Shown piece after piece: positions 1 to 64,000 of a stretch of 64,000 nucleotides of DNA. Source of the stretch: Candidatus Eiseniibacteriota bacterium (lineage in GTDB: Bacteria > Eisenbacteria > RBG-16-71-46); NCBI GenBank assembly GCA_963707915.1, contig OY970178.1:2240001-2304000 (forward strand), written 5' to 3'. The translations under genes were made by a program, and so were the position numbers. Position 1 is the first letter of the stretch, and every line of letters begins with the position of its first letter. The notes beneath the pieces were generated by a model that worked only from the letters and a program-made list of their open reading frames with translations, did no database searches and was not told the origin of the DNA.

Positions 1-241
1 CTCGGTGGCCGTCCGGCCGGCCGACGTGACGGTCAGCATCTATCCCGTGGACAACACCTTCGCCGACCCGTCGGGCTGGCAGACCACGCAGAACGCGGGG
101 CTGCCGGGCAGCTACATGCGGGTGAAGACCCGCTACACCTACCAACTCGTCACCCCGTTCGCGCTGGTGGGCTTCCTCGTGCCCAACCGGCTGCGGGTGA
201 TCGAGGTGCAGGCCACCTACAAGAACGAGCTCTTCAACTAG
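1..241 (+). CDS. tadE: TadE-like pilus assembly protein, 5'-truncated by the window edge
   Basis: C-terminus 'RVKTRYTYQLVTPF...ATYKNELFN' is typical of TadE pseudopilins; lies directly upstream of TadE and TadG genes. Confidence 0.65.
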   Translation, partial: SVAVRPADVTVSIYPVDNTFADPSGWQTTQNAGLPGSYMRVKTRYTYQLVTPFALVGFLVPNRLRVIEVQATYKNELFN

Positions 242-281
242 CGGCGGGCAGGCCCACCGCTCCCGCTCGACAGGACGTGAC

Positions 282-884
282 ATGATCGGCGTCGATCAGC
301 GGTCCAGCCTCACGCGAGGCCCGTTCGCCGGGCGGAACCGGGGACGGGGCACCGCGCTCATCGAGTTCGCCCTCGTCCTGCCGATCCTCATCATCCTGCT
401 CCTGGTCACGGTGGACTTCGGCCGGCTGATCCAGACCCGGCTGATCATCAGCAACGTGAGCCGCGAGGGCGGGAGCCTCGCCGCGCGGCAGACGACGGTG
501 GACACCAGCCTGGTCACGGTGCTCAAGGAGTCCGGCAAGCCGCTCAACCTGATCGGCGCGGACGGGAAGATCGTCGTGACCCGGATCAACGCGGGCGCGA
601 GCGCGGGCGCGCCGGACCCCACGATCGCCACGCAGATCGTCCGCGGGACGCTGGCGCGGAACAGCTCGATCTCCGCGGGCGCCGCCAACCTGGGACTCGC
701 TTCGAGCATCTACGGCCACCTGCGGTTCCGGACGGCCAACGCCACCTCGGACATCGCGGAGGTCACGGTGGTCGAGGTCTTCTACAAGTACCGGCCGATC
801 ACGCCGTTCCCGAGGGGATTCGGCGGCGGCATGCTCACGCCCGACACGGACGGCATGATCGTCTGGAGCCGGGCCATCTTCTAG
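282..884 (+). CDS. tadE: TadE/TadG family pseudopilin
   Basis: Prepilin-like motif 'RGTALIEFALVLPILIILLL...DFGR...SREGG'. Confidence 0.88.
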   Translation: MIGVDQRSSLTRGPFAGRNRGRGTALIEFALVLPILIILLLVTVDFGRLIQTRLIISNVSREGGSLAARQTTVDTSLVTVLKESGKPLNLIGADGKIVVTRINAGASAGAPDPTIATQIVRGTLARNSSISAGAANLGLASSIYGHLRFRTANATSDIAEVTVVEVFYKYRPITPFPRGFGGGMLTPDTDGMIVWSRAIF

Positions 885-953
885 CACCGCGTGGACGCCG
901 TCCCCCTCGACGCCGAACCCCGAAGGCGGCCACCGCCGGGAAGGAACCTGGAG

Positions 954-2237
954 ATGAAGAGGCACATGAAGGCAGAGGCCGGGACCGTCCTGATCGCGTT
1001 CGCCCTCTTCCTGTTCATCCTGCTCGGCTTCTGCGCCATCGGCATGGAGGCCGGCCGCTGGTTCATGGTCCGCGCCGAGCTCTCCAAGAGCGTGGACGCC
1101 GCGGCACTGGCGGCGGCCAAGAACATCTCCAACCCCTTCGTCGACCCCAGCACGCTCGCCCGGGAGTTCGCCGCGGCCAACTTCCCGAGCGGCTACCTGG
1201 GCACGCCCGCCTCGGGGGCCGGTGCGGTGACCTTCAGCGCCACGGTGATCGGCAACGACAAGGTGCAGGTGGACGGCAACGTGAGCGCCACCGCCATCCT
1301 GGCCCGGCTCTTCGGCGTGAACCTGGTGCCGACCGCCAGCCGCGGGGTCGGCCAGAAGAAGGAAGTCGAGATCATGCTGGTGCTGGACCGCTCGGGCTCG
1401 ATGGCCGGCACCCCCATCTCGGACCTGAAGAACGCGGCCCGGACGTTCGTGGACTACTTCGCGGCCACCCAGGACAAGGACAAGATGGGCATGATCAGCT
1501 TCTCGACCGCGGTGACGCTCGACCGACCGCTGGGCACGAACTACGTCACCGCCATGAGGACGGCGATCACCGCGATGAACGCCGCCAACTACACCAACAC
1601 CGAGGACGCCATCGACCAGGCCGACGGGCCCGGGGGCTTCACGGACCAGACCGGCGTCCCCGGCGACCAGCGCATCCAGCAGTTCCTGATCTTCTTCTCG
1701 GACGGCCAGCCCACCGCCTTCCGCGGATCGTTCGGGTACCAGGGCAGGATCTACGACGCCGTCGCCATCGGTTCGACCACGGGCGGCGGCGACTGCGATC
1801 CCAGCACCTACCCGGGCACAGGGAACCTCTACAACCCCGTCACCGCGGCAACCCTCGCGGTCCCGACCCGGCCGACCGGGGACGGCACGACGACCCGGAT
1901 CCGCTGCACCAGCAACGGGACGCTCCAGTACACGACGCGCTGGTACGTCTTCGACACCATGCCCGTCTCCGGCTACGCGGCCACGGCGAACTGCATCCCG
2001 AGCGGCCCGCTCGGCGGCCAGTTCTGCACCATCACCAACCAGCTCGCCCTCAACCACGCGGCCGAGCTGAAGGCCAGGAACATCGTCATCTACGCGATCG
2101 GGCTGGGCAACATCGACGCCCCGTTCATGCAGGCGATCGCGAACCCCAACCTCTACTACCGCGCGCCCACCTCCGCCCAGCTGCAGGCAATCTTCCAGCG
2201 GGTCGCGCAGGAGATCAAGCTCCGCCTGGTGCAGTAG
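954..2237 (+). CDS. tadG: TadG-like pilus protein with vWA domain
   Basis: N-terminal '[25 protein letters not shown]...DAAALAAA'; MIDAS motifs 'LVLDRSGS' and 'FFSDG'; C-terminal 'IYAIGLG'. Start is approximate (ORF open from 891). Confidence 0.85.
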
Positions 2238-2254
2238 CCCGGGCGCTCCCCCGC

Positions 2255-2290
2255 GAGCCCCCGCCCGCCCTCCGGGGCCGGCGGGGGCTC
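2255..2290 (+). terminator. GC-rich hairpin, probable terminator of the tad operon
   Basis: GAGCCCCCGCC (2255-2265) and GGCGGGGGCTC (2280-2290) form an inverted repeat just after the stop; weak U-tract. Confidence 0.55.
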
Positions 2291-2382
2291 CTTCGTGCCC
2301 CGCCCGGACCGGCTGGCCCCGTCGCGCCACCCGCGCTATCGTGCGGCCGCGACGTCACCCGCCACCGGACACCGGGGATCCC

Positions 2383-3495
2383 ATGAGCGAGCCGAAGCAG
2401 CAGCGCCATCTCTCGGGCCCGCGCATCGAGCCGCCCGCCATCACGGGCCGCGAGAGCGTGGCCGAGCTCATCGACCAGGCCTTCCTCGCCTACAACGCGG
2501 CCCGCCTGCGCGAAGGCGCCCGGTTGCTGACCGAGCGCATGCTCGACCCCGACGTCACCGTCGGGCTCTCGGTCTCCGGGGCACTCACCCCCGCCGGGCT
2601 GGGCATGAGCGCGCTGATCCCGCTGTTGCGGGCCGGCTTCGTGGACTGGGTCGTCTCGACCGGCGCGAACCTGTACCACGACACCCACTTCGGCCTCGGC
2701 CTGCCGCTGCACCGTGGCACCTTCCAGGTGGACGACGTCGAGCTGCACGACGAGGGCGTGGTGCGCATCTACGACATCTTCTTCGACTACCGCGTGCTGC
2801 TCGACACCGACGCGTTCTTCCGCGAGGTCATCGCCGGGCCGGAGTTCCAGCGCACGATGAGCACGGCCGAGTTCCACTTCCTGTGCGGGAAGTACATCCG
2901 CGCCCGCGAGCAGGCCCTGGGGCTCACCAGCCGCTCGCTGCTCGCCGTGGCCTGGGAGTGCGGCGTGCCGGTCTACACCTCCTCGCCGGGCGACTCCTCG
3001 ATCGGCATGAACGTGGCGGCCCGGGCGCTCGAGGGCAACCGCCTCGTGCTCGACGTCAGCGCCGACGTCAACGAGACCGCGGCCATCGTCTGGACTGCGA
3101 AGCGGACGGGCGGCAGGAGCGCGGTGTGGATCCTCGGCGGCGGGAGCCCCAAGAACTTCGTGCTCCAGACCGAGCCGCAGCTGCAGGAGGTGCTGGGCAT
3201 CAGCGAGAAGGGCCACGACTACTTCCTCGCCGTGACCGATGCGCGGCCCGACACCGGCGGGCTCTCGGGGGCGACGCCCTCGGAGGCGGTCTCGTGGGGC
3301 AAGATCGACCCCGACCAGCTCCCCGGCACGGTGATCTGCTACGCCGACTCCACCATCGGGCTGCCGCTGCTCACGGCGTACGCGCTGGCGAAGCACGCGC
3401 CGCGCCCGCTGCGGCGGCTCTACGACCGCCGCGCGGAGATGATGGAGGCGTTCCGGCACGCCTACTTCACCGAGGGGCGCGGGAAGCCGGAGTAG
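2383..3495 (+). CDS. Deoxyhypusine synthase-like protein (bacterial DHS/homospermidine synthesis family)
   Basis: Motifs '[10 protein letters not shown]', 'STGANLYHD', 'PGDSSIG', 'GGGSPKNF' (catalytic Lys), '[17 protein letters not shown]'. Confidence 0.92.
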
Positions 3496-3526
3496 CCGTC
3501 CAGCATCGAGGCCGGGGAGCGAACCG

Positions 3527-4555
3527 ATGAGAGCGATCGTCTTCGAGCGTCACGGCGGGCCGGAGGTGCTCGAGTCGCGCGAGGTGCCCGAGCCGGCGAT
3601 CCGCCCCGACGAGGTGCGCGTCGAGGTGAAGGCGTGCGGCATCAACCACCTCGACCTGTGGGTACGGCGCGGACTGCCCGGGCTGGCCGTCGAGATGCCG
3701 CACGTCCTGGGCAACGACGTCGCCGGCGTGGCCGCCGAGGTGGGCGCCGCGGTGCGGCACGTGAAGCCCGGCGACCGGCTGCTGGTGCTGCCCACCCTCT
3801 CCTGCGGCGTCTGCCCCGCGTGCCTGGCGGGCGACGACCACCTGTGCCGCCACCACGACGTGCTCGGGCGCCGGCGCAACGGCGGCTACGCGGAGCAGGT
3901 GGCGGTGCCCGGCGCGAACTGCCTGCCCTGCCCGGAAGGACTGAGCTGGGAGCGGGCCGCAGCGGTGCCGCTGGTCTTCCTCACCGCCTGGCACATGCTG
4001 GTCGGCCGCGCCCGGGTGCGGCCGGGCGAGGACGTGCTGGTGGTCGGCGCGAGCGGCGGCGTGGGCAGCGCCGCGGTGCAGGTCGCGAAGCTCCACGGCG
4101 CGCGGGTCATCGCCACCGCGGGCAGCGCGGAGCGCGCCGCGCGCGCGCGGGAGCTGGGGGCGGACGAGGCCATCGACCACTCGAGCGAGGACGTCGCGGC
4201 GCGCGTCCGCGCGCTCACCGGGGGGAAGGGCGTCGAGGTCGTGGTCGAGCACGTCGGCGGACGGATGTTCGAGCAGGCGGTCGCGGCGCTCGCGCGCGAC
4301 GGACGGCTCGTCACCTGCGGCGCCACCACCGGGCCGCAGGCCGCGCTCGATCTCAACCTGCTCTTCGGCCGCCACCTCTCGCTGCTGGGCTCGTGGATGG
4401 GCCGGCGCGGGGAGCTGGCCGAGGTGCTGAAGCACGTGCGCGCCGGCCGGCTGCGGCCGGTGGTGGACACGGTCCTCCCGCTCGCCGAGGCGCGCCGCGC
4501 CCACGAGCGCATCGAGGCGCGACAGATGTTCGGGAAGGTGGTGCTGGTCCCGTGA
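3527..4555 (+). CDS. Zinc-binding alcohol dehydrogenase family protein (MDR)
   Basis: 'INHLDLW', structural Zn site CGVCPAC..C, 'GASGGVG', C-terminal 'FGKVVL'. Confidence 0.9.
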   Translation: MRAIVFERHGGPEVLESREVPEPAIRPDEVRVEVKACGINHLDLWVRRGLPGLAVEMPHVLGNDVAGVAAEVGAAVRHVKPGDRLLVLPTLSCGVCPACLAGDDHLCRHHDVLGRRRNGGYAEQVAVPGANCLPCPEGLSWERAAAVPLVFLTAWHMLVGRARVRPGEDVLVVGASGGVGSAAVQVAKLHGARVIATAGSAERAARARELGADEAIDHSSEDVAARVRALTGGKGVEVVVEHVGGRMFEQAVAALARDGRLVTCGATTGPQAALDLNLLFGRHLSLLGSWMGRRGELAEVLKHVRAGRLRPVVDTVLPLAEARRAHERIEARQMFGKVVLVP

Positions 4556-4581
4556 GCCGCCACCGCCGGCGCGGTCCCTTG

Positions 4582-4953
4582 ATGCAACTCGAGCGCGGGC
4601 ACGAGCCCCTGCTGCCCTACTCCGCCTTCCTGTTGCGGCTCGCCCGGAGCGTGCTGGCCGGGGTCCTGATCATCCTCGGCTCGCTCGCGATCGGGGTGGT
4701 CGGCTACCGCTGGACCGGGCACCTCAGCTGGGTCGACTCGCTCTACAACGCCTCGATGATTCTGGGCGGCATGGGGCCGGTGGACGACCGCGGGCTCGGC
4801 ATCCCGATCGCCGAGAAGTGGTTCGCCTCGGCCTACGCGCTGTTCGCGGGAATGGCGCTGCTGGTCATCGTCGGCGTGATGTTCGCGCCGCTGTTCCACC
4901 GCTTCCTGCACCACTTCCACCTGGTCGAGGACGAGGAGAAGCCGGCGCGATGA
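4582..4953 (+). CDS. Small two-TM membrane protein resembling an ion-channel pore module
   Basis: TM-'WVDSLYNASMILGGMGP'-TM layout; its stop overlaps the next ATG. Confidence 0.65.
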   Translation: MQLERGHEPLLPYSAFLLRLARSVLAGVLIILGSLAIGVVGYRWTGHLSWVDSLYNASMILGGMGPVDDRGLGIPIAEKWFASAYALFAGMALLVIVGVMFAPLFHRFLHHFHLVEDEEKPAR

Positions 4954-6359
4954 GCGAAGCGCGCGGCGGCGCACCCGCCCCCGGCCTCGGCTGGTTCGAC
5001 GCCGAAGACGCACCGGCGCGCGCGGACCTGCGCTCGTGCATCCACTGCGGGCTGTGCCTGAGCGCCTGCCCGACCTACCGCACGCTCGGGCTCGAGCCCA
5101 ACTCGCCGCGCGGGCGGCTCTTCCTGATGCGCGGGCTCGCCGAGTCGCGCATCGCGCCCGCCCATCCGCTGCTCGACTATCTCGACCAGTGCCTGGGCTG
5201 CCGCGCCTGCGAGACCGCCTGCCCGGCGGGCGTCCCCTACGGCCGCCTGCTCGAAGTGGCGCGCGGCCAGCTCGAGCGCCGCGTGCGCGCGCCCTCGTTC
5301 TCCCGCCGGCTCGGCCAGTGGGCGCTGCGACGGATCGTGCCGGACCGCGCGGCCATGCACCGCGCGGCGGACCTCATGCGCCTGGCGCAGAATCCGGCGT
5401 TCGAGGCGCTGATGCGCTCGCGCGCCGCGCGCGCGCTGCTGCCGGAGTTCGCGCTGCGCGGCTGGCGCATGACGCCGCCGCTGCTGCCCCGCCGCCAGCG
5501 CGCGCTCGAGCGCGTCGCCCCGGCGCTGCCGCCCGGCGCGCGGATGGAGGCGCGGGCCGACGCGCTGGTCTTCCACCCCGCGGGCGCGCCGAAGGCCCGC
5601 GCGGCGTTCTTCACCTCCTGCGTCATGGAGGTCATGTTCCCGCGCATCGACCACCAGGCGGTGCGCCTGCTGGTGCTCGCGGGCTGCGAGGTGACCGTGC
5701 CGCGCGGGCAGTGCTGCTGCGGCGCGCTGCAGGCCCACGCCGGGATGCTGCCGCTGGCGAAGGACCTGGCGCGCGCGAACGCCCGGCTCTTCGACCCCGG
5801 CGAGCACGACTTCGTGGTGAACGACTCCGCGGGCTGCGGCGCCGCGCTGCGCGATGCCGGCGAGTTGCTGCACGCCGACCCGCTGGCGGCGCCCGCCGCC
5901 CGCCTCTCGGCGCGGGTGCGCGACGTGGCCGAGGTGCTGGAACAGCTCGGCCTGCCGGAGCCCGCGGCGCCGCTGCGCTCGTCCGCGGACCCGGCGCGGC
6001 CCCTGCGCGTCGGCTACCACGATCCCTGCCACCTCGCCCACGCGCAGCAGGTGCGCAGCCAGCCGCGCGCGCTGCTGCGCCGGCTGCCGGGCCTCGAGCT
6101 GGTGGACCTGCCGGACTCCGACTGGTGCTGCGGCAGCGCCGGCGTCTACGACCTGACGCACCCCGGGATGTCCGACGCCCAGCTCGCGCACAAGGTGGAC
6201 ACCATCGCGGCGGTGGCGCCCGAGGTGGTCGTGGCCTCGAACCCGGGCTGCGCGATGCACATGGCGCGCGGCGCCGCCGAGCGCGGACTCGCCGTGCGGA
6301 TCGAGCACCTGGTCGAGTTGCTGGCCCGCGCCTACCCGCCGCCCGCCTTCCGCGGATGA
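4950..6359 (+). CDS. glcF: (Fe-S)-binding protein, glycolate oxidase iron-sulfur subunit-like
   Basis: Two CxxCxxCxxxCP motifs, 'SPRGR', two CCG domains ('CCGA', 'YHDPCHL', 'CCGSAG', 'NPGC'). Confidence 0.88.
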   Translation: MSEARGGAPAPGLGWFDAEDAPARADLRSCIHCGLCLSACPTYRTLGLEPNSPRGRLFLMRGLAESRIAPAHPLLDYLDQCLGCRACETACPAGVPYGRLLEVARGQLERRVRAPSFSRRLGQWALRRIVPDRAAMHRAADLMRLAQNPAFEALMRSRAARALLPEFALRGWRMTPPLLPRRQRALERVAPALPPGARMEARADALVFHPAGAPKARAAFFTSCVMEVMFPRIDHQAVRLLVLAGCEVTVPRGQCCCGALQAHAGMLPLAKDLARANARLFDPGEHDFVVNDSAGCGAALRDAGELLHADPLAAPAARLSARVRDVAEVLEQLGLPEPAAPLRSSADPARPLRVGYHDPCHLAHAQQVRSQPRALLRRLPGLELVDLPDSDWCCGSAGVYDLTHPGMSDAQLAHKVDTIAAVAPEVVVASNPGCAMHMARGAAERGLAVRIEHLVELLARAYPPPAFRG

Positions 6360-7636
6360 CCGCCCGCGCCGCGCTGCCCCGCGCCGCCGTCGCCGCGCTG
6401 TTCCTCGAGCGCCAGCACCTCGACCGGCCCCGCGGGCGCCGGCTCACCGGGGCGGGCCTGGTCCGCTTCGCCGAGGACGTGGGCGGGATCCAGCTCGACT
6501 CGATCAACGTGCTGGAGCGCGCGCACCTGCTGACGCTGTGGAGCCGGTTCGGCGCCTACGACCGCGCCGCGCTCGAGCGGCTCGTCTACCGGCGGCGCCT
6601 GCTGTTCGAGTACTGGGCGCACGCCGCCTGCCTGGTGCCCACGACGCACTTCCCGATGTGGCGCCGCGCGATGCTCGACTACGAGGTCGGCCACTCCGGC
6701 TGGACGACGTGGCTGAAGAAGCACGCTCCGACGCTGAAGCGGGTCGAGCGGGCCATCCGCGAGCGCGGCCCGCTGGGCAACGCCGACTTCGCCGCGGCCG
6801 GGACGGGCCCGCGCGCGGCGGGCTGGTGGGACTGGAAGCCCGAGTCCCACGCCCTGGACTACCTGTGGAAGAAGGGCACGCTCGGGGTCCACTCGCGCGT
6901 CCACTTCCAGCGCCGCCTCGACCTGATGGAGCGCCTGCTGCCCGCCGCGCTCGCCGCGGAGCCGCCGTCGCGCGAGGCGTTCCGCCGCTGGCACGTGCGC
7001 CGCTCGCTCCACGCGATGGGCGCCGCGAGCGCCGTCGACCTGCGCATGTACCTCTCCTACCCGCGCGTGCCCGCGCCCGAGCGGAGCGCCACGCTGCGGG
7101 CGATGCTGCGCTCGGGCGAGGTGGTCGAGGTCGCGGTCGAGGGCGAGCGCGCGCCCTGGCTCGCGCTGCCCGGGGACCTGCCCGCGCTCGAGGCCGCGGC
7201 GCGCCGCCGTTCGCCGCCGAGCCGCGGCACCACGCTGCTCTCGCCGTTCGACTCGTTCCTCTGGCACCGCGAGCGCACGCAGGCGCTGTTCGGCTTCGAC
7301 TACCGCATCGAGGTCTACACGCCCCCGGGCAAGCGGGTGCACGGCTACTACTCGCTGCCGATCCTCCACGACGGCGCGCTCGTCGGGAGGCTCGACGCCA
7401 AGAACCACCGCGAGGCGCGGCGGCTCGAGGTGAGGCACGTCCACTTCGAGGCCGCGGCCGCGGCCGCTGGCGGCGGGTCGGCGATCGAGCCGGCGCTGGC
7501 GGGCCTCGGCGACGCGCTCGCCTCGCTCGCGGCGTTCGCCGGCGCCGGGCGCGTGACGGTAGGGCGCGTGAGCCCGGCGAAGCTGGCGAAGCCGCTGCGC
7601 CGGGCGCTGGGGAGTCGCACGGAGGCCGGCGGCTGA
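6356..7636 (+). CDS. ycaQ: YcaQ/AlkZ-like (HTH_42) crosslink-repair DNA glycosylase
   Basis: 'IQLDSINVLERAH' (QxD motif), 'FEYWAH', 'LLSPFD', 'FDYRIEVYTP...HGYYSLPIL'. Confidence 0.88.
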   Translation: MTARAALPRAAVAALFLERQHLDRPRGRRLTGAGLVRFAEDVGGIQLDSINVLERAHLLTLWSRFGAYDRAALERLVYRRRLLFEYWAHAACLVPTTHFPMWRRAMLDYEVGHSGWTTWLKKHAPTLKRVERAIRERGPLGNADFAAAGTGPRAAGWWDWKPESHALDYLWKKGTLGVHSRVHFQRRLDLMERLLPAALAAEPPSREAFRRWHVRRSLHAMGAASAVDLRMYLSYPRVPAPERSATLRAMLRSGEVVEVAVEGERAPWLALPGDLPALEAAARRRSPPSRGTTLLSPFDSFLWHRERTQALFGFDYRIEVYTPPGKRVHGYYSLPILHDGALVGRLDAKNHREARRLEVRHVHFEAAAAAAGGGSAIEPALAGLGDALASLAAFAGAGRVTVGRVSPAKLAKPLRRALGSRTEAGG

Positions 7637-7730
7637 AACGAGCGGCGTTCTCCGGTACAATCGGGCGCGGACCTGCCGTCCTCGACTCCGCGCCGCCGCG
7701 TCCACGCACGCGGGCGCAAGGGAGCCCTGC

Positions 7731-8843
7731 GTGAGACCCAGCATCCTCCTGCTCGGCGGCACCGGGCGCGCCGGCCGCGTCGCCGCGCGGCTGCTGCTCG
7801 AACACACCGACGCGCGGATCGTCATCGGCAGCCGCAGCCGCGAGCGGGCCGCCGCGCTCGCCGCCGCGCTGGCGCGCGACTTCCCGGGCGACCGCGCCGG
7901 GGTCGCGGCGGTGGACGCCGGCGACGAGGCGAGCCTGCGGGCGGCCCTCGAGGGCGCGCGCCTGCTCTTCGACTGCGGGCCGACCGCGCGGTTCACCGGG
8001 AGGATCCCGCTCGCCTGCATCGCGGCCGGCGTGGACTGCCTCGACATCCACCCGAGCCGCTCGCTCGCCGTGCTCCGGCCGCTCGCCCGCGAGGTGGCGC
8101 GCGCCGGCCGCTGCTTCGTCACGCAGGCCGGGCTCCACCCCGGGCTGCCCGCGACGGTCATGCGCCACGCCGCCTCGCTGCTCACGCGCTGCGACTCGGT
8201 GACGGCCGCGATGCTCATCAACGTCGGGGTGCCGCCCGGGCCGGACTCGGCCAGGGAGTTGATCGAGGAGATGAGCGTCTACCGGAGCCTGGTCTGGAGC
8301 GGCGGCGCCTGGCGCAAACCGTCGTGGAGCCACTCGCGCCGGTTCGACTTCGGCCCGGGCCTCGGGCCCCGCACCTGCTACCCGATGTGGAGCGACGAGT
8401 TGGAGGGCCTCCCGGAACGGATCGGTGCGCAGGACGCGGCGTTCTACGTGGCGGGCTTCAACGCGTTCGCCGACCTGGTGGTCACACCGCTCGCGCTGCT
8501 GTCCGGCTCGATCCGTCGCGGCCTCGGCGCGGGGCTCCTCGCGCGGCTGCTGGCCTTCAGCGTCCGCCGCTTCGGCCGCCCCCCCTTCGCCATCGTGCTC
8601 GCGGCCGAGGCCGCCGGCGAGCGGGACGGGACGGCCCGCGCCGTGCGCATCCTGGTGCGCAGCGACGACGACGACGGCTACCGGCTCACCGCCGCGCCGG
8701 CGGTGGCGTGCGTGAAGCAGCTCCTCGACGGCTCCGTCGCGCGGCCGGGCGTGCACCTGATGGGGCACCTGGTCGAGCCGGCCCGCCTGGCCGCGGACCT
8801 GCGACGCATGGGTATCGGGGTCGAGGTGGCCACCCGGCCGTAG
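7731..8843 (+). CDS. Saccharopine dehydrogenase-like NAD(P)-binding oxidoreductase
   Basis: 'LLGGTGRAG' Rossmann motif, 'CGP', 'AGLHPGL'. Confidence 0.75.
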   Translation: MRPSILLLGGTGRAGRVAARLLLEHTDARIVIGSRSRERAAALAAALARDFPGDRAGVAAVDAGDEASLRAALEGARLLFDCGPTARFTGRIPLACIAAGVDCLDIHPSRSLAVLRPLAREVARAGRCFVTQAGLHPGLPATVMRHAASLLTRCDSVTAAMLINVGVPPGPDSARELIEEMSVYRSLVWSGGAWRKPSWSHSRRFDFGPGLGPRTCYPMWSDELEGLPERIGAQDAAFYVAGFNAFADLVVTPLALLSGSIRRGLGAGLLARLLAFSVRRFGRPPFAIVLAAEAAGERDGTARAVRILVRSDDDDGYRLTAAPAVACVKQLLDGSVARPGVHLMGHLVEPARLAADLRRMGIGVEVATRP

Positions 8844-8961
8844 CCGGCGCCGGGCCCCGCACGGGGCTGGACCGTCCGCGCCGGCGACCGCTAGAATCGA
8901 GTCCGATTCGCCGTCCGAACCGACCGTGCGGGGCTCGCACCCCGCCCTCCCGGAGTTCACC

Positions 8962-11571
8962 GTGCGTCCTGGCCGCCTGCTCGTCGTCTCCGTCACCCTG
9001 CTCGGTCTTGCCATCGCGGCCGGCCTCCACGTCCTGCGGCCCGGCGCCGGCGCGCGGCCTCCCGGCGAGGAAGAGCAGGGCGAGCGACGGCCGGGCGATT
9101 GGTGGGAGAACCAGCGCGCCTTCCCCGGCGCCAGCGTGAACCAGGCCGCCTTCGCCGCCGCGCGCGAGCAGGCGCAGTTCGATCGCGCCCGGGCCGCCCT
9201 CGCGACCAGCGCGGAGGGACTCGCCTGGACCCAGCTCGGCCCCTACAACATCGGCGGGCGGGTCACCGCGCTCGCCGTGGCCCCGGGCGGGACCACGATC
9301 TACCTGGGTTCGGCCAACGGCGGCGTGTTCAAGTCCACGAACTCGGGCGTGAACTGGGCCCCGGTGATGGACGGCTGGGGCTGGGAGCTGTTCTCGATCG
9401 GCGCGCTCGCCCTCGATCCGACCGATGCGAACGTGGTCTACGCCGGCACCGGCGAGGCCAACCACTCGGTGGACTCGTACGACGGCAACGGGCTGCTGCG
9501 CAGCAGCGACGGCGGACAGAGCTGGCAGTCGCTCGGCCTGCAGGCGACCGCGCGCATCGCCCGGGTCGCGGTGGACCCCTCCGACCGCGACCGCATCTTC
9601 GTGGCGGCGATGGGGACCCAGTTCTCGACCGGGCCCCATCGGGGCGTCTATCGCAGCGAGGACGGCGGGCAGAGCTGGAGCCAGGTGCTGTTCGTGAACG
9701 ACTCGACCGGCGCCTGCGACGTGGTGGTCAACCCCGCGCACCCCGAAACGGTCTACTGCGCCACGCTCGAGCGCGTGCGCCGCATGACCTACCGGCGCGC
9801 GCACGGGCCCGGAAGCGGCATCTGGCGCAGCGCGGACCACGGCACGACCTGGACGCGGCTCGCCGCCGGGTTGCCGACGCCCTCGGACAGCGTGGGGCGC
9901 ATCGCCCTCGCGCTGTGCGCCACCCGGCCGTCCGTCGTCTACGCCCAGATCGGCTCGGGTCCCGGGCTCGGCTGGGTCGGGCTCGGCCTGTACCGCAGCC
10001 TGGACGGCGGACAGACCTGGTCCCGGCGCGACACGGGCAGCGGCTTCCGCTACGCCTTCGGCGGCTTCTGCTGGTACTTCGGCGACGTGGCCGTGGACCC
10101 GAACAACGCGAACGTGGTGTACGCGCAGGGCGTGGGCCTGAAGCGCTCCACCGACGGCGGGCAGACGTTCGCGGACGTCACCCGGTCCGCCCACGTGGAC
10201 CAGCACGGCCTGTGGATCGACCCGTCGAACTCGAACCGCCTCTACCTGGGCAACGACGGCGGATTCTTCTCCTCGGTGAACGGGGCCGCGTCCTGGTCCA
10301 AGTCGGTGGACCTGCCGATCACGCAGTTCTACGCCGGCTGCGTCGACCCCTCGGACGTGAACCGCGTGGGCGGCGGCACGCAGGACAACGGCAGCATGCT
10401 GACGGCGTCCTCGCCCACGGGCTGGTACGAGATCGCGCCGGGCGGCGACGGGTTCACCGTGCTCATCGACCCGGCGGACCCGAACGTCGTGTTCTCCGAG
10501 TCGCAATACGGCAGCGGCGGCGCGGGGCCCTACCGCTCGACCCAGGGGGGCGGGGCCGGCGGCTTCGGCACGGGCATCAACGGTGGCGATCGATTCAACT
10601 GGTGCGCGCCGTTCGTCATGGACCCGACCGACCACGGCGTCCTGCTGTTCGCGAGCCACCGGGTCTACAAGAGCGCGGACAACGGCCTGACCTGGACCCC
10701 GGTGAGCGGCGACCTCACGTCGTTCCCGAACCCGCCCTCCGTGCTGGCCTACCACACCGTCTCGACCCTGGACATCTCTCCCGCCGACCCGCGGCACTAC
10801 TACGCGGGCACGGACGACGGCCGGGTCTGGCGGTCGGACGACGCGGGCGCCGCCTGGACGGAGGTCTCCGCCGGGCTCCCGCTCTACTGCGTCACCCGGG
10901 TGACGGCCGACCCGGTCACCCCGGAGGTCGTGTACGTGTGCCTCTCGGGCTTCGGCCAGGACCAGCACTCCCCCCACGTCTTCCGGAGCGCCGACCAGGG
11001 CGCCACCTGGTCCCCGATCGCCGGCGACCTGCCCGACGCCCCGGCGAACGACCTGGTCGTGGACCCCACCGATCCCAACACCCTGTTCCTCGCGACCGAC
11101 GTCGGGGTCTACGTCACTCGCAACCTGGGCGGCGCGTGGAGCCCGCTGGGACTGGGGATGCCGCTCCAGGCGGTCTTCGATCTGACGCTCCATTCGCCGT
11201 CCAACACGCTGGTTGCGGCGACGCACGGACGCTCGCAGTGGAAGATCAACGTCGGCGCGCTACCCGTTGCGGTGGGCCGCACTGCGCCGCCACAACGCAT
11301 CGCGTTGACCGCACCGGCGCCCAATCCCAGCCGGGGCGCGTCCCGCTTCGCGCTGGCGCTGCCGGCGGGCGGGACCACGGAAGTCACGGTCTACGACGCC
11401 GCGGGGCGGCGCGTCCGTGACCTGTACTCGGGGGTCGCGCCGCCGGGCTCCCTGCCTCTCGCCTGGGACGGATCCGACGCGCACGGCCATCGCGCGGGTG
11501 CCGGCGTCTACTTCGTCCGCGCGAGCGCGGCGGGCTCGGTGACGACGCGGAGACTCGTGCGGGTGGACTGA
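8962..11571 (+). CDS. Secreted BNR/Asp-box repeat (VPS10/xyloglucanase-like) protein with C-terminal FlgD-like sorting domain
   Basis: Many S-x-D-x-G-x-T/S-W boxes, 'GPYNIGGR', 'ATHGRSQW'; C-terminal 'PNPSR...VYDAAGRRVR...WDG...AGVYFVR'. Confidence 0.88.
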   Translation: MRPGRLLVVSVTLLGLAIAAGLHVLRPGAGARPPGEEEQGERRPGDWWENQRAFPGASVNQAAFAAAREQAQFDRARAALATSAEGLAWTQLGPYNIGGRVTALAVAPGGTTIYLGSANGGVFKSTNSGVNWAPVMDGWGWELFSIGALALDPTDANVVYAGTGEANHSVDSYDGNGLLRSSDGGQSWQSLGLQATARIARVAVDPSDRDRIFVAAMGTQFSTGPHRGVYRSEDGGQSWSQVLFVNDSTGACDVVVNPAHPETVYCATLERVRRMTYRRAHGPGSGIWRSADHGTTWTRLAAGLPTPSDSVGRIALALCATRPSVVYAQIGSGPGLGWVGLGLYRSLDGGQTWSRRDTGSGFRYAFGGFCWYFGDVAVDPNNANVVYAQGVGLKRSTDGGQTFADVTRSAHVDQHGLWIDPSNSNRLYLGNDGGFFSSVNGAASWSKSVDLPITQFYAGCVDPSDVNRVGGGTQDNGSMLTASSPTGWYEIAPGGDGFTVLIDPADPNVVFSESQYGSGGAGPYRSTQGGGAGGFGTGINGGDRFNWCAPFVMDPTDHGVLLFASHRVYKSADNGLTWTPVSGDLTSFPNPPSVLAYHTVSTLDISPADPRHYYAGTDDGRVWRSDDAGAAWTEVSAGLPLYCVTRVTADPVTPEVVYVCLSGFGQDQHSPHVFRSADQGATWSPIAGDLPDAPANDLVVDPTDPNTLFLATDVGVYVTRNLGGAWSPLGLGMPLQAVFDLTLHSPSNTLVAATHGRSQWKINVGALPVAVGRTAPPQRIALTAPAPNPSRGASRFALALPAGGTTEVTVYDAAGRRVRDLYSGVAPPGSLPLAWDGSDAHGHRAGAGVYFVRASAAGSVTTRRLVRVD

Positions 11572-11726
11572 TCCGCGCTCCCGGCGAGCGCTCGCAGCCG
11601 CCGGGCCCGAGGCGCTCGTCCCGGGCGCGACCTCATTCCGACCGCTCAGGACGCGGCCCGGAATATGCTTGGCTGTTACGGCCGCGTCAGCCGCGGACCA
11701 AACCGACCCTGCATCGAAATAAGGCT

Positions 11727-11754
11727 TTGAAAATGCGGTGCATCCTGCTATACC
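11727..11754 (+). promoter_or_regulatory. Putative sigma70 promoter of the HU gene
   Basis: TTGAAA-N16-TATACC with a TG extended -10, in an AT-enriched intergenic stretch. Confidence 0.5.
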
Positions 11755-11826
11755 ACCATCCGGCAGGGCACAACGGAGTGCCCGTCCGTTCCGCAACTCG
11801 TACCTTCGCAAGGAAAGGATGGAACC

Positions 11827-12117
11827 ATGGCGAAGATGATGACCAAGTCCCAGGTGTCCGCCCACATCGCCGACAAGTTCGAGCTCACCAAGAAGACCGG
11901 CACGGCGATCCTCGAAGAGCTGGCGATGCTGGCCGGCAAGGAAGCCAAGAAGAACGGCTTCGTGTTCCCCGGCGTCGGCAAGCTGGTGGTGGTGAACCGC
12001 AAGGCGCGCATGGGCCGCAACCCGCAGACGGGCCAGCCCATCAAGATTCCGGCAAAGCGCGTCCTGAAGTTCCGGATCGCGAAGGCCATGAAGGAGCTCG
12101 CGCTCAAGGCGCGTTAG
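11827..12117 (+). CDS. hup: HU family DNA-binding protein
   Basis: 'MTKSQV...FPGVGKL...RKARMGRNPQTGQPIKIPAKRVLKF'; strong RBS. Confidence 0.95.
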   Translation: MAKMMTKSQVSAHIADKFELTKKTGTAILEELAMLAGKEAKKNGFVFPGVGKLVVVNRKARMGRNPQTGQPIKIPAKRVLKFRIAKAMKELALKAR

Positions 12118-12133
12118 TCCCTCGGCAGACCTT

Positions 12134-12170
12134 GCGAAGGCCCCGGGCTCCCGAGACCGGGGCCTTTCGC
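12134..12170. terminator. Intrinsic terminator, probably bidirectional
   Basis: AAGGCCCCGG/CCGGGGCCTT stem between convergent genes. Confidence 0.75.
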
Positions 12171-12184
12171 TTGCGCGCAGGGCG

Positions 12185-13504
12185 CTACGCGGCCTCACGC
12201 AGCGGCGGCCCGGGCGACCGCACGACCGCGGCCGGGCGCTCGGACGCCCGCAGCCGCGCCTCGAGCCGGCGGCGCTCCGAGACGTCGGTGGCCACGCCGA
12301 CCACGCCGACGACCCGGCCCTCGCCGTCCCGCCGCGGCGTGTAGCGCGTCTCGAAGGCGAGGTCGCCCACCTCGACCAGCGTGGTGAAGTCCTCGCCCGC
12401 CAGCGCGCGCCGCAGGGCGGCCACGATCTCCGGCTGGTCGCGGTAGAACTCGAACGCCGACAGGCCCACGACCTGGCCGGGCGCGAGCCCGAGGTTCGTG
12501 AGTGCCGAGCCCTCCGAGAGCCGGAAGATCCCGTCGCGGTCCACGGCGAACAACACGACCGGCGCGTTCGATACCACCGCCTGCAGGTCCTCCTCGACGC
12601 GGCGCACCGACGGGAGCCCGCTCAGGTCCTGTGTCACCACGAGCACCTCCTCGATCCGCCCCTCGGGCTCGCGGATGGGGAGCGCGCTCACGTAGAGCCG
12701 GTGTCCCGGCCCGCCGCCCTCGCGCACGAACTCCTGGTGCACGGGCCGGCCGAGGTGGAGCGCGCGGGTGACCGGACAGCCGACGTCCGGGACGGGCCCG
12801 GCCGGCCGGCCGAAGCGCGCCCACACCTCCCCGCAGTCCCGCCCGACCCAGTTCGAGCCGTCGTCCAGCGGGAAGCGTGACGTCAGCGCGCGGCTCACCC
12901 AGCGCACGATGTGGGTGGGGTCCACGGTGAACACGTAGGTGTCGGCCTGGTTCACGACCGCCGCGAACTTCTGGCGTTCCCGCTCGAGCACGCGCATCTG
13001 CTGGTCGAACCGCTGGAACCAGCGGTCGCTGCGGTCCTTCGCCGAACGGGAGCGGACCGCCTCCTGGTGATGCGCGATCTGCCGCGCGATGAGCGAGCCC
13101 GCGCTCGCGCAGCGTTCGCCCGCGCCCGGCGGTCCGGCGAAGCACACCACCGCGAGCGTGTGGCCGTGGTCGACGAGCGGCAGGACCGCGGGCACGACCC
13201 CGTTCGCCAGCCCGCTCGGGAACGGCATGGTGACCGGCGCGTCCTGCACGAGGGACTCGAGCGCCAGGCCGCGCAGGTGCGGGCGGAAACGCAGCCGCAT
13301 GGCCTCGTCCGCGGGGACCCAGAACTCCGCTTCCGTGTCCTTCCCGCTGACCAGGAACAGCACGACCGCCTCCGCCTCGGAGAGCTCCGCGAAGAACCGC
13401 GCGGCGTGGACGGAGACCTCCTCGACCGTCTCCGAGGCGAGGACCGGCCCCAGCAGCTCGAGCGCCCGCTCGAAGTCCCGGACCCGGTCGATGCGCGTGG
13501 CCAC
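12185..13504 (-). CDS. Tandem PAS-domain protein without a transmitter domain
   Basis: Two PAS/PAC units ('VLVVTQDLS', 'APVVLFAVDRDGIFRLSEG...GVATDVSERR'); ends after a coiled coil. Confidence 0.75.
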   Translation of the reverse strand: MATRIDRVRDFERALELLGPVLASETVEEVSVHAARFFAELSEAEAVVLFLVSGKDTEAEFWVPADEAMRLRFRPHLRGLALESLVQDAPVTMPFPSGLANGVVPAVLPLVDHGHTLAVVCFAGPPGAGERCASAGSLIARQIAHHQEAVRSRSAKDRSDRWFQRFDQQMRVLERERQKFAAVVNQADTYVFTVDPTHIVRWVSRALTSRFPLDDGSNWVGRDCGEVWARFGRPAGPVPDVGCPVTRALHLGRPVHQEFVREGGGPGHRLYVSALPIREPEGRIEEVLVVTQDLSGLPSVRRVEEDLQAVVSNAPVVLFAVDRDGIFRLSEGSALTNLGLAPGQVVGLSAFEFYRDQPEIVAALRRALAGEDFTTLVEVGDLAFETRYTPRRDGEGRVVGVVGVATDVSERRRLEARLRASERPAAVVRSPGPPLREAA

Positions 13505-13514
13505 GGCCGTGCCC

Positions 13515-13982
13515 TCAGGCCCCCGGCCGCGCGGCGTAGTAGCCCGCCAGCCAGTCGGCCACGGCCTGGATCTCGAGCACCGCCGCCTCGTCGAAGGCCG
13601 AGAGCTCGTGGCTGTCGATGTCGATCTGCGCGTGGATCACGTCGCCGGAACGGATCAGCACGACCAGCTCGGAGCGGGTCTGGGTGCTGCAGGCGAGGTA
13701 GTTCTCGACCTGGCTCACGTCGGGGATGTTGAGGTTGCGCCGCTCCGCGACCGCCGTGCCGCAGATGCCCTGGCCGTAGCCGATGAAGACGTGTTCCGTG
13801 GCCGCGCCGAGGAACGGCCCCAGGCGCAGCGTGCCGTCCTCGAACAACTCGTAGATGCCGGTCCAGTGGAAGCGCCGGTCCATCGCGTGCACGCCGGCGA
13901 CGGCGGCCTCGAGCACGTGCTCGAACGGCGCGGAGGCGGCGGCCATCGCAGTGAGCCGTGCGATCAAGGGTTCGACCGCCAT
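13515..13982 (-). CDS. msrC: GAF-domain protein, free methionine-R-sulfoxide reductase-like
   Basis: 'WTGIY', 'LGPF', 'GQGICG', 'YLAC..TRSELVV', 'IDIDS'. Confidence 0.8.
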   Translation of the reverse strand: MAVEPLIARLTAMAAASAPFEHVLEAAVAGVHAMDRRFHWTGIYELFEDGTLRLGPFLGAATEHVFIGYGQGICGTAVAERRNLNIPDVSQVENYLACSTQTRSELVVLIRSGDVIHAQIDIDSHELSAFDEAAVLEIQAVADWLAGYYAARPGA

Positions 13983-14219
13983 GGTGGACCCCCGGAGGGA
14001 ATGGGTGGACCCGACGTGGGAGGGGACGAGGGGGTCCCGGCACACTTCCAGCAGGGTATCGGCCCCCGGGGGCCCCGCCTTGAGGAACATCGGTCCGCGC
14101 AGGACGCGCTGCCCGCGGGCTCCGCGCGGCGGGCGGGGCCCGGGGCCGCGGACCGCCCGGGCGCCGTGCCGCGCCTTTGCGCCGCTCCGCCGGCTCTGTC
14201 ACCATGCCGGTCACCTCCC

Positions 14220-15155
14220 ATGGACGGCATCCGCATCGAGTCCCTGACCAAGACCTATCGCGCCGGACAGGTGCGCGCGCTCGACGGTGTCTCGCTCGAG
14301 ATCGCGCCCGGTGAGGTGTTCGGCATCATCGGACCCAACGGCGCCGGCAAGACCACCCTGCTCGGCTGCCTGCTGGGCTTCCTGCGGCCCGACTCCGGGC
14401 GCGTCAGCATCGCAGGGCGTGAACCCGACGATCTCGCCATCCGGGCGGTGACCGGCTACCTGCCGGAGCGCCTCACGCTCGACCGCTGGATGACCGGACT
14501 CGACTTCCTCGCCTATCACCACGCGCTCGCCCGCCTGCCCGCCGCCGGACGCACGACCGATGCGCAGGCCGCGCTCGCGCGCGTCGGCCTCGACCCCGAG
14601 GCCGGACACCGCTCCATCCGGCGCTACTCGCGCGGCATGCTGCAGCGCCTCGGCCTCGCCCAGGCGCTGCTCGGCCGGCCACGCTACGTGTTCCTCGACG
14701 AGCCCGCCTCGGGCGTCGACCCGGCGGGCGTCGTGCTCTTCCGCCGCCTGCTCGATGAAGTGAGGGCGGACGGCACGACCGTGGTGCTCAACTCGCACCA
14801 GTTGGACCAGGTCGAACGCGTGTGCGACCGCGTGGCGTTCGTCAAGCAGGGACGCATCGAGGCACTGGAGACGTTGCACGCCGGCGCGGCCCTGGCGCGC
14901 GTGTTGCGCGTGCGCGGCCCGGCCGGTGCGGCCACGCCGCGCGAAGCGCTCGAGCAGGCGGCGCGGCAGGCAGGCGCCGGGCTGCTCGACGTGTCCCCGC
15001 CGCTCGCGCGCTTCGCGGTGCCCGACGACGCCGGTGCGGTGCGTCTGGTGCAGGCGCTGGTCGCGGCCGGCGTGCCCGTGGCCGAGGTCACCCCCGAGGA
15101 GGGCAGGCTCGAGCGCCTGTTCCTCGAGGGCGCGCCTCCGGGAGGGCCGGCGTGA
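14220..15155 (+). CDS. ABC transporter ATP-binding protein
   Basis: Walker A GPNGAGKT, signature YSRGM, Walker B FLDEP. Confidence 0.92.
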   Translation: MDGIRIESLTKTYRAGQVRALDGVSLEIAPGEVFGIIGPNGAGKTTLLGCLLGFLRPDSGRVSIAGREPDDLAIRAVTGYLPERLTLDRWMTGLDFLAYHHALARLPAAGRTTDAQAALARVGLDPEAGHRSIRRYSRGMLQRLGLAQALLGRPRYVFLDEPASGVDPAGVVLFRRLLDEVRADGTTVVLNSHQLDQVERVCDRVAFVKQGRIEALETLHAGAALARVLRVRGPAGAATPREALEQAARQAGAGLLDVSPPLARFAVPDDAGAVRLVQALVAAGVPVAEVTPEEGRLERLFLEGAPPGGPA

Positions 15156-15868
15156 ACCCCACCCTCGTCCTCGCCACGCTGCGGCAGCGCTTCACCAGCC
15201 CCATTCGGCTCGTCATCGTGCTGCTGTTCGGCTGGATGCCGATGCTCCCGCTCCTGCTCGCGCCGCGCGCCGGGTTCGCCGTGCTCGGCGACGGCTACTT
15301 CATCGCGCTGGCGCTGGCCGCCGGCATGATCGGCCAGGACCTCTCCTCGGGCACGCTGCAGCTGCTGCTGGCGCGGCCGGTGACGCGGGCCCAGTACGTC
15401 TTCAGCCGCTGGGCCGCCGTCGCCGCCGGGACCTTCGCGATCGCCGTGCTGCAGGCGATCGTCGCGGCGCTCATCATGGCGCTGCGCGGCGTCCCGGTGC
15501 CGTGGGACCAGGCCGCGCGGTTCCTGGCGAACGACGCCCTGCTGGCGCTCGGCACCGCCGCCGTCATGGCGTTGCTCTCGTCGTTGGCCGCGGGGATCGG
15601 CGACCTGGGACTGCTGTTCACGATCTTCCTCTCGGCGCAGGTGCTGCAGAAGGTGGGCGAGCTCAAGTCGTGGGACTGGCTCGCGCGCGGCGCCGCGGAG
15701 GTGCTGAGCGCACTCAAGCCGGAGATCGACCTGGCGCCGCTCTTCCAAGGCGGCGAGGTCGGCTGGCTCGCGGTGGTGTCCTATCTCTCGACCGTGGCGC
15801 TCTGCCTCGGACTCGCCGTGGTGGTGATGAACCGCCGGGAGCTGTCCTATGCCTCCTCCGGGAGCTGA
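15152..15868 (+). CDS. ABC-2 type transporter permease
   Basis: Multi-TM protein with 'SSGTLQLLLARPVTR'; GTGA overlap with the ATPase gene. Confidence 0.85.
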   Translation: MNPTLVLATLRQRFTSPIRLVIVLLFGWMPMLPLLLAPRAGFAVLGDGYFIALALAAGMIGQDLSSGTLQLLLARPVTRAQYVFSRWAAVAAGTFAIAVLQAIVAALIMALRGVPVPWDQAARFLANDALLALGTAAVMALLSSLAAGIGDLGLLFTIFLSAQVLQKVGELKSWDWLARGAAEVLSALKPEIDLAPLFQGGEVGWLAVVSYLSTVALCLGLAVVVMNRRELSYASSGS

Positions 15869-16436
15869 CCGGGCGGACGCCGTGCCTCCGCGCCGCGCGA
15901 GCTCGACCCGGCGCGACCCGGCGCTGCTGCTCGCCGTCGCCGCGCTGCTGCTGGTGCTGCGCATCGCCGGCGGCATCCACGACGCGCGCCGGAACGCGCC
16001 CGCGCCCGGGGGCGCGCCGTCGGGCGCCGACGCGGTGCGGTGGCGTACGCTCGCGGCGGGCGTCGCGGAATCCCGCGCGACCGGCCGGCCCATCCTCTAC
16101 GACTTCACCGCCGAGTGGTGCCCGCCGTGCCGGGCGATGCAGCGCCAGGTCTTCGCGGACCCGGAGGCCGTGGCGGAGATCGAGAGCCGGTTCGTGCCGG
16201 TGCGCGTGCTCGACCGCCAGCGCGAGGCGGGGCGCAACACCCCCTGGGTGGACTCGCTCCAGGCGCGCTACCGGGTGAGCTCGTTCCCGACGCTGGTCGT
16301 GGCCGGCGCAGACGGCCGCGAGGCATTGCGCCTCGAGGGCTTCATGGGGCGCGATCTCACCCTGGGACAACTGCGCGGCACGGGCGTGAGCCTGCGCTGG
16401 GGCGTGACCGGGCAGGCAGCGCCGGCCGGCCGCTGA
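15849..16436 (+). CDS. Exported thioredoxin family protein
   Basis: N-terminal hydrophobic anchor, 'FTAEWCPPC', cis-Pro 'FPT'; start uncertain. Confidence 0.85.
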   Translation: MPPPGADRADAVPPRRASSTRRDPALLLAVAALLLVLRIAGGIHDARRNAPAPGGAPSGADAVRWRTLAAGVAESRATGRPILYDFTAEWCPPCRAMQRQVFADPEAVAEIESRFVPVRVLDRQREAGRNTPWVDSLQARYRVSSFPTLVVAGADGREALRLEGFMGRDLTLGQLRGTGVSLRWGVTGQAAPAGR

Positions 16437-16496
16437 GGCTCGCGCCAAGGGGGGCGCGGCCGAAGCCACGCCCCCCGGGACATCGACGGCGGACGA

Positions 16497-18608
16497 TCAG
16501 CGGGGAGCGGCGCCCGGCGCCCCGCCCAGCTGCTTCCACAGGAACGTGTAGGCCAGCGCCGCCATGAACGCGCGCTGCGTGTTGTTCGCCGCGCCCGCGT
16601 GCCCGCCCTCGACGTTCTCGTAGTAGAGCACGTCGTGCCCCTGCTCCTTCATCCGCGCCACCATCTTGCGCGCGTGGCCCGGGTGCACGCGGTCGTCGCG
16701 CGTCGAGCTGGTGAACAGCGTGCGCGGGTACTTCACGCCCGGCTTCACGTTCTGGTACGGCGACCAGGTGCGGATGAACTTCCACTGCGCCGGGTCGTCC
16801 GGGTCCCCGTACTCGCCCATCCACGACGCCCCGGCCAGCAGCTTGTGGTAGCGCCTCATGTCGAGCAGGGGCGCCTGGCAGACGACCGCCCCGAACAGGT
16901 CGGGGCGCATGGTCAGCATGTTGCCCACCAGCAGCCCGCCGTTGGAGCCACCGATGCAGCCCAGCCGCTTCGGCGTCGCCACGCCGCGCCGGATCAGGTC
17001 CTCGGCCACCGCGATGAAGTCCTCGTAGACCCGGTGGCGGTCGGCCTTCACGCCGGCCTGGTGCCACCGCGGGCCGAACTCGCCGCCACCGCGGATGTTC
17101 GCCACCACCAGCACGCCGCCGCGCTCGAGCCAGCCGGCGCCGCGCGTGCCGTTGTAGGCCGGCAGTTCGGAGACCTCGAAGCCGCCGTACCCGGTGAGCA
17201 GCACCGGCGCGGTCCCCCTGCCGTCCGCCTTCGCCGGCCCGACCTCGAAGTACGGGATCCGCGTGCCGTCCTTCGAGACCGCCTCGTGCTGGCTGACCGT
17301 GTCGCGGCTGGCGTCGAAGAACGCCGGGCTCTGCTTGAGCTTCTCGGCCGGGCCTCCGCCGACGGTACCCAGCGACAGGCTGCCCGGGGTGAGGAAGTCG
17401 GTGATCGTCAGCCAGAAGTCGTCGGACTCGCGCGGATCGACCGGCGAGACGCCGATGCTCCCGTACTCCGGGAGCCCCGGCAGCGCGGAGCGCGACCAGG
17501 CCCCGTCCGCGTGACGCACCGCGTAGACCCGGCTGCGGACGTTGTCGAGCACCTCGAGCAGGACCGCGCTCCGGGTGGTCGACCAGCCGTCGAGCGAGCT
17601 GCGCTCGGTGGGCGCGAACAGGACGTCGAACTCGCGCTTGCCGCCCAGGAAGTCCTCGAAGCGGGTCGCGAGGAGCGCGCCCGACGGATAGGTCCTTCCG
17701 CCCACGCTCCAGTCGGTGCGCAGCTTGATGATCAGCCACTCGCGGAAGGCCCCCGCCTCGGCATCGTCCGGCTTCTCGATCCGGATCAGACGCCCGTCGC
17801 GGCGCAGGAACTGCTCGTTCGTGTAGGTGGTGATCCCGCGGTAGACGAAGTCACGCTCGAACCCGGGCGTGTCGTCGTGCCCCGCGCCGACGCCCACGTC
17901 GCCGGGCTGGCCCTCGTACACCAGGGTGGCGGCCGAGAGCGGGGTGCCGCGCCGCCATTCCTTCACGACCCGTGCGTAGCCCGACGTCGTCATGGTGGAG
18001 GAGTCGAAGGCGAAGCCGACGTAAAGGCGGTCCGGGTCGATCCACGAGGCGTCGCTCTTGGACTCGGGGAGCGCGAAGCCGTCCGGCACGAAGGCGCCGG
18101 TCACGAGGTCGAACTCGCGCACCGCGGTGGCGTCGGCGCCGCCGCGCGACAGGCGGACCAGGCAGCGGCGGTACTCGGGCGCGACCGCCGAGGCCCCCTC
18201 CCAGACCCAGTTCTGGCCCTCGGCCTTCGCCAGGGAGTCCACGTCGATCACGGTCTCCCACGCCGGCGCGGCCTTGCGGTACTCGTCGAGCGTGGTGCGG
18301 CGCCAGATGCCGCGCTCGTGCTGCGAGTCGCGCCAGAAGTTGTAGTGGCGGGCACCGATCTTCTCGACGGCGGGGATGCGGGCGTCGGAGTTCAGGATGG
18401 CCAGGAAGCGCGCGTCCATCGCCTTGAACTCCGCCGAGCCAGCCAGTTCGCCCACGCTCTCCTGGTTCTGGCGGGCCACCCAGTCGAGCGCCTTCTTCCC
18501 GGTCACCTCCTCGAGCCAGAGTCCGGGATCGGCGGCCGGCGCGGCGACCGCCGTCCCCAGCGGAAGCAGCGAGGCCAGCATGGACAGCACCACGAGCTTC
18601 ATCACCAT
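16497..18608 (-). CDS. Prolyl oligopeptidase (S9A) with signal peptide
   Basis: 'GYGGF', 'NIRGGGE', 'GGSNGGLL', 'DDRVHP', 'GGH' catalytic triad motifs. Confidence 0.95.
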   Translation of the reverse strand: MVMKLVVLSMLASLLPLGTAVAAPAADPGLWLEEVTGKKALDWVARQNQESVGELAGSAEFKAMDARFLAILNSDARIPAVEKIGARHYNFWRDSQHERGIWRRTTLDEYRKAAPAWETVIDVDSLAKAEGQNWVWEGASAVAPEYRRCLVRLSRGGADATAVREFDLVTGAFVPDGFALPESKSDASWIDPDRLYVGFAFDSSTMTTSGYARVVKEWRRGTPLSAATLVYEGQPGDVGVGAGHDDTPGFERDFVYRGITTYTNEQFLRRDGRLIRIEKPDDAEAGAFREWLIIKLRTDWSVGGRTYPSGALLATRFEDFLGGKREFDVLFAPTERSSLDGWSTTRSAVLLEVLDNVRSRVYAVRHADGAWSRSALPGLPEYGSIGVSPVDPRESDDFWLTITDFLTPGSLSLGTVGGGPAEKLKQSPAFFDASRDTVSQHEAVSKDGTRIPYFEVGPAKADGRGTAPVLLTGYGGFEVSELPAYNGTRGAGWLERGGVLVVANIRGGGEFGPRWHQAGVKADRHRVYEDFIAVAEDLIRRGVATPKRLGCIGGSNGGLLVGNMLTMRPDLFGAVVCQAPLLDMRRYHKLLAGASWMGEYGDPDDPAQWKFIRTWSPYQNVKPGVKYPRTLFTSSTRDDRVHPGHARKMVARMKEQGHDVLYYENVEGGHAGAANNTQRAFMAALAYTFLWKQLGGAPGAAPR

Positions 18609-18807
18609 CGGAACCTCCGTTCGGGACGCGCCACGCGATCACGGTACGCACTCGGAATCCCGCGTCACCTTACCGGGGAACGGCGGTTCGCGCGAACCGC
18701 GTCGGTGGTCCCGGTGCCCGTGCGGGGCGGCGCGCACCGTCGCCGGGGGTTCCCGTCCCGGTGCCCGCGCGGGGCCGCGAGGTGGCCGCGTCCGCGACCG
18801 GCGCCGG

Positions 18808-19671
18808 TCAGCCCGGCAGGTTCACGGCGCGCGGCGCGAGCACCACGGGCCCGCCGTCGGGCGCATCAGCGAAGCGGCCGATGATGCGGGCGAGCTCGTC
18901 CGGGCGATCGAGCATCACGAAGTGGCCGCAGCCGTCCACGCGCACCGCGCGCACGCGGGGTACCGCTCCGAACCCGAGCACCGCCGCGGTCTCCACCCAG
19001 GGCTCGCCCTTCGGCCACGAGCGCGGCGCGAGCACCGCGAGCACGGGGCAGCGCATCCGGGCCACGCGCGTCGTGAGGTCGGTCGCGAGCGCGAGGCGGA
19101 TCCAGGGCCGGACGACCGCGGGATCCAGCGCCGCCACCTGGCGGTAGAGCGCATCGCCCTGCGCGGAGTCCCGCCCGAGCGCGGCACAGACCTGGCGCAG
19201 CGTGCCCCGGTAGTCGCCGTCGAGTCCGGCCCGGCGCTCCGTCCACGAGGCCTGCGGCCGCAGGGCCGTCTCGATCAGCACCAGCGCGCGCACCCGGCCC
19301 GGGCGCGCGCAGGCCTCGGCCGCGGCCACCAGCCCGCCGAGCGAGTGCGCCACGAGCACGACCGGCTCCCGCGAGACCCGCGCGAGCGCCAGGTCGAGCG
19401 TCCGGGTCGCGCTCCCGAGCGAGAGCCGCCCGGGCACCGCGCCGCCCCCCTGGCCCGGCAGGTCCACGAACACGACCCGGTGCTGCCGGGCGAGGATCCG
19501 CGCGGTGGGCAGCCAGCGCCCGGTGTCGCCGCCCGGCCCGCGCACGATGACGATCGCCGGACCCTGGCCGAACGCGGCCGCCAGCGGCGCCGAGCGCGGC
19601 GCGACGACGCGGGCGCCGAACAGGACCAGCGCCAGCGCGGAAGCGAGCAGGACACGGGCTCGAAGGGGCAT
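18808..19671 (-). CDS. Secreted alpha/beta-fold hydrolase
   Basis: Signal peptide, 'VDLPGQG', nucleophile elbow AHSLGG, 'CGHFVMLDRP'. Confidence 0.8.
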   Translation of the reverse strand: MPLRARVLLASALALVLFGARVVAPRSAPLAAAFGQGPAIVIVRGPGGDTGRWLPTARILARQHRVVFVDLPGQGGGAVPGRLSLGSATRTLDLALARVSREPVVLVAHSLGGLVAAAEACARPGRVRALVLIETALRPQASWTERRAGLDGDYRGTLRQVCAALGRDSAQGDALYRQVAALDPAVVRPWIRLALATDLTTRVARMRCPVLAVLAPRSWPKGEPWVETAAVLGFGAVPRVRAVRVDGCGHFVMLDRPDELARIIGRFADAPDGGPVVLAPRAVNLPG

Positions 19672-19824
19672 GCTTCTCCGGGACGCCCCGCGGCCGTGCG
19701 GGGCACTCTCCCAGTATCGGTCCGTGACCGGTCCGGCTGAAGGCCGGAGGCGCCCGGCCCACCCGACATCCAGTTCCGATAACGTCCGATGATGGGGGCG
19801 CGGCTGTGGTAGAAAGGGGGCCTG

Positions 19825-21351
19825 ATGCTCGACGACCTGGCCTGCTACCGCGCGTTCACCAGCCGCGACCGCCGTTTCGACGGCCGCTTCGTGACGGCCG
19901 TGCTCACGACCGGCGTCTACTGCCGGCCGGGCTGCCCGGCGCGCCGGCCGGCGCGGCGCAACGTGCGCTTCTTCGCCTGCCCGGCGGCCGCCGAGAGCGC
20001 CGGCTTTCGCCCCTGCCTGCGCTGCCGGCCGGAGACCGCGCCCGGCAGCCCCGCCGGCTCCGGCACGTCGGCGACCGTGGCCCGGGCGTTGCGGCTGATC
20101 GACGAGGGAGCGCTGGACCGGGCGGGCGTCGAGCCGCTCGCCGCGCGGCTCGGCGTGACCGGGCGCTGGCTGCGCCGGCTGTTCGCCGGGCAACTCGGCG
20201 CCTCGCCGCTCGCGGTGGCCCGGACGCGCCGGGTGCACTTCGCGCGGCGCCTGCTCGACGAGACCGACCTGCCGGTCGCCGAGGTGGCGTTCGCGTCCGG
20301 CTTCGGCAGCGCGCGGCGCCTGCACGACGCGATCCGCGCCACGTTCCGCCGCGCGCCGCGCGAACTGCGCCGGCGGACGGCGGCCCGCCGCGGAACCACG
20401 GGCGCCGGTGAGCGGGCGGGCGCCGCGTCCGCCACGACCCGCCCGTTCCCGGACGGCGACACGCTCGAGCTGAGGCTGCCGGCCCGGCCGCCGTTCGACG
20501 CCGGGCCGCTGCTGCGCTTCTTCGCCGCGCGGGCGCTGCCCGGCGTCGAGGAGGTCGCGGACGGCGTCTACCGCCGCAGCGTGCGGCTCGGAGACGAATC
20601 CGGCGTGGTGGAGGTCCGGGCCGTGCCCGGCGAGGCGGGCGTGCGCGTGCGCTGGCCCGCCGGGTCGTCGCGTCCGCTGCTCACGCTGGCGGGCCGCGCG
20701 GGCCGCCTGTTCGATCTCGCGGCGGACGCCGGCGCGATCCGCGCGCACCTGCGGCGCGATCCCGTGCTCGCGGCTGCGATCCCCCCGGCCGGGATCCGCG
20801 TGCCCGGCGCCTGGGACCCGTTCGAGCTCGGCGTGCGCGCCCTGCTCGGCCAGCAGGTCTCGGTCGCGGCGGCGCGCACGCTCGCGGCCCGTCTCGTCGG
20901 GCTGTGCGGAGCGCCGCTGCCCGGCGGGCCGCGGGGAACCCTCACGCACCTGTTCCCCACGCCGGCGGCCGTCGCCGCCGCGGACCTGCCGCGCATCGGG
21001 CTGACGCGCGCGCGCACCGCGGCGCTGCGGGGGTTCGCGGCCGCGGTCGACCGCGGCGAACTCGACCTGGCCGTGGCCGCGAGCCTCGACGAGCAGGTGG
21101 CGCGGCTCACCGCGCTGCCCGGCATCGGGGAGTGGACGGCGCACTACGTCGCCATGCGCGCGCTCGGCGATCCCGACGCGTTCCCGGCCGGCGACCTGGG
21201 ACTGCGGCGCGCGCTCGGACGCGGCGGCCGGCTCGCCACGCCCCGCGAGGTCACCCGGCACGCCGAACGCTGGCGGCCCTGGCGCGCCTACGCCGTGATC
21301 GCCCTGTGGACGAAGGACGCCGCGCAACCCGCAACCAGGAGGAGACCATGA
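19825..21351 (+). CDS. alkA: Ada-AlkA fusion (Ada Zn domain, AraC HTH, 3-methyladenine DNA glycosylase II)
   Basis: 'TTGVYCRPGC', 'FRPCLRCRP', 'FASGFGS', 'LGQQVS', HhH 'LPGIGEWTA', 'PDAFPAGD'. Confidence 0.95.
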   Translation: MLDDLACYRAFTSRDRRFDGRFVTAVLTTGVYCRPGCPARRPARRNVRFFACPAAAESAGFRPCLRCRPETAPGSPAGSGTSATVARALRLIDEGALDRAGVEPLAARLGVTGRWLRRLFAGQLGASPLAVARTRRVHFARRLLDETDLPVAEVAFASGFGSARRLHDAIRATFRRAPRELRRRTAARRGTTGAGERAGAASATTRPFPDGDTLELRLPARPPFDAGPLLRFFAARALPGVEEVADGVYRRSVRLGDESGVVEVRAVPGEAGVRVRWPAGSSRPLLTLAGRAGRLFDLAADAGAIRAHLRRDPVLAAAIPPAGIRVPGAWDPFELGVRALLGQQVSVAAARTLAARLVGLCGAPLPGGPRGTLTHLFPTPAAVAAADLPRIGLTRARTAALRGFAAAVDRGELDLAVAASLDEQVARLTALPGIGEWTAHYVAMRALGDPDAFPAGDLGLRRALGRGGRLATPREVTRHAERWRPWRAYAVIALWTKDAAQPATRRRP

Positions 21352-21860
21352 CGATCGAGACGGCTGTCGTGCAGACCCCGCTCGGGCCGGTGACGCTCTA
21401 CGCCCGGGACGGCGCGCTCGTCGGCCTGGAATTCACCGACCGGGTCGCGCGGCGGCGCGCGCTGGAGCGGCGGCTGCGGCGCCACCTCGGGCCGTTCGAG
21501 ATGCGGGAGGTCCGCGATCCCGCCGGCGCCCGCGCCCGGCTCGCGGCCTACTTCGCGGGCGAGCGCGGCGCCCTCGCCGGCCAGAAGGTCGAGCTGCACG
21601 GCACGTCGTTCCAGCTCGCCGTGTGGCGCGAGCTGCGCCGCATCCCGCCCGGCCGCACGCTCAGCTACGCCGCGCTCGCGGCCCGCGTCGCCCGGCCGCG
21701 CGCCGTCCGCGCGGCGGGACAGGCGAACGGGAGCAACCCGGTCTCGCTGTTCGTGCCGTGCCACCGCGTGATCGCCGCGGACGGCGGGCTGGGCGGATAC
21801 GGCGGCGGGCTGGAGCGCAAGCGCAGGCTGCTCGCGCTCGAGGGACTGACCCTGGCGTGA
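21348..21860 (+). CDS. ogt: Methylated-DNA--protein-cysteine methyltransferase
   Basis: 'GTSFQLAVW', 'RAAG', active-site 'PCHRV'. Confidence 0.95.
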   Translation: MTIETAVVQTPLGPVTLYARDGALVGLEFTDRVARRRALERRLRRHLGPFEMREVRDPAGARARLAAYFAGERGALAGQKVELHGTSFQLAVWRELRRIPPGRTLSYAALAARVARPRAVRAAGQANGSNPVSLFVPCHRVIAADGGLGGYGGGLERKRRLLALEGLTLA

Positions 21861-21958
21861 GGCCCCGGCGCTCCGGGCGGGACACCCGCGTGCAGCGCGG
21901 GCCCGCCCGGAGCGCCGGGAGACCGGCCGCGAACCGGCGGACCCGCGCCGGCCGGCGG

Positions 21959-22831
21959 CTACTTCCGCTTCGCCGCCAGCGCCCGGACCGTGAAGTCCGC
22001 GATGACCGCGGCCAGCGTGTCGGGCTGGTCCTGCATCACGAGGTAACCGGCGTTGGTGATGCGCCGCATCGGGACCGCGGTCGTGTCCTCGAAGCCGAGC
22101 GCCTGGAACACGGTCCCGGGGCTCCTCCCACTCTTGAAGAGGAGGTCGGTCGCGACGAAGAGGTACGGCACCTGGAGCGACTTCAGTGCCGGCGTGGCGT
22201 CGCCGGTGAGCGAGGCGCCGATGTAGGACTTGATGGTCTGCGGCGGCGTCTGCGCGGCCACCGCGTGGATGGCGACCCCCTGCAGCGAGTCCTTGCCCGC
22301 CCGGCTGAAGATCATCTTGAGGATCTGGTCGTAGTTCGAGTCCAGCATGCGCTTGAAGCCCTGGATCTCCTGGTCATCGATCCGGAGCGACGACTTCAGC
22401 CCGGTGTCGATGAGCACGATCCCGCGCACGCGCCCCGGGTGCGCCTTCAGGTCGAGCAGCGACAGCATCCCGCCGACGCCCTTGCCCACCAGTACCGTGC
22501 TGTCCGGGTTCTGCTTCGCCAGCACCAGGTCGAGCGCCTCCGCCGCGGCCTCGAACGTGAACGGGTCGGGCGCGGGGCTGTCGCCGTGACCCGGCAGGTC
22601 CACCAGCACGACGTGGTACTTGCCGACGAGCTTGCGGACCGTCGGCATCCAGCTCGAGCGGTTCCCGCCCAGCTCGTGGACCAGCACGATCGTGGGGCCC
22701 TTGCCCAGCTCGAGGGTCTTGGGGGCGACCGGCGGAGCGGCCGTGCCCGGCAGGGCGATGGACGACAGGAGCGCGAACGCGAGCAGCACGGCTGACGCCA
22801 GGATCCAGGCGGTTCTCGGAGTCTTGGTCAC
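21959..22831 (-). CDS. Secreted alpha/beta-fold protein lacking the catalytic Ser and His
   Basis: 'VDLPGHGDS' retained; elbow reads GKGVGG; the His position reads 'AGYLVMQDQP'. Confidence 0.75.
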   Translation of the reverse strand: MTKTPRTAWILASAVLLAFALLSSIALPGTAAPPVAPKTLELGKGPTIVLVHELGGNRSSWMPTVRKLVGKYHVVLVDLPGHGDSPAPDPFTFEAAAEALDLVLAKQNPDSTVLVGKGVGGMLSLLDLKAHPGRVRGIVLIDTGLKSSLRIDDQEIQGFKRMLDSNYDQILKMIFSRAGKDSLQGVAIHAVAAQTPPQTIKSYIGASLTGDATPALKSLQVPYLFVATDLLFKSGRSPGTVFQALGFEDTTAVPMRRITNAGYLVMQDQPDTLAAVIADFTVRALAAKRK

Positions 22832-22992
22832 GGGTCCTCCCTCGGTGCGGGGCTGCGGGACCGTCGGCCGCCTCCCTGGCGCTCGACCCGCACGAAGCCC
22901 GGCGCAGTGTACCCCGGGAGGCGGTTCCGGGCATCCCGACCCGGCACGGACGCGGACGCGGGGCGGGTCCGGAGGCCTCTCCATGCCGTTTC

Positions 22993-23021
22993 TTGACGAC
23001 TGCACATTTGTGCAGTAGCAT
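22993..23021 (+). promoter_or_regulatory. sigma70 promoter with an overlapping palindromic operator (candidate LexA/SOS box)
   Basis: TTGACG-N17-TAGCAT; spacer filled by the perfect inverted repeat ACTGCACA-TT-TGTGCAGT (22999-23016). Confidence 0.8.
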
Positions 23022-23040
23022 CCCGCCCGCCAGGTCCGAC

Positions 23041-23295
23041 ATGAGACAAGAACCCATCGACGAGCCCATCGCCGTGCGCGCCGACTTCCGGGGCGGCGCG
23101 GTCACGCCCATCGCCTTCCGCCTGCGCGGGCGGGAGCACCGCGTGGTGCGCGTGAACGCGCGCTGGGTGGACCGGGTCCCGCGACACCCGCACTTCTACT
23201 TCTCGGTCACGGCCGAGAGCGGCGACGTCTACCAGCTCCAGCTCCAGGCCGCCGACCTCGTCTGGTGGCTGGACTCGGTGACGCTGGAGGGGTGA
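23041..23295 (+). CDS. Small DUF6504/ImuB C-terminal-like protein
   Basis: Pattern 'PIAFRLRGREHRV...W...YFSV...GDVYQL...WWL'; TGATG-coupled to dinB. Confidence 0.7.
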   Translation: MRQEPIDEPIAVRADFRGGAVTPIAFRLRGREHRVVRVNARWVDRVPRHPHFYFSVTAESGDVYQLQLQAADLVWWLDSVTLEG

Positions 23296-24674
23296 TGGCG
23301 CGACGCGACGCGGCGCCCCGAGCTCCGGCGGCGGAGCCCCGTCGCAGCGGGGTGGAGCGAAGGGGCGGTCCTTTGGGAGGGGCGGTGGCGACGGGACCCG
23401 CGAGGATGGGGGCTCCGCCACCGGAGCCGGGCACCGCGCCAGGCGCAACGCCGAACCACACGCCGACCGCCGAGCCCGTCGTCCTGCACGTGGACATCGA
23501 CGCCTTCTTCGCGAGCGTCGAGCAGTGCCGCGACCCGCGGCTGCGGGGCCGGCCGGTCATCGTGGGCGCGGGGGTGATCGCCTCGTGCTCGTACGAGGCG
23601 CGGCGCTTCGGCCTCAAGGCCGGGATGACGCTCTCGGAGGCGAGACGCCTCTGCCCGCAGGCCGTCGTCATCGACGGCCACGCGCAGGTCTACCGCTGCT
23701 TCGCCGCGGAGGTCTTCGCGCGCTGCCGCGAGGTGGCGCCCGCCGTCGAGACCTATCTCGACGAGGCCTACTGCGACCTCTCCGGCACCGAGCGGCTGCA
23801 CGGCGACCTGCTCGAGGCCGCACGCCGGCTCAAGCAGGCGGTCCGCGACGCCACCGGCCTCACCGTGACCTGCGGGCTCGGCCCCAACCGCATGCTGGCG
23901 AAGCTCGCGGGCAAGGCCGCGAAACCCGACGGGCTGGCGCGCGTCACCGCCGCCGGGGCCGAGGCCTTCCTGCGCGACCTGCCGGTCGAGCAGGTCGCGG
24001 GCGTGGGCCGCGCGCACGCGAGGACGCTGCGCTCGATGAACGTGCGCACCGCGGGCGAGATGCGCGTGCTGCCGGTCGAGACGCTGGAGCGCCTGTTCGG
24101 CGCGCCCGGGCGGCTGCTCCACGAGCGCTGCCGCGGACGCGACACCGCCGTGGTGAACGAGCGCGAGGTGCCGCTCTCGATCTCGCGCGAGACGTCGTTC
24201 CACCGCGACACCGCCGATCCCCGCGAGATCGAGGGCATGCTCGAGTACCTCGCGGGACGGGCCTGCCGCACCGCGCGCGAACTGGGCGTGCGGCCGCGCA
24301 CCGTCGCGGTGCGCCTGCGCCACGCCGACGGCGAGTCCGCGGAGCGCGCGCGATCGCTGCCGCAGCCCTCGGACGCGGACCCCGTCGTGCTGGCGCTGGC
24401 GCTCGACACGCTGGCGCGGCTGTTCACGCGGCGCGTGGCGCTCCACCAGGTCGGCCTCGCGCTCTCGAACTTCGTGCGCGCGGGCGCCGAGCAGGGCGCG
24501 CTCTTCGAGGAGCGCGAGGCCGGGCGGCAGGCCGCGCTCTACCGCGCCTTCGACGGCGTGCGCGAATCGTTCGGCCACGGCGTGATCGTCTCCGGCCGCG
24601 CCCTTCACCTGAGGGGACGGCTCGAGGAGGACGAGCACGGCTTCGTGCTGCGCACGCCCTCGCTCACGAAGTGA
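23295..24674 (+). CDS. dinB: DNA polymerase IV (Y-family)
   Basis: 'HVDIDAFFAS', 'SYEARRFG', 'YLDEAY', 'KPDG', clamp motif QGALF; alternative start at 23406. Confidence 0.93.
   Translation: MARRDAAPRAPAAEPRRSGVERRGGPLGGAVATGPARMGAPPPEPGTAPGATPNHTPTAEPVVLHVDIDAFFASVEQCRDPRLRGRPVIVGAGVIASCSYEARRFGLKAGMTLSEARRLCPQAVVIDGHAQVYRCFAAEVFARCREVAPAVETYLDEAYCDLSGTERLHGDLLEAARRLKQAVRDATGLTVTCGLGPNRMLAKLAGKAAKPDGLARVTAAGAEAFLRDLPVEQVAGVGRAHARTLRSMNVRTAGEMRVLPVETLERLFGAPGRLLHERCRGRDTAVVNEREVPLSISRETSFHRDTADPREIEGMLEYLAGRACRTARELGVRPRTVAVRLRHADGESAERARSLPQPSDADPVVLALALDTLARLFTRRVALHQVGLALSNFVRAGAEQGALFEEREAGRQAALYRAFDGVRESFGHGVIVSGRALHLRGRLEEDEHGFVLRTPSLTK
23322..23427. repeat. Palindromic element with 19-bp inverted arms at the 5' end of dinB
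   Basis: GCTCCGGCGGCGGAGCCCC (23322-23340) and GGGGCTCCGCCACCGGAGC (23409-23427), one mismatch. Confidence 0.65.
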
Positions 24675-24815
24675 CGGAGGGCCCGGGGCGTGACGGACGC
24701 CGGCGGCACCGGCGCCGGTGACCGGCGGGCCGGCGGGGCGGCATGCGCCCCGGGGCACGGAACGCGACCGGCGCGACGCCTCGTGGCGCCGCGCCGGCGG
24801 AATCGCACGCCCCGC

Positions 24816-25460
24816 CTACTTCACGTAGCGCCCCTTCACCGTGCCCCAGGTCGAGGGGACCACGGCGGTCACGGTGTCCGTGCTGGTCGCGGTGCCGGTG
24901 TACATCCAACTGTTGCCCGTGCCGCTGCCGTCGCTCGAGAGCCCGGCCATGTAGAACCCCACACCGGACGCCGCCGAGTTCGGAGCGGTCCAGTCGACCT
25001 GCCACTCGACCGGCGAGGCCGCCCCGGTCTTGACGCCGCCCGACGTCTGGTCCACGTAGCGGCGCGTGGAGAACGACCCGCTCCCGTTGACGATCTTGGT
25101 CGTGGCCGCGTCGACGAGCGTGAAGGTGCCGGTGCCGTTCCCCGTCGCCTTGTCCACCGCCGTGAGCTGGAAGCCCCAGACCGTGCTCGCCCCGAACGTG
25201 TGCGTCGTGGCGAGGTGCACCGTGATGCGGTAGGTCACGCCGCCGCGGAAGAGCGTCGGCACGCCCAGCGCGGTGATCGAGCCCGCGCCGTCGTCGATCG
25301 ACCCGTTGTGGCAGTCGCTGCAGAGGCCCTCGGCAGGCGCGGCGGCGATCGCCGGGGCGCCGGTCTTCGCGGCCGGCGCGCCGGTGGTCCGGGCGTAGGC
25401 GATGGCGGCCCAGGTGATGAGTACGACGACCGCTGCGAGGTGGTACCAACGACGGTTCAT
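24816..25460 (-). CDS. Secreted Reeler/choice-of-anchor V-like protein with CxxCH and a TWG-K-Y tail
   Basis: Signal peptide, 'TGAP...EGLCSDCH', 'GFQLTA', 'WTAP', C-terminal 'VVPSTWGTVKGRYVK'. Confidence 0.7.
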   Translation of the reverse strand: MNRRWYHLAAVVVLITWAAIAYARTTGAPAAKTGAPAIAAAPAEGLCSDCHNGSIDDGAGSITALGVPTLFRGGVTYRITVHLATTHTFGASTVWGFQLTAVDKATGNGTGTFTLVDAATTKIVNGSGSFSTRRYVDQTSGGVKTGAASPVEWQVDWTAPNSAASGVGFYMAGLSSDGSGTGNSWMYTGTATSTDTVTAVVPSTWGTVKGRYVK

Positions 25461-25567
25461 TCGGTGTCTCCTTCACGGCTGAGTTCGGATCGGTCCTGCA
25501 AGCAGCGCCGCTGGGACGTTGGAGTCGTCCGCGGGCGCCGGGGATTCGGCCGAGAGCGGAAGCGGCC

Positions 25568-28500
25568 GTGACCTTCGTCCCGCTGCGCGTGCGCTCGCAC
25601 GGCTCGCTGCTCGAGGGCACCGCGTCGCCGCGGTCGCTGGTCGAGCGGGCTCTGGCGCTCGGCTACGACGCGCTGGCGCTCACGGACCGCGACAACCTCT
25701 ACCTCGCCATGGCGTTCCGCCACGCGGCACGCGCCGAGGGGCTCGCGCCGCTGCTCGGCGCGGAGGTGACGTTGCGCGCGGCGGAGCCCGCTTCCCCGCG
25801 GCGCCGTCCCGGCGCCCTGCTGATCGCGCTCGACCGGCGCGGCTACGCCAACCTCTGCGCCGTGCTCACGGCGCGACAGCTCGACGCGGACTTCGACCTC
25901 GTCCGCTCGCTCGCGGGGTGGCACGCCGGGCTGCACGTCGTCGTCGAGTCGCCGGGCCTCGCCGCCGCGCTGCTGGCGGCCGGGGTGCCGGCTGCCGTCG
26001 GGGTGCGCCCCGGGCCGTCGCGGCCGCGCGCGGGTGCGGGCGGGCTGTGGCTGGGCGTGCGCGGGATCGCCGCCGAGCGCGGGCCCGCGAGCGCGTGCCC
26101 CCTGCGCGAGCGCATCGCGGCCGCGCGGCGGTCGGGCGTGCCGCTGGTCGCGACGGGGGACGTCGTGATGCTCGAGCCGGGGGACTGGGACGTCCACCGC
26201 GTCGCCGTGACCGCGGCCGCGGGCGGGTTGCTCGAGCGCATGCCACCCGGCGCGTTCGCCGCGCGCGAGGCCTGGCTCGCCGGCCCCGACGAGTGGACGC
26301 GGCGCGTGCGCGCGACCTGCGCGGCCGCCGGGGTGCCCGAAGCCGCCGACGAGGCGCTCGCCAACAACGCCGCGCTCGCCGCCCGCTGCCGCCTGGAGAT
26401 CGAGACCGGGGTGCCGATCCTTCCGAGCGCGCCGCTGCCCGGGGCGCACGCCGGGCCCGGGTCGGAGTCCGGGCCCGCGTGGCTGCGACGCCAGGCCGAG
26501 GCCGGGCTCGCCCGCCGGTACGACCGCGCCGGCATCCCGCCGGCCCGCGCGCGGCTGGACGAGGAACTGGCGATCATCGAGCGGCTCGGCTTCACCGGCT
26601 ACTTCCTGGTGGTCGCCGAGATCGTCGCGTTCGCCCGCGCGCGCGGCATCCCCACCGTCGGCCGCGGCTCGGGCGCCTCCTCGATCGTCTCGTACGCGCT
26701 CGGCATCACCAACGTGGATCCGCTGCGCCACGGGTTGTGCTTCGAGCGCTTCCTGCACCCGCAACGGCGCGACTGTCCCGACCTCGACATCGACCTGTGC
26801 TGGCAGCGGCGCGAGGAGGTCATCGCGCACGTCTACGAGACCTACGGCCGCGACCGCGTCGCCATGATCTCGACCCACGCCACGCTCGGCGCGCGCTCGG
26901 CCTTCCGCGAGACCGCGAAGGCCCTGGGCGTGGCGAACGCCCGCGTCAACGCCCTCGCCCGGCGCATCCCGCGCGAGCTCGCGGCGCCCGATCTCGAGCG
27001 ACTCGAGCGCCTTCCCGACGCGGGCGGCATCGACTGGCGCGAGCCGCCGCTCGGCGAGGCGCTGCGCCTCGCCGGCCGCCTCGCCGGCGCGCCGCGCCAC
27101 CTGTCCGTGCACTGCGGCGGCATCGTCGTCGCCGACCGGCCGCTCACCTGGTACGTGCCGCTCGAGCGCGCCCGGGGCGCCCGGCGGTCGGTGACCGCCG
27201 GGTCGGACGTGGTCGTGACGCAGTTCGAGATGCGCGCCGTCGAGCAGATCGGGCTGGTCAAGCTGGACCTGCTCGGCAACCGCGCGCTCAGCACCATCGG
27301 CGAGTGCGTGACGCTCGCGCGGCGGCACGAGCCGCCGGGGGCGCCCGCGGGAGCCGCGCCGGTGCCCGACCCCGACCTCGTTCCCGAGGACGATCCCGCC
27401 ACCGCGGCACGCGTCGCGGCGGGCGACACGCTCAACTGCTTCCAGCTCGAGTCGCCCGCCATGCGCCACCTGCTGCGCATGCTGCGCGCGAGCACACTCG
27501 CGGAGACCATCGCCGCGGTGGCGCTGGTGCGGCCGGGACCCGCGGAGTCCGGCATGAAGGAGGCGTTCTGCCGGCGGCACCGCGGGCTCGAGCCCGCCAC
27601 CTTCCACCACCCCGACCTCGTCCCCGTGCTGGACGCCACGCACGGCGTGATGCTCTACGAGGAGGACGTGATGCGCGTGGCGGCCGCGCTCGCCGGGCTC
27701 TCGCTCGCCGAGGGCGACGACCTGCGCCGCGCGCTCGCGGCCGCGCGCGACGACGAGGAGTTCCGTTCGCTCGAGCGCGGCTTCGTCGCCGCCTGCGCGC
27801 ACCGCGGCGTGGCGGACGGCGCCGCGCGCGCCGTCTGGCGCGATCTCGTCCGCTTCGCCGCCTACGCCTTCTGCAAGGCGCACGCCGCCGGCTACGGTGC
27901 GCTGGGATGGCAGAGCGCGTACTTCAAGACGCACTTCCCCGCCGAGTGGGCGGTCGGGATCCTGAACCACCACGCCGGCATGTACGCCACCTGGGTCCAC
28001 GTCGAAGACCTGCGGCGGTCCGGCGTCCGCTTCCTCCCGCCCTGCGTGAACCACTCGGAGTGGGCCACGACGCTGGAGACGGAAGAGGGGCAGGGTCCGG
28101 GGGCTGGGGAGCTCCGCGGGCACGTTCGCCTCCGCGATCCCGCTTCGGCTCACTCTTCCTCGGCGGGCTCCGCCATCCTGGCTCCGCCCGCCTGCGGGCG
28201 ACCTCGCGGAACTCCCCAGCCCCCGAACCCTGCTGTGTCACAACCGGCCCCGGACCCGGCGGTCCCACATCAGGCCGCCGTCCGTGTCGGGCTCGGGCGC
28301 GTGTTCGGGCTCGCGGAGGTGACCGGCGGGCGCATCGTGGGCGCGCGCGCCGCGCGACCGTTCCGCGGGCTCGCCGACCTCGTGGACCGCGCGCGTCCCA
28401 CGCTGCCGGAGTTGGAGTCGCTCGTGCTCGCCGGCGCGCTCGACTTCACCGGGCGCACGCGGCCCTCGCTGCTGCTCGAGGCGCGGCTCGGCGGGGCGAC

Positions 28501-29011
28501 CGGACGCCGGCAGGACGCCCGCGCACCGGCGCTCGTCGCGCCCGACGGCACGGACCTCGCGCCGGAGCCGGTCTCCCCCGTGGCGGCGCCCGACCTGCCC
28601 GAGTTCGACCTCGCCGAACGCGTGCGCGGCGAGTGCCGCGCGACCGGGTTGTGGTTCAGCGCGCACCCGCTGAACGTGCGGGTCGGGGCCGACGCGCCGG
28701 GCGCGTGCCCGGCGCCGGCGGACGGGGCCGGGGTCGTGCGCTGCGCGGACGTCCCCGCGCACGCCGGCCGGCGCGTGGCGATCGTCGGGATGCCGTGCGC
28801 CTACCGCCGCGTCGAGACCAAGAGCGGCGGCAGGATGCTGTTCCTCACCCTCGCGGACCGGAGCGGCCTCGCCGAGTGCGTGCTCTTCCCCGACGCGTTC
28901 CGCGCGCACGCGCAGGCCGTGCGGGGCCAGGTCGTGCGGGTCGAGGGACGCGTGGACCGGGCGCTGGACGCGGTCACGCTCGTGGTGGAGCGCGCCGCGG
29001 CGCTGGCGTAG
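25568..29011 (+). CDS. dnaE2: Error-prone DNA polymerase III alpha subunit
   Basis: Degenerate PHP domain, 'GRGSGA', 'FERFL', catalytic 'PDLDID' and 'KLDLLG', 'YAFCKAH', OB fold 'TKSG..MLFLTLAD'. Confidence 0.92.
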   Translation: MTFVPLRVRSHGSLLEGTASPRSLVERALALGYDALALTDRDNLYLAMAFRHAARAEGLAPLLGAEVTLRAAEPASPRRRPGALLIALDRRGYANLCAVLTARQLDADFDLVRSLAGWHAGLHVVVESPGLAAALLAAGVPAAVGVRPGPSRPRAGAGGLWLGVRGIAAERGPASACPLRERIAAARRSGVPLVATGDVVMLEPGDWDVHRVAVTAAAGGLLERMPPGAFAAREAWLAGPDEWTRRVRATCAAAGVPEAADEALANNAALAARCRLEIETGVPILPSAPLPGAHAGPGSESGPAWLRRQAEAGLARRYDRAGIPPARARLDEELAIIERLGFTGYFLVVAEIVAFARARGIPTVGRGSGASSIVSYALGITNVDPLRHGLCFERFLHPQRRDCPDLDIDLCWQRREEVIAHVYETYGRDRVAMISTHATLGARSAFRETAKALGVANARVNALARRIPRELAAPDLERLERLPDAGGIDWREPPLGEALRLAGRLAGAPRHLSVHCGGIVVADRPLTWYVPLERARGARRSVTAGSDVVVTQFEMRAVEQIGLVKLDLLGNRALSTIGECVTLARRHEPPGAPAGAAPVPDPDLVPEDDPATAARVAAGDTLNCFQLESPAMRHLLRMLRASTLAETIAAVALVRPGPAESGMKEAFCRRHRGLEPATFHHPDLVPVLDATHGVMLYEEDVMRVAAALAGLSLAEGDDLRRALAAARDDEEFRSLERGFVAACAHRGVADGAARAVWRDLVRFAAYAFCKAHAAGYGALGWQSAYFKTHFPAEWAVGILNHHAGMYATWVHVEDLRRSGVRFLPPCVNHSEWATTLETEEGQGPGAGELRGHVRLRDPASAHSSSAGSAILAPPACGRPRGTPQPPNPAVSQPAPDPAVPHQAAVRVGLGRVFGLAEVTGGRIVGARAARPFRGLADLVDRARPTLPELESLVLAGALDFTGRTRPSLLLEARLGGATGRRQDARAPALVAPDGTDLAPEPVSPVAAPDLPEFDLAERVRGECRATGLWFSAHPLNVRVGADAPGACPAPADGAGVVRCADVPAHAGRRVAIVGMPCAYRRVETKSGGRMLFLTLADRSGLAECVLFPDAFRAHAQAVRGQVVRVEGRVDRALDAVTLVVERAAALA
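28090..28233. mobile_element. 144-bp MITE/REP-like palindromic element inserted in frame in dnaE2
   Basis: 29-bp terminal inverted repeats (28090-28118 and 28205-28233, two mismatches); length equals 48 codons; reading frame stays open. Confidence 0.6.
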
Positions 29012-29057
29012 GCTCCCGGGGAGAAGCCACGCGTCCGACACGCGCCCGGGAGGGACC

Positions 29058-30032
29058 ATGAGAGCCATCCGCTTCCACGAATTCGGCGGCCCCGACGTCT
29101 ACCGCTACGAGGAGGTCCCCGAGCCCGCGCCGGGCGCGGGACAGGCGCTGGTCGCGGTCGAGGCGGCCGGCGTGAACTTCATCGAGGTCTACCAGCGCAC
29201 CGGGCTCTACCCCGTCGCCCTGCCCGCCACCCCCGGGTCCGAGGCCGCGGGCACGATCGTCGCCGTCGGTCCCGGCGTGGAGGAGTTCCGGGCGGGGGAC
29301 CGCGTGGCCTGGCAGGGCGGCTCCGGGGCCTACGCCGAGCGCGCGGCCGCGCCGGTCGAGCGGCTCGTGCGCCTGCCCGCGGAAGTGAGCGCGCGGCAGG
29401 GCGCCGCCGCGATGCTCCAGGGCATGACCGCGCACTACCTCGCCGGCGCGACGGTCCCGCTCGGGCCCGGCGATGCATGCCTGGTGCACGCGGCGGCGGG
29501 CGGGGTGGGGCGGCTGCTCTGCCAGATCGCGAAGCGGCGCGGCGCGCGCGTGATCGGCACCGTGTCCACGCCGGAGAAGGCCGCGCTCGCGCGCGAGGCG
29601 GGCGCGGACGACGTCATCCTCTACGCCGAACAGGACTTCGAGGCCGAGGTGGGCCGCCTCACCGGCGGCGCGGGCGTGCGGGCGGTGTACGACTCGGTGG
29701 GCCGCACCACGTTCGAGCGCAGCCTGCGCTGCCTCGCCCCGCGCGGGACGATGGTGCTGTTCGGGCAGTCGAGCGGACCGGTCGAAGCGTTCGACCCGCA
29801 GGTGCTGAACCAGCGCGGCTCGATCTTCCTCACCCGGCCCTCGCTCGGGCACTACACGGCGACGCGGGCCGAGTTCCTCGCGCGTGCGAACGAGGTGCTG
29901 GCCTGGGTGCGCGACGGCACGCTGCGGCTGCGCATCGGGCGGGAGTTCCCGCTATCGCAGGCGGCCGAGGCGCACCGCCAGCTGCAGGGCCGTGCGACCG
30001 CCGGCAAGCTGCTGCTCATCCCGGGGACGTAG
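29058..30032 (+). CDS. qor: NADPH:quinone oxidoreductase
   Basis: 'GVNFIE', 'MLQGMTAHYL', 'HAAAGGVG', 'YDSVG', 'FGQSSG'. Confidence 0.92.
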   Translation: MRAIRFHEFGGPDVYRYEEVPEPAPGAGQALVAVEAAGVNFIEVYQRTGLYPVALPATPGSEAAGTIVAVGPGVEEFRAGDRVAWQGGSGAYAERAAAPVERLVRLPAEVSARQGAAAMLQGMTAHYLAGATVPLGPGDACLVHAAAGGVGRLLCQIAKRRGARVIGTVSTPEKAALAREAGADDVILYAEQDFEAEVGRLTGGAGVRAVYDSVGRTTFERSLRCLAPRGTMVLFGQSSGPVEAFDPQVLNQRGSIFLTRPSLGHYTATRAEFLARANEVLAWVRDGTLRLRIGREFPLSQAAEAHRQLQGRATAGKLLLIPGT

Positions 30033-30151
30033 CGCGACCGACACGCGCGCCGGGCCGGCCAGGGCCGCTCATGGCCACGCCCGCGTCGGCGGGCCATGGG
30101 GCGGCCCGGTCAGATCCCCCCGCCCGGCGTCGGATCGCGGGCCCGCTCCCG

Positions 30152-31375
30152 CTACTCGTACCGCAGCGCCTCGATCGGGTCGAGCGAAGCCGCGCGCCGC
30201 GCCGGCCAGACGCCGAAGACGATGCCCACTGCGAACGAGAACACGAAGGCGACCAGCACCGAGGAAAGCCCCACCGCGGTGTTCCAGTGGAAGACGGTCC
30301 GCAGCAGCACCGCCCCGCCGGCGCCCAGCGTGACGCCGATGACGCCGCCCAGCAGGCAGAGCACGATGGCCTCGACCAGGAACTGCAGCAGGATGTCCGG
30401 ACGGGTGGCGCCGAGGGCCTTGCGCACGCCGATCTCCCGCGTCCGCTCGGTCACCGACACCAGCATGATGTTCATGATCCCGATGCCGCCCACCAGCAGG
30501 CTCACCGCGGCGATCCCGGCGAGCAGGAGGGTGAACACCTTCGTCGTCTCCCCCAGCGTGTTGAGGAAGTCCGACTGGTTGCGGATGTTGAAGTCGTCCG
30601 CCTGCCCCGGCCGCAGCCGGTGCTGGCGGCGCAGGATCTTCTGGATCTCGGCCATCGCGACCGGGATGTCCTTCTCGGTCGGGGCCAGCACGTTGATGGT
30701 GCGGATGCGGTCGCCCCCCACCAGCCGGTAGCGCGCGGTCTGGATGGGCACCAGCACCTGGTCGTCCGGGTTCGAGAAACCCCCGCCCTGCCCCTTCGAG
30801 GCGAGCACGCCGACCACGGTGAACTGGACGCTGTTGATCCGGACCTCGGCGCCGACCAGGGCCTCCGCGTTCGGCGCCCCGAGATCTTCGAGAACCTGGG
30901 AGCCGAGCACCACGACGCGGCGCTTGCCGGCGTCCTCGGCGGACGAGAACATCCGCCCGGCCGCGATGGTGAACTTCCGCACCTCGGCGTAGTTCGCCGT
31001 CGTGCCGGTCACGGTCGTGTTGGTGTTCTGGTCGCGGTACTGCACCTGGAGCTGCCGCGCCATCTCGGGCTGCACCGCGGCGACGGTGACGGCGAGGTTC
31101 TCGAGCGCCCGGGCATCGTCCAGCGTGAGCGGGGCGCGGTCCGACGACGAGGCGACCCCGCCGGGGACCCGGGCCTGGCCGGGCATCACGGTCAGCAGCG
31201 TGGTGCCCAGCGCGGCGATGCGCTCGTTCACCGACTGCTGCGCGCCGCGCCCCAGGGCGACCATGGCGATGACGGCGGCGACGCCGATCACGATGCCCAG
31301 CATGGTGAGGAACGAACGCAGCTTGTTGGCCCCGAGCGCCTCCAGGGCCACGCTGGTGGTCTCGCCGAAGAGCAT
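30152..31375 (-). CDS. MacB-type ABC permease
   Basis: 'NKLRSFLTMLGIVIG', 'GGIGIMNIMLVSVTERTREIG', 'DPIEALRYE'. Confidence 0.93.
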   Translation of the reverse strand: MLFGETTSVALEALGANKLRSFLTMLGIVIGVAAVIAMVALGRGAQQSVNERIAALGTTLLTVMPGQARVPGGVASSSDRAPLTLDDARALENLAVTVAAVQPEMARQLQVQYRDQNTNTTVTGTTANYAEVRKFTIAAGRMFSSAEDAGKRRVVVLGSQVLEDLGAPNAEALVGAEVRINSVQFTVVGVLASKGQGGGFSNPDDQVLVPIQTARYRLVGGDRIRTINVLAPTEKDIPVAMAEIQKILRRQHRLRPGQADDFNIRNQSDFLNTLGETTKVFTLLLAGIAAVSLLVGGIGIMNIMLVSVTERTREIGVRKALGATRPDILLQFLVEAIVLCLLGGVIGVTLGAGGAVLLRTVFHWNTAVGLSSVLVAFVFSFAVGIVFGVWPARRAASLDPIEALRYE

Positions 31376-31376
31376 G

Positions 31377-32840
31377 TCAGTGTCCTCCGCCGGCTCCGCG
31401 GCCGCCCCCGGACGGTGCGCTGCCCACGCCCGGCATGCCGCTGCCCATGCGCTGCCTCAGCTGCGCCTGGTCGCTCTGCCGCTTCGCCTGCACCGCCGCC
31501 ACGCTGAGCAGCGCCACCTGGTCACCCTCCTTCAGGCCGTCGAGCACCTCGGAGTAGTCGAAGTCGCTGATGCCGATGCGCACGACCCGGGGCTCGAGCC
31601 CGGTGGCGGTCTTCAGGAGCACGACCTGGGCCTGGCCCGCGCGACCACCGCCCGTGCTCCCGTTGCGCGACGTCCCCGGCCCGCCCCCGGCCGCGTTCCC
31701 GCTCCAGGCGCCCCGGCCGCGCCGGGAACCCCGCGCGTGCGCGGAATCGCCGCGGGAGCCAATGGCCGACCCGAGCCGCGTCGAGTCGCCGCGGAGACGC
31801 TGGCGCTCGAGCGCGCGGTCGGCGACCTGCCGCTGGACCTGCGCCTGGAGCGAGTCGGGGATCAGCCCGAGCCCCGGCGCCAGGGCGGGCAACTCACGCG
31901 CGCTGCGCACCGCGTCGAGCGGCACGGCCAGCACGCCGGTCCGGCTCGAGATGGAGATCGTGACCTCTCCGTTCATGCCGGGGAGCAGCAGGCCGTTCTC
32001 GTTCGCGATCGAGACCAGCACCGGGAACATGGTGACGGACTGCTGGACCACGGCCTGCGGCTCGATCTTCAGGACCGTGCCCCGGAACGGCCGGTTGGGG
32101 AACGCGTCGACCGTGACCGTGGCGGGCAATCCGGGCTGCACGCTGCCGATGTCGGTCTCGCCCACCAGCGCCTGCATCTGCACCCGGTTCAGGTCGGCCA
32201 TCTTCAGCAACAGCGTCCCGCCGCTCGCGGACATCGTGGCCGACGCGATCACCTGTCCCTTGGTGACGTCCTGCTCGACGATGGTGCCGTCGTAGGGCGC
32301 CCGCACCGTGGCGTCGTCCAGGGCCTGCTTGGCGTTGGACCGGTTCGAGCGCGCGTTGACCAACTGCGACTGGGCGTTGGCGTACGCCAGGATCGCGCTC
32401 TCGTGCTGGTCGGCCGTCATGTATCCCTTCGCGAAGAGCTCGTCCGCCCGGTCCTTCGCCGCCCGGGTCACGGTCACGCTCGCCTGCGCGGCCTGCAGGG
32501 CGGCCGACGCCTCGTCGTAGGTGTTCCGGACGTTGAGGGGATCCACCTGCGCCAGCACGTCCCCGGTCTTCACGGCCGAGCCGATCTCGACCGCCATCTT
32601 GATGATCTGCCCCGACGCCTTCGAGCGGATCTCGGTGACCTCCACCGGTTCGACGGTCCCGGTGGCCTCGACGGTCTGGGCGATGTCGCGGCGCGCGACG
32701 GCTTCGGTCTGCACGGCCGTCACCGCGGAACGGCGGCCGCGAACGGCCCGCACGACGAGGAACACGGCGATCACCGCGAGCAGCAGCGCCGCGATCGCCA
32801 CCGGGCGCATGACGAGGGAACGAGACGGGCGTTGGTTCAC
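31377..32840 (-). CDS. Efflux periplasmic adaptor (MacA-like)
   Basis: 'EATGTVEP', 'VRAPYDG', 'VTVDAFP', 'LLPGMNG'. Confidence 0.9.
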   Translation of the reverse strand: MNQRPSRSLVMRPVAIAALLLAVIAVFLVVRAVRGRRSAVTAVQTEAVARRDIAQTVEATGTVEPVEVTEIRSKASGQIIKMAVEIGSAVKTGDVLAQVDPLNVRNTYDEASAALQAAQASVTVTRAAKDRADELFAKGYMTADQHESAILAYANAQSQLVNARSNRSNAKQALDDATVRAPYDGTIVEQDVTKGQVIASATMSASGGTLLLKMADLNRVQMQALVGETDIGSVQPGLPATVTVDAFPNRPFRGTVLKIEPQAVVQQSVTMFPVLVSIANENGLLLPGMNGEVTISISSRTGVLAVPLDAVRSARELPALAPGLGLIPDSLQAQVQRQVADRALERQRLRGDSTRLGSAIGSRGDSAHARGSRRGRGAWSGNAAGGGPGTSRNGSTGGGRAGQAQVVLLKTATGLEPRVVRIGISDFDYSEVLDGLKEGDQVALLSVAAVQAKRQSDQAQLRQRMGSGMPGVGSAPSGGGRGAGGGH

Positions 32841-32894
32841 GGCTTCCTCCCAGCGGGCGCCGGGTCACGGCGCGGGACGTGGACGCGGATCATG

Positions 32895-34202
32895 TCAGAG
32901 GTTCCTTCCCACCAGCGCCTCGAGCTGCGCCTTCGCCACGCGCTGGTCGTAGCGCGCCTGGATCAGGGCGTGCCGCGCCTGGTCGAGGGTCGTCTGCGAG
33001 GTCAGCATGTCGAGCAGCGTGGCGAGGCCCATCGAGTACATCTCCTGCTGCTGGCGCAGGTCCTCCTGCGCGGCTTCCACGGTGGCGGCCTGCACGGCGG
33101 ACTGCTGCTCCGCGGTGTGGAACGCGCCCAGCGCCTGCGTGAGGGTCTGGGCCGCAGCCAGCCGCGCGTCGGCCAGGTCCGCCTCGGCGTTCCGCACCGC
33201 GACCTGCGCCTGCGTCACCTGCTGCACGCGCTGGAAGCGCTGGAAGATCGGGAGCGAGAGCGAGAGGCGCAGCGACCCCGAGTACGAGTAGTCCTCGGTC
33301 GAGAGCGTGAAGGCCGCAGCGGTCCCGCTCCCGCCGCGCGAGTAGCTGGCGGTCACGGACGGCAGGTAGCTGGTCCAGGCCCCGCGCAACGCCGCCCGCG
33401 ACGCCTCGAGCGTCGCGGCGGCCTGCTGCACCGCCGGGCCCTCGAGGGCGAGCCGGCGGAGCGTGTCGTCGTCGAGCGCCAGCGCCGGCCGGTCGAGCGA
33501 GTCCTCGGCCGCCGCCGTCACCCGGTGCGGCGCGCCGACCGCCCGCGTGAGCTGCGCGTCCGCCAGCTCGAGCGCCTGGCGGGCCTGCAGCACGGCGAGG
33601 CGCGCGTTGCTCGCCTGGATCTCGGAGCGCAACGAGTCGGAGCGCGTCACGACCCGCAGCTCGAGGCGCCGGATCGAGGTCCGGAGCTGCTGCTCCGCCT
33701 GCTCCAGCTGCGCGCGGGCCGCGGCCTCGGACTCGCGCGCCGCCAGCACGCCGAAGAACTGCTGCTTCACGGCGAGCGTGGTGCCGAAGCGCTGGGTCAC
33801 CAGGTTGGCGGCCGCGCCCACGGCCTGCGCACGGGCCTGGCGCAGCTCGAAGAAGCGCGCGCCGCCGGTGAACAGGTCGACGCTGGCGCCGAGCCCGATG
33901 TTGAGCGACCAGGGGTCGGGCGCGAGCGTGAGCACCTGGCCGTTCTGGACGATGGTCTGGCCCTGGCGCGTCGGCACCTGCCGCGAGGCCCCGGCCGAGA
34001 CGCTCACCGTGGGCAGGAACGCGCCGTACGCCGCGCGCAGCCCGGCGTCGGTGGTGCGCTTCTGGCCCTCCGCCTGGATCACCGCCGGGGCGTTCGACTG
34101 CGCGAGCGCCACCGCCTCCGCAAGCGTGATGGGCCGCGGCGCGGTGTCGGCCGGAGCCGACGACGAGAGCGCGGCCGTCACGAGCCACAGGCCGATCCAC
34201 AT
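32895..34202 (-). CDS. TolC family outer membrane channel
   Basis: 'ITLAEAVALAQSNAP', 'FLPTVS', 'LSLPIF', 'GLATLLDML'. Confidence 0.88.
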   Translation of the reverse strand: MWIGLWLVTAALSSSAPADTAPRPITLAEAVALAQSNAPAVIQAEGQKRTTDAGLRAAYGAFLPTVSVSAGASRQVPTRQGQTIVQNGQVLTLAPDPWSLNIGLGASVDLFTGGARFFELRQARAQAVGAAANLVTQRFGTTLAVKQQFFGVLAARESEAAARAQLEQAEQQLRTSIRRLELRVVTRSDSLRSEIQASNARLAVLQARQALELADAQLTRAVGAPHRVTAAAEDSLDRPALALDDDTLRRLALEGPAVQQAAATLEASRAALRGAWTSYLPSVTASYSRGGSGTAAAFTLSTEDYSYSGSLRLSLSLPIFQRFQRVQQVTQAQVAVRNAEADLADARLAAAQTLTQALGAFHTAEQQSAVQAATVEAAQEDLRQQQEMYSMGLATLLDMLTSQTTLDQARHALIQARYDQRVAKAQLEALVGRNL

Positions 34203-34995
34203 CACGTTCTCACCCCCTCGGGTTGCGGGCCGCGAGGCCCTTCGGACTTCGGTGCGGAGGCCGGGACGCGCGGGGCCGCGTCGTCCGACTCGACCGCGCC
34301 GTCGCGCAGGACGATGCGCCGCTGCGCGTGGGCGGCCACGTCCGGGTCGTGGGTGACGACCACGACGGTCTGCCCCCCGGCGTGCAGCTCCGCGAGCAGC
34401 GCCAGCACCTCCTCGCCGGTCCGGGTGTCGAGGTTCCCGGTCGGCTCGTCGGCCAGCAGCAGCGCCGGCTCGGTCACCAGGGCACGCGCGATGGCGACCC
34501 GCTGGCGCTGCCCCCCGAGAGCTCGTTCGGGCGGTGGTGCATCCGGTCGGCGAGTTGCACGCGGCGGAGCGCTTCGGTCGCACGCCGGTGGCGCTCCTCG
34601 GCGCGGACGCCGGCGTAGACCAGCGGCAGCTCGACGTTGCGCAGGGCGGTCGCGCGCGCGAGCAGGTTGAAGGTCTGGAACACGAAGCCGATCTCGCGGT
34701 TGCGGATGTGCGCCAGCTCGGTGTCGGTCAGGCCCGAGACGAGCTGGCCATTGAGCCAGTACTCCCCGCGGGTGGGGGACTCCAGGCAGCCGAGGATGTT
34801 CATGAGCGTGGACTTCCCCGAGCCCGACGGCCCCATGATGGCCACGTACTCGTTCCGGGCGATCGCGATGTCCACGGACCGCAGCGCGTGCACCGTCTCG
34901 CTGCCCATGGCGTAGTCGCGACCCAGGCCGTTCACCCGGAGCACCGGCGCGCCCTCCCCGGCCACGGCGCCGCGCGCGAGCGCCACCTCGCTCAC
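34202..34995 (-). CDS. ABC ATP-binding protein (MacB/LolD type) with an apparent one-base frameshift in a G run
   Basis: GPSGSGKS...FVFQTFNL...ELSGG, then 'QRVAIARAL...ADEPTGNLD' continues in another frame; break at the C6 run 34511-34516. Confidence 0.85.
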
Positions 34996-35651
34996 TCGGT
35001 CACCCGCGCGTAGACACGCTTGAACTCGCGGGCCGGCATGTCTTCGGAGCCCTCGATCCTCGTGCGGACCACCAGCAGGCTCCCGTCCGCCTCGAGCCGG
35101 ATGCTCTCGGTGACCTTGCCGCCGCGCGGGCCCTGCCGCTGGACCACCAGGGTGTCGCCCTTCCACCCTCCGCTCAGCACCGTCGCGCCGGGCGCGTGCG
35201 CGAGGTCGTCCTTCGCGCCACCCAGCGTGGTGATCTCCTGCAGCACGGTGCCGGTCGAGTCCTCGAAGCTGACGAGCTGGTCGGTGTGCGTGACGTGCAT
35301 CAGGTCGGGCAGCCGCGCGGGACGGCGGGCGGCACCCTCGGGACGCGGGCCCCGCGCACCCTCGCCCCCGGCGCGGCCCACGCCGCCTGGTCCGCCCATG
35401 CCGCGGCGTCCTCCCGGCCCACCGGGCCCGCCCATGCCGCCGGGGCGTCCACCGAGACGCTCGCCGCGCGGCCCGCCGGGCTCCTCGCCCCCGCCCGCAC
35501 CCCCCATCACGTCGCTGCGCTTCGGATCCAGCCGCCACTGCCCGGTCATGTCGGGCACCTGTGCGGCGCCCTGGGCGACGGCGGATGCGCCCGGCCACGC
35601 CACCACCGTGCCCGCGATCAACGCCAGGCCGATCACCGTACGACGGATCAT
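34992..35651 (-). CDS. Secreted hypothetical protein with a Gly/Met/Arg-rich loop
   Basis: Signal peptide, '[15 protein letters not shown]', 'FKRVYAR'; first gene of the efflux operon. Confidence 0.7.
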
Positions 35652-35764
35652 CGTGGTCCTCCTCGCTTCGGGTCCTGGCGCGGGCGGCGGGTTCCGCCGA
35701 CGCGCGCGGCCCACCTGCGGTGCCGCCCGGCATCCGCGCTTCTCGTCCCCAACCTACGCGTCCG

Positions 35765-35783
35765 GTGTGGCAGAGATGTGGCG
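35765..35783 (-). promoter_or_regulatory. OmpR-type tandem operator (GCCACA-N5-GCCACA) for the efflux operon promoter
   Basis: Minus strand CGCCACATCTCTGCCACAC; the -10-like TAGGTT begins 9 nt after the second GCCACA. Confidence 0.7.
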
Positions 35784-35832
35784 TCGCGCTGGCAAATTCA
35801 GACTCGCGCGAGGCCACCAAGGCCCACACTCG

Positions 35833-35851
35833 CGCCACATCTCTGCCACAC
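35833..35851 (+). promoter_or_regulatory. OmpR-type tandem operator for the response regulator promoter
   Basis: Identical 19-mer CGCCACATCTCTGCCACAC; the -10-like TACGCT begins 9 nt after the second GCCACA. Confidence 0.7.
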
Positions 35852-35916
35852 GTCCGGGATACGCTACGATGGTGGAGCGGGGCCGCGGTGGCCCCGCGTT
35901 CGATCCGAGGTCACGG

Positions 35917-36603
35917 ATGGGTCAGCGGATCCTGCTGGTCGAGGACGACGCCCGCATCGCGGACGTCGTCGCCAAGAACCTGGAAGCCGTGGGGTTCGAG
36001 TGCCACCAGTCGCCCGACGGCGGCCGGGCGCTCGCCGACTTCGCGCGCCTCAAGCCCGCCCTGGTGGTGCTGGACCTCGGGCTGCCCGGCCTCGACGGCA
36101 CCGAGGTGCTGCGCCGAATGCGCCGCGAGAGCGACGTGCCGATCCTGATCGTGACCGCGCGCACCAGCGAGAGCGACAAGCTGCTCGGGCTCGAGATCGG
36201 CGCCGACGACTACGTCACCAAGCCGTTCAGCACCGCCGAGTTGGTGGCGCGCGTGCGGGCCCTGCTGCGGCGCTCCAGCGGCACCGTCACCGAGCGCATC
36301 CTCGAGTTCGAGGACCTGCGCATCGATCCGGGCAAGCGCGCCGTCGAGCGCGCCGGGGCGCCGCTGCCGATGACCACCCTCGAGTTCGACCTGCTCTACT
36401 TCCTCGCCTCGCGCCCGGGCCGCGTGTTCAGCCGCGAGGCGCTCATGGAGCACGTCTGGGGCAGCGACCGCCTGGTCGACGACCGCTCGATCGACAGCCT
36501 GGTGAGCCGCGTGCGGCGCAAGCTCGAGACCGACCCCTCGAAGCCGCGCTGGCTGCAGACCGTCTGGGGCGCAGGCTACCGCTTCTCGGAGGCCGCCTCG
36601 TGA
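35917..36603 (+). CDS. OmpR/PhoB family response regulator
   Basis: 'ILLVEDD', 'LDLGLPGLDG', 'GADDYVTKPF', wHTH 'LQTVWGAGY'. Confidence 0.95.
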   Translation: MGQRILLVEDDARIADVVAKNLEAVGFECHQSPDGGRALADFARLKPALVVLDLGLPGLDGTEVLRRMRRESDVPILIVTARTSESDKLLGLEIGADDYVTKPFSTAELVARVRALLRRSSGTVTERILEFEDLRIDPGKRAVERAGAPLPMTTLEFDLLYFLASRPGRVFSREALMEHVWGSDRLVDDRSIDSLVSRVRRKLETDPSKPRWLQTVWGAGYRFSEAAS

Positions 36604-38033
36604 ACCGGCGCGGCCGCAGCCTGTTCTGGACCATCGCCGGCCTGTTCCTGGGTGCGCTGCTGGTCGGCACGCTCGTCCAGGTCCTGCTCGCCGTCGCCGT
36701 GCTGCGCCCGCTCGAGCTGCGCGAGTCGCGCTCGCGCGCCGAGGTGACCGCTTCCTCGCTCGCCGCCGAGATCGCCTCGTCGCCCGGACACTGGAGCGCC
36801 GCCGAGATGCGCGCGCTCATCGAGCGGCACCGCGCGATGCTCGGCCACGGCCCCGGCGTCTTCGGCTACCGCGACGGCGCGGGCTGGCGGATCACCGACC
36901 CGCCGGACCGCGGGCACTTCCTCGACCGCGTGCAGAGCATGGGCCTGCCGAACCGCGAGGGCGGTCCCGCGCCGCGGGAGTTGATCGTGCGCCGCCCGGT
37001 GATGCGCGGAAGCGAGCGGCTGGGCGAGGTCGTGGTGGTGCGGCCGCTGTGGCCGCGTCACGGGCCGTCGGCCTGGGGCTCCTCCACCGCGTTGCTGTTC
37101 GTCCCGATCGCGCTGGTCGTGTCGGTCGTCGTCGGGCTGCTGCTGGTGCGCGTGCTGGTGCGCCGGCTGCGGGCGATCGAGCTGCTCGCGGCGCGCGTCG
37201 CCGAGGGCGACCTCACGGTGCGCATCGGCGACGCCAGCGGGGACGAGATCGGGCGCCTGGCCGAGCGGCTCGACCGCATGACGGAGCGCCTGCTGGACGC
37301 GCGCACCCACGTCGAGGAGACCGAACAGCAGCGCCGGCAGCTCTTCGCCGACATCACGCACGAACTGGCCACGCCGCTGACCTCGATCCGCGGCTACGCC
37401 GAGACCCTGCTCGACCCCGGCGTGTCCGTCTCCGACGAGGAACGCGCCCGCTATCTGCGCGGCGTGCTGGAGGAATCCCGGCGCCTCGACCGCCTGATCC
37501 GCGACCTGTTCGAGCTGGCGCGGCTCGAGGCCGGGGCCTCGCCGCTCGCGCTCGAGCCGATCGACTGGACCGCGCTGTGCCGCAACACCGCCGAACGCTT
37601 CGCGCCGCGCTTCCGCGAGGCGGGCCTGGAGCTGCACTGGCAGGAGCCCGCGGCCGAGGCCTGGATCCACGCCGACGGCCACCGCATGGAGCAGGTGCTC
37701 GAGAACCTGCTGGTCAACACCCTGCGCTACGTGCCGGCGGGTGGGACCGTGGAGGCTTCGATCGCGCGCCCGGCCGGCCGGGCGGACCGCTTCCGCCTGG
37801 TGGTGAGCGACGACGGGCCCGGACTGCCGGACGCCGAGCGGGCGCACGTCTTCGAGCGCTTCTACCGCGCGGCGGGGACGCGCGGCGCCGGCGCCGCGCG
37901 CGACCAGGGCGGCTCGGGGCTGGGGCTCGCGATCGTGCGGGAGATCGTCGAACGGCACGGCGGCACGATCGCCGCCGAGTCGCGCGCGCCGCACGGACTC
38001 ACCATCGTCGTCGAGTTGCCGGCGCGCGCCTGA
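36600..38033 (+). CDS. HAMP-domain sensor histidine kinase
   Basis: Two TMs, HAMP, H-box 'ITHELATPLT', N/G1/F/G2 boxes. Confidence 0.93.
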   Translation: MNRRGRSLFWTIAGLFLGALLVGTLVQVLLAVAVLRPLELRESRSRAEVTASSLAAEIASSPGHWSAAEMRALIERHRAMLGHGPGVFGYRDGAGWRITDPPDRGHFLDRVQSMGLPNREGGPAPRELIVRRPVMRGSERLGEVVVVRPLWPRHGPSAWGSSTALLFVPIALVVSVVVGLLLVRVLVRRLRAIELLAARVAEGDLTVRIGDASGDEIGRLAERLDRMTERLLDARTHVEETEQQRRQLFADITHELATPLTSIRGYAETLLDPGVSVSDEERARYLRGVLEESRRLDRLIRDLFELARLEAGASPLALEPIDWTALCRNTAERFAPRFREAGLELHWQEPAAEAWIHADGHRMEQVLENLLVNTLRYVPAGGTVEASIARPAGRADRFRLVVSDDGPGLPDAERAHVFERFYRAAGTRGAGAARDQGGSGLGLAIVREIVERHGGTIAAESRAPHGLTIVVELPARA

Positions 38034-38213
38034 GGCGCACCGGCGCACGAGCACCGCCGTCCATCCCACCGCGGCGCCGAACCGCGTCCCGATCGGCGTA
38101 CGGCCGGCGACCGCGGTGCCCACCGGCCCGCCGCGCCGCTCGCGGATCGTGCAGGATGCAACGCGTCTCCGCCCGCCGACCCGCGCGACCACGGGGCGCG
38201 GAGAGATTGACCC

Positions 38214-38242
38214 TTGACGGCCGGAGGCTCCGGGACCATCAT
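38214..38242 (+). promoter_or_regulatory. Putative sigma70 promoter of ncRNA copy 1
   Basis: TTGACG-N17-CATCAT, at the same distance from the conserved element as in copy 2. Confidence 0.6.
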
Positions 38243-38246
38243 TGTG

Positions 38247-38425
38247 GGTGACGCCACGACGAAACGAGGTCGCGGCGTGAACCCACCCCACGAATAGAGT
38301 GGGGTCAGGCCGGCACCGGACTCCTTTGCGGGTCCCACGGCCAATACTGCGAACGACGCCGGTTGAGCGCCACCCCGGGACACGGGTCGAACCGAGAGTC
38401 CCCGAGCGACGAGCGATCGGCGTCG
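38247..38425 (+). ncRNA. Unidentified structured ncRNA candidate, copy 1 (179 nt)
   Basis: Intergenic; paralogous to 45026-45204; several hairpins; one compensatory change; upstream promoter; no conserved ORF. Confidence 0.6.
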
Positions 38426-38539
38426 GGTATTTCGGAGCGGGCCGCCCGCGCGGCCGCCGCGGACGCACGCGGCGCGCAGGCGCCGGGCGCCCGCCCCGGG
38501 ACCGGGCGGAGGTGGGGTGCGCGGAGGCGGCCGGCGGAG

Positions 38540-39691
38540 CTACCCGGCGTCCACCGTCCCGGTCACCCGCGGGTTCTCCGCCACCCCCGGGCCGAAGAAG
38601 CGCTTCTCGAGGTCGGCCCACGTCCATTCCGGCTCGCCCGAGGCCGCCAGTTCGTCGCGCAGGCGCGCGATCTCGTCCTGGTACCAGGCCACGACGGGCC
38701 TGCCGATCCGCAGGCCCTCGAGTTCCGCGGCGAGGTCCGCCGGCCGCAGCAGGCACGCCCAGCCGCGGTCGTAGGGGCTCTCGATGACCAGCCGCGGCGC
38801 GTGCTTCAGCTCCTCGTTCACCTGCGTGACCTCGCCGCCCAGCGGCGCCGGGATGCGGACCCGCTCGTCGCCCCGGACGCACGGTGAACAGCGTCCCGCC
38901 GCGCTTCACGCGTGGGTCCCCGGCGCCGGCAGTTCGACGCGGTCGACGGACTTCAGCGCCTTGCGCGCGAAGTCGTCGAGCCCGGTCCACACCTGGCCGG
39001 CCGGATCGATGCGCGCCCAGGCGTGTCCGGGCGAGACGAACGCGCCGCCCGGCACGCAGTACTCACCCGCCGCCACGCTCTCGGCCCGCGCCGGCGCGAC
39101 CACGCGCACCGTCGGTCGCAGCTGGGCCTCGAGCCGCGCCTCGCGCTTGATGAGGAGGCGCGTCGCCAGCGCGACCAACTCCTCCTCGGTGAAGGGCTTC
39201 TGCGCGTAGTCCACGGCGCCGAACTGCATGGTCTCGACCGCGGTCTCGATGGTGCCGTAGCCGGTGATCACGACGACGTCGAGATCGGGGCGCAGGTGGC
39301 GGGCCGCCTTGACCACCTCCACGCCGTCCATCACGGGCATCTTGAGGTCGGTGAACAGGAAGTCGTACGGATGGGCGCGCAGCAGCGTGAGCGCCTCGGG
39401 ACCGCTCTCCACGGTGTCCACGCTGAAGCCGGCGAGCACCAGGATCTTCCGGAAGCTGTCGAGGATGACGGGCTCGTCGTCCACCGCCAGGATGCGCGCA
39501 CGCGCTCCCGGCACCTCCGCGCGCTTCAGGCTCTTCGCCTCGTCGGCGAACGACAGCTGGAGCGCGCTCGTCAGGACGGCCTCGCGCTCGCGTTGCTCGC
39601 GCGCCGTGGCCATGCGCCGGGTGGCCGTGCGCACGATCAGGTCGGCGATGACGAAGAAGACGACCAGCAGGACCATCAGCAGAGCAGTCAT
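38540..39691 (-). CDS. Membrane-anchored REC domain fused to a GcvH-like domain (two apparent frameshifts)
   Basis: TM, 'ILAVDDE...FTDLKMP...ITGY...KPF', then 'GHAWAR...GLDDFA...VELP...APLGGEVTQVNEEL...SPYDRGW'; breaks near 38910 and 38875. Confidence 0.75.
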
Positions 39692-40086
39692 GGCTTCCGT
39701 TCCTCGCGGGCATCCGCGGCCGGGGAAAGCACGCGTCGCACCAGGGTCAACAGCTCCGAATCATCGAAAGGCTTGGGCAGGAACGCCGCGGCGCCCGCGG
39801 TGAGGACGAGTTCCTCCTGCTCGGGCGTGGCGTACCCGGTGGTCATCACGATGGGCAGCTCCGGGCGGCGCGCGCGGATGGTCCGCAACGCGTCGAACCC
39901 GGAGAGCCCGGGGAGCATCAGGTCGCAGATCACGAGACGGCAGCCGGCCAGGGCCGGGTGCGTGAGCGCGGTCTCCGCGTCGGGGACCGCGGTGACCGCG
40001 AACCCCGCGTGCCCGAGGACCAGCCGGATCGCGTCCGACACGACCGGCTCGTCGTCCACGACGAGGATATCGCAGCGGTCCGTCAT
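39688..40086 (-). CDS. Single-domain response regulator
   Basis: 'ILVVDDE', 'CDLMLP', 'TTGY', 'KPF'. Confidence 0.9.
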   Translation of the reverse strand: MTDRCDILVVDDEPVVSDAIRLVLGHAGFAVTAVPDAETALTHPALAGCRLVICDLMLPGLSGFDALRTIRARRPELPIVMTTGYATPEQEELVLTAGAAAFLPKPFDDSELLTLVRRVLSPAADAREERKP

Positions 40087-42100
40087 GACGCGCCCCCCGT
40101 CCCGTCCGGGGGCCCGCCGGCCGGGCGGGCCGCCGCCCGCGGGGCGACCGGCGCGGTCCGCCCCGGGCCCGGTTCGCCGCGCGCGTCGGGCATCGGGACC
40201 GCGGCCGGCGCCTCGGCGCCGGGGGCTCGGGCACCCGGCAGGGGATGCGCAGGGTGAAGCACGTGCCGCGGCCGGGCTCGCTCGCGACCGCGATCGAACC
40301 GCCGTGCCCCTCGACGATGCCCCAGGTCACGGCCAGGCCCAGCCCCGTGCCGCGCGCCCCCTTGGTCGTGAAGAAGGGCTCGAACAGCCGGTCCATCTCC
40401 TCCGGCGCGATGCCGCGTCCCGTGTCCTCCACCTCGATCTGCGCGTACGGTTGCGCCCCGACGGCATCCAGCGCCTCCCAGCGGCTGCCGGGACAGCCCT
40501 TGCGCGCGCACCAACTCGCCGCGCCGAGGCGCGCCACCTGCACGCCGAACATCGGCGCCCCGCATTCCGCGCAGCGCCGCTCCGGCAACTCGAGCCGCGC
40601 GCGGCAGGCGGGGCACAGGTAGGCGGCGATGACGCCCTCGTCGCACGGCTGCGACGCGCGGTGGTTCGCGCGGCCGTACACCGGGTCGAGGTGCACGACC
40701 GCCTCGCGGTCCATGACGCGCCGGATCACGCGGATCGCCGGGACCCCGGCGAGCCGCACGTGCGGGTCGAGCAGGTCGCAGCCCTTCGGGCACCGCGCGC
40801 TGCGGATCGTGGCGTTCCCGCGCGGCGGCACCGCCACCGCGGAGGTGCGCACGCGGATCGAACCGCCCGGCGGCGCGTCGTCGCCCGCCATCGCGTCCGC
40901 CGCGTTGAGCAGCAGGTTCACCACGACCTGCTGGACCTGGTTCTCGTCCGCCGGGACCGGCGCGAGATCGGACGCCAGCTCGAGCTCCACGCCGACGTGC
41001 GCCAGCGCCAGCTGGTTGGTGACGATGGTGCGGGCCCGTCGCACGACCTCGTTGAGGTCGGTCGGCACCCGCTTCGGCGGGGTCTGGCGGGCGAAGTCGA
41101 GGAGCCCGCGCACGATCTCGCGACAGCGCTTGGTCTCGCGCACGATGACGTCGAGGTCCGCGCGGGTCTCGGGGTCGTGCTCCGCGCGCTTCTCGAGGAA
41201 CGAGGCGTAGGTCAGCACGCCGGTGAGCGGGTTGTTGATCTCGTGCGCCACGCCGGCGGCGAGCCGGCCGACCGAGGCGAGCTTGTCGGCCTGGGCGAGC
41301 TGGCGCTGCGCCTCGTTCAGCCGGCTCGTCATGTGGTTGAAGGCGCGCGCGAGGTCGCCGAGCTCGTGCCGCGCCGTCGCGGGCACGGCGGTCGAGAGGT
41401 CGCCCTGGGCGACCCGGCGCGTGCTCGCGATGAGCACCGCCACCGGGCGGAGGATCAGCTGGCGGCTCAGCCACCACAGCAGCGCGCTGCTCGCGGCGAT
41501 CGCCAGCACGGCGAGCAGGATCAGGTTGCGCTGGTCGTGCGCGATCTGGCGGTCGGCCTCGGCGAGCGACAGGTTCACGTCGAGGACGCCGAGCACGGAC
41601 TCCCCGCGCGTGTGCGCGTGGCAGTCGGCGGTCCAGCAGCTCGACTGGTTGGCGATCGGCCGGATCATGCCGAGCACGCGGTGCCCGTCGCCGGCGCGGT
41701 AGATGCGGGCGCGGGCGTGGATCGGCAGCCGCTCGAGCGGGCGCCCGGCCGCGTGGCACGCGTAGCAGGCCTCGGCCCGCTTGTCGACCGCGCGGCCGAT
41801 CTCGGCCTCGTCGGAGGAGAACATCACGGTCCCGGTGCCGTTGAAGAGCCGGACCCGCTCGATGCCCTGCTGCCGGCCGATCGTGACGATCTCGCGGTGG
41901 ACCGCCTCCCGGCGGTTCTCGAGCATGTCGTGGTAGGTGCTGCTGGCGATGGTCTCGCTCAGCTGGTCGGCGCTGCGGGTGAGCTGGGCGATGAGCGCCC
42001 CCTGGTGGGCGCGCAGGATGATGACCGACATGACGCCGATCACCGCGGCCGTGACCGCCGCCACGCCCAGGATCGCCAGCGTCCCGATGCCCGCCTTCAA
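40083..42100 (-). CDS. Sensor histidine kinase with a haem-motif periplasmic domain and a Cys-rich insert (C-terminal frameshift)
   Basis: TM, 'CYACH' and 'CWTADCH', TM, HAMP, 'VAHEINNPL', N-box, Cys-rich insert, 'EDTGRGI...FEPFFTTK..GTGLGL'; break at 40241-40244. Confidence 0.85.
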
Positions 42101-43280
42101 GGCTTCGCTCCCCGCGGCGCCGGGACCGGACGGCCCGCGGTCGCGCGGCCCGGCCCGGGGAAGACGGGCAGGAAGCGCACCGCGAGCGCGAAGGCGGCGA
42201 ATCCGATGGCGACCAGACCGACGGACACCACGACCTCCATCCAGGTCGGCGCGTAGCGCGTGCCACTGGCCCGTTCGAGACCGGTCACGCTCACGTTGAG
42301 CCGGTGCATGATGAAGCCTAGCACAGCGAAGGCCGCGCCGGTCACGAGCCCGGCGGACGAGTTGCGGACGCGCGGCCAGGCCAGCAGCGCGACCGGCAGC
42401 ACGACGCCCGAGCCCGAACTCGACCAGGAACATCCGTCCCTCGTAGGTCGGGTTGCAGAGCGAGCGGCAGCGCGCCGCTGCGCGCCAGCGCCTGCAGGCG
42501 CAGCACGCCGAACACCGCGAGCACCACGACCATCGCCCGTCCGAGCGGCTCGAGCAGGTCCAGCTCGAGCCGCCGGCCGAAGGCCCGGCCGCTCAGGTGC
42601 GACTCGACGATGATCATCCCGAGCCCGGCGCCGATGGCCGAGACGTAGAACAGCAGCGGCAGCGTCGGCGAGTACCAGAGCGGGTGCAGCTTCTGGGGCA
42701 CGATCAGGTAGAGCGACCCCAGCGAGGACTGGTGCAGCGTGGAGAGCAGCACGCCCGACGATCACCAGCGGGGTGTTCACCCCGTGCAGGATCCGGCGCG
42801 CCCGCTCGAAGCCGAAGCGCTCGAGCACGAGGGGCACGAACTCGAGCGTCAGCACCGTGGTGTAGAGCATCACGCACCAGGCGACCTCGAACATCACCGA
42901 GTGCGGGTTCCAGAACACCATCGCGTGCCAGATGCGCCACGGCTGGCCGAGGTCGAAGAGCAGCGCGAACACCACGAACAGGTAGCCGAGGAACCCGGTC
43001 AGCACCGTGGGGCGCACGATCGGCTCGAAGCGACGGATGTGGAACAGGTGCACGACCGCCATGAGGTGAACGCGCCGGCCGCGAGCCCGACCCCGCAGAG
43101 GATGTCGAAGCCGATCCACAGGCCCCAGGGAACGCGGTCGCTCAGGTGGGTCGTCGCCCCGAGGCCGCGCGTGAAGCGCAGCACCGCGACGACCAGGAAG
43201 AGGCCGAGGAGCGCGAAGAAGACCGCGGTCCAGAACCCGATGCGCGGCCGGCGGGGCGCGGCTTCGAGCGTGGCGCTCAT
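42097..43280 (-). CDS. NrfD/HybB/HmcC-type membrane subunit (four apparent frameshifts)
   Basis: 'TTHLSDRVPWGLWIGFD..CGVGLAAG', 'FDLGQPWRIWH', 'SVMFEVAWC', 'LSTLHQSSLG', 'HRLNV' distributed over several frames. Confidence 0.8.
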
Positions 43281-44060
43281 GGTCCCGGCCGCTCGTCGCG
43301 GCGCGGCCCGGCGGGCGGCTCGACCGGGGCGTCGGGGGCCTCGCTCCGGCGGACCTCCGCGCGGCGGCTGGTGATCCAGTGGATGCCGAAGAGGGACACG
43401 GCCGCGACCGTGACGATGTCGGGCAGCTGCGAGAGCACCTGCCAGGTGAGCGCGGGCAGCGGCTCGCGCGGCAGGCCGTCCGGCAGGCCGAGTCGCGCGA
43501 ACGGCACCCCGGCCAGCAGGAGCACCGCCGTGCCGCCGGCTTCGTCGAGCCCGTAGATGCGGTCCACGTAGCGCGCCGGGGCGTGCGCGATCCGGTCGCG
43601 CGCCTCGCGAATCAACGCCGCGCGCTCGCCGCTGAGGGTCGCGCCCGTCGGGCAGACCTGGGCACAGGCCACCGGCTGGCCGGCGGCGAGCCGCGGTGCG
43701 CACATCACGCACTTGCCCACCAGCGGGACCGGACGGTCCCACTGGTACTTCGGGACGTCGAACGGGCACGCCATGATGCAGTAGCGGCAGCCGATGCACA
43801 GCTTCGAGTCGTAGATCACCGGCCCCGCGGCCGTCTTCTTCATCGCGCCCGACCGGGCACACCGAAGCGCAGGTCGGCGTGAGGCAGTGCATGCAGAGGC
43901 GGCGCACGTTCACCCCGGCCCGTCGCTCGACGACGGTCCAGGTGTAGGCCGTGGTCTGCGGCTCGATCCGGTGGGGCAGGCCGTTCTGCTCCTTGCACGC
44001 CGCCGAGCAGGCGCCGCAGCCGATGCAGCGCGTCGAGTCGAACAGGATCCCCCGGCTCAC
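43277..44060 (-). CDS. 4Fe-4S dicluster protein, HybA/HmcB-like (one apparent frameshift)
   Basis: CIGCGACSAAC, CMHCLTPTCASVCP, CIGCRYCIMACP, KCVMC...CAQVCP, C-terminal TM; break at 43848-43850. Confidence 0.85.
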
Positions 44061-44776
44061 GGCCGGGCCCCGGGCTCGGCGTGGCAGCGCGAACAGGCGT
44101 CCGGGTCGGCCGCGGCGAAGGCCTGCTTGCCGTCGTGGCAGGCCCCGCACGCCGCGCGCTCGTGCATCCCGCCACCCGGCCGGGGAGACGTGAAGGTCAT
44201 CTTGAAGGGCTTCGGATGGCATCGCGCGCAGCCGCCCGCGCCGAGCAGGTGCGGCTCGTGCCGGAAGGTGACCACCCCGGGGGAGGCGTCGCTCGCGGGA
44301 TAGGCATGCGGTCCCGGCAGGCGGCGGGCAGCGGTCCCGGCCAGGTCCCGGGCGCCCGCGGCGGTCAGGCCGGGCAGAGGACCGGTGTGGCAGGTGCGGC
44401 ACTTGCCGGAATCCAGGACCCCGAACGCCTGCTTCCCGTCGTGACACATGCCGCAGCCCCCTCCAGCGTTCATGTCCCGATGCGCCTGGGCTGGCCCCCT
44501 GCGCAGGATGGGGAACGGTCGAAGATGGCAGCCCGTGCACCGGTTCCCGGCGAACGCCACGTGGCTCTGGTGGCTGAAGACCACCGCGCTATCCGAGCCA
44601 ACGACAAAGTCATAGACGATGTCGGCGGGCAGGCGCAGCGCCGCGGGGGCAACTCGCGCCGAATCGCGCGCGCCCCGCTCGGCGCCGGGCGCGACCGCTG
44701 GACCCATGAATTGCGCTGCGAGCAGGACCGCCCATGCGCACCAGGCACGCAGGATGCGGCAGGAGGGTGAACCCAA
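44057..44776 (-). CDS. Hexahaem c-type cytochrome (two c7-like modules)
   Basis: Six CxxCH motifs; repeated 'VVFSH/VTFRH...C..CHDGKQAF'; TTG start with a GGAAGGAG RBS. Confidence 0.88.
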   Translation of the reverse strand: MGSPSCRILRAWCAWAVLLAAQFMGPAVAPGAERGARDSARVAPAALRLPADIVYDFVVGSDSAVVFSHQSHVAFAGNRCTGCHLRPFPILRRGPAQAHRDMNAGGGCGMCHDGKQAFGVLDSGKCRTCHTGPLPGLTAAGARDLAGTAARRLPGPHAYPASDASPGVVTFRHEPHLLGAGGCARCHPKPFKMTFTSPRPGGGMHERAACGACHDGKQAFAAADPDACSRCHAEPGARP

Positions 44777-44813
44777 GGAATCTCCTTCCCGACCAGGATG
44801 AGTATTACTACGG

Positions 44814-44842
44814 ATGGTAGCGTCCCTTTACTTCCGTGTGAA
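44814..44842 (-). promoter_or_regulatory. Putative sigma70 promoter of the redox cassette
   Basis: Minus strand TTCACA-N17-TACCAT in an AT-enriched stretch. Confidence 0.5.
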
Positions 44843-44992
44843 GTGACAACTCCGAGTCGGGGCCGATGAGCCGTGCCGGGCCCCGCCAGGGCCCGGCGGC
44901 AAGGAGGATCACGGGGTTCCCCGGGGGTGAACCGGCCTCGAGCGTCCGGCGGCGACCGCGCCGGAGCCGATCGGCAGGTGGCAGAGAACCCC

Positions 44993-45021
44993 TTGACAGC
45001 CCCGGGGGGCGGAACAATGCT
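44993..45021 (+). promoter_or_regulatory. Putative sigma70 promoter of ncRNA copy 2
   Basis: Consensus -35 TTGACA, then N17 and AATGCT. Confidence 0.62.
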
Positions 45022-45025
45022 CTTT

Positions 45026-45204
45026 GGTGACGCCACGACGCAGAGATTTCGGCGTTAGGTCACCCCCCACGTTTCGAGTGGGGTCGGGCCGGCAGCGGGC
45101 TCCCGTGCGGGCCCCTCGGCCATCACTGCGAACGACGCCGGTTGAGCGCCACCCCGGGACACGGATGCATTGGAGAGTCCCTGAGCGACGAGCGATCGGC
45201 GTCG
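45026..45204 (+). ncRNA. Unidentified structured ncRNA candidate, copy 2 (179 nt)
   Basis: Paralogue of 38247-38425 sharing identical blocks of 40 nt and 22 nt and the same stems. Confidence 0.6.
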
Positions 45205-45314
45205 ACTATTGGGGGCGCACCGCCGGGAGCATCCCCCGGGGATCCCCGGCCACCACGGGGGCTCGCAGCTGACGCCGGTCCGCGCCCCGCGGGGGCGCGC
45301 CGCTCTGCCGCCGG

Positions 45315-45884
45315 TTACAGCCCCAACTCGCCCCGGATACCCCGAAGCGCCTCGAGCGTGGTGGCGATGTGCGAGTCGAGCTCGACCCCCAGCTCGGCCG
45401 CGCCCCGGACGATGTCCTCGCGGCTCACGTTCCGGGCGAAGTCGGCGCGCTTCATCTTCTTCCTGACCCCCGCCACCTCGACCTCGTCGAGCGACTTGTG
45501 CGGCGTGATGAGCGCGCAGGCCACCAGGAAGCCGCACAGCTCGTCACAGGCGTAGAGCACCCGCGCCATCGGCGTCCCGCGCGGCACCCCGGTGTGGGTC
45601 GCGTGACCGAGCACCGCCTGGCAGATGTCCTCCGGCCAGCCCAGCCCGCGCAGCACCTTCACCCCCTCGAGCGGATGGCGCTCGGCGTCGGGGTGACGCT
45701 CCCAGTCGAAGTCGTGGACCAGGCCGGCCAGTCCCCAGCGCTCCTCGTCGGCGCCCAGCAGGCGCGCGTGGTGACGCATCGCGGCCTCGACCGCCAGGCA
45801 GTGCTTGCGCAGGTTCGGGTTCTGGATCCACTCGTGCAGCAGCGCGAGCGCCTGCTCGCGGGTGGGAAGGGCGGGGTCGCTCAC
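45315..45884 (-). CDS. HD-domain (HDIG-type) metal-dependent hydrolase
   Basis: 'LRKHCLAVE', 'LVHDFD', 'LGHA', 'ACDELCG'. Confidence 0.88.
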   Translation of the reverse strand: MSDPALPTREQALALLHEWIQNPNLRKHCLAVEAAMRHHARLLGADEERWGLAGLVHDFDWERHPDAERHPLEGVKVLRGLGWPEDICQAVLGHATHTGVPRGTPMARVLYACDELCGFLVACALITPHKSLDEVEVAGVRKKMKRADFARNVSREDIVRGAAELGVELDSHIATTLEALRGIRGELGL

Positions 45885-45938
45885 GGTACGGTCCTCAGGA
45901 GGCGGGCGGCGCGGTGCCCGGCGGTGCAGCGGATCCGC

Positions 45939-46178
45939 TCACTTGTCGTCGAAGAAGGCGCGGTTCTTCTCGATGTAGTCCACCCACTTCTCGGGCACGC
46001 TGCTGTCCGGGAAGATGGCCTGCACCGGGCACGCGGCCTCGCACGCCTGGCAATCGATGCATTCGTCGGGATGGATGTAGAACTGGTCCTCGCCCTCGTA
46101 GATGCAGTTGACCGGGCAGACCTCGACGCAGGACTTGTCCTTCACGCCGATGCAGGGCTCCGCGATGACGAACGGCAT
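45939..46178 (-). CDS. Ferredoxin (7Fe/8Fe type)
   Basis: 'EPCIGVKDKSCVEVCPVNCI', 'CIDCQACEAACP'. Confidence 0.93.
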   Translation of the reverse strand: MPFVIAEPCIGVKDKSCVEVCPVNCIYEGEDQFYIHPDECIDCQACEAACPVQAIFPDSSVPEKWVDYIEKNRAFFDDK

Positions 46179-46451
46179 TCACTCCTCCGACCCGGCCCGG
46201 GAACCGCCCTCGGTGGGCGCTGCGGGACGGGGCTCGCGGCCGCGGCGGGTGGCGGGCGGCGCGCCGACGGCCCGCGACGCCCGGAAGACTCCCGGGAAAG
46301 TGGGCGGCAGTCTAGCCGCGCCATCCCCGGGCCGCAACCGGAGGGGCCCACCCGCATCTCAGAGAAGGCGTATGCTCGGGCCGTCCCGCACGGGCGGCCC
46401 GTGCGGCAAGCGCCCGCAGCACCGGCCGCGCCCCCACCCCAGAGAGGTTCC

Positions 46452-47633
46452 ATGAACGCCACGCCTCCCGACCTTTCGAGCCTGCGCATCCAGCGTGACG
46501 ATCCCGCCCGGGTCCCGGGCGGCGGACGCCGCCGCGGCTGGCTTGTCGCCGCGATCGTCGTCGTCGTGCTGGTGGCGGCCGGCTTCGCGCTGCGTTCCCG
46601 GCCCCCGCAGGTCCAGGCGGCGACCGTGGCGGTGAGCGGCGGCCCCGGCGCCGCCGGCGATGGCATCACCGCCAACGGCTACGTCGTCGCGCGCACCAAG
46701 GCCTCGGTCGCGGCCAAGCTCTCGGGCCAGCTCGAGTTCCTGGGCGTCAGCGAGGGCTCGCATCTGCGCCGCGGCGAGGTGCTCGCCCGCATCGAGAGCG
46801 GGGACCAGCAGGCCGCGCTGGCGCAGGCGCGGGCGGCGCAGGCGCAGGCGCAGGCGAGCCTGGAGCAGGGCCGGCGCGACCTCGAGCGCGCGCAGCGCCT
46901 CGCCACCGAGCAGGTGCTCTCCCCCGCGGACCTCGAGACCGCGCGGACGCACGTGGACGTACTCGACGCCCAGCTGGGCCAGGCCCGCGCGCAGGTGCAG
47001 CTCGCCGAGGTGAACCTCGAGAACACCCGCGTCCGCGCGCCCTTCGACGGCACCGTGCTGCGCAAGGACGCCGAGGTGGGCGAGATCGTGGCGCCCGCCT
47101 CCGCCGGGGGATCCCTCACGCGCACCTCCATCGTGACCATGGCGGACCTCGCCACGCTCGAGGTCGAGGTGGACGTGAACGAGGCCTACATCGCGCAGAT
47201 CCACAACGGCCACTCCGCGCAGATCACGCTGGACGCCTACCCCGACACGTCGTTCGCGGGACGCGTGCGGCAGGTGGTCCCCACCGCCGACCGCCAGAAG
47301 GCGACGGTGCTGGTCAAGGTCTCGATCCTCGACCGCGACCCGCGCATCCTGCCCGAGATGGGCGCCCGGGTGGTCTTCCGGCGCGAGCCGGACCGCGCGG
47401 GCACCGCGCCGCGCCGCGTGCTGGTGCCGGGAGACGCGGTCGTGCGCTCGGGCGCCGCGGCCGGCGTCTGGGTGATCGACGGCGACCGGGTGGCCATGCG
47501 CACCGTGGTCCTCGGCGCCGCGCGCGGCGCCGACCTCGAGGTGCGCGACGGGCTCACCGGCGGGGAGCGCGTCGTGTTGCGCCCGCCCGCCCGGCTCCGA
47601 CCGGGTGCGCGCGTGCGCGTCCCGGCTTCCTAG
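46452..47633 (+). CDS. Efflux periplasmic adaptor subunit
   Basis: 'ANGYVVAR', 'VRAPFDG', 'EVDVNE', 'PTADRQKATV', 'LPEMG'. Confidence 0.9.
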   Translation: MNATPPDLSSLRIQRDDPARVPGGGRRRGWLVAAIVVVVLVAAGFALRSRPPQVQAATVAVSGGPGAAGDGITANGYVVARTKASVAAKLSGQLEFLGVSEGSHLRRGEVLARIESGDQQAALAQARAAQAQAQASLEQGRRDLERAQRLATEQVLSPADLETARTHVDVLDAQLGQARAQVQLAEVNLENTRVRAPFDGTVLRKDAEVGEIVAPASAGGSLTRTSIVTMADLATLEVEVDVNEAYIAQIHNGHSAQITLDAYPDTSFAGRVRQVVPTADRQKATVLVKVSILDRDPRILPEMGARVVFRREPDRAGTAPRRVLVPGDAVVRSGAAAGVWVIDGDRVAMRTVVLGAARGADLEVRDGLTGGERVVLRPPARLRPGARVRVPAS

Positions 47634-47641
47634 GAGCGCGC

Positions 47642-48313
<672 letters not shown>

Positions 48314-48316
48314 CCC

Positions 48317-49603
48317 ATGCCACGTTCCCTGCTCCCGCTCGCCGTCCTGGCCCTGGTGCCGCTCCTGCTGTGGGGCGTGGCGAAGCTCTCGGACCGCCTG
48401 CAGCGCCGGCTGACGCTCTCGCCCGTCCTGCTGGTCTTCGTCAACCTGAGCCGCAACAAGCTGCGCACGCTGCTCACGACGCTGAGCGTGGCGGTGGCGC
48501 TGTTCCTGTTCAGCGCCCTGGGCGGCGTGCTCGACACGATCTCCGACTCCATCCGGATCGGCAGCGAGACGCGGATCATCACGCGCAACGCCATCGCGCT
48601 GGTCTTCCCCCTGCCGCTCTCCTACCTCGAGCGCCTGCGCACGGTGCCCGGCGTGCGGGCGGTGAGCTGGTCGAACTGGTTCGGCGGGCGCGACCCGGTG
48701 AACCGGCGCAACTTCTTCCCGCGGTTCGCCGTGGATGCCGGCACGTTCTTCCCCATGTACGCGAACGACCTCGACATCGTGCAGGCCTCCCCCGCGTCCG
48801 GCAGCGCGCCGCCCGGCGTCGATCCCAAGCTCGCGTCGTTCCTCGAGGAGCGGACCGCCTGCGTGGTGGGCGAGGACCTGCTCCGGAAGCAGGGCTGGAA
48901 GCTGGGCCAGACCATCCGGCTCGACGGCACGATCTACCCGGGCTCGTGGGAGTTCACCATCCGCGCGGTCTACCGCCCGAAGTCCAAGTCGTTCTACGGC
49001 GAGTCCATGTACTTCGACTGGAAGTACCTCTACGAGAACAGCGGGCGGCAGGCGGGCGTCGGCGTCTACTACCTGAGCCTCGACGACCCCGGGCGCGCGG
49101 CGGACGTCGCCCGGCAGGTGGACGCGATGTTCGAGAACTCCTCGGCCGCCACCCACACCGAGAGCGAGCAGGCGTTCCAGGCCGGCTTCGTCTCCTACTA
49201 CGGCAACCTGCCCTTCGTGCTCCGCGTCATCGGGCTGGCGGTGGTCTTCGCCATCCTGCTGGTGGCGGCGAACACGATGGCCATGGCGGTCCGCGAGCGC
49301 ACCGCCGAGGTGGCGGTGCTCAAGACCCTGGGCTTCGGCGACGGCACGATCTTCCGCATCGTGCTGGCCGAGGGCGCGCTGATCACGCTGGGCGGCGGCC
49401 TGCTCGGGGCGCTGCTCGCGAAGCTGCTCATCGACACCTCGGGCTTCAACGCGGGAGGGCTGCTGCCGCCGATGCGCGTGCACTGGGCCACGGTGATGAC
49501 CGCCGTCGCCGCGGCCGCGCTCGTCGGCGCGGCGAGCGGGCTGCTCCCCGCCTGGCAGGCCTCGCGCATGCGCATCGTCGACGCCCTGCGGCGGGTGGAG
49601 TGA
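48317..49603 (+). CDS. MacB/FtsX-like ABC permease
   Basis: 'RNKLRTLLT', 'NWFGG', '[15 protein letters not shown]'. Confidence 0.9.
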
Positions 49604-49605
49604 CC

Positions 49606-50772
49606 ATGGCGCTGCCGCTCTCCTATCACCTGCGCAACGTGTCGCAGCGCCCGGTCTCCACGCTCACCACCGCGATCGGGGTCGGCCTCACGATCGCCAT
49701 CTTCATCGGCGCCCTGTCGCTCGCCGCCGGGTTCCGCGCGGCGCTCGTGCGGACCGGCTCGCCCGACAACCTCGTCGTGCTGCGCAAGGGCGCCGACACC
49801 GAGATCGCCAGCGGCATCTCGCGAGAGACCGCCGCCATCCTGCACGCCTACGGCGAGGTCGCCGCCGACGCGCAGTCGCGGCCGCTGGTGAGCCCCGAGG
49901 TCGTGGTGGTCAACAACCGGCGTCGTCTCGGGCAGCCCGGCAACTCGAACCTCACGGTGCGCGGCATCGACCGCGAGGCCCGGGTCCTGCGACCCGGCGT
50001 GCGGATCGTCGCGGGCCGCTGGTTCGCGCCCGGCGCCGCCGAGATCGTCGTCGGCCGCCGCATCGCGACCCGCTTCGAGGGCTGCCAGCTCGGCGACCGC
50101 GTCCGCTTCGGACAGCGCGACTTCACCGTGGTCGGCCGGTTCAGCGCGAACGGCGCCGCCTTCGAGTCGGAGATCTGGGGCGACAACGAGGTGCTGATGC
50201 CCGTGTTCCGCGGCGGGGTCTTCCAGAGCGTGACCTTCCGCATGCGGGACCCCGCGCGTTTCGACGCCATCCGGCGCGAGCTGGAGGGCGACCCGCGCCT
50301 CGGCGTCGACGTTCAGCGCGAGAGCGACTTCTACGCGAAGCAGTCCGAGACCCTGGTGAACCTGATCCGCGTCCTGGGCGGGTTCATCACGGTCATCATG
50401 GCGGTCGGCGCGATCTTCGGCGCCATGAACACCATGTTCGCCGCGGTCGGCGCGCGCACGCGCGAGATCGCCACGCTGCTGGTGCTGGGCTTCAGCCCGC
50501 TATCGATCCTCGTCTCGTTCATGATCGAGTCGGTGATCCTCTCGCTGTTCGGCGGCGTGATCGGCTGCCTCATGGCGCTGCCCCTGAACCGCATCGTGAC
50601 CAGCACCACGAACTTCTCGTCCTTCAGCGAGCTGGCCTTCGGCTTCCGCGTCACCCCCGGCATCCTCCTCACCGGGCTCGCCGCGGCCGTGGTGATGGGC
50701 CTGGTGGGCGGCTTCCTGCCCGCGCTCAAGGCCTCCCGCCAGCCGCTCGCCGCCGCGCTGCGCGGCGGCTGA
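49606..50772 (+). CDS. MacB/FtsX-like ABC permease
   Basis: 'FESEIW', 'GAMNTM', 'RTREIATL..LGF'. Confidence 0.9.
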   Translation: MALPLSYHLRNVSQRPVSTLTTAIGVGLTIAIFIGALSLAAGFRAALVRTGSPDNLVVLRKGADTEIASGISRETAAILHAYGEVAADAQSRPLVSPEVVVVNNRRRLGQPGNSNLTVRGIDREARVLRPGVRIVAGRWFAPGAAEIVVGRRIATRFEGCQLGDRVRFGQRDFTVVGRFSANGAAFESEIWGDNEVLMPVFRGGVFQSVTFRMRDPARFDAIRRELEGDPRLGVDVQRESDFYAKQSETLVNLIRVLGGFITVIMAVGAIFGAMNTMFAAVGARTREIATLLVLGFSPLSILVSFMIESVILSLFGGVIGCLMALPLNRIVTSTTNFSSFSELAFGFRVTPGILLTGLAAAVVMGLVGGFLPALKASRQPLAAALRGG

Positions 50773-50877
50773 GCCCGGCCCCCGCGCCCGGACCCGCATC
50801 CTCCGCGCCCGGCGGGCCATCCCTGCGTGCGGGATCGGCGGCCCGCGGGCCCCCTCCGGCTGCGGCAGAATGGCGGC

Positions 50878-51480
50878 ATGGCGACCGACATCGCGGCGAT
50901 CCTGCGGGACCTCGAATCCTGCTACGACTTCACCGGCAAGACCGTGATCCACGTGGGCGCCGGCGGCGGCCAGTTCATCGGCTACGCCGGCAAGGCCGCC
51001 GGGGTGCTCGGAGTGGATCCCGATGCCGCGGCGGTCGAGCGCCTGCACTCGGCCATCCGGGAGCGCGGTCTCGAGAGCCGCTTCCGCGTGCGGCAGGGGG
51101 ACATCCTCTCGGTGAAGACCCGCGCGGACGTCGCGTTCTTCGAGTTCTGCCTCCACGAGATCGTGGACCCGCTCACCGCCCTGCGCCACGCCCGGAGCCT
51201 GGCCCCCGAGGTGTTCGTCGCGGACCACGCCCCGGGTTCGTCGTGGGCGTGGCACATGTGCGAGACGGAGAAGGTCCTGCGCGGCTGGACCGCGGTCGAG
51301 CGCTTCCCCCGCGTCCTCGAACGCACGTTCCCCGGCACGCAGCGCTTCCACGACCACGCGGAACTGCTCGCCAAGCTCCAGTCGCTCGGCGATTGCGTGG
51401 TCCGGCGCGTGCGGGAGTTCGAGGAGCAGCGGGACTTCACGATCGACATGCCGTACCGCGTGGCGGTACTGGCGAGGTGA
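50878..51480 (+). CDS. Class I SAM-dependent methyltransferase-like protein
   Basis: Motif I 'VIHVGAGGG', 'GVD', 'GD', 'CLHE'. Confidence 0.7.
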   Translation: MATDIAAILRDLESCYDFTGKTVIHVGAGGGQFIGYAGKAAGVLGVDPDAAAVERLHSAIRERGLESRFRVRQGDILSVKTRADVAFFEFCLHEIVDPLTALRHARSLAPEVFVADHAPGSSWAWHMCETEKVLRGWTAVERFPRVLERTFPGTQRFHDHAELLAKLQSLGDCVVRRVREFEEQRDFTIDMPYRVAVLAR

Positions 51481-51585
51481 GCGTCCCGCTGCGCCGCAGC
51501 GACCGCATCCGCGTTCCCGCTTGCGGTCCGCGAGCGCTCCAAGCTAGGTTCGAACCTGGTCGCGTTCCCCACCCCGAGGTGCCCC

Positions 51586-53706
51586 ATGCCGGCTCCAGAC
51601 CGTCGCGCCCTTCCCGCTGCCGCACTGGCGGCGCTGCTCTCCCTCGGCGCCGGGCTCGCAGCGCAGCCCGCCGCCGGCGCCGCGCCCGGCGCGGAGCGTC
51701 CACCCTGGATGGCGTCCTCGGTCCAGGCCCTGGGGCGGTCGTTGGCGGCCCGGCACGGCGAGGCCGAGCGCGGCCGCATCGACGGCGGCCTGGCGCAGGT
51801 GGCCGACCGCTGGCGTGCCGGCGACGGCAGCGCCGCGGACTTCGCCGCATTCGTCGAGACCCACTACGCGCCCGCGGGACCGCAGTTGGACGCGCTGTTC
51901 GCGCGCCTCGAGGGCAATCTCGAAAGCCTCGACGGCCACCTGAATGAGATCGAGCGCGACTGGCGCAGCCAGTCCGAGCTGGACCTCGGGCCGGCCTACC
52001 CGTTCGACGAGTTGATGGCGGGCTACGCGCCGGGCGCGCACTTCCTCGACGACAGCTTCCGCAACAAGCTGGCCTTCGTCGTGCTCCTCAACTTCCCGCT
52101 CAGCACGCTCGAGCAGCGGCAGGCCACGGGTGCGACCTGGACCCGGCGGCAGTGGGCCGAAGCGAGGCTCGCCGACCGCTTCGCCCGGCGGGTCCCGGCC
52201 GAGGTGAACCAGGCCTTCGCCGAAGCCAGCGCCGAGGCCGAGACCTACATCGCGGGCTACAACCTGTGGGTCCACCATCTGCTCGACGCCAAGGGCCAGC
52301 GTCCGTTCGCCGCTGGCAAGCGCCTCCTCAGCCACTGGAACCTGCGCGACGAGCTCAAGGCCCACTACGCGCGCGGCGCGGCGGGTCTCGACGCGCAGCG
52401 GACCATGGCCCGGGCGATGGAGCGCATCGTCGACCAGACCATCCCCGCCTGCGTCATCGACGACCCGTTCGTCGACTGGAACCCCTTCACCAACGAGGTC
52501 CGGCCCGCGACCGTGAAGGACAGCGACCGCCCCGCCCCCGTGGACCTGAAGATCACGAACGCGCCCGAACCGGACCGCCGCTACGCCGTGCTGCTGAAAT
52601 GCTTCCAGGCGGTGAAGCTCCAGGATCCCTACAGCCCGCGCACCCCCACCCACATCGCCCGCAGCTTCGAGGAGGGCCGCCAGCTCCCCGAGGCCCGCGT
52701 GAAGGAGATGCTCGAGGACGTCTGCGGCAGCCCACAGGTGAGGGAGGTGGCGAAGGTCATCGAGCGGCGCCTCGGTCGCAGGCTCGAGCCATTCGACATC
52801 TGGTACAACGGCCTGCGCCCCGCGAGCAGCGTGAGCGAGGCGGAGCTGGACGCCATCACCCGCGAGCGCTACCCCACGCCCGCGGCCTTCGACCGGGACC
52901 TGCCCAACATCCTCGGTTCGCTCGGCTTCAGCGCGGAGCGCGCCGCCTTCCTCGCCTCCAAGATCGACGTGGACCCCGCGCGCGGCTCCGGCCACGCCGC
53001 CGGCGCGTCCCGCCGCGCCGACAATGCCCGGCTGCGCACCCGCGTGGGCAGGGACGGCATGGACTACAAGGGTTTCAACATCGCCGTCCACGAACTGGGC
53101 CACAACGTCGAGCAGGTCTTCGGCCTCGACCTGGTGGACCACACGCTGCTGCAGGGCGTGCCCAACACCGCGTTCACCGAGGCGATGGCCTACACCTTTC
53201 AGAACCGCGACCTCGAGATCCTCGGCGTGCCGCGCAGGGCCGAGGACGCGCAGGCCCGGGCCCTGAAGACGCTGGGCGAGTTCTGGCAGACCTACGAGAT
53301 CTCGGGCGTGTCGCTGGTGGACATGGCGATCTGGCAGTGGATGTACGACCACCCCGACGCGACGCCGGCCGAGCTGAAGGCGGCGACCCTGCGGATCGCG
53401 AAGGACGTGTGGAATGCCTACTTCGCCCCGGTCTTCGGTCGGAAGGACTGCACGCTGCTGGCGGTCTACAGCCACATCGTCCACTCGTTCCTGTACGTCC
53501 CCGACTACGCCGTCGGACACCTGATCGGCGTGCAGGTGGAGACCCAGATCGCGAAGAGCGGCGACGTGGCCGGGGAGGTCGAGCGCATGTGCCGCATCGG
53601 CAACGTCGCCCCCGACCTGTGGATGATGCAGGCCACCGGCAGCCCGGTCGGCCCCGAGTCCCTGCTGGCGGCCACCGCCGCGGCACTGAAGCAGGTCGGC
53701 AGGTAG
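51586..53706 (+). CDS. Secreted zincin (M3/M32-like) metallopeptidase candidate
   Basis: Signal peptide, 'HELGH' with a downstream third ligand in 'AFTEAMA', 'YAVGHL'. Confidence 0.65.
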   Translation: MPAPDRRALPAAALAALLSLGAGLAAQPAAGAAPGAERPPWMASSVQALGRSLAARHGEAERGRIDGGLAQVADRWRAGDGSAADFAAFVETHYAPAGPQLDALFARLEGNLESLDGHLNEIERDWRSQSELDLGPAYPFDELMAGYAPGAHFLDDSFRNKLAFVVLLNFPLSTLEQRQATGATWTRRQWAEARLADRFARRVPAEVNQAFAEASAEAETYIAGYNLWVHHLLDAKGQRPFAAGKRLLSHWNLRDELKAHYARGAAGLDAQRTMARAMERIVDQTIPACVIDDPFVDWNPFTNEVRPATVKDSDRPAPVDLKITNAPEPDRRYAVLLKCFQAVKLQDPYSPRTPTHIARSFEEGRQLPEARVKEMLEDVCGSPQVREVAKVIERRLGRRLEPFDIWYNGLRPASSVSEAELDAITRERYPTPAAFDRDLPNILGSLGFSAERAAFLASKIDVDPARGSGHAAGASRRADNARLRTRVGRDGMDYKGFNIAVHELGHNVEQVFGLDLVDHTLLQGVPNTAFTEAMAYTFQNRDLEILGVPRRAEDAQARALKTLGEFWQTYEISGVSLVDMAIWQWMYDHPDATPAELKAATLRIAKDVWNAYFAPVFGRKDCTLLAVYSHIVHSFLYVPDYAVGHLIGVQVETQIAKSGDVAGEVERMCRIGNVAPDLWMMQATGSPVGPESLLAATAAALKQVGR

Positions 53707-53737
53707 CCACGTCCTTCATCGCAACGGAGGCCCTCCC

Positions 53738-54058
53738 ATGGCGGACGAGTTCGCGTACCGGATCCGGCCGGTCCGCCCCGGCATGCTCACCGGGGGCCCG
53801 ACCGACGCCGAGGCCGCGGCGATCGAGCGGCACTTCGCCTACCTGGAGCAGGCCATGGCGGCGGGCACCCTGCTGATGGCGGGACGGACGCTGACCACGG
53901 ACGAGGGCAGCTTCGGCATCGTGGTCTTCCGCGCCGGGTCACCGGAGGCGGCACGTCGCTTCGCCGAAGCCGACCCCGCCGTGCAGGAGGGCGTGATGCG
54001 GGCGGAGGTGTTCCCGTTCCGCGTGGCACTGCTGGCCGAGCGGTGGGAGCGCGGGTGA
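53738..54058 (+). CDS. YciI family protein
   Basis: 'HFAYL...AGRT...DPAV...FPFRVA'. Confidence 0.8.
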   Translation: MADEFAYRIRPVRPGMLTGGPTDAEAAAIERHFAYLEQAMAAGTLLMAGRTLTTDEGSFGIVVFRAGSPEAARRFAEADPAVQEGVMRAEVFPFRVALLAERWERG

Positions 54059-54083
54059 GCCCCGCCGGAGACCCGGGTCCCGC

Positions 54084-54698
54084 GTGATCACCTACCTCGC
54101 CATCGGGATGACCTACGCCTTCGCGTCGGCCGTGCAGCCCGGGCCGCTGCAGGCCTACATCATCTCGCAGACCATCCGCCACGGCTGGCGCCGCGCGCTG
54201 CCCGCGGCGTTCTCGCCACTGCTCAGCGACGGCCCGATCATCGTGCTGATGCTGGTGGTGCTGAGCCGCCTGCCGGCGTGGCTGATCCCGGCCGTGCGGC
54301 TCGCCGGCGGCGCGCTGCTGCTGCTGTTCGCCTTCCTCGCGGCACGGTCATGGTGGCGCTACGACCCCGCCGCGGCCACGACCGCGACCGCCCGGCCGCG
54401 CAGCCTGCTGGGAGCGACCGCGGTGAACCTGATGAGCCCGGGCCCGTACCTGGGCTGGAGCCTGGTGATGGGCCCGCTGCTGCTCAAGGGCTGGCGCGAG
54501 GCCCCGGCCAACGGCATCGCGCTGCTGGTCGGCTTCTACGGCGTGCTGGTCGCGAGCATGGCCGTCATCATCATGCTCGCCGGAACCGCCCGCGGCCTGG
54601 GCCCGCGCGCGAACCGCGCCCTGATCGGCCTCTCGGCGGTGGCGCTCGCCGGACTGGGCGCGTGGCAACTGTGGGCCTGGGCGGCGGGGCGACAGTAG
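54084..54698 (+). CDS. LysE family translocator
   Basis: 'QPGP', 'SD', 'NLMSP', six hydrophobic segments. Confidence 0.82.
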   Translation: MITYLAIGMTYAFASAVQPGPLQAYIISQTIRHGWRRALPAAFSPLLSDGPIIVLMLVVLSRLPAWLIPAVRLAGGALLLLFAFLAARSWWRYDPAAATTATARPRSLLGATAVNLMSPGPYLGWSLVMGPLLLKGWREAPANGIALLVGFYGVLVASMAVIIMLAGTARGLGPRANRALIGLSAVALAGLGAWQLWAWAAGRQ

Positions 54699-54732
54699 CC
54701 CGCGACCACGTCCATGGCCCGCGGGAGACGGC

Positions 54733-54981
54733 CTATCCCTCCCGGTCGCCGCCGCGCAGGTGGCCGAAGCCGGAGTCCTCGCCCAGCAACTGGTCGTCCA
54801 GCCAGCGGTCGATGATGCTCCGCCGGAAGCGCCACTCCTTGCCCAGCTTCACCGCGGGGATGCGCTTCTCCTGCGCCCACTTGTAGATGGTCTGCGGCTT
54901 CAGGCGCAGGTAGCGGGCGACCTCCTCGAGCGTGAGGATCTCGTGCTCCGCGCCCGCGGGGTCCGCCGGCGGACCGCTCAC
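54733..54981 (-). CDS. HTH_17 (excisionase-like) DNA-binding protein
   Basis: 'LTLEEVARYLRL...TIYKW...IPAVKLGKEWRF'. Confidence 0.85.
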   Translation of the reverse strand: MSGPPADPAGAEHEILTLEEVARYLRLKPQTIYKWAQEKRIPAVKLGKEWRFRRSIIDRWLDDQLLGEDSGFGHLRGGDREG

Positions 54982-55805
54982 GGCCGGCCGCCCGGGATGC
55001 TGTCGAAGACCGGCGGGACCACCAGGCGGTAGCCCCGCGGTGCCTCGACCGGCCGGGGCGGGACGGCCACGCCGGCCCTTCCCTTGTCCTCTCCCTGCGA
55101 GAGCTTCTGCAGCGAGTAGACCACCGCCGTGTAGAAGTTGCCCTCGTAGCGCCGGAACACCTGGAACGGTTCACCGCGGTCCCCGACGAAGGGACGCAGG
55201 TTCCACGCCATCTGCACCCCCACGAAGGCGAACAGCACGGCCCACACCTGCATGATCGTCATCGCGTGCCGCGGGTAGACGCCGCGCTTCTCGCAGGCGT
55301 AGGCCAGGCCCTCGTGCAGCGCGAACATGCCGACCAGGCCCGCCCCGAGCACGATCACGACGTGCAGCAGCTCGAGGAAGTAGTAGTTCGCGGCGGTCAG
55401 CAGGAAGAAGAGGACGATCGGAACGACGGCGGCCAGCACGATGGCGCAGAGCGCCAGGGCGCCGGCGATGAGCGCGAGCACCTGCGCCAGTCGCAGGCGC
55501 GAGCCGACGAGGACCTGGACCACGAAGAACCCGGGGAAGCAGATCGCCAGCGTGCCGAGGAACAGCAGGGGAAGCTTGATGGCGGAGGAGAGCACCTGGA
55601 GCGGGCCGGCGTAGGCACCGGCCGCCGCCCCGTAGAATGCGCCGAGGAGGACGAGCGTCCAGAGCGAACGGACGATCTTGCCGCCCAGGTCCCGGCCATC
55701 GGCGACGTCGGCGAAGAACCGCTCGCGGTCGCTCAGGAGCTGGGAGAGGAACGACGCGTACCCGGACGCTGTGGGATGGGCGGGAATCGCTGAAGAATCG
55801 TTCAT
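54978..55805 (-). CDS. Conserved multi-TM hypothetical membrane protein
   Basis: 'SAIKLPLLFL...ICFP', 'FVGVQMAWNLRPFVG...GNFY'; coupled to the HTH gene. Confidence 0.7.
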   Translation of the reverse strand: MNDSSAIPAHPTASGYASFLSQLLSDRERFFADVADGRDLGGKIVRSLWTLVLLGAFYGAAAGAYAGPLQVLSSAIKLPLLFLGTLAICFPGFFVVQVLVGSRLRLAQVLALIAGALALCAIVLAAVVPIVLFFLLTAANYYFLELLHVVIVLGAGLVGMFALHEGLAYACEKRGVYPRHAMTIMQVWAVLFAFVGVQMAWNLRPFVGDRGEPFQVFRRYEGNFYTAVVYSLQKLSQGEDKGRAGVAVPPRPVEAPRGYRLVVPPVFDSIPGGRP

Positions 55806-56009
55806 GTCGCGGCCTCCTTTGTGACATGATTATCCCACGCCAGAGACGTTTTGCAACTGTTTTCTGCTGTTTTCTACGACAACCCACGTCGATGTCCGGC
55901 CGACCGCCCACCGGCGACCGGCCGCCACCTCCACGAGCCGCTTCCAGCAGCGAGTTGCACGGCTTGCTAGTATTCCGCGATCCAGTCACCCCCAACCCGG
56001 AGTCGGCAC

Positions 56010-56957
56010 GTGTCCAAGGTCCACGACGTCGTCATCATCGGTGCGGGCCCGGCCGGCTACACGGCCGCCATCTACGCCGCGCGCGCCAGCCTCCAGCCGC
56101 TCATGATCGTCGGCCCCCAGCCCGGCGGACAGCTCACCATCACCACCGAGGTCGAGAACTACCCGGGCTTCCCCGAGGGCATCCAGGGGCCGGAGCTGAT
56201 GCAGAAGTTCCGCGAGCAGGCGGAGCGCTTCGGCACCGGGATCGTCGAGGCCACGGTCGAGAGCGTGGACTTCTCGAAGCCGCCCTTCATCATCCGCACC
56301 GACCAGGGCGAGCACCTGGCGAAGACGGTCATCGTCGCGACCGGGGCCTCGGCGCGTCTGCTGGGGATCCCGAGCGAGCAGGAGTTCTTCGGCTTCGGCG
56401 TCTCCGCCTGCGCCACCTGCGACGGCTTCTTCTTCAAGGGCAAGCGCGTGATGGTCGTGGGCGGCGGCGACACCGCGCTCGAGGAGGCCAACTTCCTCGC
56501 ACGCTTCTGCGCCGAGGTGACCGTGGTGCATCGCCGCGACCAGATGCGCGCGTCGAAGATCATGCAGGAGCGCTCGCAGCAGAACCCGAAGATCCGCTTC
56601 ATCCTGAACGCGACGGTGGAGGAGGTGCTCGGCGAGACGGCCCCCCGGCACGTGGTGAAGGCCGTGAAGCTGCGCGACACGAAGACGGGCGCGCTCAGCG
56701 AGCATGCGATCGACGGCATCTTCGTGGCCATCGGGCACCAGCCCAACACCGCCTTCCTCAAGGGCCAGCTGCCACTCGACGCGAAGGACTACGTGGTCGT
56801 CGAGCCGGGCAGCACGCGCACCGGCGTCGCGGGCGTGTTCGCGGCCGGCGACGTCGCCGACTCCGTCTACCGCCAGGCGGTGTCCGCGGCGGGCAGCGGC
56901 TGCCAGGCGGCGATCGATGCCGAACGCTGGCTCGAAGCGCAGGGACACGGCCGCTAG
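56010..56957 (+). CDS. trxB: Thioredoxin-disulfide reductase
   Basis: 'GAGPAG', 'GGQL', 'ENYPGF', CATC, 'GGGD', 'FAAGD'. Confidence 0.97.
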   Translation: MSKVHDVVIIGAGPAGYTAAIYAARASLQPLMIVGPQPGGQLTITTEVENYPGFPEGIQGPELMQKFREQAERFGTGIVEATVESVDFSKPPFIIRTDQGEHLAKTVIVATGASARLLGIPSEQEFFGFGVSACATCDGFFFKGKRVMVVGGGDTALEEANFLARFCAEVTVVHRRDQMRASKIMQERSQQNPKIRFILNATVEEVLGETAPRHVVKAVKLRDTKTGALSEHAIDGIFVAIGHQPNTAFLKGQLPLDAKDYVVVEPGSTRTGVAGVFAAGDVADSVYRQAVSAAGSGCQAAIDAERWLEAQGHGR

Positions 56958-56970
56958 CCTGGGGAGCGAC

Positions 56971-58659
56971 ATGGAACGCGAAGTCCTCGAGTTCGACGTG
57001 CAGTTCGTGGGCGCGGGGCCGGCCGGCCTCGCGGGCGCCATCCACCTCGCGAACCTGGTCGCGCGCCACGACGCGAACGTGGCCGCCGGCGCGCCCGGCC
57101 GGCCGCTGGGCGAGATCGCGATCGCCGTCATCGAGAAGGGCAGGCGCGTGGGCGCCCACGGCCTTTCGGGCGCGGTGCTCGATCCGCGCGCGCTGGCCGA
57201 GCTCGTCCCCGACTGGCGCGCGAAGGGTTGCCCGGTCGCCAGCGAGGTGATCGCGGACGACGTCTACTTCCTGTGGGAGACCGGCCGGTTCCGCCTGCCG
57301 GTGCTGCCGCCGATCCTGCAGAACCACGGCAACTCCATCGTCTCGCTCGGCCGCCTGGTGGAGTGGCTGGCCGGCATCGCCGAGGAGAAGGGCGTGCTGG
57401 TCGTGACCGAGACCGCCGCCTCGCAGCCGCTGGTCGAGGACGGCCGGCTCGCGGGCGTGCGCACCGGCGACAAGGGCGTGGACCGGTCGGGCGCGCCGAA
57501 GCCCAACCACCAACCCGGCTCCGAGTGCCGCGCGAAGGCGACGGTGCTGTGCGAGGGCCCGCGCGGCACGCTGGCGAAGGCGCTCGAAACCTCGCTCGGG
57601 TTGACGGTCGGGCGGAACGCCCAGGTCTACTCGACCGGCGTGAAGGAGCTCTGGGAGGTCCCCGCGGGCCACGCGCAGCCGGGACGCGTGATCCACACCA
57701 TGGGCTGGCCGCTCCCCGACGACACCTTCGGCGGCGGCTTCGTCTACGGCATGGACGATTCGCACTGGGCACTCGGGCTCGTCACCGGCCTCGACGCGCC
57801 CGACCCGGTGAACGATCCGCACGGCCACTTCCAGCGCTGGAAGACCCACCCGCTGCTGCGCCCGTTGCTCGCGGGCGGCAAGCCCGTCGCCTACGGGGCC
57901 AAGGCCATCCCCGAGGGCGGCTGGTGGGCCATGCCGAAGCTCTCGGCCGACGGCCTGCTCCTCGCCGGCGACTCCGGCGGGTTCCTCAACGGCGCGCGCC
58001 TGAAGGGCATCCACCTCGCCATCAAGTCGGGCATGCTCGCCGCCGAGACGCTGTTCGAGTGCCTCCTGGCCGGGGACTTCTCGAAGGAGCGGCTCGCCAA
58101 GTACGAGGAGCGGGTCCGGCACTCGTGGGCCGCGGACGAGCTCCGGAGCGTGCGCAACTTCCACCAGGGCTTCGCGGGCGGACTCTACGCCGGCATGGCC
58201 AGCGCGGCGATCCAGATGGCGCTGGGCGGACGCGACGCGTTCGGCGACCGGCTCGGGAACGCGCCGGGACACGAGCACATGCGCCGGCTGCGCGAGCGCC
58301 ACCCTCACGGCAAGCCCGCGCCGCAGAAGTTCGACGGCGTGCTCACCTTCGACAAGCTGGCGGACGTCTACCTCTCGGGCACGAAGCACGACGAGGACCA
58401 GCCCGTGCACCTGGTCGTGACCGACCCGGGCATCTGCGCCACGAGGTGCCGGGAGGAATTCGGCAACCCCTGCCAGCACTTCTGCCCGGCGAGCGTCTAC
58501 GAGATGGTGCCGGACGAATCGAAGCCCGACGCGCTGCGCCTGCAGATCAACGCGTCGAACTGCGTGCACTGCAAGACCTGCGACATCGCCGACCCGTACC
58601 AGGTCATCACCTGGGTCCCGCCCGAGGGGGGCGACGGCCCGGACTACAAGGACCTGTAG
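56971..58659 (+). CDS. Electron transfer flavoprotein-ubiquinone oxidoreductase
   Basis: 'VGAGPAG', 'GVKELW', 'GGGFVY', 'KGIHLA', 'FCPASVYE', 'NCVHCKTC'. Confidence 0.93.
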   Translation: MEREVLEFDVQFVGAGPAGLAGAIHLANLVARHDANVAAGAPGRPLGEIAIAVIEKGRRVGAHGLSGAVLDPRALAELVPDWRAKGCPVASEVIADDVYFLWETGRFRLPVLPPILQNHGNSIVSLGRLVEWLAGIAEEKGVLVVTETAASQPLVEDGRLAGVRTGDKGVDRSGAPKPNHQPGSECRAKATVLCEGPRGTLAKALETSLGLTVGRNAQVYSTGVKELWEVPAGHAQPGRVIHTMGWPLPDDTFGGGFVYGMDDSHWALGLVTGLDAPDPVNDPHGHFQRWKTHPLLRPLLAGGKPVAYGAKAIPEGGWWAMPKLSADGLLLAGDSGGFLNGARLKGIHLAIKSGMLAAETLFECLLAGDFSKERLAKYEERVRHSWAADELRSVRNFHQGFAGGLYAGMASAAIQMALGGRDAFGDRLGNAPGHEHMRRLRERHPHGKPAPQKFDGVLTFDKLADVYLSGTKHDEDQPVHLVVTDPGICATRCREEFGNPCQHFCPASVYEMVPDESKPDALRLQINASNCVHCKTCDIADPYQVITWVPPEGGDGPDYKDL

Positions 58660-58672
58660 CCGGGCGGGAGGC

Positions 58673-60649
58673 TTACGCCGCGGCCCGGCCCGCCGCCCCG
58701 CCGTCGAGCAGCTCGTGGATCCGCTCGAGCAGCTCGCCCGGGGAGAACGGCTTCTGGAGGAGCGTGACGCCCTCGTCCAGGCGGCCGTTGTGGAAGATCC
58801 CGGTTTCGGAGTAGCCGGACATGAAGATGACCCGCAGTCCCGGCCGCAGCCGCGCGAGCCCCAGCGCGACCTCCTTGCCGTTCATCCCCGGCATGACCAT
58901 GTCCGTGAGCGCCAGGTGGAGCTCGCCGTCGTGCCCCCCCGCGACCTGGAGCGCCGTCGCGCCGTCGCGGGCGGGCAGGACGCGATAGCCGCCCTCGCGG
59001 AGGGTCTCGGAGACCAGCTCGAGGAGCAGCGGCTCGTCCTCGACCACGAGGATCGTCTCGCCCTGGCCCTGCAGTCTCCGCGCCGACCCGGCCGGAGCGA
59101 CCGGGGCTGCCAGCGGAGCATCCACGATCGGCAGATAGACCTTGAACGTGGTCCCCACTCCGACCTCGCTGTATGCCGTGATGTGGCCTTCGCTCTGCCG
59201 GACGATGCCGTAGACCATCGAGAGCCCGAGACCGGTGCCCTGGCCCATCGGCTTGGTGGTGAAGAACGGCTCGAACACGTCCGCCAGCACTTCGCGGGTC
59301 ATCCCGCAGCCGGTGTCGGTCATGGCGAGCATGACGTACTCTCCCGGGGGGACGTCGTCGCCGCCCAGCAGGGGCCCCGGCTCCCGCCGGACGTTGGCCG
59401 CCTCGAGCAGGAGCCGTCCGCCCCGCGGCATGGCGTCGCGGGCGTTGACGGCCAGGTTCATCATCACCTGCTCGAGCTGCCCGGGGTCGATCTTCACGCG
59501 GCCCAGGCCCTCCGGCATGCGGATCACCAGCTCGATGTCCTCGCCGATCAGGCGTGCGAGCATGCTCCCCAGGTCCTCGACGACGGTGCGGACATCGAGC
59601 ACCTTGGGCGCCAGCATCTGCTTGCGGCTGAACGCCAGGAGCTGGCGCGTGAGCCCCGCCGCACGTTCGGCGGCCTTGAGGATCTCGTCGAGGCCGCGGC
59701 GGTGCGGCGAATCCTCCCCGATGCGCCGCACCAGCAGGTCGCCGCGGCCCTTGATGACGGTCAGCAGGTTGTTGAAGTCGTGGGCGACCCCGCCCGCCAG
59801 CCGGCCGATGGCCTCCATCTTCTGGGCCTGGCGGAGCTGCTCCTCGCTGCGAAGCAGGGCCTCCTCCGCGCGGCGGCGCTCGGCCACCTCGGCCTCGAGC
59901 TGGGCGACCTTGGCCTCCAGCTCGATCCGGATCCCGTGCAGGGCCTTGTCCCGGTTCTCGATCTGGGCCAGCATGTTGTTGAAGGCCCGGGCCATGTACG
60001 CCACCTCGTCCCCGCCCGTCTCGGTCACCCGGACCGAGAAGTCCTGTCGCTCGGCGACGAGCCGCGCCGCCCGGGCCAGCCGGAGGATCGGCAGCGCGAC
60101 CAGCGGCTGGATCGCGATGGACAGGAAGAAGGCCGCCGCGCAGGCCAGCAGCAGCACCAGCAGCACGGTGAGGCCGTAGCGGACCAGGCGCAGGCGCAGC
60201 TCCTGCAGGTCCGAGACCACGACCAGCCGGCCGATCGCCGCTCCGTCCACGAGCAACGTGCGCCCGACGACCAGGTGGCCGGCGCTGAACTGGTGCCCGT
60301 CGCGCGTGAGGTCCGGAGACCGGGTCCACGCGCCGTGCCGGGGCGATGCGAACCGGGCGAAGAGCCGGCCGGAGGGCCGGTAGAGGAGCGCGCGCTCGAC
60401 CGACGACTTGGCGGCCAGGGTCGCGAGCACGTCCCCCGCCGATGGCGCGTCGTTGAAGAGCAGCGGGGCCGAGCAGTTGTCCCCGATCACGGCCGAGAGC
60501 GTCTCGACGTCGCTCACCATCCGCGACCGGAACGTGTAGACGTCGTACGCGAGGAATGCCGCGCTCGCGAGCAGCAGCGCGGCCACGCTGGTGAGCATGT
60601 TGACCAGGGTGATCTTGCCGCGCAGGGAGAGCCGCTGGTGGAGCTTCAT
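58673..60649 (-). CDS. Hybrid histidine kinase (CHASE8-like periplasmic domain, HAMP, HisKA, HATPase, REC)
   Basis: 'APLLFND', HAMP, 'AHDFNNLL', 'NARDAM', 'ETILVVEDE', 'MSGY', 'KPF'. Confidence 0.92.
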   Translation of the reverse strand: MKLHQRLSLRGKITLVNMLTSVAALLLASAAFLAYDVYTFRSRMVSDVETLSAVIGDNCSAPLLFNDAPSAGDVLATLAAKSSVERALLYRPSGRLFARFASPRHGAWTRSPDLTRDGHQFSAGHLVVGRTLLVDGAAIGRLVVVSDLQELRLRLVRYGLTVLLVLLLACAAAFFLSIAIQPLVALPILRLARAARLVAERQDFSVRVTETGGDEVAYMARAFNNMLAQIENRDKALHGIRIELEAKVAQLEAEVAERRRAEEALLRSEEQLRQAQKMEAIGRLAGGVAHDFNNLLTVIKGRGDLLVRRIGEDSPHRRGLDEILKAAERAAGLTRQLLAFSRKQMLAPKVLDVRTVVEDLGSMLARLIGEDIELVIRMPEGLGRVKIDPGQLEQVMMNLAVNARDAMPRGGRLLLEAANVRREPGPLLGGDDVPPGEYVMLAMTDTGCGMTREVLADVFEPFFTTKPMGQGTGLGLSMVYGIVRQSEGHITAYSEVGVGTTFKVYLPIVDAPLAAPVAPAGSARRLQGQGETILVVEDEPLLLELVSETLREGGYRVLPARDGATALQVAGGHDGELHLALTDMVMPGMNGKEVALGLARLRPGLRVIFMSGYSETGIFHNGRLDEGVTLLQKPFSPGELLERIHELLDGGAAGRAAA

Positions 60650-61245
60650 CGCGCCCCCCCGGCCTGCTTCCGTCCCAGGACCAGGTCCGCGACCCGCAGC
60701 AGGCCCGAGCTCAACTGGAGGCGCGCGGAATCGGCGGCCGCCACGTTGACGTCGAAGCGCACGCGGTCGCCGACCGTCTTGAGGCGGATGATGCCGCCGG
60801 CGGCGGCGAAGTCGTCCTGCTCGCCCACCGTCAGCACCGGTTTCGAGCGGAGCCTGCGCAGTTCCCCGGCGAGGGACCGCTTCCCGGTGGCGCCGACGAA
60901 CAGGACGTCGCAACGCGAGGCGTCGTCGAAGGTGGAGAGGCGCCGCAGGACGATCGGCCGGCCGGCCGGGACCCGCCCGGCGAACAGCCGGTCGATCGCG
61001 TCTCCGAACGGATCCGCGCCCACGATGCCGACCACGATCGTGTCGCGGGCCGCGTCCGCCTCGGGCCAGGTGACGAAGTGGATGAAGTTGTAGAGGAACG
61101 CCGCCTTCACCTCGTACTCGTCGCGCGGACGCGCGGCACGAGCCGCCGGGACGGCGGCGCAGGCGGAGAGGAACCCGAGCCCGAGCAGGAACCACGATCC
61201 CACCCGCGAAGACCGCCGGCGGGAACGGCCCGTCGCGACGCTCAT
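60646..61245 (-). CDS. yfiR: YfiR (DUF4154) family protein
   Basis: 'EYEVKAAFLYNF..FVTWP', 'VLTVGE', 'RFDVN', 'LSSGLL'. Confidence 0.88.
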   Translation of the reverse strand: MSVATGRSRRRSSRVGSWFLLGLGFLSACAAVPAARAARPRDEYEVKAAFLYNFIHFVTWPEADAARDTIVVGIVGADPFGDAIDRLFAGRVPAGRPIVLRRLSTFDDASRCDVLFVGATGKRSLAGELRRLRSKPVLTVGEQDDFAAAGGIIRLKTVGDRVRFDVNVAAADSARLQLSSGLLRVADLVLGRKQAGGAR

Positions 61246-63392
61246 GGCCAGGGGGACGACTGGAAGCCCACGACGAGGTTGAGGCCGGGCCCGTCGATCC
61301 CCGATCCGTGGAGGCGGTACGTCTCGTCCGTGAGGTTCTCGAGCGCGAGCGTGAACGTGCCGACCCGGTCCAGCTCGAACCCGCCGCTCAGGTGGAAGAT
61401 CGCGAACCCGGGAGTGCCCCCGACGGGGATGCGCGGATCGGTCCGGTCGCCCGGTGCGAGCCGGTCCTGGCGACCCGCGAATACGGCGCGGAGGTCGAGC
61501 CACAGGTCCGGGCTCACCTGCCAGCGGGAACCGACGACCCCCTTGAGCGGCGGGACGCGACGCAGGGGCTGACCGGCGACGCGGTCGTCACCGCGGGTCC
61601 AGGCGAGGTTCCCGTAGAGGTCGACCGCTTCCCGGACCGGCGCCTGCGCCTCCAGGGTCGTGCCCACGACGCGCGCCCGGCCGGTGTTCAGCCGCTGGTA
61701 CACGTCCGGCTCCCCGGCGTCCTTGACCCGGTTGTCGTTGACATCGAGGAAGGAGAGTCCCCCGTAGGTCCCCCGCTGGCGCTGGATGATGTCCCTCAGG
61801 TCGCTGAGGAAGCCGAAGACCGTGGCGTAGGACCGGCCGCGCTGCACCTTGACGCCCAGTTCGTAGTCCAGGCTCCGCTCGGGATCGAGCCCCGGATTGG
61901 GGACTTCGAACCCGCCGCCGAAACTGCCGAGCGCGCTCATGTCGTCCAGGTTCGGCGAGCGAAAGCCCTGCGCGACACCGGCGACCAGGTGGAGGTCGGG
62001 GGCCACGCGGAACAGCGAGCGCAGGCCGCCGGTGGTGGCGTGCGGCGCGTAGTGCACGCAGGTGGCGACCCCGGACGGGTCCTGGACGACGGCGTCCAGC
62101 ACGTTGCGGCTGTGCCGCAGGCTGAGGTCCACCGACCAGCGCTCGTGCACGGCGACCTCGTCCTGGAGGTAGAACGCGCAGGAGCGGTAGCGCGCCCCGT
62201 CGGCGAAGGTGCCCTGCTTCGGGGTCTCGACGCCGGTGCGGAGATCGTGGTCCACGCGCCGGCTGGTCACGCGGTCCACGTAGGACTCTCCGCCGTAGGT
62301 CAGCTTCTGCCGGGCGCCGAGCGCGGAACCGGCCTGGAACCGGAAACCGTTGGAGAGCACCTCGTCGTGGTAGCGCCGCTGGACGCCCGGGGCCGACGCC
62401 TCGACGCGCCGGACGCGTTCGTCCTGGTCGTGGAACGAGGTGCCGATCGTCACCGAACGCACGAACCGGTCCGGGGACTCGAGGTCGCAGCTCAGGTCCA
62501 CCAGCGTCCGTTCCTGCGGGTCCCACTCGTACTGCAGGTTCGCACCCGATTCGATCACGTCGGTCCGCGGCACGTCGTGCTGCGCCACGTGCTGGACCGC
62601 CAGCGTGGCGCGCGCGCCCGGCGCGACCTGGTGCTGCAACTTGAGGTCGCCGTCCAGCTCGTGGTAGCCGGTCGAGCCCTGCAGCCCGGTCCGGCGCCCG
62701 CCCCGCAGGTCCCCGAAGCTCTTCAGGCTGACGCCGCCGTTCAGTCCGAAGCGCCGGGTTCCCCCGGCGAGCTCCAGGCGGCCCGTGGCCCCGTGATCGG
62801 CCGAGGAGAGCCGGGCGCTGGTCGTGGCCTGGAGTCCCCGCGGGCCGGTCGCGAGGTCCCGGCTCTTCGTGATGATGTTGACGATGCCGCCGAGCGCGTC
62901 GCTGCCGTACAGCACCGAGCCGGTCCCGTGCACGATTTCGATCTGCTCCACCTGGTTGATGTCGACCAGGTTCAGGTACTGGTTGGGACCGAGGCGGTAG
63001 ATGGCGTTGTTGAGTCTCACGCCGTCGACCAGCAGCAGGATCTGGTTGCCGACGAGGCCGCGGATGATCGGCGAGCCGCCCCCGTAGTTGGTCTCCTGCA
63101 CGAGGACGCCCACCACTTCGTTCAGCGCCTCGGGGACCGTGCGAAAGTTGCGCCGGCGCAGCTCGGCGGCGGTGACGATGGAGACCGACCGGGGCGCGTC
63201 GATGCGGCGCTGCAGGTGGCGCGAGGCCGTGACGACCGGCGTGCGCAGCAGCTCCTCGAGGCTCGCCTGCGTGAGGTCCTCGTCATCCGGGTTCGTCGCA
63301 GCCGCGCCGGACCCCGCCACGATCAGCGCCAGGGCAACGATCGCGCAGGCCACCGGGGATACCGGTCGTCGCATGACACTCCTCTCCTGCAT
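61242..63392 (-). CDS. TonB-dependent receptor
   Basis: 'SLEELL..PVVTAS', plug 'IRG...LVDGVR', 'IEIVHG..SVLYG', 'GFRSPN', 'ENLTD'. Confidence 0.9.
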   Translation of the reverse strand: MQERSVMRRPVSPVACAIVALALIVAGSGAAATNPDDEDLTQASLEELLRTPVVTASRHLQRRIDAPRSVSIVTAAELRRRNFRTVPEALNEVVGVLVQETNYGGGSPIIRGLVGNQILLLVDGVRLNNAIYRLGPNQYLNLVDINQVEQIEIVHGTGSVLYGSDALGGIVNIITKSRDLATGPRGLQATTSARLSSADHGATGRLELAGGTRRFGLNGGVSLKSFGDLRGGRRTGLQGSTGYHELDGDLKLQHQVAPGARATLAVQHVAQHDVPRTDVIESGANLQYEWDPQERTLVDLSCDLESPDRFVRSVTIGTSFHDQDERVRRVEASAPGVQRRYHDEVLSNGFRFQAGSALGARQKLTYGGESYVDRVTSRRVDHDLRTGVETPKQGTFADGARYRSCAFYLQDEVAVHERWSVDLSLRHSRNVLDAVVQDPSGVATCVHYAPHATTGGLRSLFRVAPDLHLVAGVAQGFRSPNLDDMSALGSFGGGFEVPNPGLDPERSLDYELGVKVQRGRSYATVFGFLSDLRDIIQRQRGTYGGLSFLDVNDNRVKDAGEPDVYQRLNTGRARVVGTTLEAQAPVREAVDLYGNLAWTRGDDRVAGQPLRRVPPLKGVVGSRWQVSPDLWLDLRAVFAGRQDRLAPGDRTDPRIPVGGTPGFAIFHLSGGFELDRVGTFTLALENLTDETYRLHGSGIDGPGLNLVVGFQSSPWP

Positions 63393-63680
63393 CCCCCGTC
63401 CACGCGGATCGAGGCGCCGTGGGCTCCGGGGCCGGGCTCATCGTCCCGGTTGACGGTTCGCAGGGGTGCACGATCCGGGGGGCCGGGTGCGTGCCTCCGG
63501 TATCGGCACGCCTCCCCGTTGGCTTGAGCGGCGTTACGGGGCGCCCGGGCCTCCGGCGGCCCCGCCGGGCCGGGGCATTACCGTGCACGGGCGGCGCGCC
63601 CCGCTCCTGGTCTACAATGCCGGTGCCGGCCACCGTCGAAGCCGGCCACACGCATCGCCGCCATCCCCCGAGGACGCCTC

Positions 63681-64000
63681 ATGCGCATCCGTTCCTGGAG
63701 CCTGTTCGCCCTGGCCCTGCTCGCCGGGGCCCAACTCTCGTGCGCGACGGTCGGACCCATGCCCGCGCAGGAATCCATGCCCTCGGCGCGCGCGGGGTTG
63801 CTGCCCGAGCAGCGGATCTTCTACGACGCGCTGCAGGACTACGGCGACTGGACCCTCATCGAGCCGTTCGGCTACGTGTTCCGGCCCTACGTGAACGAGG
63901 CGGACTGGCGCCCCTACGAATACGGCTACTGGGCGCCGAGCGACGTGTACGGCTGGGTGTGGATCTCGGCGGAGCCCTTCGGGTGGGCGACCTACCACTA
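63681..64000 (+). CDS. DUF6600-like Trp-rich putative lipoprotein, 3'-truncated by the window edge
   Basis: GAGGA RBS; MRIRSWSLFALALLAGAQLSC...FYDALQDYGDW...WRPY..GYW...GWVWISAEPFGWATYH; open to the window end (not in the ORF track). Confidence 0.7.
   Translation, partial: MRIRSWSLFALALLAGAQLSCATVGPMPAQESMPSARAGLLPEQRIFYDALQDYGDWTLIEPFGYVFRPYVNEADWRPYEYGYWAPSDVYGWVWISAEPFGWATYH

Follow-up and report, generated by a model that had tools for sequence, protein, structure and literature searches.

Two intergenic copies of a structured RNA element in the window, the 64,000-nt stretch of Candidatus Eiseniibacteriota DNA analyzed here, probably represent a new family of small RNAs (sRNAs) of ~185 nt, predicted to be independently transcribed from the + strand and, on the reading we favor, to act in trans while having a terminator hairpin in common with a convergent operon (Table 1). 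The first-pass annotation of this DNA had proposed a paralogous pair of structured noncoding RNAs of no known class, each with its own promoter, and every part of this putative assignment was upheld by our sequence comparisons.

Table 1. Positions of the two predicted sRNA copies, their signals and their neighbors in the window
Feature	Position	Strand	Description
Histidine kinase ORF	35196..38033	+	3´ end 180 nt upstream of copy A promoter; Pfam
Copy A promoter	38214..38242	+	-35 TTGACG 38214-38219, 17-nt spacer, -10-like CATCAT 38237-38242
sRNA copy A, as first delimited	38247..38425	+	179 nt; folds, R1 model, covariation
Copy A subparts	P1 38251-38278, P2 38285-38305, P3 38308-38342, linker 38343-38353, P4 38354-38425	+	
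Copy A T-containing tail after P4	38426..38435	+	GGTATTTCGG; likely 3´ end
Response-regulator receiver + GcvH-like domain gene	38540..39691	-	Converges on copy A
Block bracketed by copies A and B	39761..44776	-	Pfam; cytochrome c7 (44057-44776), 4Fe-4S protein, NrfD-like membrane protein, HAMP/HisKA/HATPase kinase (from 39761)
Copy B promoter	44993..45021	+	-35 TTGACA 44993-44998, 17-nt spacer, -10-like AATGCT 45016-45021
sRNA copy B	45026..45204	+	179 nt; more diverged paralogue; fold, R1 model
Copy B subparts	P1 45030-45057, P2 45064-45084, P3 45087-45121, linker 45122-45132, P4 45133-45204	+	
Copy B tail after P4	45205..45214	+	ACTATTGGGG; weak T tract
HD/HDIG-domain protein gene	45315..45884	-	189 aa; Pfam HD 1.4e-08; NCBIfam HDIG 4.1e-09
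fdxA-type ferredoxin gene	45939..46178	-	79 aa; first of the fdxA-HDIG pair; NCBIfam FdxA

The copies are direct repeats in the same orientation that align without gaps and are identical at 146 of 179 positions, and the fold is kept in both at this 18% divergence. Reading the sequence and alignment back confirmed the features by which the pair had been recognized: the common length, the first letters (GGTGACGCCACGACG), the last letters (GAGCGACGAGCGATCGGCGTCG), and a longest identical run of 40 nt (38346-38385 = 45125-45164). The R1 covariance model scored copy A at 214.6 bits and copy B at 172.3 bits, and in the tree the end branch of copy B was 0.29 compared to 0.079 for copy A. Upon BLAST search of copy A against the whole genome (3,623,634 bases), 29 matches were obtained at E ≤ 10, of which two were real (E = 1.9e-89 and 1.1e-46) and the other 27 were stretches of 14-31 nt with E ≥ 0.3. 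Since this search gives two real copies only in 3.62 Mb, a dispersed REP or MITE repeat was rejected; both copies carry a promoter, in place of the many promoterless copies that such a repeat had been expected to show, and most relatives have a single copy in a syntenic place. Both elements look noncoding: just one of the six reading frames is open in both copies, in agreement with the earlier claim that there is no conserved ORF, and GC content by codon position is flat (0.64-0.73) compared to ~0.95 at the third positions of the neighboring genes.

No match to the RNA was found in the window with Rfam 15 at the gathering score, over 38000-45500 at E ≤ 10, or at the RNA position in eight divergent homologue loci, so that the novelty put forward for the element stands. 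The suggestion that it lacks tmRNA, SRP RNA, RNase P RNA or riboswitch identity agrees with these negative searches, and the first three RNAs are encoded elsewhere in the genome (SRP RNA at 60.5 bits, RNase P RNA at 254.9 bits, and a tmRNA). A size of ~180 nt, a strong promoter and the pairing of paralogues recall 6S RNA. However, the genome encodes a bona fide 6S RNA at another locus (RF00013, 71.2 bits; cut-off, 46.4), and 6S RNA is a rod with a central bubble whereas the covariation here backs four local hairpins; a search for RF01685 also gave no match. We therefore rejected a 6S identity and regard it as extremely improbable that the element is a divergent member of any of these housekeeping classes, which lack an Rfam match here even at E ≤ 10 and are all represented elsewhere in the genome. 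A riboswitch or other cis-acting leader was likewise rejected, given that the downstream gene is mostly on the opposite strand and that no known aptamer matches.

The sequences flanking the element resemble a dedicated promoter and a terminator. In 49/49 aligned homologues, TTGAC occurs 29-32 nt upstream of the model start, which reinforces the strand call originally made from the two promoters, and, outside the genus, 13 of 22 sequences have a T..AAT or T..GAT hexamer exactly 17 nt after TTGAC (at least four of six matches to TATAAT counted as a -10-like hexamer). A promoter consensus scan called the copy A promoter, giving two sites in 9.5 kb compared to 0.2 ± 0.4 in shuffles, and did not call that of copy B, which fails the -10 rule of the scan. 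An AT-richer AGATT patch lies immediately upstream of the copy A promoter. The TTGAC(G/A) motifs and 17-nt spacers were as first described, though only 4 nt, rather than 5, separate the -10 hexamer from the RNA start, a trivial difference. From the sigma-70-type promoter, transcription is predicted to start at 38247 and 45026 or just downstream of them. At the other end, the GC-rich base of P4 (CGACGCC...GGCGTCG) is followed by a T-rich tail, and P4 looks like the predicted intrinsic terminator of the RNA itself. Runs of at least four T are present in the tails of 25/49 homologues (14/22 outside and 11/27 inside the genus), reaching up to 7 T outside the genus; inside the genus of the window the tail is weak, with runs of 1-4 T and with 3 and 2 T in the window copies, and a simple terminator scan of the locus did not call P4. 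Conservation extends from the -35 region to the T tail and no further.

Both minimum free energy and alignment folds gave four local hairpins, P1, P2, P3 and the long P4, and recovered the stems that had been named from the sequence by eye. Single-sequence folding yielded -89.4 kcal/mol (z = -4.09) for copy A and -84.1 kcal/mol (z = -1.40) for copy B. The compensatory A-U to G-C exchange pointed out in P3 is real (pair 80/94), and compensatory changes back all four hairpins, bearing out the expectation of covariation. In alignment A8 (49 sequences), a MAFFT alignment fitted to no structure, 96.2% of paired cells could pair compared to 90.4% in shuffles, with both-side changes in 12/20 pairs. 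The pair counts of alignments A6 and A7 are biased toward the + strand, to whose model both alignments were fitted; A6 (29 distinct sequences) gave 94.9% compared to 92.9% and both-side changes in 13/54 pairs, while A7 (23 divergent sequences) gave 92.2% compared to 79.5% and both-side changes in 31/50 pairs, a number reached by 0/500 shuffles, with slid controls at 31-47%. The P2-P3 loops and the linkers are highly conserved. Two further proposals fared less well. A pseudoknot joining the P1 loop to the P3-P4 linker could pair in 73% of cells, which is weak support at best. Mutually exclusive folds could form through the nearly invariant GACG/CGUC boxes of P1 and P4, with 69/88 and 73/87 cells pairing in the alternative arrangement compared to 85/91 and 81/88 in the native one, but covariation gives the alternative no support.

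Full-length homologues were detected with the R1 model in 34 of 89 genomes, covering 16 of the 28 genera of one Eisenbacteria family. In a phylum sample, the R2 model found the RNA in 29/59 genomes of this family and in 0/91 genomes of 16 other Eisenbacteria families. Within the genomes searched, the RNA thus appears restricted to a single Candidatus Eisenbacteria family.

The surroundings of the homologues are partly fixed. The HD/HDIG gene converges on copy B, its stop codon lying ~110 nt beyond the RNA, and orthologues with 71-80% identity are convergent to the RNA in 18/23 loci of other genera and in 20/32 loci of the genus of the window or the g4 type. An fdxA-type gene (NCBIfam FdxA models at 3.5e-32 and 1.5e-24, both under their cut-offs) is co-located with the HD gene at homologous loci. 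More generally, the next downstream gene is on the opposite strand in 26/32 loci of the genus or g4 type and 18/23 loci of other genera; in two further g1/g4 loci the HD gene, on the opposite strand, is at a distance of 1488 and 2822 nt, and the remaining loci had no room or no match. The upstream neighbor of the RNA varies while convergence with fdxA-HDIG is kept; the histidine kinase found upstream of copy A recurs in other genomes. These comparisons place the ancestral position of the RNA, as read from synteny, convergent with the 3´ end of the fdxA-HDIG operon. The second copy of the genus faces the last gene of the cytochrome c7 block, and the two copies therefore bracket a 6.6-kb block; the same block adjoins the RNA in other genomes. 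The response-regulator-GcvH gene converging on copy A is interrupted in this assembly by an in-frame TGA (38906-38908) inside an out-of-frame stretch, while orthologues elsewhere are intact (386 aa).

In the model we favor, the sigma-70-type promoter would start a ~185-nt RNA in which P1-P3 fold and P4 terminates transcription, giving a stable, abundant regulator that would act in trans. The general class closest to it is that of trans-encoded bacterial sRNAs that carry a sigma-70 promoter and a Rho-independent terminator of their own. The element likewise is intergenic and lineage-restricted, has paralogues, a conserved promoter and a hairpin with a U-rich tail, but it exceeds typical seed-type sRNAs in size and, by far, in degree of structure, and has a fixed convergent neighbor. 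Rather than rely on a simple seed, the RNA would more likely use its conserved P2-P3 loops and linkers to bind a protein or another partner. BLAST found no extended antisense match to the RNA in the genome, and no seed, target or partner protein was found with the one candidate target tried, the fdxA start region, for which duplex energies in 15 genomes gave z of -1.40 to +1.74; to our knowledge, no RNA chaperone or target is known in Eisenbacteria. Compared to orphan structured noncoding RNAs such as the raiA-motif RNA (the subject of PMC11706538), the element is similar in size (~200 nt for raiA), in combining conserved loops and junctions with helices, in being self-transcribed (predicted here) and in having neighbors that give no obvious function, but differs in having no Rfam family and a far narrower host range, one bacterial family.

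An RNA acting purely in trans would not be expected to stay next to one particular operon. The stop codon of the facing gene is 13-130 nt from the RNA end and, at several loci, 13-23 nt, too close for a separate terminator to fit. P4 is thus probably a two-way terminator common to the RNA and the convergent operon, and this double use would explain why the neighborhood is kept. Bidirectional intrinsic terminators occur between convergent genes. P4 is similarly located between convergent units, forms a hairpin on both strands and has A/T-rich flanks, but, unlike a mere terminator, which would need neither, it follows 110 nt of conserved structure and a promoter dedicated to the element.

This placement raises the question of strand, as the element always lies just past the stop of a minus-strand gene and could be a 3´ UTR structure or terminator of the convergent operons (fdxA-HDIG and the c7 block), the + strand promoter being incidental. 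Inside the genus the reverse complement does fold better in 18/22 sequences (mean 5.65 kcal/mol), and the invariant middle of P4, with three C.A/A.C oppositions on the + strand, would on the minus strand give a helix of 8 bp that includes three G.U pairs. However, the + strand folds better in 21/21 sequences outside the genus (mean 13.2 kcal/mol), the T runs are on the + side, and the TTGAC kept at a fixed distance beyond the structured part in 49/49 homologues, along with the -10-like hexamer and the upstream AT-rich patch, would have no role if read from the minus strand. G.U cells also exceed A.C cells on the + strand, at 90 to 15 of 1441 in A6 and 68 to 24 of 931 in A7, counts that share the + bias of these alignments. 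The RNA strand is, on this sequence evidence, the + strand, and we consider the minus-strand reading quite improbable.

Another possibility, unlikely in our view, is cis-antisense control, in which P1-P3 would sense a ligand or protein and set termination at P4, with read-through producing RNA antisense to the convergent operon and, in the case of copy A, to the last gene of the c7 block. Riboswitch-controlled antisense and noncoding RNAs exist, such as the B12-controlled AspocR and EutX/Rli55. As in these, a structured 5´ domain precedes a terminator and the transcript is directed into convergent genes; unlike them, the element matches no known aptamer in Rfam, and its alternative pairing lacks covariation support. 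Retention of the fdxA-HDIG convergence in 18/23 and 20/32 loci next to a variable upstream neighbor, facing stops 13-130 nt away, the conserved P2-P3 loops and linkers, boxes that could swap partners (69/88 and 73/87 cells) and the weak T tract in the genus of the window are all consistent with such control. On the other hand, variation in the boxes is matched by covariation of the native partner but not of the alternative one, and the T tract is strong in most genera, which suggests efficient termination. In addition, genera without the RNA still keep the HD gene, and in one genome of the genus the c7 block is present but no RNA copy faces it. The specific version in which P1-P3 bind a metabolite or protein, tune P4 and thereby silence the facing fdxA-HDIG operon by read-through is slightly less likely again. 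It is very improbable that the copies are only recombination or integration scars around the inserted 6.6-kb block, lacking RNA function. Direct repeats bracket a block missing from relatives, in which a single copy is flanked by the RR-HK genes and HD-fdxA, and a single crossover with a one-copy circular intermediate would yield this layout, but single-copy homologues in 16 genera show compensatory changes in four helices, the fold persists between the diverged window copies, and Pfam revealed neither an integrase nor a transposase in the block. Such an event may explain the origin of the second copy, not the nature of the element.

We know of no cultured member of the Eisenbacteria, and no description of a regulatory RNA from this phylum was found in a literature search. 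The family provides a well-delimited RNA, supported by covariation and with a clear predicted promoter and terminator, that is suitable for inclusion in RNA family libraries and for tests in metatranscriptomes, and that can help decipher how promoters and terminators are built in this phylum. If the element is merely a lineage-specific sRNA, it is a useful yet ordinary addition. That the RNA faces the ferredoxin-HDIG operon in a fixed position, and is duplicated around a respiratory block, leads to the hypothesis that it is linked to electron-transfer genes. Were the sensor-controlled antisense device to prove correct, the duplicate copy of the genus would likewise silence the c7/quinone-reductase-like block with its own two-component system, and the family would provide a new sensing domain tied to redox and electron-transfer genes in an uncultured phylum.

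Copies A and B of the small RNA (sRNA) have the sequences given in the first-pass annotation, and the identical core described there was recovered at the same place in both. They align without gaps and are identical at 146 of 179 positions. Ahead of each copy lies TTGAC(G/A) and, after a 17-nt spacer, a hexamer whose second base is A and whose sixth is T; the hexamer ends 4 nt before the proposed RNA start. When copy A was compared with the entire single-contig genome (3,623,634 bases) by BLAST, the only real matches were copies A and B; the remaining 27 were 14-31 nt long with E of at least 0.3. These two places genome-wide rule out a dispersed repeat, including the REP/MITE element considered earlier. 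A coding role was rejected because GC by codon position is flat in both copies (0.64-0.73; third positions in adjacent genes are at 0.9-1.0). The sequencing runs matched to positions 38000-45400 comprised 24 DNA runs, with small shares, and no RNA runs.

A BLAST search of 61 genomes recovered relatives of the RNA from 7/7 members of the same genus and from a single further genus. Scanning genome records for the sequence pattern returned seven stretches, titled Candidatus Eisenbacteria (4), uncultured bacterium (2) and Terriglobales bacterium (1), the last perhaps a MAG assigned to the wrong taxon. Metagenome contigs, scanned with a looser pattern, yielded 74 loci: 23 matched R1, a covariance model of the sRNA, and the 51 without a match were discarded as chance; locus L076, put through the R1 search, gave no match. 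Full-length R1 matches were present in 34 of 89 family genomes and 16 of 28 family genera. With R2, a model built from 23 divergent sequences, the RNA was detected in 29/59 family genomes of a phylum sample versus 0/91 genomes of 16 other families, E-values from both models being rough. Five near-complete genomes from genera without an RNA match carry the HD/HDIG-domain (HD) gene that lies beyond copy B; a search beside it with filters off for a diverged copy gave an unconvincing best score of 10.8 bits (E = 0.059).

We rate the sRNA as a new family, though of an element type already known. Rfam 15 gave no match at gathering score across the whole 64-kb window, at E ≤ 10 for both copies, or at the RNA position in eight divergent homologue loci, so the novelty suggested initially stands. 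A true 6S RNA is encoded elsewhere in the genome (71.2 bits, cut-off 46.4), as are SRP RNA, RNase P RNA and tmRNA. All four identities were rejected on these separate genes and the lack of Rfam matches at the copies, and there is no missing housekeeping RNA for the sRNA to replace. A CsrA-type GGA decoy was rejected by eye, given that the GGA in the loop of hairpin P2 is not conserved and the GGA count is about that expected from composition; we claim no K-turn or other named motif from a by-eye look, and a literature search found no published description of this RNA. Separately, a 73-nt near-perfect palindromic hairpin within the histidine-kinase gene between the copies gave weak microRNA-model matches on both strands (27 bits, cut-off 100), almost certainly by chance.

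The predicted fold comprises four hairpins: P1 (GACGCC..CGAC / GUCG..GGCGU), P2 (a 6-bp stem with a loop of 7-11 nt), P3 (in three parts, with conserved internal loops) and the long P4, whose interior is conserved in the genus and its nearest relative only and is elsewhere an ordinary well-paired hairpin. In A7, a model-fitted alignment of 23 divergent sequences, 92.2% of cells were paired versus 79.5% in shuffles and 31-47% in slid controls, and both partners had changed in 31 of 50 pairs versus 17.6 in shuffles, with 0/500 shuffles as high. The values were 94.9% versus 92.9% in A6 (29 distinct sequences, also model-fitted), with 13/54 pairs changed on both sides, and 96.2% versus 90.4% in A8 (49 sequences aligned with MAFFT and not fitted to structure), with 12/20 pairs. 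We gave more weight to the slid controls and the pair-type numbers, since relatedness alone, in the absence of a fold, can lift sequences above shuffles. Two further pairings had been proposed. A pseudoknot joining the loop of P1 (GCAR) to the linker (YUGC) is suggestive in a subset, with 73.3% of cells paired and one position showing A-U 6, G-C 6, G-U 4, U-A 2 and unpaired 11, but it fails in copy A and cannot be taken as established. The nearly invariant GACG/CGUC boxes would also allow mutually exclusive folds; these lack support from covariation, as changes in the boxes are matched by the native partner and not by the alternative one.

Several lines of evidence favour the plus strand as the RNA strand, with some results opposing. 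TTGAC is found 29-32 nt ahead of the model start in 49/49 aligned homologues, with a stretch richer in A and T before it (AGATT, AAATT, ATTTT). Of the 22 sequences outside the genus, 13 also have, exactly 17 nt past TTGAC, a hexamer matching TATAAT at 4 or more of 6 positions (TGGAAT, TGAAAT, TCGAAT and others). Beyond the last hairpin, a run of at least four T is present in 25/49 homologues, reaching seven T outside the genus, and conservation is bounded by the promoter on one side and the T run on the other. On the plus strand, G.U cells are more frequent than A.C cells, at 90 versus 15 in A6 (of 1441) and 68 versus 24 in A7 (of 931), and for 21/21 sequences outside the genus this strand has the better fold of the two. 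Within the genus, however, the complement folds better in 18/22 sequences, and at three places in the invariant middle of P4 the plus strand opposes C and A where the minus strand has G.U. At the base of this hairpin, two plus-strand G.U pairs (128/191 and 130/189) show covariation with G-C and A-U. Because the strand signals are mixed, we infer that P4 is used on both strands, as the terminator of the RNA and as the terminator or 3´-end hairpin of the convergent gene, whose stop is separated from the end of the RNA by only 13-23 nt at several loci.

The genes between the copies and after copy B are all on the minus strand (see table), so each copy faces a convergent gene whose 3´ end lies ~110 nt off. 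In other genera, an opposite-strand HD orthologue (71-80% identity) lies downstream of the RNA in 18/23 loci; two of the five loci without one have no downstream room. The fdxA-type ferredoxin gene is found in 16/23 of these loci, past the HD gene wherever both are present. Eight (L142, L149, L141, L146, L138, L134, L132 and L137) have an extra gene of ~140-230 aa after HD, on the same strand and facing the RNA. The products of seven of these eight share a WHE(F/Y)Y...AGTAAVTL-type stretch, probably membrane-spanning. Among 32 loci of this genus/g4 type, some possibly from the same organisms, the RNA faces HD within 133 nt in 20, a receiver-GcvH gene instead in six, HD further off in two and an asparagine synthase gene in one, with no room in three. 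The upstream neighbour is variable: response regulator-histidine kinase (RR-HK) genes, the cytochrome c7 (c7) block, a DnaE2-type polymerase gene or a TonB-like gene.

Coordinates of the RNA copies and neighbouring features
Feature	Position	Strand	Remark
Histidine-kinase ORF	ends 38033	+	upstream of copy A
Copy A	38247-38425	+
Core identical in both copies	38346-38385 = 45125-45164
Cytochrome c7, 4Fe-4S protein, NrfD-like protein, histidine kinase, response regulator	between copies	-	c7 block
Receiver-GcvH response regulator	38540-39691	-	homologue locus, L041:2710-3867
In-frame TGA in receiver-GcvH gene	38906-38908	-	region 38860-38960
Palindromic hairpin	41258-41330
4Fe-4S and NrfD genes	42097-44776	-	appear fragmented
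Promoter-like TTCACA-17-TACCAT	44814-44842	-	just upstream of cytochrome c7 gene
Copy B	45026-45204	+
Fast-evolving copy adjoining HD-fdxA	45024-45214		other two-copy genome, L038:1491-1682
HD/HDIG-domain protein gene (189 aa)	after copy B	-
fdxA-type ferredoxin gene	after copy B	-

The response regulator facing copy A, whose orthologues are 386-aa receiver-GcvH fusions, has an unusual GcvH-like (lipoyl/biotinyl-type) output domain and is conserved in final position in the c7/two-component block. Around its in-frame TGA, ~18 codons mismatch the intact orthologues, as from two frame-shifting indels; this could be a long-read assembly error or a broken gene. Further frameshifts or errors are possible in the 4Fe-4S and NrfD genes, which have weaker, partial Pfam matches and align piecewise to a relative by local tblastn, their orthologues giving full Fer4_11 and NrfD matches. 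The promoter-like site near the cytochrome c7 gene is divergent from the copy B promoter and ~150 nt from it.

Single-copy relatives have the order RR-HK, RNA, HD-fdxA. In the window and one other genome, a 6.6-kb c7 block and a second RNA copy are inserted between RR-HK and HD-fdxA, and one genome has the block with the RNA copy absent at its far end. Between the two genomes with two copies, identity is 91% for the A copies and 73% for the B copies; copy B is on a longer branch in a tree of the genus copies and folds less well (z = -1.40 versus -4.09 for copy A). The copy adjoining HD-fdxA is fast-evolving in both two-copy genomes. The tree has <80% support on 15 of 26 inner branches and gives no order for the duplication.

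On the comparative evidence, the sRNA, whose fold is conserved, is a gene of its own, running from a predicted promoter to a predicted terminator. The leading rival model has a conditional terminator that feeds antisense transcription into the facing operon. This would better account for the fixed orientation, but it gains no backing from covariation or from the strong T tracts. For a trans-acting role, no target was found: genome-wide BLAST gave no long antisense match, and in 15 genomes the duplex energies against the region of the fdxA translation start were at background (z = -1.40 to +1.74), whole-length duplexes being uninformative in a GC-rich RNA. Returning to the independent gene, its product probably acts in trans as a stable regulator and would bind a partner through the conserved loops and linkers of P2-P3. 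The two convergent units probably share P4, and this sharing would hold the RNA beside fdxA-HDIG.
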